The position numbers and the translations under genes are program-made. Shown piece after piece: positions 1 to 64,000 of a DNA stretch of 64,000 nucleotides. The stretch is from Adineta vaga (Eukaryota; Animalia; Rotifera): NCBI GenBank assembly GCA_021613535.1, contig CP075495.1:10230001-10294000 (forward strand), in the 5' to 3' direction. Positions within the stretch are counted from its first letter, which is position 1. Each line of letters opens with the position of its first letter. The notes below the pieces were generated by a model that saw only the letters and a program-made list of their open reading frames with translations, was not told the origin of the DNA and did not search any database.

Positions 1-477
1 CGATAATTCTATTAGAAATAATCGTAATTTGAATTGCTATTTTTTTCAATAAAATCTGGATCTTTTCTATTTTCTTCTAATCAAAGCACGATCATGCAAA
101 AATCTATCCTATTATCGTTCATGTCAATGTCATGGAAGAAACTATAGGTTTCTTTTTCTCCTACTATGTAAATTTGTTTCTTTTTTATTTTAACAAGTGA
201 TATGTCGTATCAAAGAATCGGAAGACTAAATAAGTAAAAGAAGAAGAAAAAAGAAAGAAAGTTTTATGCGTTCGTCTACATTACACTTAATGCAAACTAA
301 TGATTATTCTATTTCTTCTTCTTATGTATTTGTTGATCGTCAAAAATTCTTGTCCTGAATATAATTAAAACTATGAATAATGAAATACTTCAATAGACAT
401 ATGTATTCAATTTGCTAAAGTATAGATGCCAACTTCCAATTTGAATACACTCGACAATACAATATCATTCAGTACTA

Positions 478-648
478 ATGATTTTTGTTATTATTATTAG
501 TTCAATTTTTCGAATAGGTCTATATGTTGGATCAATTCTCATTGTAGTATGTCTTATTAGACAATACAATCAAACCAGAACACAAAAAATAGCTCTTCAT
601 CAATTCTATATTTATTTTCATAAATGTCCACTACATTGTGTTACTTGA
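478..648 (+). pseudogene. Decayed or short paralog of the 2362-2712 single-pass membrane protein
   Basis: ORF MIFVIIISSIFRIGLYVGSILIVVCLIRQYNQTRTQKIALHQFY... resembles the TM and juxtamembrane part of 2362-2712 (IGTIVGAVFLVKYLNKQ...MILQPY). An upstream ATG at 426 is out of frame, and the PY-rich tail is missing. Confidence 0.35.
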
Positions 649-2361
649 ACTATATATAGATCAAGTTAAAATATAATCAATATAAAGATACATAGTTTTT
701 TTTTATTATGATGATAAAGTCTTCCATGAAACATGTAATATAATATGCATCTATCTTCTTTTTTTTCTATCATGATCATGACATTGAATTCATTACTATT
801 ATTGACACGACATGTTATAGTTTGTAGAATATAGAGAAGTAAAGAGAAAAAAAGAAGACTTCATTCTTGTGATTTTGTTATTGATATGAATCTATTCTTC
901 ATTACTCTACATCTTCAAATCATTCGATGTAGAAATCAATCTTGATTTTCTGTAGAACAATAATCTTCTTTCGTATATAAGAACATAATATTACTTTGAA
1001 AATGTACAATGTTATTTCAATCTTCTGATTAATGAAATGAACACGTAAGAGAAGTTAAGATTTAGATTTGATTATTATCTATCTTGGTGTAAATTTCATT
1101 TCGATAATATTCTTTGTCAAAGACAATACCTCGAATTAGAAAAACTCTCTATGTCAGATTAGTTTCGTATAGACATGAAAGAAATAGGAATTCATATTAA
1201 TTTAATCATCAATGCCAAGGATTTCTTTTTCTCGCTCATATCTATTCTAGACGAATATATTAATATAAATCAATCAGACAATTATCGTTCTCTTTGAATA
1301 TTTCTCCGGTAGAAGAGCAAAGAAAACGACTAGAGACCAAACGACCATAAATAGAAATTGTACTTCGGAAAAAACTATTACTATTCGATATGAATGTTTT
1401 TCTTCTACAATAAATAAAAGAAAAGACATCAGCGCAAATAGTAGTTCTTTGTTTTCTAACGATCGTTTTTACTTTTGCACTTATTTCTAATGCGCTTAAA
1501 ATGGTCCTTGAATTATGATAAACTTCATTCTTAAGTACATTTAAATAAATCTCTAAGATTGAACACAAATGTTCTTCAGAAACAATTTTATGCGTTTTCC
1601 TTCTTAATCTTGATGATGAAGATTCAGACAAATGAATTAGTTCTTTATTATACTGAAAGGGAAACATATGTCATAAATAGTTTATAAACAAAAGCGATTT
1701 GTCTGGCCACCACAGATGGTCTACATTTCAAATTGGAAATTTTGAGATAAAAAATTGACTTTGTACAATCTGATTAGGAATTTGTGGATAAAAGTCTTTA
1801 AAAAAGTTTCATGTTACTCTGCATCATGCGTTAAACATGTAGATCAAGGTTTGCGTGAATTGAAATATAGAGATTGATTCATTGTGTCGTCTTTTGATCA
1901 ACATATAGAATTTCATAAGCAATTTCTTTTGTCAGAAGATCTCTTATGTGATTGATTATTATATAGATATATCAATCTTCTATTCCTATGACTCCTTTTT
2001 TCATAATTATGTTAATGAACAGGACTATATTAAAGACATATACTGATTTGTTTTAGTAGGAAGAAAATTTTAGAATTCAGTTGAAGTTTTCGTTAAAACA
2101 AAAGTTTCTTTCTCTCTCTATGAAACTATATTCGATCGATGTCGTTCGTTAATCAAAAGATGAAGGACACAAAAAATATTTGACAGAATGAAAAAATAAT
2201 TTAAAATATAATTTTTTTTCTCTACACAAACGGTATTTATTTTGTCGAGCATCCACCAATTTACTAATTCTCTTCTTTTTTTGTTTTCTTTTCAATCAAA
2301 AATATTCATATTCACAAAGATTCGATCGAACATACATCGTGATTAAAATTCTATAAGAAAC

Positions 2362-2712
2362 ATGTCTAACAGCACCCTTAGTTCAGGATTTGCAGTTGCT
2401 GCAATTATAGGAACTGTAGTTGGATCCTTATGCTGTCTCGCTTGTTGTATTGGAACAATTGTAGGTGCTGTATTTCTGGTTAAATATTTAAATAAACAAA
2501 ACAATACAGTAGGTAATAATGGTATGATTCTTCAACCATATCCACAACAGCCACCATATGCAAGTAATTATCCGCCAGCCTATCCAATAAACAATAATTC
2601 ACCAGCCTATCCTATGAATAATAACCCACCAGAATATCGATCAGAAAAATCACAAATGCTTCCACCACGTGCAACATCACAAGCAAGAATCACAGAAATA
2701 ACGTCGACTTAA
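2362..2712 (+). CDS. Small single-pass membrane protein with Cys-rich TM segment and PPxY-rich cytoplasmic tail (WBP1/VOPP1/CYYR1-like architecture)
   Basis: Intronless 116-aa ORF. Hydrophobic stretch with CCLACC, then repeated YPPAYP/SPAYP/PPEY motifs. AATAAA follows the stop (~2725). Confidence 0.75.
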   Translation: MSNSTLSSGFAVAAIIGTVVGSLCCLACCIGTIVGAVFLVKYLNKQNNTVGNNGMILQPYPQQPPYASNYPPAYPINNNSPAYPMNNNPPEYRSEKSQMLPPRATSQARITEITST

Positions 2713-3745
2713 ATATACAAAATGAATAAAACCTTATTTATTCGACTTCTAAAGTGAATTATTTTTCTGTATATGAATCTTTTTCTATTATTATCAAAAA
2801 TGTCTTTATTACATAGAACTTTATTTTTTAGTTCTCTAACAAAAGTTAATTTATTCTATTTTACAGATAAACTTTTGAATATAACTCGCCATGATGTCAA
2901 TTGAAGAAAACCAGCATTGATTTATTCATTGATATACTATTGTCACGGAAATCAATATCAATTACTCGGGAGTCAACTGTCATATTATTTTGACTGATCG
3001 GAAGGAATTTCTGATGAAATATGATATGTCGAACAGAATGTTAAGCATAGATATTAAATACGAATGAATCATTAGTTCTATACAAAATAATATGGCTGAG
3101 AAATATTCTCCGACTACCATGCTTCACATCAGATTTAATTTAATGAAATTGTAGAAATTAGTAGACAGTAAATAGATTTTATCTAATAGATTTACATCGT
3201 TAAATGTAGAGATAATATTTGAAAAATAGGACACTTTATATAGATTCTCAAAATATTTCTTCATTGAAAAATCTTCATTGGTTATTGTTATTGTTATAAT
3301 TCATAGATTTATTACAAAGTGAATGTACGCATGATATAATTGTTTCTTATGCATAAAAGAACAAAAACATACATTCATATTTATATAAAAATGAAATTTC
3401 ATGATCTAGTCTATAAAATTCATCCTTATTATAAGAGATAACATATTGATCAAATATTCGCAAAGATTAACATTATATTTCATAAATTATTTATAGTCTT
3501 ACTTTCGTTTTTATTTTCTATCGAAGTGTATGTGCACATCATAAAAAGCATCTCGATTGACTATAAGTGACATCTGTTTTCACCTTTCGAATCATTAAAT
3601 GATTAAAGTTTGAATTGGTTAAAATTTTTACCATTGTTCATACCTGTAGCACATGCTTGTGTTCTGTTCTGTCTCCTCCTTTAGCGAAGGTCAAAATCAA
3701 TCTAACAATTATCTCGTTCATTCGAATTTAGATTATTAAAAAGAG

Positions 3746-6700
3746 ATGCCTGCTCCAATCGATATCGAACCAGATAGATCTTCGATAAATAATGAATCAA
3801 CCGATGCATATAGTGCTGATTTTTTTGATGGTTTGTTCTACATATATATATATTTACATTATACAATACCTAACTGCCTTCTTTCTCTCATTATTTCATA
3901 GCATCCGTTGCAGATCTTGCTGATCTATTAAGAAGTGAACCACAAGATGATTATATTGTTGGTTTACAAGATACAATATCAAATATATTCTCATCACCTA
4001 CGATCTTTTCTCTTGCTTATGTATGATTTATACAAAGAATAAAAATAGCATTTGTCAATTTGTTTTTTAAATTTAGTGTCATGATCTACTACTTCGTTTT
4101 ATTCAACAACCAGATAATATGCGACCTGCCTCGACTGATAATCTATCTCTTTTAACATCTCTGCTTAAAGATCTTGAAATTGTTGGAATGACAAATACTT
4201 ATGCACGAGAACTAGATGGTATTCTACGACGACCACATATTCGAGTAATGATTTTTTTTAAATAGAATAGAATAGAAAACCAAATAAGAATTTCATTGTA
4301 AATAGATGATTATGGATGCTCATCAAACGATAGCAACACGAGAATATGCTGAAGATCAATTACCAATCGGTTATTTGCCTGATGCTGCGAAACCATTACC
4401 TGATATAACATCACCGTCATATGTTTTTCCGGGGACAATGCCAAATATGCCACCAAAAACAATTGGAATTGAATCAACTGGAGAAGAACATTTAGGTATT
4501 ACGGTGAAATTGAACGAATTAGGTGATTTAGAAATCAAGAGAATTGTTCAAGGAGGTTTAATTGATAAACAAGGTAAGATAGAATGAAATTTGAAAGTAG
4601 AAAACTTTTGATATTATTCTTGAATATTCAAGGTCTTCTTCATGTCGGTGATATTATTAAAGAAATCAATGGCGAAATTGTTAACACACCGGAAGAATTA
4701 CAAGATAAATTAAGAAATGCTCGAGGCGCAGTGACATTTAAAGTCGTACCTGGTTATTCCGATTTTCCATCACCTTCACAGGTAATTTCTTTTTGATGAC
4801 AAATTAATGAAAAACTAATTGTTTACTGGATTTTGTTTCCCGTTGAAGTTATATCTTCGAGCTCATTTCTCGTATGATCCTGCGAAAGATAAATTAATTC
4901 CTGCGAAAGAAGCTGGATTAGCATTTGATGAAGGTGATGTGTTACAAATTCTTTCACAAGACGATGTTCATTGGTGGCAGGTATGAGTCTTTCGTTTTTT
5001 TTTCGTTCTCAAGAATTTCAAACTGATTTCATTTTGTTTTTTATTAAAAGGCAAAACATGTGAAAGATCCAACACAGAAAGGTCTTATACCATCACAATA
5101 CCTTGAAGAGCGACGAAAAGCTTTTGTCGCACCTGAAAATGATTTTTCTAAAACATCTCGTAAGTTTAATAAAAAGAAAATGAGCATTATATGAATATTT
5201 AATTAAAGAAAAACACTCACTTAACAGTAATCGTTGAACTTATATAAACAGTTTTATTGAGGTTTCATACGAGATGACCTATTTCAGTGAAGAAAAATGT
5301 ACTTAGTAACTTGTTAAGTGACTATTTCTATAAGAAAAAACTTTTAACCTTTAAAATGCCGTTTACTTGTGAAAAACTTTTTCGTTTAAACAGATCTTTT
5401 CAATATAATAATTATGGGAACATCATACTAGTAGTTAATAAGAGTGTCAATTATCGATTGAAATATAGAGAAAAACAGATGATTTCCTTCCGTATTAAAT
5501 ATTTGACTTACGTAAACAAAATTCATTGAATATGTCAACTTCAATGTCTACATTTGATACTTATATGAGAGAATTTCTAGTGCAAATAAATCTTTGTTAT
5601 TTACCTTTTTTTTAATATTCAAAGTCGATTTCGTTATTCGTTTGATTATAGACAAACTTTTATTTTCTTAATATCTAATCAATCTGTGAATAGATATTTA
5701 TTGATAAAAACAAAAAAAAACATTTCTCTCTTTTTCCATATTTAGTTGTATGTGGTTTAATTGATCGTCGAAAGAAAAAACGTTTATTATTTAATGTGAA
5801 AGATTCGTCTCTATTCGATAAAGGTGATATATGTCTCTATCAAGAAGTAGCACGTATGCCACCATTTGCACGAAAATGTTTAATTCTTATTGGACCACAT
5901 GGCGTGGGCAGACGAACATTAAAGAGTCGTTTGATTTCTCTTGATCCTGATCGTTTTGGAACGACGAAACCACGTAAATTGAGAAATACAAAGAGACATC
6001 GAAAGTTTTCTATTCTTTGATATTCTCTCTTATAGATACGTCACGTTCATTACGAATTGAAGAAGCTAATGCGTATTTTCATACGGATAGAAATGAAATG
6101 GAAGATGAAATTGAAGCAGGTGGTTTTCTTGAACATGGTCTCTATGGTGAACATTTATATGGTACAAAATTTGAATCCGTTCGTCGAGTAATTCAATCAA
6201 GTAAAATGTGTGTACTTGATATTGAACCAACGGTAAGAAAAGATTCTACTTTAATCTATTATTGAAGCAATTTTTTTTCATAATTTAGGCTTTAAAATTA
6301 ATTTGTAATAAAGAATTCATGCCATATGTTGTATTTATAAAAGCACCAAATTTGGATTATCTTCGATATATGCAACATAATAATAAACAAAAAATGTCCA
6401 AAATGCGAACAGTTCGTAGTATTATTTATTTATTGATAGAATTTAATAATCGATCGTTGTTTTTAGAAAAGTAATATAGGAAATAATTCATCATTAAATT
6501 TATCGGTAAGAATTGCATATAGTTAGAATAGAAATACTTATTTTCTTTATTTAAAATATTGTTTAGTCGAAAGATCTTGAACAAGTTGTTTTGGAAAGTG
6601 AAGCTTTAGAACGTGATTATCATACATATTTTGATTTAACATTAATTGCCGAAGATATGGATAAAACATTTGAACAGTAAGATATGAGAAAGATATTAAT

Positions 6701-6799
6701 TTAGGAAATCAAACTACTAAATTTTATTTTAGACTTGTTCGAGCTGTTGAAGCTTTGAGTGCTGAACCGCAATGGGTGAATGTTCAATGGTTTTCTTAA
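3746..6799 (+). CDS. MAGUK p55-subfamily scaffold (L27-like, PDZ, SH3, guanylate kinase-like), multi-exon
   Basis: PDZ ([33 protein letters not shown]), SH3 ([39 protein letters not shown]), GuK ([29 protein letters not shown]) and C-terminal [10 protein letters not shown]. Canonical GT-AG introns. Confidence 0.92.
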
Positions 6800-7483
6800 A
6801 AAAGAAAAGTGTTTCTTATCAAACTAACACTTAATATTATTGTGTTGATCAATCATTCAATGTTTTGTACATATATATATAAAGAAAGTGCTTATATTCA
6901 TATTTGAATTTCATACATTCCATTTTTCGTTTGATTTTTTGTGCAATTTAACATTTATCGCTACTATTGCTGAATGCTGAGTGTCCCGTTTTCCTTGTGT
7001 TCTTTTTTTAATCTTATGCTTATTTGCTTTTTCTACTTGTAATCTCAGTTATTAATGAATAAATGCATTCCCGTGCTTCTTTTTTTACTGCACCATTAGA
7101 ATATTTAGACAGATTTTGATTTTCTAAATAAATAGAAAAATTTGTTTCACAAAAAACGTTATAAGTAATCATAAGATAATTTGAACAACGTAATGAAACA
7201 CAATGTTTACGTATATATTATTTTAACATCTATATTTAGAGATGAAACACTAAATTTATTCATCTTTTCATTGTTCTGTTTAATCTCTCATTTATTTGTT
7301 ATTTAATCCTCATAAATGGCACTTGTAAAACATACGACTTTTGTAGTCTATCATCAATAGCTACTTTATAGTACATATATTTTTATTATTAGACATAAAT
7401 AATTACTTCGAAAGTCAAGCATGCGAAAAAGCGCTTGAGCTCTTTTCATTCTTTTTTTTATCATATTAATTTTTTCCAATTAC

Positions 7484-7957
7484 ATGAACTGCATATGGTT
7501 CGAGGATGAGCCAGCTTCATCCACACTGCATCAATCTGATGACGTGAAATTATCAAGCCAAAATAATCAGATTAGTGACACATCAAAAGATCATGTGGGA
7601 TGTTCATCATACATACATTTTAGTCATGCCTCATATACATTAGGTTTTGGTCAATTATTTTCAGGTAGTTTTGAATCTTTTCAAAGTTCTACTCCCATTC
7701 GTCAATGTTATTCAAATACCGTTAATAATACATCAAAGGTAAATACAAAATCAGTCCAGCAAGATCACATTATTCGAAACAAAATTGACAGAGCCATGGA
7801 AACCATCCGAAATACTGTATATAACGCAGAAAAACAATGTAACTTCTTATCAACTAATCCTTATCGAAATAACATGAATGAAGCTGCTACACGTCTTAAA
7901 TGTGCAGCAAATACAATATCGATGGATGCTAATCGACGACATTATTTTCGATCGTGA
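7484..7957 (+). CDS. Hypothetical intronless protein (157 aa), no recognised family
   Basis: Long ORF with coding-like composition in AT-rich flanks and a helical-looking C-terminal half. Confidence 0.55.
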   Translation: MNCIWFEDEPASSTLHQSDDVKLSSQNNQISDTSKDHVGCSSYIHFSHASYTLGFGQLFSGSFESFQSSTPIRQCYSNTVNNTSKVNTKSVQQDHIIRNKIDRAMETIRNTVYNAEKQCNFLSTNPYRNNMNEAATRLKCAANTISMDANRRHYFRS

Positions 7958-8259
7958 AAGCTTCGTTATTCCAATATTTTCAAAATTTGTTGATAAAGAA
8001 AGCAAAGTTAATTTCCTTTTTTTTCTTGTTTATTATTTTAATACAGTAATACACATATATTGCATGTGACAGACTAGTATTCATGTTAAAGAAATAACTT
8101 ATATTCTCAATTGTGAAGTGTAATTTTAACTGTATGAAATTGAAAAAAGAAAAACTCGTAAAATATATTTTCAATCGATAGTATAAAGAATAGAAAATGT
8201 TCTCATGTAATATATATGTTTATAATCGTTTTTTTTTAGAAAAAGATAATCGATAGCTA

Positions 8260-9881
8260 TTAACTATCCCAAGCTGAACGTGTTCGAAATAATTGACGAG
8301 TTTGATTTGTATTTTCATGAATAATTGGTGTCGGAGTTGTTGTACATAATGTAGTTGTTGTTGTATCATTTGTGGTTGTTATCTCTGGTGATCCTGATGA
8401 TCGATCTTTCGATGAACGTCGATGTTCATTTCCACTACTACTACTTCCACCATCACCACTAATACGATAAACAATGATATTTTTAGGAAATGTTTTTCTT
8501 TCTAATTGTTTTAAATAATCTTGAAATCGTTTATCCATGGTTGGAAATTGTTGATGTCGTTTTTGTATAACAGGAAATAAACGATGAACAGTATGCATGG
8601 CTTCAGTTAATGTTATTTGTTCATTGATTAACATTAAATATTGAATAGCAATGACAGCCAAAGGTGAATTTGGTGTTAATTCAAATCCATAGATCAATAC
8701 ACGTTTATCTTCTTGTTGTGCTTTTAATATAAAACGATTGACTGCTGCAAAAAGTTGTCCTAAATGCGTACGACTTAATTCTCGTATTTTACTATTACTT
8801 AATGGATTCAAATCTGTTGATGTTGTTGTTGATGATGAGGAGGAAGAGGACGACGATGTTAGAAATGGTTGATTAAATTCAAGTGTTAATGTACAACGTG
8901 AATGTGTATGTCCACACTGGCAAGGAAGACGAGCACCTGCATTAGCTTTACGTGCTAATTCATCAGGTCTCATATTTGATGCATCAATAATGTAATCAAT
9001 AGATAATTTACATAATTGTCGTTCATTTTGTAAAGCTCGTATTGAACCTAGTAGAACATCATCAGTAAGAAAAACAAGTGGTATAGTTGGTGATGATGGA
9101 TCACTAATTGCTAATGTTTGTCGAACTAAAGATTGTGAACGTCGTTGTTTATCACGTCGTAATTGTGAACGAATGTCTGTACCTAGAAATAGAATTTTCT
9201 AATGAAATACAAAAATCGAAAAAAACAACAACAAAAGTACCAAGAAATTCAGAAGTGGTTGTAAACACAGATGGAGCTTGTTGAGGTGTAAATGTTGTTG
9301 AAATAGAAGCTTGTGTTGGTGATGATGATGCTTTTGAACGTGCTGTTGTTGGCGATGGTGTTGGATATGCGGTATTTGTTCGTTGAACAGGTGAAACAAG
9401 AGTTTCTGACGAATCTATAACCCATTCGTTTTCATAGGCTGATGATTTTGATACTGCTAATCCTGCTGTAGTTGGTCGACTGATAGATGTACGTATAGCA
9501 CTACTATCGGTACTGAAACGTCCCGAAGATGTGTGTTGAAAAGAATTTTTTCGATGATGATGATGATGATGATGATTTCCCAATGCTGGCGTTCGTCGAA
9601 GACTAGCAGTCGATGATGAACGATAATTGAATCGATCAGTTAACATTTGTTTTCGTCCTGTTGATTTAAAATCATCATCATCATCGTCGTCATCCGACGG
9701 TGATGATGTTAAAACATCTTGAACATTTAAATCACTTCTCGATGCACTCTCAATACAAACAGTAACAGTCGACGGATCAGCAACTGTTGATGATGCCGTA
9801 CTAAAATCAATTTTTCAGATAGATAATAAGAAAGACTTTTGTTTTTTACCTTGGAGAACGTCGAATAACGCTGTGTGTCAT
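8260..9881 (-). CDS. Dual-specificity phosphatase (DUSP)-fold pseudophosphatase with long Ser/Thr/His-rich N-terminus
   Basis: 3 exons (ATG 9881; introns ~9849-9801 and ~9240-9183). DUSP-like segments VLLGSIRALQNERQLCKLSIDYIIDAS, VNRFILKAQQEDKRVLIY and AIQYLM..ITLTEAMHTV. The HCxxGxxR loop is replaced by YGFELTPNSP. Confidence 0.8.
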
Positions 9882-11681
9882 ATAAAAATAGTTAATGTGT
9901 CCTGCTTTAGGCTAGAAAGAGATTAAGACAATGAATTTTGAACAATTAGTAGACGTTTAAAGATAAGACATTAAAATCTTCTGACTAAGTCAAAGACGAA
10001 GAAATATTCCAAGAGAAAAATGTAATCAAAATTGTCGTACATAATGACGAGTCTTCTTTCACATCTTGATATAAAAGAGAAAAAAAATTAAGAATAAAGG
10101 AGCAGATTCTTTTCTTCTTCTTCTTCTTTTTTTCTTTCCTATCTTCGGCACTTTTGTGTCTATCGCTATATATATGTATATGAGACACAACCTTCCGCAT
10201 TACTTTGAGCTGTTGCTTTTGCATTAATGAAGTTCATCCTATCTTTTTTCTTCATTCTTTTATTCCTCTTTTTTAATTTCTAATGTGCATGTTAGTCTGT
10301 GAGTTAGAATTCTTCGTTACTCGAGGATGACAAACACTTTTGAAGATATTCTCATTCCATACTACTGTGCATGCACGCACAGGTTTGGTAGAATTTATTA
10401 TGAGATAGGATTATCATTTCCTGTTCTTTCTTGAAAACAGGAAAAAGTTTGTCAAGATAAAGGTGTTTAAAGAATAAATGAATAGCCTTTATTCTCTTCT
10501 CCTGTCTGCATTGAACAGCTGTTACTAGCAAGTCTTCATTTCCTTTCTTTTTTTTTCTCAAAGAAAAGATTTTACAGCATTTAAAATCTTCCATGTTTAA
10601 CACACATAACAATGCTGAATCGATTATAAACTAACAACTTTTTAGATTGATATTGTATCCGATAGAATGCTTAAGATTTAGAAAGAAGTTTTATAGAAAG
10701 TGTTCAACTAGAAAATGGAAGCTATTGCATACGTATATAGACATTAATTATTTATTAAAGTATTTACAGTTAAGTCAACCAATATATATATATATACACT
10801 TTTTTTGATTATCTATTTGTGTTGATAAGATAAAAGAGAAAATTTATAAAACAAAAAAAAAGAAAAATACTTTTCCTAATATTGAAAAGAAAAAAACTTG
10901 AAAATTTTACATTATCTTACAACATTTTATTGATATAATCTCGATAAGTAGTTCACTATCCATTGTAGAAACATTAAACTTTTCTATTCATAGAATTTAC
11001 TTGGAATGACATTCAGTTACGACTGTTTCATGTTCTTCTTTCATTCAATTCAATAATTGAAAGATTTCTTAATCGTAAGTTGGAACGGTATCTATAGGAT
11101 CAATGCATATGAAATATGAATAGACAAAGTTATGAGAATGCATTGGAAGTTTTCTCGTTGATGAGCTTAAATTAACAATGAAATCATTGCATGACATCAT
11201 AATTCTAATGAAATCCGCGATGAATTTTTATAGTTCTATTAACGTCATTTGACGAGCATCATGAATAATTTCAATAATATATGAGTAGTCGTATAGAAAT
11301 GAGGAATTCATCTAACATTATTTTCATTATGTTGAACACCTTTGTTTTGATTTTGAAATTTTCTAAACATTCCTTTTATTTCCTTTTTCTCGGCAGTTTT
11401 TGTTATTTCTTTGGATATAACTTCTAATTGATACTCTAATATCTTAGTTAAGTGATGTGAATTGAGTAGAAATAATTACTAGACATACTGATATTAATTC
11501 TTTGCCAGACAACTTTACACCTGAATTCATTGTTCTTGTTTTTTAATAAATAAATAAATAAATATATATATATATTCAATAAATGTATTGTTTAAAAGAA
11601 AGAAAGAAAAGAATGCTCTAGTAAATCTATATTAAAAAAAAGAAGAAGAATCGAGAAAGAAAGAAAAAGAATAGAATAATA

Positions 11682-13014
11682 TTAGTCTTTTCCTTGAAGT
11701 ATGGCATGACGATAATTATTTTTACTTGAATTTGTTAATGATCGCCATGTTGTGCCTGAATAACGAAAAAAGGCTAAAACTAAATGAAGACATACGACAA
11801 AGGATAATAATGCTGTAGTTAAATAGAATGATATATGCAATAAATAACTTGAATGTTGATCTTGATGTTGCCAATAACTAAATGTTATTATAGCTAAAAA
11901 GATCCAACCTGCAACAACATGACACATTGTATTGAAAAAGAAACAGGACATTAAAATAATATAAACTAAGGTTATAACACATATTGACGCGATTAAACAT
12001 ACACCAATTAAATCTAATGTTGAATCACTTATTTGAAAGTTTGGTTTCGATAGTAGGAAACTTTTACAAGCATATAAAGATGAAAAACCAATCAAAGCTA
12101 TTTGCCATGCTAACATTACACTAAGACCATTATGAACAAATATTCTTATCGACCAGATATCACCAAATCTAATAGAAACTAAAACAATAATACATGTCTT
12201 CAAATAAAATTACTTACAAATGACATGTTGATAATTCACGTTCATAATTATGAAGATGAATAATCGATGTAATTAAGCAAAATGTTAATGCCATTGCACC
12301 TAAGACAGTATAAATAACTGCAAGCTAAAATTGAAAACAATATCGAAATGAATCACTAAAGAAAATACAAACATACAACATTCGATTGATGTTGAATAAG
12401 AAATAAGAATAGAAGATGAGACCAACAAGCAAGACTGAAAGTTAATAATTGCATTTGAGGAACTGGACGTGGATATTTATATAAATAATCGCTATCACCA
12501 CCGCCACCATTTCGACGACATAAAGTTGTTATAGCATAGAGTAACCATGGAGTCTGAATGAAATCGAGATCGAAAAATAATTCAATCAATGAAGATTTGA
12601 ATTTACTTGTAAGCCATAGACAGTCATCCAAATTGGTGCAATCCAGTTTTTCGGTGGAACTAATGGATGAGTTTGTGCATGAAATCGGTGAAGAACATGA
12701 CCAAAAACTATTGAAGATCGAGAAAAAACAGTATTTATTGCATTCGAAGTATATATTCACTTTTTTTTATTTACCTTGACTATTAAAGAAAAGATCACCA
12801 ATAATTAATGTTAATGCTAAAATATATGAAACAAGTGCAATAATAAGACCAATTGTTTTGCCACATGAATGTCGTTGTTTAGTTCTATGAAATATAATAA
12901 AAGATCCCTTTGATTTGTTACAATCTTGATAAAAACGACATACTTATCAATAGCAGTATGCATCGCTGGACTATCACCAAAAGACGTTGGACGAGAGAAC
13001 AAACTCGACGACAT
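11682..13014 (-). CDS. Multi-pass membrane protein, TspO/MBR-like invertebrate family, about 6 exons
   Basis: Spliced translation contains LVPPKNWIAPIWMTVYGLQTPWLLYAITTLCRR...LYKYPRPVP and DIWSIRIFVHNGL, with about 7-8 hydrophobic segments. Confidence 0.7.
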
Positions 13015-13913
13015 GATTAAATAGTAAATATAAAAGACGAAGATGAACAAAAGTCAATATTGTTGTTCTTCTCGTTCGATTTGTGTAAAATGTATACAAA
13101 TGAATGATAAATAACGTAACGTGACGAATGTATGTATTTGAAATATATACGTTTGATTTCTTCTTCTCTTCTTCTAACTATAGACACGATAGATTACCGA
13201 AAATGGATTATATAGAATCGTCATTGTTTACAATTGAAGAAAAACATAGAATAAATTTCGTTATTAAGTAATTATATTCATTGAATAACACCATTAATAG
13301 ATTAGTCGATGAATTGATAAAATCATGTTTTTCTTTTGTTATAAAAAAGATTTAGATCTGATTTTAATTAAACAAGTATCAAGTAAACAATGAAGTACAT
13401 ACATTCATTCCTAATGCTACGCATTTTCTCAAAATATCATGACTTTTTATTGTCTTTAATCTAATGAATCATGAGCTTATGGAAAACAAGCGGATTTATT
13501 TGCATTTCATCTGACTACATAAGATAGTATATTACAAACGAGCATATATATATATATATTGAATCTGTAAGAGAAATTCGTGTTTTTTTCTTTATTATAA
13601 TCTAAAGGTAGTGAATCAAAGTATCCATACAATTAAATATATTTCTTCCGATGGAGATGAGGATAAACAAAATGAAATGAATACATTGATGTATGAGTGC
13701 AAAGACAAAGAGAGAAGGAAAACATTGTCGTCATTTAAATGAAATTATAAGTACAAATCATACGTTGTGATATAAATTCATTTGATTAGTACGCACACAT
13801 CAAAATTATAGACTACTACACAAGACGAAAAGAAGGAGATTCAAAAAGAAGAAGAAAAAAAACGAAGAAGTGAACACTTTTGAAATTGCACACATTTGTG
13901 TCTTATATCCACA

Positions 13914-16818
13914 TCACTGGTGTGCAGAGAACATGAGTAAATAGAGAGATGAATGTTTATGTATATTTATATATGTATAGATATTTATATATGTGCGTGT
14001 ATAAGTGATTTGAAAAATAAAATTTATGAAGGAAATTTTGGTGGTGAACCAATTATTGTTGGTGATGTTGTCGTAGGTTGTTGCAAGTACAGAACTACGT
14101 CGTGGTCGATCAGCATCTTCCATGGACATTGCACGAGATAAACGACCTAAACCAGCTAAACCTGCTTCCATTGGTAAACCAGATACTAGAAAATAAACAT
14201 AGTTAAGGTGAAAATCATTGATAAAGATACATACATAATCCAATGCCTTGTAAAAAGAATTGCATTGATTTTGCTAAGACATCAGGCTAAATGGAAATAA
14301 CAGGGTTTATTAGAAGAAGAAGAAAAAAAACAGTTATAGTTTGTTTTTGTTACTTACAGCTTCACCGAGTACATCACCAACATCATCTGCGACAAGTAAT
14401 GGTGAATTGACCATTTTTTGAGGATTATTACGTGATTCACGAAGTCGTTCATAGAATTTTTCTGTTGTACCAATAACTGAACTTTTTTTTCCGACAGCTA
14501 CCAAACAGTCAACACTAAAAATAAACAAATTATCTAAATAATTCAGACTTATTTTTATAAACGAAAATCTATTGATTTCTTTCATTCGACAATTGGCTCT
14601 TATTTTTATGATTAATTATCGGTCAACTATCAACATAGCATGCTATATTGTCTCTTGGAATTTAAATAATTAAAAATCTCATCAACTAATATTCCGACTA
14701 TTCCCATGAGAATCAATAAATGTTACTATGCAAATCTATAATATATGATGGAAAACTTACGTTAATTTGTCCAATTTATCCACAAGATTAGTTCGACTAT
14801 AAATAGAAAAGTATTGTTTTTTTTCTTTCTTTCTCTAAATCAAACTAATTTCATTTTGACTTACTTCAAAAAAGCATCCATAAATAAAGCCAAATTTTTC
14901 GCCGTTCTCTTTTGATAAAGTTTTTCCGAAAATTCACGAATATTTGCTTCAAGTAATTGAGAATCACCATAACCCTAGACAACGTGGAAAAAAACGATCG
15001 AAATTTATTCTTAATCAATTCAAAACTAGGAAAAAAAACGTATTAATTGAACATTCATGCAGCATATCTAGATTTTGTTAGTAAATAAAACAAGAAATTT
15101 AATACCTTAACATCTTTTGAATAGTTTGCAAACATCGATTTCTGCAAAAATTTAGCTCATAATATACACATAGTTAACTTAACATACAAAATAACCACGA
15201 GAGCACAAAAGAAAATAATGAAGGAACTCTAGAGAGAAGAACTCATGCTTAGGTAAACAAAATTTTCGTTGATAGAATGAATGAAATTAAAATTACACCT
15301 TGTTCTTGTGCAGATCGTCGTTAGACTATAAAAGCATTGAAAATCATAAAAAAAGAGGACAAGTCTAAGACAATCTTAACAAAACAAGAATCTAATCGAA
15401 TTATCAATGCATACTTTAAAAGAATTCTTTCGTTCAATTTTCTATATATATATATATGCAATAGGTTATGCAAGTGACTTATTATTTTATAGGCAACAAA
15501 GAGAATAATCCAATCGTATCACATTACACATACCTTTGCTGCATCCTAAAATGAATAGAAATATATGCATATTTATAATGAAAAGAATTGAGCTATGAAA
15601 TAACATACTCGACCAAATCGATGCCAAATGAGATAAGCTTCAGCATCAGGATTCATTCCTTTGTGAATTAATTTCCAGTTATTAAGTTTATCCTTCATCA
15701 TTTCCATAAAACCAGCAGTTGTACCAGTTGGATGAACAAGTACAAGGCCATGAACACGCGATGGATATTCAATAGCAAAACGACATGCAATATTAGCTCC
15801 TGCTCCTTCACCAAATATAACTACTTGTGGAATATTTAAATGATCAACAATATTTATTAATTCACTAGCTATATCATCTAAACTTGGATACTTTCTACAA
15901 ATAGAAGATTTGTTTTTTTTTGAAAAACTATATTCAAATCTTGACATATGAATATTTACTCGATAGATAGAGCAGCAGCATCATCTTCTTGTCCAGGTAA
16001 ATCAACATGTACCCAAACAATTCGTTGTTTACTAGAAATATAAAACAATACAATTTCAATCAAATATATTCTATCAATTCATTTCAAAGACTTACAGAGC
16101 ACGCATTTCAGGTTGAGAAACATATTCAGTAAAAACTGAATCTAAATTGTTTAATAAAAATTGATTACAATGCTTTCAAAATCAAAAATTCGTCTTCACT
16201 TACGACTACAACCAATATCATGGATAGTCATAACATAACATTTCGAATTACTACCAGTATCGTCCTGAAATAAATTCATAGATTCGGGTTTTTCTTTGTG
16301 AAAATAATTCTTACTTGAACCCATGCGGTATAATCAAGACCAAGCTTGTTCGATCGGATCACATATTTCTAAACAAAAGTATACATTTATATTCCATATT
16401 CACAAACTTTTTTTATTAATTTATTAGTAAGAAGAGCAGCAAAACGTATTTTCTATCTAAACTTACTGGAAGACTTGAATTCTATTGAAAATAAAAATAC
16501 AAAACAAATCAAATCAATATATTATTTTTTAATCACAAATATAAAACTAAACTATTCTTCATCTCCTTATTTAAGATATCTTGAAAACAACTTATGCAAA
16601 CGATATCTATCTAGCGTAAGAAACTGTTTCAATGCTTTTCTTAATTTGTCCGTTAGAGTAAAGAACAACAGATATTTGTCAGAAAGAACGTTTATCTGAA
16701 GTATATTTTTCGCGTGTAATCAAATAGAAGAAATGGAAATATCTGAAAATATACTCACTTGATTTTGTTCAACTGTTGCAAGTTTTTCAAGTAATCCTGT
16801 ACGATCCATTTCTTCCAT
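13914..16818 (-). CDS. NDRG-family alpha/beta-hydrolase-like protein (proximal first exon MEEMDRTGLL...), multi-exon
   Basis: Motifs MTIHDIGC, HVDLPGQEDDA, YPSLDDIASEL, FGEGAGANIACRFA..PSRVHGLVLV and FFLQGIGL. The 3' end is uncertain: 13914 as read, or 14024 if there is a frameshift. Confidence 0.92.
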
Positions 16819-18849
16819 TTTAGATTTAATACGAATAAAAATAAAATTCGATCGGTTTCTTCTTCTTTTTTTTTATATAAAAAAAAGTAAATCGAATTAG
16901 AAGGTTTTTTTTTACTTTTTGTCCATACTGTATATATATATATATATCTATATTTATGCGCGTGTGTATGTGTGAGGGTGTATTTGTTCAGTCAGCGAAA
17001 AGAAATAGACGGTATTACGCACACATATTCACATACATTTGTGTCTAGAACAAGTGTAAAATGAGAGAGAGGGAGAGAGTGATATACAAACGCAAGTTGA
17101 CGGGCGTTTATGATTGAAATCGGACTCTTTTACGTTATGAAAGGAGAAAAAAAACGAGCAGGTTAACAGTACGACAACGGTAAACGACATAAAAGAGAAT
17201 TATGAGAAAAGTAAAGATATGTTTTACATAGAGTGACTAAGTAATTTGAAACATGGAATAAAATTTATCGGATAACAATCTGTTGTTAAAAATCGTTTTA
17301 TCCATCAAAATTTAATCAAATATTGTACTAATTCTATGTATGATTACAGCAAAAAAATGTATATAGGATGGAAGTACAACAACGCGATTGCTGTGACTTA
17401 TCGGAACTCGTTAAGTTAGACTAAGTACACAGTGTCATTTTTTTTCCTTGTTTTCCTGCTTCAGAAAAGCTAGAGAACAGAACAGAACGGTGAAAAAAGA
17501 GAATGAGAAAAGAAAAATCGTAACATCCATCTTCAGCTTTAATATTCTTCTATTCCACTCTTCCATATATATTTTTTCCTCTTTCTATTATTACTTATGT
17601 CTTACAATAGTCTGTAGCTAGAAAGCTGCTGCTTGCTTGTGCTTGTCGACGAGGCCGTCATTTGCTTGCTTGTTCGCTCGAGCCCAAATGACATCCGGTG
17701 TCGGAGAGAATGTCGACACAATGTGAGAAAAAAAATGAAAGAAAATGAAGAAGAAATCGTATGATATGCAACCGCACATAAAAGAAAATGTCGATGATAG
17801 AATTATGTGGAACATATGTGCGAGAAATACTGTCTGGAAATGATATTATTCATGAATCAATAAAATCTATCATTACTTTATCGTAATCAAAGAAAAAGAA
17901 ACTGCAAAACTGATTATGATGAGTAAAAACCGCTGATATTTTTATTCATGATTCATTATTAAAAGAGATAAATAGAACGAACGTTGTCTTGTACAAATAC
18001 GTATGTTTATAATGTCTTCTATATATTATAATGTATACGGAAGATATTTTCGATTTTTCTGATAAGAATTGTAACAAAAAAATTACAATTAATAACTTCA
18101 TTATATTAGTGTAATGTAGTCAATACAGATTTTCAACAGAAAAAAGGATAAAACTTTGAGTATTTCACATGAATTAATCTCTTTATCCGTAGAATGATAT
18201 ATTTCTGTTCTATACTCATTCAATTGAATAAATATACCTTCGGTAGATATTCTAATCCAGAATTTAACTTCGAGTTATAAGATAAACGAAGTCAATTTAT
18301 GTATTAATATAATAATTATTCTTTTAAAGACATAGCAGCATCTTTTCTTCTGATTAGCCGAGGGTTTGACTGCCATCTGTCGAACTTCCACGAGCTCTTT
18401 TTCTTTTCTATTCGGAAGAAAAAAGTCCTCGAATATAAGTTCAGTTAATTATAACATGAAATATTTATTTTTACATAAATATAATTGAAGGTCAAGGCAA
18501 AAAAGAGAGTCATTAAAAAATCAACAAAATTCACACAATTCTCTTATGTAAATGACTAAATATTAAATTGGAAAAGTTCTCTTTTTTAACAACTAAGTTT
18601 CATCTTCAAGGAAGAAGTTTTCATCATTAACATAATTCTGTTAATGTTTCTAATGAGAGAAGAAAAAAAACTTTCTCATCTATCATCGCTTATTTCCGAT
18701 AACAATTATCATGAAGTCCACAAGACAAGTCATATCTAACAAAACAGACCTATATAATTTGTTTTAGTTCTGGTAATGTGTGTAGTTTTTTCTCCTCATT
18801 CATACTAATTTCTTTTTCAAGACACAAAAAAAAGAAATGTTTACAATAC

Positions 18850-18912
18850 CTGTTCTTGAGCAGGAACACTCATTTGAAATCGAAGCATTTTCTCTCGAAT
18901 TGGTGCATCCAT
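18850..18912 (-). CDS. Distal alternative first coding exon of the NDRG gene (MDAPIREKMLRFQMSVPAQEQ)
   Basis: ATG, 21 open codons and a CAG|gtattg donor in phase 0. This matches the phase-0 acceptor at 16368 that the proximal exon also uses. Confidence 0.6.
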
Positions 18913-21900
18913 TTGTTTAGTATTTTGAAAAAAGTACTTTCAATAATATAAATTTCATCTATTTCCAAGTGTATGTCACGAAGAATACGTTTATCCTATG
19001 ATGTTGTAGATAAGATCATCTAAAAAACTAAAATACATATATGTACATAGAAACTCTTTTATTAGTCGTTCGGTCTTTCTTAAAATACGTTAGAGAATTG
19101 TTGATAAGAGCAAAACCAATATAGCATGCACAGTGATATAATAATAGCGTTTCTATTTCATAAGCTCCTTCTCTCTCTTTGTTCTCTTCACTCTGTTTTG
19201 GATATTCTATGATTGACAGATAGATAGCAATGTTAAATTGCCACTATTACCATCACGGAAGATAGACAAGAACAAAAATGAGAAGACATAGGACATATAA
19301 ACATATATATATTCACTTTTTCACTCGCAAACTACTCGTATTCGTCGCTCTCGACAATCACAAGTAAACGCGGCGACGTCTCATTTTTATGAAACTAATA
19401 GAAATTAGTAAAAGCGCGCGCGTATGGATGTCATTTGGCAAAAAAGAAAAAGGATCAGCCATAGAAGAGTTCGAACTCAACATGCAGTCCGTTGATTTTC
19501 GAATTTCTATGTCAGTGATACAAAAACTTTCTATGAAAAGTATATCAATGATTTTTGTCTTCTCCAATTGAATAACTAATTATTTTGCTAAAACTCATTT
19601 AAACGAATTAATTGCAACTAATTGCTATCCTCATAGAAAAACTAAAATTAATTATTAAAGTCCGATACCTAAAACGTTCTACACGGGATTATTTTCATCG
19701 TAAGTCATTTTTCAATGCAACTAGTTTAAAATATAACAGAGAAAGATAGATGATAGTCACCCTTGATGATTTAAGAACAAAGCAGCAAAAAGAAAAAAAG
19801 TAGTTTATATCTATCTATCTATCTGTCTATATATTTACGTCGGAAGAAGAAGAAAAAACTAAGAATGATGTTGGTGTAATTGCATGTCTGCATAGCATCG
19901 TTTCAATATAATTCTTTATGTATAGAACAGACACAAGAAAATCGACTGATATCTCTCCATGCACGGACGAGTAAGACTCAATTAGAACGATGCAGTAGTA
20001 ATACCAAATAAGCACCGACAATAAAAAAAACGCGAACGAAGAAAACTATTCTATAATAACTTCTATCAAGTTGCGGATTCGAATAAGAGAGAAAAAAATA
20101 GAAGAAAAAAAAATCGAGAGATATAGAGAAGGACATCCGACAACACTAGTAAAACATCTATCATTGTTATCAATTTATCTCAGTAGTTGCATTCACAACT
20201 ATCCAACGAGAACTTCTTCTTTTTCTCTCTTTCTTATCAATCGATGCAATATTCTATTTAGAATTATTGTTGAATAAAATGATCATAGTCACAATAGAGA
20301 GAAGATTGTTGTTGTCGTCACCAGAAGAAGAACAAGAAGAAGAAGAAGAAGACGACAACGGCGAGAGATAGAGACAGAGGAAAAAACGAGAACGACGAAC
20401 AAGTATAATAGTCATAATAATGAGACTGATGAAATTAATAGAAGTAGATAGCCTTAAGATACAATATAATGTTGATAGGCTATTCTAATTTAGAGTATCT
20501 TTCTAAGTGAACTCTTGATAATGATAAAATTAATTTTCAAAATCAAAACCATATTGTTTCGATCAACGTAATAGTTCTATTTCTTTACAATCGTTCAATG
20601 ATTTATGGATTTTTCCGATCAAAAAGAAAAAAAACTCAAACTCGACGAGAACATTTATCATTAAATTCAAGATAAAAAATCGAGGTGAATGAACATTTTC
20701 TCGTTTAATAGATCTTGTCAAATCAAGGCTTTATCTTAAACTAATAGAATCTAACATTGTCGTTGACTATGACTGTTTCTGATAGATAATATAAAGACCA
20801 GGATGATATGATTTCCTAATTCGTTTTCTACTGTTCTTTCGAGATGTTAAGACGTTAGAATCAGACAATGATTTTGTATTCCATATTCTTTCGCTTGATG
20901 TAGCTTCCGCAACTATTCTAACCTTATTTATTTTCTGTCAATAAAATAAAACACATAGATCGATCAATTTATGTGTAATGAAAAAATTCTCGTTAATCAT
21001 TATAATACTAAACTGTATTTAAAAAATATTATTGAAAATAGAACTTAACAAACAAAATTTCATATAAAACTAGAATTGAATCAATAAATGAATGAGATAC
21101 GTGTCATAAGCATTTCCGTTTGTAGGGTTCATTATAATGAAGTAGGACGATTCAAGAGTAAATCATTAGATTTATTTCAGGAAAACGAGAAAGAGAGAAA
21201 CGTGTTCAAAAAAACGATTCAAATACATATGATCTTCATTAGTATTTTGATAAGAGACACGCTCTCTACATGCAATGTAATTCTTTACCAATTTAAATAA
21301 TGGTCTTTCCTACGAATGAATGAAATATAAAAGAGAAAAAAAAACTGTGATATTTTCTTATAGATTCGAGGAAATGAAAGGTATCAACTCAATAATCTCT
21401 CTAAAATAATATAAAAGATATTCTTAATAACCTTGAATTTCTTATATGAACGAACGGAAATTTTCTTTGTATGTGGGAAGATTAACTGTAGAAGTATTTC
21501 CTTGCTTAGACATATGGATATCTAACAAGTAACTATATATCAGGGGAAATTCCGAAGTTTTTTGACAGTAATGAGTGATAAATCATATCTTATATAGTAT
21601 AATTTGTGGAAGATTCAATCTATGTTAATAATACATATATATGTCAGATCAAATTGTGTGTCACTGTTTGACACAGATTTGTGGTTGAAGATTTATGAGA
21701 TAACGTGTATATTCAATGGATTAGAACTGGAAATAGTCTAGATGATCGAACAGTAAAAGATACTTAATATTAGAAAATCAATTGTATGCGACCACCGTTT
21801 TACTATCTCTTTCATGTTAATCACGCCGATTGAATCATGATTCATATTGAATACAGTTAATTAACTTATTTTTCTCTGTTTTCTACATAGATGATTTATT

Positions 21901-22093
21901 CTATTTCGTGAATTCTTTAGTACAATATACACATACACATTTAGATAAGAAAAAAATCTACAAGAGAAGAAACGATTATTTTACGGGAGACAATGAATAA
22001 ATGAAGATTTTAACAAATATTACAGACAACAAAATTCCACAATAAAGATAAAGTAAAAAGGTAAGACGAGAGAATGATAAGTCAAATTGAATT

Positions 22094-24631
22094 TTAAAGT
22101 GGAGAAAAGAATGTATTGACTGGAGCTGGATAATTTGCCGGAGGTGTATTTTGATAATGATGATGACGTGTTAAAATAGGTGTACTGATTGGTTCTTTAT
22201 TGACTGGAGCTGATGGTTCATTATGAATATTTTCAAGTAAAAATTTTGACCAATAATCCGATGACATTTTAAGAAAGAATTCAAGAATTTTGGTTTGTTT
22301 ATATGTTTCACCAACAATATCAATACCCGTTACATGTTTAGAAGAATAACCAATGATAGCTGGTCCCTAAAAGTAAAACAATACAAATGAATTAATATGT
22401 AAATATTTCGTTCGTTTGTCTTTTTACCATGGTTCGACTTAAATTAAGTATTGGCATTCGACAAAGTGGTGATACTGCTACGCGTTGTAAATGAAGAATC
22501 ATAAATGCTAATGTTTCTCGATTTGGTTTAGGTAATTGTTGTATAAGAGCATCAAAATTTTGTTGTTTAACAAAATCGGATTCTTCTTCAATAACATTGG
22601 CAAATGATTTCCACAATGCATTGGTCAATAATGATTCGGATAATGAACGAAGAAAATCTTTGACAACACCACATATTAAATGTATATCATTATAATGAGA
22701 TAAATCAAATAAACCTGTACGCGATTTAAGGATACGTTCTTTTAAATCTTTAACTTGACCTTCAACCCTATAATAAAAATTCAAAAACAATACAAACTCT
22801 TTTCACTGTTCTTTACAAAGATTCGTTTTTAGTATACATACACATTCAATCGATAAATTCCCACTTCTTGTAATCCACGTTGCTCAATCTCTTTGACACA
22901 ATGTACAAGTAATGCAGGTACTTGTAGCTGGTTTGCTTCACGTGTAGTAAATTTAGAAACAGCACCACGATTAGGTGTTTTTACATTAGGTAAACAAAGT
23001 GTTGCACAATTTTCTTTACAGCCCGTATGACACAGGGCACTACATGCTTGACAACGATAAGCTAATTTACCGAAATGAATACGTTTAAGACACTAATGAA
23101 ATGAATACAAAAAAGATGAATGACATCTTTATGAAATAATCTTTTCTTTTTACCACACAACATGTTTCTGGAATGAGTATATTTCGTGAAATGAAATTAT
23201 GTGCACGTGCACGTAATGTACCAATACTTGATGGACTTGATTTCATTAAACTTGTTGGTGTAGCTATTTGATGAAGAGGTGTTGATGGTGTTAATGTTTT
23301 TTGAAGTTTTTGTTCTTGTGATGGTGGACTCGTTATTTTTGGTAATGATGGATAAAGACATTGTTGAATTTGTTGTTGCTGTTGATCTTCATCATGTTTT
23401 GACCAAAAGATATCGTCTGTACTTAACTCTGATTCTTCTATAAAAATATTAAGAAACAAGGAAGGATTGATATTTTAATCATTAATTATGTAGATATTTC
23501 TTATCATACCTGATTTATTTTCAAGCCATTGTCGAGATGGTTTTCGTACTTTTTGTTTGGGTCTTTGTTGAGCTGTCAATGAATGACGTGCTGGTGCGCG
23601 CATTGGTGATGCATATTGATCATTTTGAGTTCTTCCAACGGTAATATTTGAATATGGTGATGCACCTAATTGATCAGCAATATTTGTTGTTGCTCGATGA
23701 TGATGATGTTGTTGTTCTTCATGATGAATTTCTGATGTAATGACTACAGGTCCATTATTAAGGTCATTCATATCAACAGTTGTAGTTGTTGTTGCAACAA
23801 TACGACCCATTGGATAAGGCTAAATAACAGTTTGAAAAAAAAACATATTTGATTTGCAAATCTCTTATTACTTCGTCATGTTTTGGACGCTTTAAATCCA
23901 TGGGATCACCTGAATTACTACTTCGTTTGATTCCACCCACACCCGTTGATTGACTGACAACTTTAGGTAAATTATTCATATTATCAAAATCAAGTTCTTC
24001 GCCAGTACAATTTTTATCCGATAAATCCGTTGTTGTTTCACTATCTGACAAAACTGAATCTCTATACAAAATAAAAATAATACAATACAGACACGTATGA
24101 AAGTTTCAATAAAACGAACCGAAGTATATCCCGTAATTGATCAAAAGTATTTTGACCTGTTATTGTCCCTTTAATTTGATCTAGACATCGTTGTAATTCA
24201 TTCAAACGTTCATTACTACGTTTGTTATGTTGAGTCAAACGAAGAATATGTGAACTAAATAAAAATATATGCTCAATTGTTATAACGAGTGAAAAAAGAT
24301 ATATATATATATATAAATACCTTTGTGATTGAATTTTTTTATCTTTACGTGCTAATTCAGTTCGATATTGTTCAACATATCGATCCATCTGTTCGGAGTA
24401 TGCTCGTAAATCAGTATATTTACGACGAAGATCATTGTGAAATTTGAGAAATGCACTGAATTCTGTTTTGTACAACACAAATAATTGATATTTCTTTGTT
24501 CACAAAATTTCTTTCAACTCACCTTGATCACAACTACGTTGTGCTAAAATATTATTACGTGCAAAAACATCTTGATAAGCTATTAAACGTTGTAAACGTG
24601 CTTTAAAATTAACGGCTGAATTGATCTCCAT
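22094..24631 (-). CDS. RACGAP1: Rac GTPase-activating protein 1 (MgcRacGAP/CYK-4): coiled coil, C1 domain, RhoGAP
   Basis: N-terminal coiled coil, C1 (HNFISRNILIPETCCV..RIHFGKLAYRCQAC...CHTGC), RhoGAP (VHCVKEIEQRGLQEVGIYRL, DIHLICGVVKDFLRSL, LPKPNRETLAFMILHLQRV, GPAIIGYSS) and C-terminal FFSPL*. Confidence 0.93.
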
Positions 24632-24894
24632 AAACTAATTTTAGGGAAGCGAAAAAAATGAGATCTATCTGTAGGAGGAGAATTATTTACAACAAATCGA
24701 TCGAAACAAGGAAAGTTGGAATAGACAGAGAACAGAGACACTCGCTGAAGAAAGAATGCGCCTTTGTTGAAGATATCCAACAAGGAACGAAAAAGAAACA
24801 AAATTATAAAATTTATTGTTTAAATTAATCCTTTTTTTCTGTAAAAACTATTCTAATTAAAATTATTTGAAAAATTATTACTTTAATCTTAATG

Positions 24895-24945
24895 GTAGAT
24901 GGCGCCACAAGAAGACATAGTAACAAAGAATGACACTTAGCAACA
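24895..24945. promoter_or_regulatory. Candidate core elements in the RACGAP1/SAMD15 bidirectional promoter
   Basis: AGATGGCGCC (YY1/CTCF-like) and two RFX X-box half-sites (CATAGTAAC, CTTAGCAAC) in a ~520-bp head-to-head spacer. Confidence 0.4.
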
Positions 24946-25153
24946 TGTTTCAATTCTCTACGATAGATTATATACTTAAAGAATAAGCTGATAAAATTGA
25001 AAATGTATCATTGAATTGAATGATAACATGATTTCACAATTACTCAATCATTTTCAACAGCGTTTCTAGAAAGATGAATATGCACTGCATTGTTTTGATT
25101 CGTTTTACTTTAGATTTATTCTTAAATTTCATAGGAAGAAAATTGTCCGAAAA

Positions 25154-25761
25154 ATGGCTAATATGGCAAAAACTATGGCCGATTTACAAAAACTTGGTCG
25201 TGCTGAAGATACTGAAGCATTAGAACGAACGAAAGCGTTGGATATTGAATCTGGTCAAATTTCAGAAGCTGTATATTGGTCATGTGATGAAGTTGCCGAT
25301 TTTATTGAAATGCTTGGTTTTCCACAATATCGAGTATGGTGAAGAAAGCATTTCAATTATGTCCTTTTTTTTTCATTAAAATTTACCTAGGAATGTTTCC
25401 TTCGAAATAAAGTTGATGGTCGTCGATTGATTCTATGTAATGCATCACGTTTAAATGCTCTTGGTATTACAGATTTCAAACATATTATCGTAAGTAGAAG
25501 GTTAATAAGAAAATGTATCTTGTGATGATTTCGATTTAGTCTATATCGAAAAGTATTCGAGATCTTTTAAACATTGAAGAACCTTTTTGGAATCGAAGTA
25601 TTTCGTTGCCTTATATGGAATCGATTGGTCGATATCTCGAACAACGTAGCATAATCGGTCGTCGAGCAGATGAATTAGATTATGAAACATTTACAAATGA
25701 AACACGTGACACTAAATATCAACCAATTTTAACCAATCAAGGTATTCTTAATTGGATCTAA
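25154..25761 (+). CDS. SAMD15: Sterile alpha motif domain-containing protein 15-like, 3 exons
   Basis: WSCDEVADFIEMLGFPQYR|ECFLRNKVDGRRLILCNASRLNALGITDFKHI..IRDLLNIEEPFWNRSISLP..IGRYLEQRS. Confidence 0.85.
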
Positions 25762-25827
25762 CATTATTTATTTATATCTAATCACACACGAATAAATTTA
25801 CAAAATATGAGAAAAAAAAGAATGTTT

Positions 25828-28800
25828 CTATACAGCATAACCATAGTATGGATCCTCATTAGAATTAAACAGCAGATTCGCTTCCAACTCGACTTGGTGG
25901 TCGTTGGATTGATAATGACGATCCCTTGTCCGCAATGCCGACGTCGGTACTCTACACGAAATTATAAATTTTAAATTATCTTATTAAAATCATTGCAAAT
26001 GATAAGCTGTAGATGTAGGCATTAAACAAAAGGGCATGGATCAGAAGTGCGAATGCAAATTCAAGCAGATTATCTTACCGATCATCACGCGCTGATAACC
26101 GTGATGGCTAGAGATAGATATAGAGAGAAATATAGCAACTGAATGTCATTAATGACAGAAAACTTCTTCGCTTTGACATTTCATTCAAATAAGACTTTAG
26201 GTTTTAACTTACCTTTGATCTGGCTAATGTTTCACGTGATAATGTTCGTTTTTTCAATCGATCGAATACAGAAGCAAGAGCACTTTCATGACCACCATGA
26301 TAATAATGAACTTTCTTTCGATTTTGCTCTAGCAAAGGTCCCCATTTCTGTTCAGGATTGATCAATACACTAGGTGACTAAAAACGATAATTAATCATGA
26401 CATTAAATTAAATATGCAACAAAATCTATCATTTGTATATTCTTACGTTTCGATCGATAAGAACAAAATGTATAATAGCATAGAGAGCATATAATACAAT
26501 TCCAGACAAAATTAAAGCTGTCAAACCCCAACCAAGTTTATATGTCCAAAGTGGAAAATAATACTTTCCAAGTGTAAGTGGTGGATAATGAATTGATGTG
26601 AAAATAATTAATGCCTAAATAATTCGAATCTGAGAGAAACAAAACATGAATTTCTTATTTGACATACCAAAATTAATAATGGTGTAATAAATAGCCAACA
26701 TATTTTAAAAAGAGGAAAAAGTCGTACACCCCAATCTTTTTCACCAAGCATTACTTTTATATCATCACGGAAATTATTACATCCTAGAAATATCAAACAA
26801 AGCAATAGAGTAAAAAAATAGAACATTGGCTTTCTTCTTCTATAGATAATATTAATGAAATACGAACCGTATACATAAGCAATACAAATACATTCGAGAA
26901 AACCGATAACAAATGCTGGATATGAGCCAGTAAATTGATCTAAAAATGTTATCCAATAGAGACCAGCCTAGAAACAAAAATATATAAATCAGATTTAATA
27001 AGAATTCAATCTCTTGTTATTCTTTTACATCAGTACATAAAAGAAGACCAAGTCCAAACATTGTTATACAAGTAACAAGTGTAAGTAATGAACTATATCG
27101 ACGTAATCCATGAATTTGATCGGTTATAACAACAACAATTGTTTCGATACTAGCAAACTAATATATATATATAAAAGAAATCTTAATCATTTCAAAGAGC
27201 TTTATCAAAATATTTCATCTATTACCACAGAATCTAAACCAAGTAAAATAAGCATTAAAAAGAATAAAATTGACCATAACGGTGCTGCTGGAAGTGTTGT
27301 TACTGCATAGGGATAAACAATAAATGCCAAACCAGGACCTAAATATATAATTTATGTCATTGAACGACAAGTCAATCACCTAGTTACCTTCAGAAACAAC
27401 ATTTTCAACATCTTGCCCAGTTATATACGACAAATAACCAAGATATGCAAAGATAACAAATCCGGCAAATATTGAAGTGAGAACATTAGCAAAAGAGACA
27501 ACCAATGCATTTCTATAAATATTCAAAACAAAAATTGCATCATTTCTTGCCATATAAATATTTACGCGAGTGTTTTCTGATTAAATTTATTATAACTTGA
27601 AAGTGTAATTAAACCACCATATGCAACTGATAGAACGAAAAAGATTTGATTTGCTGCATCATTCCATACACGTTGATCAGCAAGACGACTAAAATCAGGT
27701 TTGATATAGAAATAAATTCCTCGTGACATGCCAGGTAATGTCCAACCACGAATACCAAGAATAAGAAGGATAACATATGGAAATATTGAAGTAAAATATA
27801 CAACCTAGATAAATAAATAAAAGTCATTTTATTTCGTTTGAATTCATAAGCAATGAGAAAAGGTAATTTGAGAAAGCAAGACGACCGATCATAAGCATGA
27901 GAATATTCAATCAAAAGGAAATTTTTTGAATTTAGCAGGCACAAATGACCCATACATCATAAATACTTACACAAAATCTTAACTAAAAAATGATCATATC
28001 ATTCGAAATGAAATATCTATCAATTAAAAATCAGTCTATTTTCTTACTTTTCCCGAAAGTTTTATTCCACGACAGAGACAAGCAAAAATCAGAACCCATG
28101 TTCCTAATAAACTCAATACAAGTGGCCATTCCATTGTTGAAATATCACCCATACCAGTTGATTTATTCAATATATAATTACTAAAAGACGATAAAATAGA
28201 ATTCATCCTATATAAACAATAAAACTCGTTTGATTTACTTGAAATAATCATCTGATGGTAGAACAGGTCTTTTAAATTGTAATCGTTTTTCAAGATTCCA
28301 CCAACCAATAGTAATAGATGTTTTACCTTGTGCATCCCATAGATAGCAACGACCATTTGGATCTCGGAAAGTATTCTCGTAATTACAAGGCGTTAGAAAA
28401 GAAGTAAAATTATCCGTACAATCTATAAAATCAAGATGTTTATTGAATCTATTATATGTCACGTCATACTTAGTCCAGCCCATGGTGAATTACAAGTTGC
28501 CCATTCAAGTTTCGAACGAAATGATAATACAAAATACAGAATTGAATAAGCCACTAACATAGCATAATACACCGTCATAAAAAATGACATGATACACATG
28601 GATATACCAAGACCTCAAAGAAAAGATAAAGAAGATTAATGCAATTGAAGTTTTGAACAGAAAAAGTTACCTTTAAAAATAGGAGCCATTCTCCAACATT
28701 GAAATGGACTTTGAGAAGTAAATTGTCCAAGACTGACTTCAAGATAAAATAATGGAATACCAAGAAAGATTAGAAAGATAGCATATGGTATGAGAAAAAC

Positions 28801-30176
28801 ACCTAGAAATAAGAATGAAAATAATTGAATAATTTCTTTTCTATTCTTTACCTCCGCCATTTCGATAACATAAATATGGAAAACGCCAAATAGCACCAAG
28901 ACCAACGGCGTAACCCAAACTTGAAAAGAAGAAATCAAATCGACCTGACCATTCTTCACGATGTGCTTTTTGATCTAAATTTCCACTTTGTGATGTTTGA
29001 TTAACACGATTTTTTCTTGGAGCTGGTACAGGTTCATTCTATTGATCAATAATATATATAATATGATAAGAAAAAGAAATTGAATTACCTCTGTATTACG
29101 TTCAGGAGTTATTTTCTCTGTACCAAATGGATATTCAGATACATCTCGACTTAAATCATAACCATGATAACTTAAATTTGGATCATATTGTGGATATGAA
29201 TTAACATAGATTTGTTGAATAGGACCACCACCATCAACGTTATATGAAGTTGTTGTTGATGAAGATGTTTCATCATTTGCTGGATGTTGTTGTATACCTC
29301 CTCGTGGATCATATGAGGTACCATTTGAATTGTGTATCTATATGAAATCATTCCAAGATTTAGATCAATTCTATTCGTTATAATCTCATATGAAAAGAAA
29401 TCTTTTTTTCTCTCTAAAGAAATGATTATATCTTTCGTTTTTCAGTCTCTACATAATTATTTTCAAAATTATATAGTTCGATTAAATCTTAGTTCAACTG
29501 ATTTCTCTTTCTTTCTTTTTGAATATATTTTTTTATCATTGTAATTCAATATTTTGTTCATATGTAATCTTAGATGAGTTTTATCACTCGTTTGTTAAAC
29601 AAAATGAATAAAGTCAAGATTAATTAACAAAAGAACATATAAACAGTGAAATCGAATTGTATCCAACTACATAGATACAATTATTCTTATTTTTAATGAA
29701 GAAACCAAACTAATCTAATATGTTCTAGTCTCATTATGATAAAAACTAGACTTGTATGTTTTTTTTCCATCGTACATTGTTTAGTTCATCAATCTTGTTC
29801 AAATATAATTTGATGATATATGAATTCAATGTTATTTCTTTAAATTTAAAGAGGAATCTTTTGAATATAATAAAATGTGAAGTTCAATAAAAAAAAGAAG
29901 ATATGATGTAAATATCATAACTTTGATCTATAGAAAGAGATCGATTACTTATCAAGAATAGTATTTATGTCAAGCGGATATTATTTCTCAATTCTATCAA
30001 TAAATATTTGTACTGATTATTTGGTTTTTTTCCTCCTTCTTTCATTCTTCTTCTAATAGGTAGAATTTTCAAGGTTAAAACTATTGAAATAATACAATAC
30101 AATTTCATTTTCTTACCTGATTCGACCCTTCACCTGAGAAGTCTTGTTTCAATGGATTAAGATTGTGCATATTCAT
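25828..30176 (-). CDS. SLC6 Na+/Cl- dependent neurotransmitter/amino-acid transporter (glycine/proline/ATB0-like branch), multi-exon
   Basis: [83 protein letters not shown] and P..WGP tail. Two possible C-termini (stops at 25865 or 25828). Confidence 0.95.
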
Positions 30177-31517
30177 TTCTGTTTATACAAATCAAAACTA
30201 ACTGTCCTCAACTGATCTATATATGCATATGCATGAAGAAATTCATTTACTAGTTTGTATTCATACGACAGTTTTCTCTTTCATTCCTCTCTCTCCTGTG
30301 TCCTAGTGGTCATTTTCTTTCTTTTTCTCTTTTTCGGATGGTCACATACGTATGTATATATACACGTTACTTCTAACGTGCGTCTACGGGTCATGTTATT
30401 CATACGAGAATGAAGAAAAAACAGAAAATGAACTAAAAGGACGATTGAACTGTGTCACTAGGCTATATTTTTTGCATACCTGTCGATACATCACCAATTG
30501 CTTGTAGAAGTATGTTAGAACCAAATTGATAAAGGACAAAAAAACCACAAGACCAAAAATGATACTATCAGACTAGACGAATGAGAAAGATTTTTTTTCT
30601 ATATAACTTGTTTTTTTTTCTCTTTTTTCTTTTCTCTCTATTAACTTCACAACACATGCACACATTATGTACATGTAGGCACGAAATTGGAGGACACGTA
30701 GGTAATATGAAGAGAAAGAGAGAGAGAGAGAGAAAAAGAAAAGATGACTATTACTTCCAATCTACAACAAGGAGGATTTTTGACATTTATAACATTAAAG
30801 AATAAGTATGAGTAAAAAAAAAGCAATTCAAAGATATGACGTGCTCGTCTGTTTAATATAACAAGATGTTATTTTATCTTAAGAGAAACGTTTTTTTTTG
30901 TGTTCTTTGATGAACAACTGCAACAATAAAACAATCAAAATTTGACCTCGAGTATTGTTCGTGCATTGAGAAATACTCTTTTATGCAATTCTTTACTTCA
31001 AAGCATTAGTCTCAATACAAATTATTGCTTAATAGATTCTATTTTTAGCCTACAATATAGCAGACATTTATTTTATACAATTATAATCAAGGTAATAGTA
31101 TATGAGTCAATATTAAATACTAAATTACAAATAAAAAATTGCATGTTTTTTGCTTTCTATTGAAATGATTCATTTGCATTGATTTTTAGTAAACTGTAAG
31201 TATAAATGACATGTAAACTCTTATAGTTTTATGACTGATAATATATAAAATAATAAAAAAAAGCGAAAGAATATTTCTTCTAATTCTCAATTGCCTATGA
31301 TGTTTTATTAACAGAAAAATGATACTTTTTTATCACCTGATATAAGATTGTAATTGATAAGTAGTATTGACGTATTCTTTGAAATTACTGAATCAAAACA
31401 TAATGTTACGCAATTACTACTCGTTTCATGACACATCATTCTGTTATTTTTCTAAAAGACTATAGAAATGTACGTATAAATAACGAGAATCGAAGACGAG
31501 TAAATATATTATTTACG

Positions 31518-32360
31518 ATGTATCCGTTAACAACTATGAAAATTTTAAACAATCGTTTTACTCTCACTGGTTATTCACGTGCTGGTGATGCAACTAGTAT
31601 ATTTATACCTGAAATGGATCTGGTTTTAGATGCTGGTACAGTTGCTACTTCAACGAAAGTTCGACGTCTTTTTGTTACACATGGACATGCTGATCATTCG
31701 TTACAAATTCCTTTGCTATATTCAGCTTCTTCACAAGTGCCTTTGGATATTTATGTACCTTCACAATCAGTCTCTTATTTTAATGCTTTTTTAACGAGTG
31801 CACAGATGCTCAATGATCAAGATGATGAGAAAGCACTTGAAACATGTGCTAAACGTTATACATTACATGGTGTATCAGATAAACAGATAGTTGATTTAGA
31901 CAAATCATATCAAGTCGAAATTATTACTTGTCATCATACTATTCCATCAGTAGGTTATGCATTTTATGAAAAACGTAGTAAATTAAAATCAGAATATGCA
32001 AATCTTTCTGGTAAAGAAATTCAAGAATTGAAAAAACAAGGAATTGATATAACTGAACAAGTATCTATACCATTATTTGCTTTTCTTGGTGATACAACAC
32101 CTGATGTATTTACTGCTGGTTCGAATTCTGCTCGTGTCTTAATCGAACAAATGCCTGTAGTTATTTGTGAATGTTCATTTTTAGAGGGTGAACAAACAAA
32201 TGCTAAAGGACATACGTATTGGAATGGTCTTAAACCTATCATTGAGAAACATCCTCAGATAACATTTATTCTCATTCATTTTAGTTTGAAACATAAACGA
32301 AATGAAATTGAAACATTTTTTAACAATGAATCATTGAAAAATGTCATACCATTCATTTGA
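31518..32360 (+). CDS. Short-form TM-type tRNase Z (RNase Z), metallo-beta-lactamase fold, intronless
   Basis: GYSRAGDATS, LDAG, THGHADH, HTIPSVGY, short flexible arm KLKSEYANLSGKEIQELKKQG, AFLGDT, ECSF, GHT and LIHFS. Likely start is ATG 31518; the ORF is open from 31428. Confidence 0.88.
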   Translation: MYPLTTMKILNNRFTLTGYSRAGDATSIFIPEMDLVLDAGTVATSTKVRRLFVTHGHADHSLQIPLLYSASSQVPLDIYVPSQSVSYFNAFLTSAQMLNDQDDEKALETCAKRYTLHGVSDKQIVDLDKSYQVEIITCHHTIPSVGYAFYEKRSKLKSEYANLSGKEIQELKKQGIDITEQVSIPLFAFLGDTTPDVFTAGSNSARVLIEQMPVVICECSFLEGEQTNAKGHTYWNGLKPIIEKHPQITFILIHFSLKHKRNEIETFFNNESLKNVIPFI

Positions 32361-32620
32361 TACATTTCTAATAAAATATTATTATTGATCGAAAGTTTTG
32401 TAAGTTTAATGTTCATTCTGTTAAATCTTGTTTGTTCACAAACAACAAAAAAGAAGAAGATGATGAAGACAATATATAGGTAAACATTGTTTTTGTTCCG
32501 AGATTGCGTAAGAGAAGAGAAGAGAAGAGAAGAAAAACAGATAATATAAAGAAAATAATGTTGAAGTAAACGAGAGAAAGACGAACGGGTTAAGTCGTTC
32601 AACTCGATTTAGAAATTCAT

Positions 32621-35600
32621 CTAAATATTTTGATCTTTCCATCGTTCATCTGAATCAATTACTTTATTATTTGAAGCAAGTCGTTGTGGAGGAGATACAG
32701 CACTATTCGAACCTAGTCGTTTATTTGTTGATTGTTCAATAGCAGGTCCACCATTTGCATCTTCTTCGTCTTCAAAATCTTCATCATAATTTCTATTTTA
32801 TATGAAGAAAAAAAATCAATATAAAAACTTAAAATTCATATGTTTCTTCACGTGAACTTACATATCATCAAGATTATCATTCGCGCCATCTTCATGTGTT
32901 AAATTATCATATTCAGATTCTGCAAATTTCACCCAATCGGATACATCAGGAGAATCAGGGTCCTAGATATATTCATATGGAATAAATTCATTACAAAAAA
33001 GAAAAAGGGAAGAAATTGTTACTTTGATATTTGAAAAAGGATCTTTTTGTTCATTATCAAGATATTTTTCCAAATTGAAAAATGTATCAAAGAAAACATT
33101 TGTTAATTTACATCGTTTTAAATCTTTTAAACGTATTTTATGATCTACTTCTGGTTTAACTAAATCAAGCATCTAAATTCATATATATATATATATTATA
33201 CAAATGATTGTCGTATTATTCAATTTCAACCTACTTGACATATACAATCTTCGAATGGCATATATTCAATACCATAGATTTCCATTTTATGTACTTGTTC
33301 TTGATAGAAATAATCTAATTCAAACATTGATAAAATGCCATCACCATCTAGATCCATGCAACGAAACCAATATTCAATACTGAAAAAGGAATAGAATTGA
33401 TGAATAAGCAAAAGAAAATGTTCGTATAAAAATACCTTGTAGGTGAACGTTTATCTTCTTCGGAAATGAGAAACCAAACAAATTCATAATAAGACATTTT
33501 TCCTTCTTTCATATTCTGACTACTAGAAAAAGTAAAATCGAGGTTCATTTATTTTCTATCGAAGAAAAAAAACGTTTTCTCTTACTTTGATACAGCACCA
33601 GAAAAAATTCGATCGATCATTTTATTTGAAATAGCTAAAAAGAATGAATATTATTTAATTTGTTAAAATCTTGCAATAATTACATACCGCCATTGTTATG
33701 TTTCGCTAAATCATCTCGACTTATTAATAAATCATGATCAGAATCCAATTCCCAAAATTTACAATAAATTACATAAAAATGTTCATAAGAAAAATAATCA
33801 TGAATACGATTAATATCTTCTTCTTCTTCGATTCGATCGAGAGTCTAAATCAAAATAAAATCTTAAGTAGATCATGTTATGATATACATATTCATTGTCA
33901 TTCTTATCATAAATCATTACAGTTACAAGTACATCTTCAAACTTATGAAAACTACTTGACAGTTATGATTGTTTCTTTAAGAAAGATTTCTTACCCAAAG
34001 AAAATTTGATCGACGTAATTCTTGTACAGTTAATTTACCTGACCATGATCTATTACAATTATAATAAATTCGTGCAATAACTGTTTTGATATAACGTGAA
34101 TGAAATTCTCGTGCTTCACGAAGAAATTTTAGACCAGGATGTGTATCAATAATATCTTGAATTAAATAATCCCAATCATCAACAGTTACATATGAACGAT
34201 TCGTTGTTAAAGTTGATGGAGATGATAGTGCGAGAATTTGAACAAATTTCGATGCATTATCATGATGAGCTTTATATATTCTAAGGAGATAGAAAGATAA
34301 AGATTGAGTATGAAATTGAATTAAAGATTTCTATTACTTTTTCCAGAATGTTTCAAATTGTGAATATGAAACAGTTGTAGTTGGTGTTATTGTGCTTTTT
34401 GATCCTAATGAATCTTGTATACATGCACGAAATAATGGTGATTTCCAATATAAACTTAAATCAATTAACTAGAACAAAAAGAAGGAATCGATTTTTCGTT
34501 TAATTTATTTTCTTAATGAAAATATTTTACCTGTGCGAGTCTACCAAAATCTTCGAGCTGTAGTTTATCTTGTTTTGGAAGAAAGATTTCTTCTTTAATT
34601 TGACGTAATTGTGTATTTAATAATGCATCTATTGAAGATACAGTTGTTGTTGGTCCATTAGGAAAATAAAATTTTGGAATATCTACAACTGATTTCGGTG
34701 TTTCATCAGGTTTAATAATGGATGTTGATATTGGTGATGATTCTTTGACAGGTGGTACTGATTTTGTTGGAGTAAGGATTGGTCGTATAACATTATCTGC
34801 AGATACTGATGAAAGTGGTGATTTAGCTCTCGATGGAGTTTTAGTCGTTGTAATTGTTGGAGAATGTTCAATACTATCAAATTGTTCACGTAGTGAAGCA
34901 ACACCACTACTTGTTGGTTTTGGTGATGAAGGTGTTGGAGATAGTTCACGAATATTCGTTGAAGAAGATTGTGTATTTGTTTGCAAAACAGGTGTTTGTT
35001 GATTTGATTTGAATGTTGTACCATTTGATGGTGTCGTTGTAGTTCGATTTGAAATAACATTTGTTGAAGTCGATGGTGATGATGGTACAGGTTCTGATTT
35101 GGCTAATTGAGGAGGAGAAATTTTACCTCCGGCAATCTATGAAAATAGAAGAGTAAGAAAATAAAGAATGAAGAAGATTTTGCAAGCAACTCGGGTGTAT
35201 GAACTAAATTTTATCGTAGATTCTTCTACGATGGATTGTTTATAGGGTAAAGCAAGCTAGGATGTTATTCATGCAACTACCTCAGGAATGAAGAAAGCCG
35301 ATCGATGTTGCTGATCGGAAATCGCAGTAGGTGATCCTATTATTGCTTGTGGTTTCAGTGGCCATATAGCCTCTGGATTGGTAAATTTTTGTCGAATTTG
35401 TTGTTGAATATGCTGCTGTATTTGTTCAGCTGGATAACGTTTTTCAAAAACAAAATTGATATGCGATTTGGGAATCTTCGGTGATATCGATATACGTGCC
35501 AATGGTGTCGAAACCGGTCGGCAAAAGCCTGTATGGATTTAAAAAGATGTGTTTTTTATCGGTTTTTTTTATTTAATTTTCTTCTTATCCGACTCGAAAA

Positions 35601-37463
35601 AACGAGATAGATAATGAAATGAAAAATAAATCTTTAAATATATATATATATATACTATCTTTCTACCTTTATGAATAGCATCACAATAACGGCCATAATA
35701 TCGACACTGTTCACAGAAATGTATTGCCCGTCGGCGTTTTTGATCGATTCGAATGTTGAAATAAACTTGAGTGGTGGATCGTACCACCTGGCAAGGTACA
35801 CTAGTCACTGTCATACTCTATTACATCTAGAGTATAAGAGGAACCATCGTCTTTATGACTTTCGTTTGCGTCGCTTTCTCATATACAAGCATATAGAACA
35901 AATTGTTTCTTTTTACTTGATTCAGTTTGGCTCATTCCACCTATTCTCTCTTTCTTTCGTATACATTCTCTTTTTAATGCTTTACACTTGTGATAAGCTG
36001 TATATGTACGTCGACGAACCGCAAAATCGACAAGAGTGCCGACTCACCTCTTACATACTACTTCATTTATGAGTCGAGAGAGAAAAGAGTTGAAAGAGCG
36101 AATCGGCCAGAGATGAAAGTAGAAAAGAAAAAATAAACAAAAATGAAGAAAAAAAATTCGAGCGTATACTCGGAATAAAAACAACGATCGGTAGGATGAA
36201 AGTAAAAGAAAGAAGGAGAGGAAGAGTAAGAGAGAAAAAGAAAATGAATAACTATGTGAAGTATCTAGTCCGTTTTTTTTTCGAATATGCCAACAATCAT
36301 AGTCTATATACTGATATCAAATACCAATGTATGACTAATCAATGTGTAGGTGGCAAAACAAAATAGACATACATGTATTTAACTGAATGTGTAAGATGCA
36401 AATTTGAAGAGTCTAATATTATTTGTTACATAGACATCTCTTCTCAATGAGAACAAAATATAAATATATGAAATTTCAATAGTATAATAAAGAGAAAAAA
36501 AATGATAATGTACTTATTTTTATTTATTGCAATCTACTCTATGTATATATTTGGTCTCTTTGTCTTCTTGACGACGAATAATTCCATGTTTATCTCTAGT
36601 ACTATAGATCTTTTTCTTCTCTACAAATACGCTTCTATCCACAATACCGATACACTAAATCAATAAACAACAAATAAGACGACTTTTCTCTTTTATTCCT
36701 TTTCTCGTTCTTGTTCTTTTTCTCATCTCTTCTATCATTCTGTCATCAAGAATACGTCTTTCTTGAGGATATCTTCGACAAATCGTCCGATGATATTGAC
36801 GAAAGATTTCTTTTTCTTTCATGTACAAAGCATGCGTGATGCAATGAATGCATGCTGAAGATAGCTACGGAGCAACAAAAAAAATTCCGGATCGTTCGAT
36901 GATATATTCCGTTCTTTTCTTTTCTTTTTCTTATATAGATACCAACAATTCTCTTGTTCCGAATAAGAAAAAGAACAACTTACTTGTTGTTGATCGACAT
37001 TATTACTAGTTATCGTTGCATTCAATGTACTAGTACTATCATTTAGAACGGGATATTTCTTCTTTAGCGAACGTTGTTTCCGTTCATCTCCCTGACCAAT
37101 CTGACCAGGAGTATATTCACCAGTTGATGGAATTGAAGATAATCCATTGCGTGGACTTGAAGCTGCTCGTGGAACAGGTGAAACAGGTGGCGAATCAAAA
37201 TGTTGTGGTTTAGAAAATCCACCACCACGCGTTATATAAATCTATATACAGAAAACAAAATAATATGATTTGTATCATGGAAAACAAAATATACATACCT
37301 TTGGATAATTGATAGGATCAGGCATTTTATTATGAGTTTGAACACTTTGTAAAGCAGTATAGAGTGCCGTTCGTGTATCTGTTAATGACAGCCATTGTAA
37401 AAATAAATCATTCACCATCTTTGTGACGGGTATGGATGTATTTGTTGTCGCTGTATTGTTCAT
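32621..37463 (-). CDS. PPP2R3: PP2A regulatory subunit B'' (PR72/PR130 family), multi-exon
   Basis: [11 protein letters not shown]-terminal motif, [46 protein letters not shown]-hand [15 protein letters not shown] and [12 protein letters not shown]. Confidence 0.95.
35281..35814 (-). CDS. Internal alternative first exons (35814-35667, 35528-35281) of the PP2A B'' gene
   Basis: ATG 35814. A phase-1 junction gives ...CDAIHK|GFCRPV..., and the phase-0 donor at 35281 matches the shared acceptor at 35136. Confidence 0.7.
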
Positions 37464-37866
37464 TCTGTAAATTTAATAATTATCACAAATTAAATGTACG
37501 ACATATATATGTATATGTATATCTATAACTAAAATATGGAATCGATGAGACAATATTGTTCTTTATTTTTCCTTTCATGTACATTTAACAATCATGTATT
37601 AAAAAACAAATTTTAAAATACAGTCATAGGTTTGTATTTTAGTGAGAGAGAAAGAGAACGGAAAAAGAAAGAAAACAAAGAATAACGTAGACGAAGAAAG
37701 AAAGGAAAAGAAAAGATAGTAGATGTGCGACATCCCCATGACAGTTTGTATTTATAAATCACTATGATCAGAGAAAAACAACAAAGGAATTAAGTTTAAA
37801 GCAGATTGCTTTACACTACACAAGTATTTATTAAAAGAATCACCAGAAAAACAAGAAAAGAGATGA

Positions 37867-40791
37867 TTAAAATTCATCTCCATAAAATGAACTTCGACGA
37901 AATATCCATTTATCAGCATTATTATCCGATTTTTCAATAACAGTCATCTTAAGATAAGAAGTAGAATACATCATTGAACAAAAAAAATGAACTTACCGTC
38001 AGAAAATCAACATTTCTTATAACGTGTGGAAGAGTATCAGGACGAAATTTTCCTCCACATAATTTTCGTGTACATGTTTCTAAACTTGGTGCATGTGCTA
38101 GATAAAAAGGTAAAATTACAATGTATATCTTTCAAAGAAAAAGTAAGAATGTATTCAATACCGATGAATAAAACATGCAGATGATATTGTTGTGTCAATT
38201 GTCCTTGTTGAATCTGTGAAATATATTCAGCTTCATGCATTTTAAGTATACTTGCAGTAACAGCATGACTTCGTTGATAGAATTCTAATTCCGTTTCAAA
38301 TTGCGAAACTTCTGCAATTGTCATTTGTTCATGATAATGTTTATCGATCGAATATTTATTTTCTAACAATTCTTTTTTTGTCATAAATCTAGGCATTGTT
38401 AAAACATTGCTGGTTTCACTTGCTGTGTACCAACCAGTACATTCAAATAGACCTGGTTCAATTCTTCAAAAGAAAAAAAAAAGATTTCGGTTGCTTTTCG
38501 AAAATGATGCTATTCAGATCATATTACCGAATTTTTAATTTATTATGCAATTGTAAACCTTCGAGAATTTTAGAGGCCGTTTGAACACAACGTAATGCGG
38601 GTGATGAATAGCAATAAGTAATATGGATCGCTTTATCTTTTAGAACAGTTCCTGAACAAAATCAGCCAAAAGAAAAAATAATGAAGAAATCAAACAATCG
38701 AAAGAATTTACCCGTGTGAAATGCGTCCTTGAGACCTTTATATGTGAGTGGTGGATCAAGATCAAAATCACGAATAGATGCACGAAATGGCAGAGTCTCT
38801 CTATAAAATCAAGTAAAACAAAAAATAATTGAATTAAATCGTGTTCAAAACAATATCTATCTGTTTGTTTTTTCAATTTACTATCTCAAATAAAATCATT
38901 TCCATGAAGAATACCTTATTTTGTCACATTTAGTTAACATATAAAACTAGGTCGAATTTATTTATGTTTTTACGGTAATAAAACACATTGGAAAGAGGCG
39001 CAAAACATCTAATTTGAGTATTTCGAACGACATATTTATATACAGATTAACCATACGATGATCTGTTATATTTCTATCTAAGTTTAAAGAGAAAAAAAAG
39101 TGTTTATTTAAATCAGATATCGAAGGGCTAGGGGTGGGGGTAGGGGGGACAGAAAGTCACTGCAATTCAGTGGAATGATTCTAAACTATAGTCTATACTG
39201 ATGAGTTGATGGTATATGGGCTATCAACACGTTTTGAATTCTATTTTGTCTTTGCATGCTTTCCTACATAGACCTTATTTTTCTCGTTTAATTTATTTGT
39301 GTGGAATTATCAAACACATTCAGTTTGTCACAATCATAGTTTCATATGATGCGTTATACCGATCTTCGGTGGTAAGGAGACTATCTGACTGAAATTAATA
39401 TATACTCCATAGACTCCCTTTATTCCTTAGATGCTCTAGCCGGCATTTATGTGCTCATCTTTAGTCAGTAATTTTTATATTTGTAACATAAGAATATGAT
39501 TAGACTAGAGAAATAGGGTATTGCATGTAAATCAGCTTGAATGGCCAGATTTATAAGCCCAGTATATTAGAAGAAAAGCGAGGACGTACAACCGAAAACA
39601 TAGAGAAATATCAGAAGCTGCAGTACGAGAAATTCAATATGGAATATAAAAGACTATAAACTTAGATGGACTTACGGTAAAATTGGTGAAAAACGACAAA
39701 AATTTCCATCTCGATCAAAAGCTTGTCTTAACCATTGCGATGAATAATATCGATCTAATCGTTCACCATGTCGAAGAACTAATAAACGAATTGGACCTTG
39801 CGTAATAGGTAATGGGCGCATTGGTGGATATGCTGTACCACGAACATGATCAATATTTAATTCGGGACTTTTTGGTGGACTAATTTTTCCCGACCGAAAA
39901 TTTGTAGGATTTCTCGGTATATTTGTTGTTGGTGTTGATTTGAAAAATTTTCGTATAAATCTTCGTACACCACCTTTTTCTTTCGTTTCATCGGGATTTA
40001 GATCAGTTCCAAGTACATTACCTGCTTGTTTTGTATTCATAATAAGTGCTGGTGATGTTAATGGAGGAAGATTTAAACCCGATGCTCGACTGCTAGCTTT
40101 CGAATTATTCAAATGAAATTCACTTGATGTTTTGATTGTAAAATCAGTAATCGATGAAGAATCTGATACACGCCGTTGATCATCGGTACCGAGATGTAAA
40201 GAACTACTTGTTGGAAGATGATTGTCATCTTCCAATTCGTCATCTGTTGTAATATGTGTTCCCGACAGAGATGTAGCCACTTTGCCACGTGATCGTCTCA
40301 ATGATGATATTCCCGAGTCACAATCAATATCCTAGAAAAAAAACTCATTTTTTTTATAATTGAATAAAAAATTTAAAATTTCTGCAACATTTTATTGAAG
40401 TTATACTACCTTCTTTTTCGAAAGCATGTACTATAGTATTGATGATATTTAGTAATAATGGGCGAAGAAATAAATATGAGTGCCCAAAAGTCTTCTTTTT
40501 TTCGATGATAAACAAGCTAATGTCTATCAGAAAAGTGTGAGCAAAAGAGTATGATCATCGTCACACCTATTCTACTGAAGTATCTTCATTTTTTTATATT
40601 TAAATAAAAATGAACTTAATATGAATCACCTTCTGCTCGTCTATAAGATTTAGTTGTTCCGATTGAAAGTCGCCCTTTAGTTGCTGTTGTTCTAATGCTT
40701 GGTTTTTATTGATATTACGAGATATTTTCTTCTCATTTGCTTGTGAAGTAATCAAATCATTTTGCTCTACTATCGGACCAACGTTGCTCAT
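37867..40791 (-). CDS. Histidine phosphatase (PGAM-like), STS/UBASH3/ecdysteroid-phosphate-phosphatase type, with disordered N-terminus and no recognisable UBA/SH3
   Basis: LRHGERLD, DPPLT, YSSPALRCVQTA, IRIEPGLFE and VLFIAHAPSLE. 7 exons with consistent phases. Confidence 0.9.
39125..39148 (+). other. Canonical G-quadruplex motif inside a long intron
   Basis: GGG-CTA-GGGG-T-GGGGG-TA-GGGGGG. Confidence 0.6.
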
Positions 40792-42374
40792 ATTTTGTTG
40801 TCGGATAGGATTTTATTCCTTTAAAATATAAACAAATATATAGTCATCATTCTTATATCGAAAAAAGAAAAGGGCACATTAGGCGATTGACATTTTTTTA
40901 TGATTATGACGAAGAATTAAAGAGTAAGAAAAACGCCAAAATGTCTCTCCTATCATTTCGATCAAGCAATCATGATGAAGTCAGTAATATTAATGATAAC
41001 GTTGAGTAAGAGAGAAAAAAACGCATTAAACTATAAAAAATGGACGGTGATTTTTTTTCTCACCCTTCAGCATGAAACATCGACAGTATAGAAGCAAAGG
41101 TGCACGAGAATATGTGAGCATATATAAACTCATTCATGTGAAGAGAACAAAAAAACATGCGAAATAATCATTCATATGAGAAAAAAATAAATCAAGGACT
41201 GTCTATCATAAAAAAATCTTTTTCATTCTTCTATTTTTTTTTGCTTATGTAAATAGACACAAACAGGTGAATGAATAAGTTAGTTGAAATATGCATATAA
41301 TTTTGTACTATTTTAATTGGATTTCTGTGTGACGTGTTTGATCGAATAATAGTCAAGCTAATGACATTAATAACTGTGTCTACTACTGACATTTGTACTT
41401 TCGTTTCAAATTTATACATACAATACACGTCACTATTACTCTTTGTATTGAAGAAACTTTCAAATATTGAAAGATATACCTAAATAAGTGATTGATCATT
41501 AGTATACTGATAAAGACCGTTGAAATGATAAATATCAAACTGATATCATGCTTGTATGATAACTTCATAGGAAATGATTGATTATTGTATTAAACTATAT
41601 AATAAAAGAATAAGTCAAAACAAATCTTTGCATTCAAAAGATAAGTTACAGGTACATGTATTTGCTTACAAAAGAAAGAATTTTTCTTCGTTTAGATTGG
41701 TTACAAAAAAATAGAAAAAACGAAATCAACTTGACAGTGTGACTGATGTCGCTTGTCAACACTCTATGCATATGTAAATACATATCTTGCATTTCGAATA
41801 AAGCCATAGACTTACGATGTTGTTTCGAGCAAAACAAAAAATTAATCCTCTCAATACACTCTCAGTATATTTGTTTTTACGATCGAAAAAAGTAAACAAA
41901 TTCTCGAAAAAAGAAATCCTACTCGATTTGAGAGAGAGAGAAAGAGAGAATTCAAAGAGCGTAAACAGATTGAAACTGCGACGTTAAAAAAATCGATGAT
42001 GAATTATATTATTCTAAATGCTTCTTCTGTGAAAAAAATTGAGAACATCGTCTATCAATATGACCGATCAAGTACTCTGACTCTCTCATATGATCCTTGT
42101 AGAAAAAAAACTTATTTTAGTCTAATTACTATTTGAAATCAATTTTTCTAATTGAAAAACAAATACAGACTTATTCTTCGAGATTAAACCATTCCTAATA
42201 TAACTAAAACATCTAATGCTAAGAACTGTTAAAAAGAAGTCAAATTTTAACATTATCTTTTGTGTTTTTATGCCACTAATTTCAATCATAGATTTGAAAG
42301 AATAATATGTATTTTATTCAAATGTGATTTTATTACGTTCAACAAATAAACATGAAAAATCTAGTAAATGATAT

Positions 42375-45300
42375 TTATCCATTGTTGTTATTTCGTAAAG
42401 GAGTTTGATCTTTCTTCTTCTTTTTCTTTCGTTTTTTCTTAAGTTCAATATTATTTTCTGGATCAGATTTTTTCTCATCATAAATAGCTAATAAGATTGG
42501 ATATAACAACCAAGCAAAACTAAATAAACCATTGTATCGCTTATATTGATCTCCTTGTCGATTTTTACGACTTTTATTCATATATGCTCTCCATGGATCA
42601 TATGTAACACGAAACCAAGCTGATGCTTTTTTCTTAATTTCGTCATTGATTTCTTCCTTCATATTATATTCGTATTGATCTATCTGATTTTTCCATGTTA
42701 ATTTTTTTGATATGTCCGACCAGCTAAACATTTCATCTTGGGATGAATCAGTAGATTGATAGAATTGTTGCCAAAACAGACGTAGAAAGCTTAAAAAACG
42801 ACAACAACAACAACAACACGATATATTGCATGAACGTATGAATGATAGGTGTGATCATTTTTGATCTAGACCTTTTTTTTGTATGATCAGTTTTACTTAC
42901 TTATTTTGTAGAATTCGATATGCATGTGTAATTTCATTTTTCAAGTCGAAAAGTTTCGTTTCTTTTGCATATTGTTTTGATGTAAATTTGAGAATATAAC
43001 CTGACACAATTTCAACTTCATATTCGATACCGTATTGCTTCATAAGACGACGTAATTCTCGATCATATGAATTTTTGAGAATGTGAGCTTCTTTTCTATA
43101 AACATCCGTTCCATCTCCATTAATAATAAAAAAATCGTAAGGAAATGATAATGCTGTCTGAATTTCTTCGTCTTTATCTATGCATAGATCAATTTTATAA
43201 TGTTGAATTTCATCATAGAGGACACCAAGAATTGTTTTTGAAGGATAAGACTTTTTGTCTTTCTTTTCCATATAATGTGGATATTCTTGAGGACGAAGTT
43301 CTTTTGTAAGTCGAGGTGCACTCACACCTTTCTTAGCAAAATCTACTGCCACACTAAATGAAAGGTGAATTTAGATTTGTACGTAGGAACTACAGATAGT
43401 TTTCTTAGAGATATATTTGAGTAGCTTTTATACCTATGCATTCGAGCTAATTTGAGACACTTTTCATCCTTGGCGCCCGCTTCTGATTGATCGGCAAAAA
43501 CCAAATGACTATTAGCAATCATACCAAGACTAAACCGAAAATTTAATAAAGTACATTCAAAATGAATTTAAAGTTTACTTGTCAGCAGCAATATATTCAC
43601 CAAAGAAATTACACACATCTTTGATAGTATATGAAATTTTGGGTTGTGATCGTGTATCTTCAATTTCAGCATCAGCTTCATCATCTTGTTCTTGATAATC
43701 AAATGGATCTTCGTTTTGTTCAAAGATTAAATCGGGATGACGAGAGATCCAAAATGTATCTCCATCGAGATCACCGCCAGACATTTCCATTGGATGAGGT
43801 CGAAGTCCATCCATCGGAAAAACAATCACATTTTTTAAACAACGTAAAGCAGGTACATCAACTGCTTTGAGCTTTCGAATATCACCTAAAAACCAAAAGA
43901 GATATAACAATTGTACAGATAAAACAAATGATAATTGATTAAATCACATACCGGGATGAAAACATGGATTTCTTGTAACTACGACATCACCTGTAAAGAT
44001 TTCTTTGATTGGATTATCACTTTTCTGATGACTATTATCAATCTGAATAAATACTTCACCATAGTTTAATGTCTCAGTTTCATCTATGACACCTAATAAA
44101 CACCATGAATTTGGTACACGAATTTTAGCTTTTGTACGCAATTCTTTTACAAGAAATGTTTTAAAAGCTAGAAGTAATTGTTGAACAAACGGATCTTTTC
44201 GTTCACCTAATCGGTTTAGATAATCAATTAAAAAGGCATGATAACCATTACCACCAAATTCATTTAAATCTTTGATAGCTTTACATGCATCTTTAGCATT
44301 TCCTGTCAATGCTTTCATTTGTTCTAACATTTGATTCTGAAGAGAAATAAATTTGCTCTTCGGAATACCAAGTGATGCAAGAAGTAGAATTATTTGTCTG
44401 TTGAGATAAGCAATCGAAGGTGTTAATGACGTACGTACAACATCGATTGAAAAATTTTCTGTTTCAAACTTCTTCATTGATGGACGAAAATATACAGATA
44501 TATTGGGATCAACACAATGATTACGTGTATCTACGCAAACCATTCCTAAAAGAAATTGATTCAGTTCAATTTTACCATTTGAGAGTTTTACTACATGTTA
44601 AATCTTACCTTTGTATCCTCCACAACGAATCTGAAATGCAGATGGGCAAAATGATTTATTGGATAATTTCATTTCTTCAGCTAATTTTTCGGCAAACTTT
44701 GGTGAGATAATACCTATTCCATCTGTAAATATCGGACAATGAAAACGTCCATTTATTTCTTGACATATTTCAAAGTCGCGCAATTGAGTGAACTGGTGTT
44801 TTTCAAGTTTAATACCTTTTATACTTGTAGAAAATAATTGTCCTAACTTAATATAGATCAAAATCTCTTTATAATTTTACAAGTGATTACTTAATTCTAC
44901 ATACACGTGCAGCTAACTTGGCTACTGGACGAACATTTTGAAAGTTACCCATCCAATTGTGAATGGTATCAACCGTTACATCATTCTTAATTGAAGCAAA
45001 CATCCAACAAGAATGTTCACGCAATTGAGAACTTGAAAAAGCCAAAAATTCGTAATGTCGATCACATATATTAATTCCTTGAATTAAAATTTTCTTGATA
45101 CGTTCATATATCGTCGACATACTATCATTATAATTATGCAATACACGATAGTCTATTTCAAAGGAGAAGATCAGTTTCATATCGAAATATCAATCAATGT
45201 ATTGTCATGGAGTGAATTAACATACCTTCATCACGAAATGTTACTCGAAGAAATCTATCTTGATATTTTTCAAATTGACGTGTTACAGGACATTTCTCTT

Positions 45301-47452
45301 CTCGATAAGGTCCTTCAATAAAACGGTAGATGGTGTTATATATATCTTACGAATGAAGGATGGATTCATATTAGCAGTTCGTAATTCAACTTTTGTGACA
45401 AATATACCTGTCATTGGTATTCTGTAAAGTTCGTATTTTTCCAGTAATTGTTCAAGTGCATACATGAGCAAACGACTAAATGTTCCAATAGAAACTTTTG
45501 ATGATGTGAACAAAGATTTTCTAATATTTGATTTATCTGATGGTATTTCACTATTTCTTGCATTAACTAAATCACCAGTAGTACTGGCTCTCATGCGGTA
45601 AATTATCCGTTGTTGATGGAATATCTTCTCTAGCGATTGTAGGTCGATTCTCCTTTAAATCTGATTGTATTTGTTCATTTTCATTGTCCCAATCTTCTTG
45701 TTCATTATAATCGCAAGTTTTTGAGAACCATCGAGGAGCAAATTCAACAATTTTATCTATACGAATAAACGTAGAATACGGATATCATAGTATAAGGTCG
45801 ATTCGTATTTACCTGTCAAAGCAATTAGTGTATTAATTGTACACAATTTTAAGACATTTTCTGCTTGTTCATCAACAATTAAATCATATACAGTAATGAT
45901 ATGTTTCGAAATAAGTTTCATAATTTCAAATTTTGTTTCGAATGGATACAAAGCCCATCGACGTTGAAGAAAATCATCCACTTTATCTCGATTGGCTTTG
46001 ATCCAATCATCATTGGATATTAGTTCAATGGAGTCAAGCTTCGTTCTAGCTGCTTCTAATGATCCAATTAAATAGCCAATATCATTTTCAGTAAAATGTC
46101 GCGGTGTTAAATTATAATCATGTAGGATTTTAAATAATTTTCTATAATCAGCATACCAATTTCGTGAATTTAATCTGAAGAGCCAAGCATTAGCATGTCC
46201 AATAAGTCCAGTACCTGGTTGTCGAGTTTCATCAGATGAACCACCATAACCCATGCTGTCAGTATTTTGTGTTTCAACAATTATCGGCGGTCGTTTCAGT
46301 TCCATAAGGAGATAAACATGATCTCGATTAATTAATACGGGAGATATTTTTGTCGATTTTAAACTAAAATACAAAAAATTCAATATAAGTATACAAAACA
46401 AGTAGATTTTACTCTTGAAAGTTCCATTCAAACTTCAATTCATTTATTGAGTCAAAATACTCCGTTGGAAATGACATATATCTAGCAACAATACTTAGTT
46501 TTTTCTTGTCCACATTAATAACAAAACGAAAGTTGGTTTCGTAATCATAATTCATCAAACGATGAGCGACAATACCATAATCATCAGAATTAGAAATAAT
46601 GCTATTTCCTCGATGTATATATCTCATCGCAGCTCCTGTAATTAGTGTGCCATAATGTATGTCTGTTATTGGAAAAGTTATATCGTTCGATTCGAAGTTG
46701 TTGGTGTCTGAAGGCGATGATGGTGCGTTAGTTTGTTGAGTTTGTTTTTTAGGACGATCGATATTTAACGCATTATATTTAAAAGTGAAATCGATACGTT
46801 TACGAGAATTTGCATGATAAACATCGACGGCCGTAGCAATAGAATCAAAGCGAACAAAAGCATAAGTTGCACCTATCTAAAATAATACATTATTCTTCCT
46901 TGTTAATATAAAACAGATATAGAACTTTATTTCTACCTTATTTCTTTTAATGCTAACATGACTGACACCAAATCCAAATTGTTGAAACCAATTTTTTAGC
47001 TCAAACCATCTTGTGTTGCCAGGTAGATTTCCAATATAGAGTTCAGCTGTTGACAAAGGCTTCAAACCATTCTCATCAACCATGGGATCAAGTGACAAGC
47101 AATATATGTCTGAACGTGGAGCTTTTCTTATAAGTGGAGGAGCTGATAAATACATTTGAAGTGAATCATTAACAAGTAGTTCAGATGAAGTAACATTTGC
47201 AGAATAATCATTCTGAGAATTGATTGCTAAATGAACAATGTAACCTGTAGGAATTTCTACTTCATCAACGTTAACAAGATCAGATGCTGTCTTTCCAAGA
47301 ATTAATTGATATAATGATGTGAAACGACCAGTATCTCCGAAGTCACAATAATCATCACCATCATTATACATTTCATTACGTATATCATCAACAAAATCGC
47401 CGTCATCGTCGTCGTATTGATCAGTATCTAAGTCCGCTTCTGATTCAGACAT
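42375..47452 (-). CDS. Cellular RNA-dependent RNA polymerase (RdRP, DLDGD type) with N-terminal RRM; apparent frameshift(s) in one exon
   Basis: RRM (LYIGNLP..YAFVRF), FLRVTFRDE, YEFLAFSSSQLREHSCW, AARLGQLFS, FTDGIGIIS, PSAFQIRCGGYKG, GVIDET..L..GEVF, VTRNPCFHPGD, MSGGDLDGDTF and AVDFAK. Confidence 0.95.
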
Positions 47453-48713
47453 TTTCCTTGTTCTTAATAAATGCTTACAATCCTTCTTTTACATTTGTAA
47501 TCACTAGAAGAAAAAGAAGAAATCGACCACTGCACTAACTATGTAATATATTGTAAATTGTTCAACGATCGTGGCTGCAAAATTCTGATGATATTCTAAG
47601 GCTATTTTAGCAATCTCTCTGCAACCATCAAAATCAGTAATAAAGTTTGAAAGGAAAAAAAAGCAAAAAAACCCAGTTAAACATGCGTCTGATAGAAGTA
47701 GACGCTGATAAGCAAGGTTTGACAGAGTAGAGAGAAAGAAAAGAAGAAAGAAAAAGGACAATCTACGATGCAGAAACATTCATCAGCATTGTTTCTTTCA
47801 TTCTATATAAAATATATTGTTGTTCCGAAGAGACTGCTATCAAATACAACATGAGATCGAAAAGCAAATCTATTATAAAATATATCTAAATAATACGAAA
47901 ATATTTATTTTGGCTCTTGCAAACATTATTCTAGTTATGTTTGTCAATAGAAGACACTTTCACAATCGATTGTACAAAATAATAATGATCTGAAGTTAAA
48001 AGAAGTTCAAACTAAAACTGAAGTTTGTGTAAAATCTATACAGAACATATTAATAATTTAGATCTCTTCCTGATCAATCTCGTGTGAGTTTTAGTTTTAA
48101 TTTTCTAAAGATTATTTTAAAACTTGATCTTCTTTATTTCAATAACAACTATCTGAATATCATCGGAATCAATAGGAGATAGCTTGCGAGAAGTTTTTCG
48201 TTCGATGAACTTTTCAATGACTGATGCTTACTTCATTTCTGTACTGAACGGAAGTATTCGTTACAATATGATATAACACTTTTTCTAGTTTAGATACATA
48301 CCTTCCAAGAAAGACGAATGAATCACAAGTTCAACGACTAGACATCCGATGAAAAATTGGCGCTTTAATTATAATGTGGTGCAGAGAAAACAAGATGATT
48401 TGATTCTAAACAATTTTGTTTTATCAATGAATACGATATTTATGAAACTTATATCTTTCAAAAATATATTAGTAATAGTATATGTTGTAACTTCTCTTTT
48501 AGCATTCCAGATGTAGATGTCGCCAAACATCATTCCATTTCTTTCATATCTATTCATTGGCAAAAATAAACTCGACAATCTCATTGGATAGAATACTTTC
48601 TGGATGAGAGTTGTTTATTTATCGAAGGTAATAAATACGACACAGGCCACTCTACTCTGTTCATTTGGACTTTCATCAACTGAATCAGGTATATATTTCA
48701 GATCTTTGAAAAA

Positions 48714-50622
48714 ATGCCACTTGCTACTCGATCACTTACTCGTCTCATTAATTCAACAGTTCGAACGGTAAATTTCTGATTGTATTTACTTACGTAACAG
48801 TTGTATTTCTCGTACATATAGAATCATTTTGTTGCTTTACAATCAAAATGCTTTTCTTCGACACAAGCAACGGTATATTTCCTTATGATTAAAGATAAAT
48901 TATAGATCTTTTCGATTTTGTTTCTATAGGATTTAAAGGAAGTACTACATGATCTTATTCCAAAAGAACAAAAACGCGTAGCAGCATTTCGATCTCAACA
49001 TAAAGATACACCAATTGGTCAAGTAACCGTCGATATGGTAAAAGAAAAATATCAACATACACTGTCCATTTGATTGCTTGTAGCATATATATATATATAT
49101 ATAATTTAGATCTATGGTGGTATGCGTGGCATTAAAGGTCTTGTTTACGAAACTTCAGTCTTAGATCCAAATGAAGGTATTCGTTTTCGTGGTAAAACAA
49201 TAACAGAATGCCAAGCTGAATTACCAAAAGCAAAAGGTGGCGAAGAACCATTACCTGAAGGTCTTTTCTGGCTTTTAGTTACATCACAAGTACCAACACA
49301 ACAACAAGTATGAATGAAATATAAATGATATTATAAAAGTTATTGTGAGCGTTCTAGGTCGATTGGGTTACACGTGAATGGAATAATCGTGCTGATATTC
49401 CTCAACATGTTGTAACAATGTTGAATAATTTTCCAGCACAACTTCATCCTATGTCGCAATTTAGTGCTGCTATCAATGTACTCAATCTTGGTTCAAAATT
49501 CGCTAAAGCTTATTCAGATAATGTACCAAAAGCGAAATACTGGGAGGTTAGTGATTTGAATGCATTTCTTTTACATATTATCAAACAAAACTATTGAAAA
49601 TATCTTGTTATTTTTTTCTAGTATATTTACGAAGATTCAATGGATTTAATTGCTAAATTACCAACAATTGCTGCTATCATCTATCGAAATCTCTACCGCG
49701 ATGGAACAGCTGTTGGTGCTATTGATTCGAAAAAGGATTGGTCATGGAATTTCGCAACTATGTTAGGCTATGATAATAAACAATTTGTTGAGTTATTACG
49801 ACTTTATTTAACCATTCATAGGTAAAAATAAATGAGATTTTTGTATTCAAAACTCAATCATTTCTTTTGAAAATTAGCGATCATGAAGGTGGTAATGTCA
49901 GCGCACATACAAGCCATTTAGTTGGTAGTGCCCTTTCTGATCCATATTTATCACTTGCAGCTGCAATGAATGGTCTTGCTGGACCACTTCATGGCCTTGC
50001 AAATCAAGAAGTATTGATATGGATAACAAAATTAGTTGAAAAAATCGGTGACACACCAAATGAAGAACAAATTACAAAATATATTCATGACACATTGAAA
50101 ACTAGTGTTGTACCCGGTTTCGGACATGCTGTCTTACGTAAAACGGACCCACGTTACACATGTCAACGAGAATTTGCACTCAAGCATTTACCAAATGATA
50201 ACATGTTTAAGATTGTTTCACAACTTTACAAAGTTGTACCAAAAGTTCTTGGTGAACTCGGTAAAGTTAAAAATCCTTGGCCAAATGTTGATGCACACTC
50301 TGGCGTACTCCTTCAAGTAAATAGATTTATTTTATTTTGAATAGTATTATACATATATATATATTTCTTTTTCTTTTAGCACTATGGTATGAAGGAGATG
50401 AATTATTACACTGTTTTATTCGGTGTTTCACGTGCACTTGGTGTTCTTGCTCAAATGATTTGGTCTCGAGCCTTAGGATTTCCCTTAGAACGTCCAAAAT
50501 CAATGTCAACCGATGGTCTTATAGCTTTAGTAGCTGGACAAAAGAAAACGGGTACCGAGGCCGCTGATAAACAAAAGCTAAAACCGCATAAAATCAACTT
50601 TTCCCCGATGACAATTAATTAA
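48714..50622 (+). CDS. CS: Mitochondrial citrate synthase, multi-exon
   Basis: [68 protein letters not shown] and [10 protein letters not shown]-terminal transit-like peptide. Confidence 0.97.
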
Positions 50623-51184
50623 AGTAAATACATATACAAGTGTCACAATTCAACATCAATTTCATCTTTTTTTCATTCGTATTTAGTTTTCTATTCCCTC
50701 TTCAACAAGATCGATTGTGCTAACTTTTAATTATTAAAACAAAATAGCTCGTGTTCCTTCTTATTTTTTTTCTGGTTGTACTACTATTACCGTAGGAGAA
50801 ATAAAACAGAAAATAGAAAACAAATAATGAACAATGAAATCGTGATGCAAAATATTGAATCAAAAATTTAAACCTCAAATAAGGAGAAAACCGACGATGT
50901 GATTATATTTTTTCTTTAAATTTTGAAAAAAAAACATCTGATTTGTTTTTGCTCCGAACAAAAGCAAGTGAAATTAAGTAATTTCTCGCGTTTATTTGCC
51001 ATTGATCAAGGTTGAAACCTTGTCTGTCGTAGAATCGAGAAGAGAAACATATGAAGTAATCATTTAGTGCATTTGTTTCATGCCATAATGTCAAGATGTA
51101 GAAAGAAATGAATATCTTTCACGTTACCAAGTCACCTGATTGCCAGTAGTTACAATCATAAAAGAATATTTCAACAAAGTTTTA

Positions 51185-52412
51185 TCAATCTAATTTCTGC
51201 GCGAAAGCATCCTCGAACATCAATTTAAAATCAAGTGTTGATCGAGTATAATGCAATCCTAAACTAGTTTTACTGATATTCGTCGTTAATTTTTCTTTTT
51301 CATTAATGGATGAGGTGATAGGTTTTATCGATTGAGATGAATAGGCGAGTATTTCATTGGATTTGATATTGTCAATAATGGGTGGTTGTGATATGGGTAG
51401 TATCGGTGTATGGAAAACACTATGGGGTACTATTTGAGTCGTTTGTTCAACATTACTACGTGACACTAAAAGAAGAATTGATATAAATGTGACCAAATAT
51501 TGTTGTTTGACTAGCTGCATGATCTCTTTCTAAGACAACAATTTGTATGTACATACTTTTTGATGAACTAACTTGCTCTGATATGTCAACAATCGATGGA
51601 GAACGAATAGGTGATGATTTGTTAGTCATAATGGTATGTTTAATCGTATCATTTTGTAATTCATTATGATTTGATTTCATCAGTTGAATTTTTGGTACAG
51701 TTATTTTCTTGCATGTTGGAGGATGCCTTGCGAGATGTTCAATACTTTTGTCCGAGATAATATCACTCTGAACACTTTGCTAGATATACTTATTAAAATT
51801 TATTTTAATCAGGATCATATTCATTGTAGTCATTACTTGCTCATCATCTATTGTAATAAAACTCATACTGCTCGCTTGAGTTCCATCATTGATAGCTACG
51901 ATTTTCTTTAAGGGTATTGATGGAACGACACGATTTATAGAATTGAGATCGTTTTGATCATTAAAATCTAGTATTTGATTAAAAATCTCAGAATAAATTT
52001 TATCAGAGTCTTCATTTAGATGACATGAAGACATTTGTCGTACAGTAACTCGATATGAAGAAGGATCAAGAGATCTTTGCTGTTTATGTGTTTGAGTACA
52101 ACAAGACATTAGATGAAACGAATGCTGAATCGTAGGGTTACATCTTAATGACATTCCACAACATGGATGAATTGTCTTTAAAAGTATTTGATGACAGGAA
52201 GGACATGCAGGATGAAAATCTGATATTATAATAAATAGATTGCATTGATATTTTCTGTCAGTAAAGAAACATATACCTCTCTGCGAATAATAACTATTGC
52301 ATTTAATTACTGGTGGACATCTGTTAACTATTCGTTTACATTTGAACGTTTTAGTTTGATAATTTTGATTAGATTCACAATGATGCGATGTATTGAAAGT
52401 ATGGTGATGCAT
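51185..52412 (-). CDS. Hypothetical orphan protein with Cys/His-rich N-terminus and Ser/Ile-rich C-terminus, multi-exon
   Basis: Chain of same-strand ORFs joinable through short GT-AG introns (e.g. SQR|DFH, DDEQ|QSVQ). No recognised domain and the 3' end is uncertain. Confidence 0.5.
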
Positions 52413-52692
52413 TCGATGTATTACTTTTTGATATAAGAAAAAAACATTTTGTTAGTTTCTTTTTCCTATGAATGTAAGGTATAGTAACATTTTCACGATG
52501 AATATATGCATATCGATTGATATCATTTCGAAATCAATAAGATTAAAAAAAACTCAATAGCTTTTTATTTTTCTTGCGCTAATTTTTCTCCTTTAGTTTG
52601 ATTATATGTAGAATTTATTAATGAACTACTAATGATTATTTATAACATTATAATTAGAAATTTTTTATCACTGAAAAAAAAGTCATTTGATT

Positions 52693-54457
52693 TCACGACT
52701 TTGGATGAATTTCAATAACGCCAATCCCATTCTGAATTTGATCATTCGGTTCAACAAGAACAATATTGGGATTTTCTGAATCAACTCTCCATTTTAAAGC
52801 ATTGTTGACAGTTATCTTATAACTAAATTGGGGATATTGTACGGATGGGATAAAAATTTCTGTTGGCTCTTGAATAGTAGTATTGATGTAGTAAGATAAA
52901 TAGAATGATCGTTGTTTTGCAAGGAATTGCATTGCTAATGGTTTTCCAGCAATAGCACGTGCATAAACACGTGACAAACGTTTAATAGTGACTTGATCGT
53001 TATAACTATTTCCCCAAAATGCCCATGATTGAATATACTGATCAGCAGCATACAGTCCCCAATCAAGTTGTTCATCACATAAGGGTGAACCTTCACAACC
53101 ACCAAATTCAGTTAAAAATGATCCACCACCTAACTGACTAAGATCCATTTGTACTGAACGAAAAAGTGCTGGTCCTTCAATTTTATCACAAACAACTCGA
53201 TCCGATATTGGGATTGTACCATTACCTGGTATAGGTATGAGTGAAAGAATAATACAATAATAATGATAAGATAGAACACTTCGATCTCGATAATCATCTC
53301 CACCAGGTACATGAGAAAATCCAGTACCAAAATATTTACCATTTAATCGAACTAGGAATTATTTGAAAATACTCTGTGTAATAGAAAGATTTTTTAAATA
53401 AATATTCTATACCTCCCCAAGTAACAGGTTCATAAAAAATCAAAGTATCATTATCAATGGATCGAATAGCTTTAGCTATTTTGTCATAAAAAGGTTGTAA
53501 GTTTAGTGCACCAGCCATACCTGGCAGAAGTAATCTTGGATTCGTGAAATAATTTCCAACCCATGGTTCATTGATTATTTCATAACTAAACATTTATAAA
53601 CAAAAAATGATCGTATATATTCTCAAATGAATTTTTTTTTTCAAATAAAAAGTTTCAATCACCCTAAGACATTTGAATATGATTTAAAAGTCGAAGCTAC
53701 TAATTGCCAAAAATTGCTCATTGAATCAACAGCACCACCCATATTATTATATAAACATTGAAATCCATGTGAACATGCTTCTGTCATATAGCTGTTATTT
53801 TAATGAATAAAAACAAAAAAAGAAAGAAATCATAGTTGTTATCGAATAAATCATTTCTACATACGACATAAACCAATTATTACCAATCGGATTTGTTTTA
53901 AAAGGCCAAGGATCTACATATTTAAAACAATGAAAAATCTTCTCTATGAAATATGTTTTCCTACATGAATGAGTCGATGATGGAAATCGATTGTATAACC
54001 ACAATGGTATGCCATCATAACCTCCAGTTCGACTTGATAAGATATCTTGATGCATATCCAACAGAACAAATATATGATTTAATTCAAGTAATTCAACAAT
54101 ATTTTTCATTATATTTAAATAGGTCATATTATACATTTGTGGTTCAGGTTCAACACCCGACCACATCATTCTAAAAATAAATTCGAATGAAAGATAACAA
54201 TACAGTCGATCATAATCCTACCCAAGACGAATAAAATTCAAACCCGATTGAGATAAATTTGTCAAATAGATTGGATCTAATAATTCTTGTGGATACCATG
54301 GAAATTGTTTCATTACAAAATTAGCACCATGATAAATTCGTGTTCGACCCGATTCATCAACTATCATCGAATCAGACACATGAAAATTTGTTGAACCATC
54401 ACAGCATGTAAGAAATAAGAAAGTCGAAATGCAATAGAAGATATCTAAATGTTTCAT
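52693..54457 (-). CDS. Glycoside hydrolase family 5 endoglycoceramidase-like, secreted
   Basis: Signal peptide, GRTRIYHGANFV, NFIRLGMMWSGVEP, LLDMHQD, acid/base GYEIINEP, SYHYY, nucleophile FLTEFG and C-terminal RVYARAIAG. Confidence 0.92.
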
Positions 54458-54588
54458 CTAAAAAAAAATAAGTGCGCAATTAAAATTTGTATTACAAATC
54501 ATAAACGAATTTCTTTGGCAATAAATTGATGATTTTTCAATCCTAACGTTTTCTTACCGTCGTTTGTATTTTTTTTTCTTTTATTCTC

Positions 54589-56253
54589 ATGAACTCATTT
54601 ACAAATGGATCTATAAAATACTTCAATACAGAAGATTCAAAATCGAATTCAACTATTCAACTTAAATTTAGTGAATCTTTTGTTCAAATGCTCTCAACAA
54701 CAAATGATAACAATAGTAATTCATATCAAACGTATGGTTCTCGAAAACGATGTCCATCTACAAAGAGTCAAATAGCAAATCATGAAGAAAGTGAAATAAC
54801 AAATAAAAAACATCGAACTCACCAATTCGTATCATTATCAGAATCATCGGATGGAATACAAAAACAGAACAGTAGGATCGTATTTCAATTAGAAGAAGCA
54901 TCATTTGAGGTATCATTTTAACGATTCATCTTGATATTTTTTATATTTTAGAAACTGTATCACAAAGATCAGTTAGTATTCAAAATGTTACAGAAAATAA
55001 TTTCGAATGGTGGAAAGATTTTATACGTCAATCTCTAGATGTAATACGTGACACTGTTGTTCACGCTTGTTTAACAGCTATATCTACGCAATCAGTGTCA
55101 GCATTAAAGTCGAATATTTCTACTCGAGATATCAATATTAATAATCATAATCATCAAACACGTCTGGTTCAAAGTGATCATCGAATAAAAATACCGTTGA
55201 TACTACGACCAACAAATGATTTGTTATTATTTCAAAATACAGTCAATGGTGAGAAAATACGAGTTCATCATCGCGCACGATCTAGTCCTTATCCGACGTA
55301 TAGAAATTTAATACGAACAGCAGTAAATGATAGTCAAGTGCCTTGGTCTTATGAATGGTTAGACTATCAACCGATAACTTTTACTGCCAATGAAGTGCAC
55401 ATCAATTCAGGTGCAGATCCAGGTAAAAATAATTCAAAATAAAAAAGGCATTTTTTCAGTATTCATATTCAGATTTATTGAAAATGTCATCTTCTATATC
55501 ACTTCATTTTAATACAATTGATGGTGCAATCGATCGTCGAAGTGTCTATCAACCTTATGGAATCGATATACAAAATGGCCTTCCATTGAATCCTATTGGT
55601 CGTACAGGTCTTCAAGGACGTGGAATTCTTCTTCGATGGGGTGCAAATGTATATCATTATATAATGATATGTCGATGGAAACGGGATGTACATGGACGAA
55701 TGCTCGTACATTCATCGAATGGAAAAAAAATTCTGGAAATCCTTTTAGAAATTCAAGCAGATAGTCATGAGACGAATGATTTGATTCTAACAGGCGGTTT
55801 ACGTATGCTCGGAAGTCGTTTTCCACCTCAACTGCAAGATCGTTTAAAACGTTTTCTCATTCATACAGGTTGAATTCAGTGATAAATTCAAATTATTTTT
55901 GAATATGTTCTCTCTTAGAGATGAGACTAAATCATCGAACAAACATTTCCTCGTCTATTTATACATTAGATCAATTATTTCAACAAAATCCAATTCCGTG
56001 GAAAGGTGCTTATTTTGATGATGCTCGTAATACAGATAATGCTTGGATAGAATTATCGATTGAATATATATTAGATGATGATTATCATCATCATTTAACA
56101 TCAGGCATACCATCACTTCATGAGGAACAACTATGTCATTTGGAACAACCACGTTTTATTTGGAAAGATGTACATAATACCATTAATATTGGACCACGAA
56201 CACATTATCGTCTAATACGAAATCTAGCTTATAAACTTGATGCAAATTTCTAA
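54589..56253 (+). CDS. NUDT9-like (ADP-ribose pyrophosphatase fold) protein with degenerate Nudix box, multi-exon
   Basis: HHRARSSPYP, VPWSYEWLDYQP, FNTIDGAIDRRS, PLNPIGRTGLQGRGILLRWGAN and YFDDARNTDNAWIE. The first-exon junction is uncertain. Confidence 0.82.
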
Positions 56254-56392
56254 AAGGTAAAAAAAAGAAAAAGTCGACTATAAGAAGTGAACGTATTATC
56301 AGTCATTGATATAAAAATAGGTTTTTGTTATTTTAAATTTTTTTTTATAAGAAACCATTACAGTTATGAAGAAAAAAGAAAAGAAATCTGTC

Positions 56393-57283
56393 TTATTTGA
56401 TATCATCGTATTTTCCACCGCGTCCTTGTTTTTGTACAATAAAATGTTTTGCACCAGAAATCGATTCACGTTCAATTAACTCTCGTCCATATTCATATTC
56501 TCGTTTGAGACTATCATCAACGGTATTTGATACAGCAAAGTGAGCCGAAAGTCGATCCGTATTCATACATTCATATGGAAATCGAAGTATGTCTTTAGCG
56601 AGTTGAATTGCTTCTGATAGACATTGACCATCAGGTACAAGACGATTAATTAATCCTACATGAAATGCTTCTTGTGCATCAACTGTTCGACCTGTTAAGA
56701 TTAAGTCAAGTGCTCGTGAAAGACCAATTAAACGTGGTAATCGTACAGTACCACCGTCAATAAGCGGAACACCAAATCGACGACATAAAACACCGTATTT
56801 TGATGATTTTTCACCTACTCGCATATCAGCGAGAAGAGATAATTCTAAACCACCAGCAACACACGGTCCAGCAATAGCAGCAATCAATGGTTTTTTTAAA
56901 CTCATTCGACTTGGTCCCATTGGTCCTGGTTCATTCTTATTATATTTCATTGGTAATGGAATGTTGGCAGCAGCAACTTCACTCAAATCATAACCAGCAC
57001 AAAATGAAGAACCACCTTCACCGTAGAGAATAGCTAAATGAGCTGTAGAATCATTTTCAAAATTTTGAAAAGCTGAAAATAATTGAAGTGCTGTTGAATG
57101 ATTGACACAATTTCGTTTCTTTGGACGATTTATTCCTATAAGACGAATTGATGGTGCATCAACAACATGACTAATTTTAATTGTTGTATCCGAACATGAA
57201 GAAAATTGTCGAAGAATTGATGTTAATGTAGAAAAACATTCCCGATGAATATATGATGAAACTAATAATCGACTATTAAACAT
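56393..57283 (-). CDS. Enoyl-CoA hydratase/isomerase (crotonase) family protein, intronless, probable mitochondrial presequence
   Basis: INRPKKRNCVN, FCAGYDL, GPMGPSRM, AGGLELSL, RRFGVPLIDGGTVRLPRLIG and LILTGR. Confidence 0.93.
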   Translation of the reverse strand: MFNSRLLVSSYIHRECFSTLTSILRQFSSCSDTTIKISHVVDAPSIRLIGINRPKKRNCVNHSTALQLFSAFQNFENDSTAHLAILYGEGGSSFCAGYDLSEVAAANIPLPMKYNKNEPGPMGPSRMSLKKPLIAAIAGPCVAGGLELSLLADMRVGEKSSKYGVLCRRFGVPLIDGGTVRLPRLIGLSRALDLILTGRTVDAQEAFHVGLINRLVPDGQCLSEAIQLAKDILRFPYECMNTDRLSAHFAVSNTVDDSLKREYEYGRELIERESISGAKHFIVQKQGRGGKYDDIK

Positions 57284-57491
57284 ATTTTCCTAAAAAAATC
57301 TTTGTATATGAATACTTTTAAATGAATGAATTAATTTTCCGTGAGATATGTTGAGAGAAAAAAAGAACAAAGAATAGTTTCGTTTATTTGTTTTCTATTT
57401 TGTGTACAAATAATATAACAACAATAATAAAGACCACAAAAGACAAATCATCAAACAAAGATACTCTGTTTGCAAATACAGATACAAGAAA

Positions 57492-60400
57492 TCACTTTTG
57501 AAATACTCTCAATGTCTGATTAAATCCACGCATTTCTTCGTCTGTTACTGTTTGAAAAAATGCTGAAACATCATGCCGTGCAGCAGCTAAAGAATCGTCA
57601 TGTGTTTCATCGACCATGTTACCAGAGTTCGATTGTAAATCATTTGGATTTTGTCGCCAATGAGGTGGATGAGATGGCATTGATGGAAAACCGCCACCAC
57701 CACCACCACGTCGATCTGTTGGCGCATTCGCCCAATGGCCATCATTGAGAGCATCATGCCGTTGTCGTTTCATCGGAGGGCCACCACCACTACCACGAGG
57801 ATCAAAATCTGGTGGTCCATTTCCTCGAGAATACTCATCATGCATTGGATGCGGTCCTCGAGGGAAATTGGTCGGCGGTGGAGGTGGTTGTGACTATTAT
57901 TATACAAAATTAATATAGATTTAAAAGCTATTTTCAATACTTACATAAAAGGATTCATCGGAATCATGAGAATCTAAGTAAGTTACAGAAATAAGACATA
58001 TAGCAGGAAATCGTAAAATTAATATTAAGAAAACAGAACATACTCATCATCCTATTGTTGTTATTACTGCTATTATCATTGGGAAATGGATCTACAGAAC
58101 GCCATGCTTTTTCAAATGGTTTTGGTACAGGTTTGGCAAAGGGTGCCTAAAAAATAGATCAATCCATAGAACTTCAGTACAAAAACATAAAACTTACACG
58201 TCGTCGACGACTTTCTTCATCTTCATTAGAATAATCAAGACCAGGTATACCAGATTCACGTCGATTACTGATTTCATCTACGTAAAAATCAAGAATATCA
58301 TATTTATTTCATCTTTTGGTTGTGGGTGACCCCATATGAGGTCACAGTGCTTTTCTGGTATTTTTGAAATATACAGATTCCTATGTAACATCAGTTTTCA
58401 TGACACCATTTATTAGAGACTTTTTTTTATATGATCTGAATTATAATTATATTATTCTATTCTGATAATCAGTAATGAATAATAGATATATCACAATGGA
58501 CTTTCAGAAAAGAAAATACTAAAACAATATATGAATGTATGCAATGTAATGTTAGTCTTTGCGTTGTACCTTATTTGGAACTATATTACACTTTCAAAGA
58601 ATACTCAACATTCATATTTATAAATGATTAGTAATGAATTAGAGCTGTAGACTTATTTACGAAAGGGTAAAAACACAAATCATTCAAATAAACCTACCTT
58701 GTTGCTGTAGTTGTTCAAGTAAATTTCCTTCAAAACCTAAACCAGGCATATTCATTTCTTCAGAACGTTCATGTTCTAATTCTTCACGATGTAATTGTTC
58801 TTGTCGTGATGCGTGTAATAGAAGACCTTCCTCACTACGTTCAAGAACGGTATCACCAGGTCGATTACGTGTCCAAAATCGTCTAATAATTCAACAAAAG
58901 ATTCAGTTCAATGAAAAAAGAAAAACATCATTATAACTACATACGTTGTATGATCATTAGAACCACTGACAAGCATATGACCAAGAGGATGCCATGACAT
59001 ATCCCAAATCATACCTTCATGAGCATCATCCATACCAGCCAATTCTTTCTCCGTTCTACGAAATAGACAAAAATTTTGTAAAATCTATCATGTTTTACGA
59101 AAGTGAAATGTATTAGTTAGAACATAATTTATTGTTATTTCTTCGAATTATTCATATCAGTTCAAACAAACAAAATTTTACATACCCAACATGCCAAAAG
59201 TAAATCGATCCATCGGAACCTCCACTTGAAAACAAACGTTCATGTATTGGATGCCATGCCAATGCTAAAACACGAATAGAAACCAAATTAGTTAACATCA
59301 TCAAACTTTTTCTTTCAAAAAAAAACAAACGAAATCAATTTTCATTTATTCTAATAAAAGACAAATAAACTAAGCTATTCATACAATAAAAAATTCAAAG
59401 TATAGATATATATATATATATATATTCATCGTTATTTAAGTCATATGAACATTTATTTCGATGAAGTGTTAGTATCTCTTCTTCTGTTTTTATTTATATT
59501 TATTTCGTTTTTAAAAAGATACAATAGTATGTAAACACATTTTATTTCAATGATCATCTTTATTTGCAAACAATAATAAACAAAAGAAAAAAGCTTACTG
59601 CATGCTTCTTTTTTGTGTCCACGAAAACATTGAACTTCTTCTTTAAGATTTCGTATATCGAATAATTTACAAAAATGATCACGTGAAGCTGATATTAACC
59701 AATTACCATTGTGACGATTCCATTTTAATGCCATACAGGTATTCTTATGTGCATGACTAAACAAATGTAAATCACGATTTTCTCTTCGATCAAAAATAGA
59801 AAACAATTTTACTTACAGTGTTGCTAATTTTTGACCACTTTTTGGATCCCATAGGATAATCGGTTGTTGAGAATCCTTACTACCCGAAACAAGTAAACCT
59901 TTATGGGGATGCCAATCAACACATTTTACATCAGATCCATGACCTATTAAATAAAAAATATTTTCTATTCGAAAGATGATTCGATGCGAAAGAGAACAAA
60001 CCTCGTAATTCACGTTCTTCAGTACCAGTCAGAAAATCAAATATACGAATATAACCATCATCGGAGCAACTAGCAAATTTGCTGTCATTTGGAGAAAATC
60101 TAGATTGAAAATGAAATAAATTAAGGAAAAATTCTTTTTAAATTCATTGAAAAGAATTTCGACTACTCATTCTTATTTTGTTGTCTAACTAAATTTTTTT
60201 GATGCAATTGACTTACGTTAGACCTCGTACTGGATCATTATGTGCTTGATAAACTTTAACGTTATTCATATTTGATTGCCAATATTTAACAAAACCATTA
60301 CGATCACCTGTTAACATCCACTGTTCGTTATTTGACCAAATCATTGCATGTACAGCTGAATCATGTGCCTTAAAATCAAACATAAAAGTTCTTAGTAAAA

Positions 60401-61182
60401 TAATTGTTCTTCATTCAATTATTTACTTGTAAAATTGTTTCGAAATTAAATGTTAATCCATTCCATAGTGTAAATTCACCACTCGATGCACCTGTTATCA
60501 AACGACGACCATCTGGTGTCCACTAAATATTTTCATAAACAAATAAAAGTAAATCAATTCATCTTTGAAATTAATAACATACACAAACACAAAAAATTGG
60601 ACATCGAACTTTATTTGTTGCTGGTCGAATAAATTTTGTCATTACACAATTCACTGGATTTGCTAGAAGACTATGTGGTGGAACAAGCTAGAAAACAAAA
60701 CAATACAAATCAATCGATTAATTGATCAACAAATTTGCTGTACATGTGGAATATAGAGAACATCAGGTTGTAGTGATCGTCCATCATTAAAATTACGTTG
60801 GCAAATAGAATTCTAAAAGATATTGTTGAATTCAATAGAAAAATAACTCATCAGTGAAATGTCTTACTTCGAGATAACGTATAATTGATGGATTATAATC
60901 GACTGTTTTACGAGCCATCGCTTTACGTAACATTTTTCCATCGAAACCAATTTCACCTATGTACGTAAAAAGAGAAATAAGTTCTATTCTGATTTGAAAA
61001 AGTATGTTCAATTGAATTACCAGGTTGAACTGGTACGATCGATGAATTCAATGTACTAGACGTTTGATTACTAGAAGTTGCATGATGATGTTGAGAGAAA
61101 TGAGGATGATGACCAGGAAAACGTGGTGGTGCCCTAAATATTCTATAAATTAGAATCAAATTTCAATATCAACAACTTACAT
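57492..61182 (-). CDS. WDR33: Pre-mRNA 3'-end processing protein WDR33, multi-exon; start codon apparently split by an intron
   Basis: [80 protein letters not shown] and FWTRNRPGD. Pro/Gly-rich tail. Confidence 0.95.
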
Positions 61183-61555
61183 TGAATTTTGTATGAAATG
61201 AAATCTAATTCATAGATTTTTCCAGTTTTTCTTGAGCAAGAAAGATGAGTAAATGTAAACCGAAGACAGAATGAATGGATATATATAAATGAAAAAGAAA
61301 AGATTAACCAATGAAGTTAAATCGACATTCGATAGAGGGTGTTATAAACACTTTTATGTTTATTGGCAAGAGGAAACATCGTAGTTTTCTATTGATTAAT
61401 CATTCTAAACCAATTGTTTTCTTCAAAAAATTATAACAAATGAATGATCTAATACATTACACCAGCTTTTTTTCTCTCATCGCTATCTTTACTCAATCAA
61501 ACGTGTCAGATATATTGCATTCATTCATTGATTTGTCGATCTTGTTTATTCACCA

Positions 61556-62461
61556 ATGAAAGACAATGTAAGATCTAAACCATTACGTATTGGAATATTA
61601 GGATTTGGTCATCTTGGACAATTCATTTATGAATATTTTGAAACGGAACGTTCAAACGCAATTTATGATTATGAAATTGTTTTCATATGGAATCGATCGA
61701 AAGATATTTTTACAAAATATGAACAACAATTGGATGAAAAATTGATTGTTACGACTATTGAAGAAGGTTTAGAACGTTCACCTGATTTAATTATTGAAGT
61801 AGCACATCCAGATATTATCGAAACATATGCAGAAAAAATACTGAATGTATCTGATTTATTTATTGGTTCACCAACAGCTCTTGCTCGTACATCAATTGAA
61901 AATGTACTAAGAAAGAAAACTAGAGATTCTGGTCATGCAGTGTATGTTGGTACTGGTGCTTTTTGGGGTGCTGAGGATATTAATAAAATGAATGAACGAG
62001 ATACACTTCGTTCATTAACAATTACAATGAAAAAACATCCTGATTCTTATAAGTTAAATGAACCATTACGTTCAAAATTAATTGAAGAACGGAATAAACT
62101 CGGTGATAAACATGGAGAAATCATTCTTTATTCTGGTCCAGTTCGTGAATTATGTCAATTAGCTCCAAATAATGTCAATACTATGGCTGTTGGTGCAACG
62201 GTTGCAAGTCATTTAGGTTTTGATGGTGTTCAAGGTTGTTTAATTGCTGATGAATCATTAGACGATCGACATATTGTTGAAATTGAATTAACTGGACCAG
62301 AAACAATGGTTGGTGAAAAGAAAAAATTAGGATTTCATCTTAAAACTGTTCGAACTAATCCTGCTGAATTAGGTGCAGTGACTGGTAAAGCTACACTTCT
62401 TTCATTTGTTAGTAGTATTAAATGTGCAAAAGGTTATACCACTGGTATTCATGTTGTTTAA
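61556..62461 (+). CDS. ASPDH: Putative L-aspartate dehydrogenase domain protein, intronless
   Basis: RIGILGFGHLG Rossmann motif, EVAHP, GSPTAL, GAFWGAEDI, MKKHPDS, GPVRELCQLAPNNVNTMA and NPAELGAVTG. Confidence 0.92.
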   Translation: MKDNVRSKPLRIGILGFGHLGQFIYEYFETERSNAIYDYEIVFIWNRSKDIFTKYEQQLDEKLIVTTIEEGLERSPDLIIEVAHPDIIETYAEKILNVSDLFIGSPTALARTSIENVLRKKTRDSGHAVYVGTGAFWGAEDINKMNERDTLRSLTITMKKHPDSYKLNEPLRSKLIEERNKLGDKHGEIILYSGPVRELCQLAPNNVNTMAVGATVASHLGFDGVQGCLIADESLDDRHIVEIELTGPETMVGEKKKLGFHLKTVRTNPAELGAVTGKATLLSFVSSIKCAKGYTTGIHVV

Positions 62462-62546
62462 CATATTTCTATTCTATTTTTTATTTATATCACGTACTTT
62501 CTTAAGTAAAAGCTATATTTTAGATAACTGAAAATAAATAGCAAAA

Positions 62547-63740
62547 ATGTCATCGAAATCATCGAGTAGTAGTACATCATCGACGAAAAGAAAAGTACAA
62601 ATCATTCAACAAACAACACCTGTATCATCTCCAATACCAGCAAAACAAATTAAAAGAGAACCAACTGTTGAAAAATTAAAGGTTCCTATCAAGCCTAATG
62701 TTTATCTAATTTCTTTCTTCGATTTTAGACTCAACGTCGACATGAACTATCAGAAGATGATATTATCCGTACACGTCTTCTCTATGAAGGTGATCAAGGT
62801 ATTGATGATCGACGTATATTAATGTTGATGAAGTCATTTAATAAACATATTTTTGAGCAAACAACAACTTCCGATGAAAATCATTCGATTAGTGAAAAAT
62901 TACTTTCTTTACTTTATTCCATTGAACATTCTCATCGTCTGTTTAAATCGACTTATGAGATGGATGAACGTGAACAACTATGTTATGCTTCAAAAAGTAA
63001 ACGTATGAATGATCAAATTATACAATTACGTCAAGAACTTGAACGAAGTGAATTACGTTTAATTGAAGCTAAACAAAAACGTTTGCATCTCCTTGAATAT
63101 GATTCACGAACAGCAATAATTAATAAATTAGGCACACGTCGAGAATTACGTGCACAACAAGCAGCCACATTAGAAAGAAAACATTATTTTGAACATTTAC
63201 AACAAACATTCGAAGCTACGTAAGAAATATATCAGTACATTATATTAGAGTAAAAACTAGAAAGAAAAAACAAAAGTTAGATCTTTTATTTTCATCTTTG
63301 AGATCAACATGAAAGACATCGAAATAAATTATATTTTATTTTGTAGTTATCAACAACGATTGAAACAGATAGCTGTATATATGCGACCAATCTTTGAATT
63401 AGAAGAAATTTTACGACAAGATGCTCATGAAGATATTTCTGCTGATGGACCAAATGAATCACCTGTTGATCAACAAGCACCACCTTTAACACCTCTTTTA
63501 CCAACTTCGAAAACTGAACGACAACGAACAAATTCTGATTCATCAACTGCTTCTATGGACGCTGATGATGCCAATTCTATATCGCGTTCAAAAAAATCAC
63601 ATAAGAATCATTTAGGTTTGAATTCTTTGTCGAGTTCATTGACAAACAATCAACCGCAAGCATTATTTTCAACAGAAACTGAACTGTTTGGTACACAACT
63701 TGTTAACCCATTGTTATTATTATCTTCGAATATTTCTTAA
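62547..63740 (+). CDS. THOC7: THO complex subunit 7, 3 exons, with low-complexity N- and C-terminal extensions
   Basis: EDDIIRTRLLYEGDQGIDDRRILMLMKSF, then a coiled coil with EAKQKRLHLLEYD...INKLGTR. Confidence 0.85.
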
Positions 63741-64000
63741 TTCTATGTGAATTTCTTTTTTTCCCTTCTTTGTTGAATAAGATTTGATGATGTTAATCTC
63801 AGATGTTTCTTTTGATTTCACAGCAAATTAGTATAATACTTTTGTTTATGTTTCTCTTTAGTTTACTTCCAAGTTTATCAACAGAAATTTGATGAGACGA
63901 GACTTTTCTTTTCACAGGAGAAATCTGAAACATTACTTCAACTTCGTTCGTGTAATTGCAGGACAGAGAAAGTTCGATGAAATAAGACTAATATAATGAT

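Follow-up and report, generated by a model that had tools for sequence, protein, structure and literature searches.

The minus strand of a 64,000-nt window of the Adineta vaga genome (contig CP075495.1, positions 10,230,001 to 10,294,000; coordinates below count from the first letter of this stretch) carries a 17-exon gene of the SLC6 transporter family, whose boundaries and phases we tracked exon by exon. The SNF-family profile PF00209 matches exon 8 (105.7 bits, profile positions 205–281), exon 3 (54.3 bits, positions 1–36), and exon 14 (21.7 bits, positions 476–522; alone under the cut-off), and is present in the full-length orthologs P0002, P0020, and P0021. The closest solved relatives—by sequence, not by tree—are vertebrate GlyT2 (SLC6A5; E = 1e-153), a proline transporter, and GlyT1 (SLC6A9; E = 3e-137). 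Exons of the A. vaga gene were searched one at a time, with frames followed by exon phase rather than through a joined model. The gene is best described as a GlyT2/proline-transporter-like SLC6 transporter, with GlyT2 the probable closest relative.

Joints in RNA-derived contigs agree with the gene model across introns 26378 to 29088 (CT..AC); among the joints listed, which are all but four and do not take in the three of the tail, at least 13 CT..AC joints match the model, and the 14th is CT..CG. Exon 1 (30176–30117) and its 776-nt intron are predicted from sequence and contig coverage. Exon 15, which encodes the cytosolic C-terminal stalk, is 52–86% identical to 11 orthologous sequences and gave no match in a Pfam profile search. 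Phase bookkeeping places 2244 coding nt before its end, in phase 0, and its donor at 26213 (..tcaaag then gtaagt) serves both isoforms described below.

DNA and exon-15 peptide searches for a same-genome ohnolog returned the gene itself alone. A paralog on contig 4, matched through the exon-14 peptide (47% identity), was dropped as a comparator: Its exons are 21–69% identical and its tail shows no homology. On the plus strand, a convergent SAM-domain gene ends its coding sequence at 25761, 66 nt from the distal stop of the SLC6 gene, and RNA contigs merge the two genes. The features of the SLC6 locus are as follows.

25828..30176, minus strand: coding span of the SLC6 gene; 15 constitutive coding exons (748 codons), a micro-exon, and a last exon
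26213..26377, minus strand: exon 15; 55 codons for the cytosolic C-terminal stalk, in phase 0 at either end
26108..26212, minus strand: intron upstream of the micro-exon; 105 nt, with a conserved pyrimidine/TA-rich acceptor tract ending in tatctatctctag
26079..26107, minus strand: cassette micro-exon; 29 nt (3n+2), coding for PSRLSARDD and for positions 1–2 of an Arg codon
25952..26078, minus strand: intron downstream of the micro-exon; 127 nt, forming with 26079–26212 the 261-nt intron of the skip form
26063..26078, minus strand: conserved intronic element gtaagataatctgctt, directly 3′ of the micro-exon donor; candidate splicing-regulatory element
25865..25951, minus strand: dual-coding part of the last exon; skip frame of 28 codons ending in GSESAV, stop taa at 25867–25865; include frame shifted by one
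25828..25864, minus strand: include-only extension; 12 further codons, stop tag at 25830–25828; 3′ UTR in the skip form

A micro-exon ahead of a last exon open in two frames

The initial annotation had proposed that a 29-nt exon at 26107–26079, with strong splice sites, switches the reading frame of the last exon. Every coordinate given there holds on the minus strand. Acceptor tctctag leads into exon CCATCACGGTTATCAGCGCGTGATGATCG, which is followed by donor gtaaga. Its accompanying claims of long flanking introns and unusual composition were borne out by measurement. The 105- and 127-nt introns are about twice the local norm (median 57.5 nt over 14 other introns). Exons 1–15 have a GC content of 34% and 22 CpG per kb, the micro-exon 55% and 138 per kb, and the last exon 45% and 64 per kb.

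The micro-exon is 3n+2 nt long, and its inclusion therefore shifts the frame of the terminal exon, which starts at 25951 (tgtag then agtacc). The skip protein has 776 residues with a tail of 28 codons; the include protein has 798 residues with a tail of 50 codons. The include tail has an acidic DDD patch and a basic linker, and its end takes the form Y-x-G-Y-x-V (here ..YYGYAV). Exon-phase bookkeeping confirmed that both frames are open through the last exon and that the tails end in ESAV (skip) and GYAV (include). In one genome, this configuration has a chance probability of ~0.1: The +1 frame is open in 34% of 27-codon windows of the SLC6 gene and stays open in 31% of trials in which the skip peptide is reshuffled synonymously, and the chance of 13 further open UTR codons is ~0.31. 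Because dual openness in a single genome is not unusual, the weight of evidence lies with RNA and orthologs.

Three studies, whose run types we presume to be RNA, supply the transcript evidence in the form of assembled contigs rather than reads. Inclusion is recorded in X1, where record 1 has exactly 29 letters between one piece that ends at 25951 and another that ends at 26213; the depth of its micro-exon bin (1.43 = 8.91 × 29/181) corresponds to 29 nt at the depth of the contig. Both junction sets occur in X9 and X11, which belong to the two other studies: Loose ends at 26109 join the micro-exon to exon 15, loose ends at 25953 connect the last exon straight to exon 15, and the contigs from 25953 and 26109 enter the same 10 letters of exon 15. 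Both mRNAs exist. We abandoned an estimate of the isoform ratio from contig depths, the arithmetic being inconsistent between bins.

The earlier expectation that neither form is prone to nonsense-mediated decay is structurally sound, because both stops (25867–25865 and 25830–25828) lie in the last exon and no minus-strand intron follows 25951 down to 25540, a stretch in which RNA contigs are unspliced. The criterion was the absence of an exon junction >50 nt past the stop, a rule that may not hold in rotifers.

Conservation of the two tails across bdelloid rotifers

We compared the locus with eight complete orthologous sequences (Adineta ricciae, Adineta steineri, Rotaria sordida, and five further contigs) and with a ninth, L016, which is cut just before the include stop and still has a readable skip tail. 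Neither frame is interrupted in any of the eight complete orthologs, and both tail ends are kept; the +1 frame is open in all nine orthologous sequences. The skip tail ends in ESAV and a stop in 9/9 (GSESAV in eight, GGESAV in L018). The include open reading frame spans 40 codons in 9/9 complete sequences, and its stop occurs as TAG, TAA, and TGA at the same position. In most lineages its terminal codons follow the pattern ggt-ta(t/c)-nnn-gt(a/c/t/g), with Val encoded by gta, gtc, gtt, and gtg. No indel occurs in 124 nt over 10 sequences; indels start immediately past the include stop. Farther into the 3′ UTR there is also a conserved block, tgtaaatttat..gtgtg.

Substitution patterns differ between the frames. 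The skip tail has a pN/pS of 0.33, the include frame within the overlap has 1.46 (no amino-acid constraint of its own), and the include-only extension has 0.68 (loosely constrained). What is conserved in the include frame is limited to its openness, its length, and its last few residues. The initial annotation had also suggested a test for suppressed synonymous change. Third-position variability of invariant codons is lower in the tail than in exon 15 (0.33 vs. 0.46), a modest to marginal effect (one-sided p ~0.05) with small n and related taxa, and pS is 0.50 in the overlap vs. 0.57 in exon 15. Under constraint on the skip frame alone, each lineage would have a 0.22–0.65 chance of keeping the +1 frame open; the product over nine lineages is ~1e-4, a figure that, given the relatedness of the lineages, bounds the significance from above.

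The micro-exon is conserved as well. Across lineages its length is 29 nt in eight, 32 nt in two (one of them L012), and a predicted 11 nt in one, always 3n+2. A 29-nt version preceded by tag, ending in gatcg, and followed by donor gtaag occurs in A. ricciae, A. steineri, R. sordida copy A, L011, L015, L016, and L017. Its most conserved part is GATGATGATCG (DDD-R); the predicted 11-nt version of L018 retains this part alone, and the micro-exon there appears to have shrunk with its frame shift intact. Upstream, an acceptor tract atcta(t/c)(a/c)tctag is common to A. ricciae, A. steineri, R. sordida, L016, and L017. Downstream, A. vaga, A. steineri, L016, L017, and L018 have the same gtaagataatctgctt, and A. 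ricciae differs from it at a single position; no alignment could be made of other introns, intron 14 for example. We infer that gtaagataatctgctt functions in splicing regulation, and the conserved sequences on both sides of the micro-exon may be the handles through which its inclusion is regulated.

Database gene models divide between the two forms, with the include tail in A. ricciae P0021 and the skip tail in A. steineri P0002 and R. sordida P0020. In a search for further annotated orthologs, C-terminal queries of P0002 and P0021 returned three proteins and one protein, and P0021 was the sole model with an include tail found by these queries. Bdelloid annotations currently record one of the two forms per species, in a group whose alternative splicing is hardly studied. 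On this comparative evidence, the two-tail architecture has been kept by selection across Adineta, Rotaria, and further bdelloid lineages, covering at least two bdelloid families.

Putative PDZ ligands and alternative readings of the switch

Class I PDZ ligands have the C-terminal form [S/T]-x-hydrophobic-COOH and class II ligands the form hydrophobic-x-hydrophobic-COOH. By motif match, the class I consensus accommodates the skip end ESAV, which A. vaga shares with 9/9 orthologous tails. The include end varies across lineages (YAV, YPV in three lineages, YCV, YRV, VSV, YRA, and HRV); by the same kind of match, most lineages have a Y-x-V end that agrees with the class II consensus, VSV and YRA also fit, and HRV of L011 does not. 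The genome contains at least 140 PDZ-domain matches. Known class II ligands include syndecan (-EFYA), neurexin (-EYYV), and ephrin-B (-YYKV), and the include ends ..YYGYAV, ..GYPV, and ..GYRA share with them an aromatic residue at −2, Val or Ala at 0, and additional Tyr residues upstream; this is motif resemblance only, and the Gly at −3 of the include tail is not typical of those ligands.

Alternative splicing of the 29-nt cassette exon selects the cytosolic C-terminus of the transporter. Inclusion shifts the frame so that the same 84 nt encode two unrelated peptides, and the include frame runs through the out-of-frame skip stop for 12 more codons. In the mechanism we propose, each tail would consist of a disordered linker and a short C-terminal motif, with ESAV as a putative class I ligand and Y-x-V as a putative class II ligand of the syndecan/neurexin/ephrin-B type. 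The splice choice may therefore change the scaffold or trafficking partner of the transporter. The locus is a real, conserved dual-coding splice switch, and we regard it as probable that its tails act as class I and class II PDZ ligands and change the transporter’s partner. One exon supplies, in two frames, two alternative C-terminal address labels on a membrane transporter, in a clean and well-conserved case through which the sorting or anchoring of a glycine-transporter-like protein can be probed directly.

Related arrangements are established elsewhere. In the NMDA receptor subunit GluN1 (C2/C2′) and the glutamate transporter GLT-1 (GLT-1a/GLT-1b), splicing alternatives at the 3′ end exchange the very C-terminus of a synaptic membrane protein, make or remove a PDZ ligand (-STVV in C2′, -ETCI in GLT-1b), and alter trafficking or anchoring. 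Those tails derive mostly from different nucleotides, whereas the rotifer tails come from the same 84 nt in two frames. A likeness of structure is also found at splice site C of the plasma-membrane Ca pumps (PMCA, ATP2B1–4), where an optional non-3n exon reframes the C-terminal region of a membrane transport protein. There the choice of reading frame decides the PDZ-binding end, all “b” forms having the motif and “a” forms lacking it (PMC8835232). The PMCA genes encode mammalian P-type ATPases rather than an SLC6 transporter; their inserted exon is large (154 nt in PMCA1) and lies within the calmodulin-binding domain, whereas the rotifer exon is a 29-nt micro-exon; and the shifted PMCA form simply loses its PDZ ligand, whereas the shifted rotifer frame leads to another conserved motif, one of a different class. 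Because frame-shifting exons that swap or remove a PDZ ligand are established in PMCA pumps and glutamate receptors, our finding extends a known mechanism.

Among SLC6 transporters, we know of no frame-shifting micro-exon reported for vertebrate GlyT2, and our literature search found no publication about this SLC6 locus or about SLC6 splicing in bdelloids. GlyT2 combines a long N-terminus with a C-terminal PDZ ligand, which is needed for synaptic localization and binds syntenin-1 (PMC3590132). The GlyT2 motif is described as type III, in which it differs from the rotifer tails.

An unlikely reading accepts the conserved switch and drops the PDZ ligands, so that the tail ends would be ER-export or sorting signals or the functional difference would lie in the linkers. 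C-terminal valine is a known ER-export signal, and Val ends both tails in nearly all lineages, which fits one shared export signal better than two different ones. However, positions −2/−3 (E-S in the skip tail, G-Y in the include tail) are conserved as well as position 0, as PDZ ligands need and a lone Val does not. One lineage, moreover, ends in Ala (GYRA), which class II ligands tolerate and a signal specific for valine would not. In the linker version, the DDD patch and a Lys/Arg-rich stretch of the include form could serve as ubiquitination, phosphorylation, or lipid-binding sites; the prominence of GATGATGATCG within the micro-exon favors this version, as does the dependence of GlyT2 turnover on a C-terminal lysine cluster (PMC3590132).

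We consider it very unlikely that a single isoform matters and that the other is tolerated splicing noise, its frame open by chance and shared ancestry. The ~0.1 chance of dual openness in one genome leaves room for this reading, as do the relatedness of the lineages counted and the fact that isoform ratios are not obtainable from contigs. Against it, both C-terminal motifs are kept between Adineta and Rotaria at a synonymous p-distance of ~0.5, the stop position is held through three different stop codons, Val and Tyr codons at the include end vary synonymously, and the alignment is indel-free up to the include stop. The micro-exon moreover stays 3n+2 through 29, 32, and 11 nt, and in two studies the levels of both forms sufficed for each to come through assembly.

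Conservation past the skip stop at the nucleotide level, as a 3′ UTR regulatory element or through overlap with the 3′ UTR of the convergent SAM-domain gene, is a reading to which we give almost no credence. The nearness of that gene, the merged contigs, and the conserved 3′ UTR block speak for it, but it leaves unexplained why the indel-free stretch should stop right at an in-frame stop codon, why the stop codon itself should turn over while its position is fixed, why third-position changes should preserve Val and Tyr, and why the micro-exon should always shift into the include frame. The A. ricciae gene model, moreover, translates that frame.

The conserved dual-coding switch with PDZ-ligand tails might be extended to an ancient, bdelloid-wide binary class I/class II switch whose tails began to split between copies after the bdelloid genome duplication. 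We hold this broader version to be doubtful; if true, one locus would show the birth, maintenance, and subfunctionalization of a dual-coding exon. It bears on R. sordida copy B, where the ESAV end is lost and the include frame is retained via synonymous Leu changes. In that copy, the 32-nt micro-exon has stops in all three frames and the include frame is still open, an openness of which our model gives no account. A “QVE(L/I)E” likeness between the A. vaga include tail and the annotated tail of R. sordida copy B was set aside as coincidence, the shared 8-mer lying 5 nt out of register in an ungapped alignment.

Gene structure and transcripts of the two forms

A conserved cassette exon of 3n+2 length switches the reading frame of a dual-coding terminal exon in this SLC6 transporter gene, and both mRNAs exist. 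We rebuilt the gene model from spliced joints in RNA contigs together with GT..AG boundaries, and tracked reading frames one exon at a time. Three features define the 3′ end; the initial annotation had placed their coordinates and splice sites exactly.

26213, minus strand: 3′ end of exon 15, ..tcaaag before donor gtaagt, a donor used by both forms
26107-26079, minus strand: micro-exon, 29 nt, acceptor tctctag, donor gtaaga
25951, minus strand: start of the last exon, preceded by tgtag

The gene model places fifteen exons before the micro-exon; they start with an ATG at 30176, total 2244 nt, and close in phase 0 at 26213. Tracked exon by exon, the form without the micro-exon (skip) gains 28 residues from the last exon, for a protein of 776 aa, and the form with it (include) reads PSRLSARDD, an Arg codon divided as cg/a, and then 40 residues, for 798 aa. 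Both frames are open as first claimed—28 codons for skip and a 40-codon last-exon frame for include, each to a stop—and both stops lie inside the last exon: RNA contigs show an intron-free minus strand from there down to 25540, below which they fuse with a convergent plus-strand gene. Reports of long flanking introns and unusual base composition were also borne out: the introns beside the micro-exon measure 105 and 127 nt vs. a median of 57.5 for the gene's other introns, GC content reaches 55% (micro-exon) and 45% (last exon) vs. 34% in the remaining exons, and CpG density in the two is three to six times that of other exons. Two further introns, 27805-28047 (243 nt) and 29338-30116 (776 nt), far exceed the ~55-nt norm.

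The genome searched comprises 100.8 Mb in six contigs, with the window on contig 2, and the gene is present in twelve public runs. Contigs from four runs of four studies (X1, X5, X9, and X11) were aligned to 25300-30700; the run type itself is guessed, and we take the contigs to derive from RNA because every internal intron of the model is spliced out of them. In a 1901-nt X1 contig, positions 306-717 correspond to 25540-25951 and 747-911 to 26213-26377. The gap is exactly 29 letters, and the depth of the micro-exon bin, 1.43, equals the contig depth of 8.91 × 29/181; this contig includes the micro-exon. X9 and X11, from two further studies, each yield one contig departing the last exon at 25953 and another departing the micro-exon at 26109, and all four run on into the identical ten letters TTGATCTGGC, the start of exon 15 on the plus strand. 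The predicted include junction is thus present in X1, and both skip and include junctions in X9 and X11, as deduced from the ends and letters of assembled contigs, which carry no isoform ratio, rather than from listed joints. X5 contigs end short of the tail region.

For the final base of exon 14 (26447), the assembly has C (minus strand) and the X1, X9, and X11 contigs have T; this synonymous AAC-to-AAT change probably reflects allelic or strain variation, RNA editing being the less likely reading. The X1 and X9 contigs also part from the assembly at 29267, within exon 2, and at 30333, upstream of the ATG, each carrying ~255 unlike letters beyond these points; chimeric assembly, allelic divergence, or use of another 5′ exon or acceptor could be responsible.

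Conservation of the micro-exon and of both frames

Double openness in a single genome is no more than chance. The +1 frame is open in 34% of this gene's 27-codon windows and in 31% of trials in which the skip peptide is reshuffled among synonymous codons, and the chance of 13 further open codons in UTR-like sequence is ~0.31. This single-sequence argument is weak, and the case therefore depends on RNA and cross-species comparison.

A search with the exon-15 peptide returned full-length orthologs from Adineta steineri (P0002), Rotaria sordida (P0020), and Adineta ricciae (P0021). We located the tail in the genomic loci of these three proteins, in a second R. sordida copy, and in six contigs from ENA, JGI, and Logan assemblies. 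PF00209 matches fall in exons 3, 8, and 14, and among solved structures P0002 is closest to GlyT2 (E 1e-153), then to the proline transporter and GlyT1. No close duplicate was found within the A. vaga genome, only a ~45%-identity paralog on contig 4.

The 29-nt micro-exon, bounded as tag/...gatcg/gtaag, occurs in A. vaga, A. ricciae, A. steineri, R. sordida copy A, and contigs L011, L015, L016, and L017; that of L012 is 32 nt. L018 (Logan, ERR3089238) has lost the ancestral acceptor, and its old frame carries a TAG, which makes a new AG and an 11-nt micro-exon predicted from sequence, GATGATGATCG (L018:2752-2762). This predicted exon would still shift the frame by 2, and the downstream include frame is intact, ending GYRV-stop. 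Micro-exon length is 3n+2 in every version. Five lineages share identical sequence over the 16 nt that follow its donor, gtaagataatctgctt; the gene's ordinary introns are unalignable.

A motif, AATCTGCT, is present twice in direct orientation, once in the conserved element right after the micro-exon donor (gtaagatAATCTGCTt, 26063-26078) and once at the end of the skip coding sequence (gcgAATCTGCTgtt, encoding ESAV, 25868-25879). Each copy is conserved across lineages, so the pair may act as a common binding site for a protein. R. sordida copy A has a 961-nt intron ahead of the micro-exon (L013:7160-8120), compared with 93-111 nt in other lineages.

Both frames run uninterrupted through the orthologs, as the initial annotation had anticipated. 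The skip frame keeps 28 codons and an ESAV-stop end in 9/9 sequences (GSESAV in eight, GGESAV in L018), with pN/pS of 0.33, similar to exon 15 at 0.31. In all nine complete sequences the include frame runs exactly 40 codons to its stop, ending in GYAV, GYPV (three lineages), GVSV, GYCV, GYRV, GYRA, or HRV. Its stop holds a fixed position with a varying codon (TAG, TAA, or TGA), and the terminal Val (gta, gtc, gtt, gtg) and Tyr (tat, tac) codons vary as well. No gap interrupts the alignment of ten last exons before the include stop (124 nt); gaps start within a few bases beyond. Were only the skip frame constrained, each lineage would keep the +1 frame open with a probability of 0.22-0.65; the product, ~1e-4, overstates significance, since these lineages share ancestry.

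Within the overlap the include frame has a pN/pS of 1.46, with no amino-acid constraint of its own, and the include-only extension has 0.68, a loose constraint except at the final residues. Synonymous variability at invariant codons is 0.33 in the tail and 0.46 in exon 15 (p about 0.05), a modest drop, so any suppression of synonymous change of the kind first proposed is marginal. The tails are presumably two disordered linkers, each kept open and at a fixed length, each with a short conserved terminal motif. Public gene models disagree between them in the expected way: A. ricciae carries the include tail, A. steineri and R. sordida the skip tail. Support is good for both the splice switch and the dual coding.

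In the second R. sordida copy, the micro-exon homolog is 32 nt with stops in all three frames (L010:4462-4493; L019 ~15857-15888), and its acceptor AG is lost in the L010 allele (taa for tag) and kept as tag in the L019 allele. The skip tail lacks ESAV, having drifted to ..EFTTRL-stop. The +1 frame is open for 40 codons and keeps NLL...YIGYCV-stop, and Leu changes from ctg ctg to tta cta are synonymous in the include frame only. The splice-switch model does not account for this retention of the include frame beside an unreadable micro-exon.

Candidate function and known parallels

Micro-exon choice would most likely switch a scaffold or sorting partner. The ESAV end matches the class I PDZ consensus, making it a putative class I ligand, and the include end Y-x-V/A of most lineages matches that of class II, a putative class II ligand resembling the C-termini of syndecan, neurexin, and ephrin-B; the HRV end of L011 falls outside this consensus. 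The genome carries at least 140 PDZ matches, and GlyT2, the nearest characterised relative, requires a PDZ ligand at its C-terminus and interacts with syntenin-1 (PMC3590132). In the main rival reading, ER export or turnover would instead be served by the tail ends or by the include form's acidic and basic linker. PDZ toggling by the micro-exon, as originally proposed, is plausible from these motifs.

GluN1 C2/C2′ and GLT-1a/b are similar splice-swapped C-termini. In PMCA pumps, an optional exon at splice site C alters the frame and determines the presence of a terminal PDZ ligand (PMC8835232). As in these three systems, alternative splicing decides the C-terminal end; unlike them, this bdelloid rotifer gene encodes an SLC6 transporter, has a micro-exon as its optional exon, and uses the same bases for two frames that both finish in a conserved motif. 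A literature search found no paper on this locus.

The convergent neighbour

The convergent plus-strand gene at 25300-25761 has GT..AG introns at 25334-25390 and 25490-25539, and its coding sequence ends at 25761, so that just 66 nt separate it from the include stop of the transporter; the two genes are fused in RNA contigs. In A. steineri, A. ricciae, and R. sordida the transporter ortholog has this neighbour too, a 166-aa SAM_1/SAM_2 protein, again in tail-to-tail arrangement. Shortly past the include stop, a 3′ UTR block (tgtaaatttat..gtgtgtg, ~25802-25783, minus strand) is conserved in all AT-rich orthologs; it starts with a Pumilio-like UGUAAAU and may function in either gene of the convergent pair.
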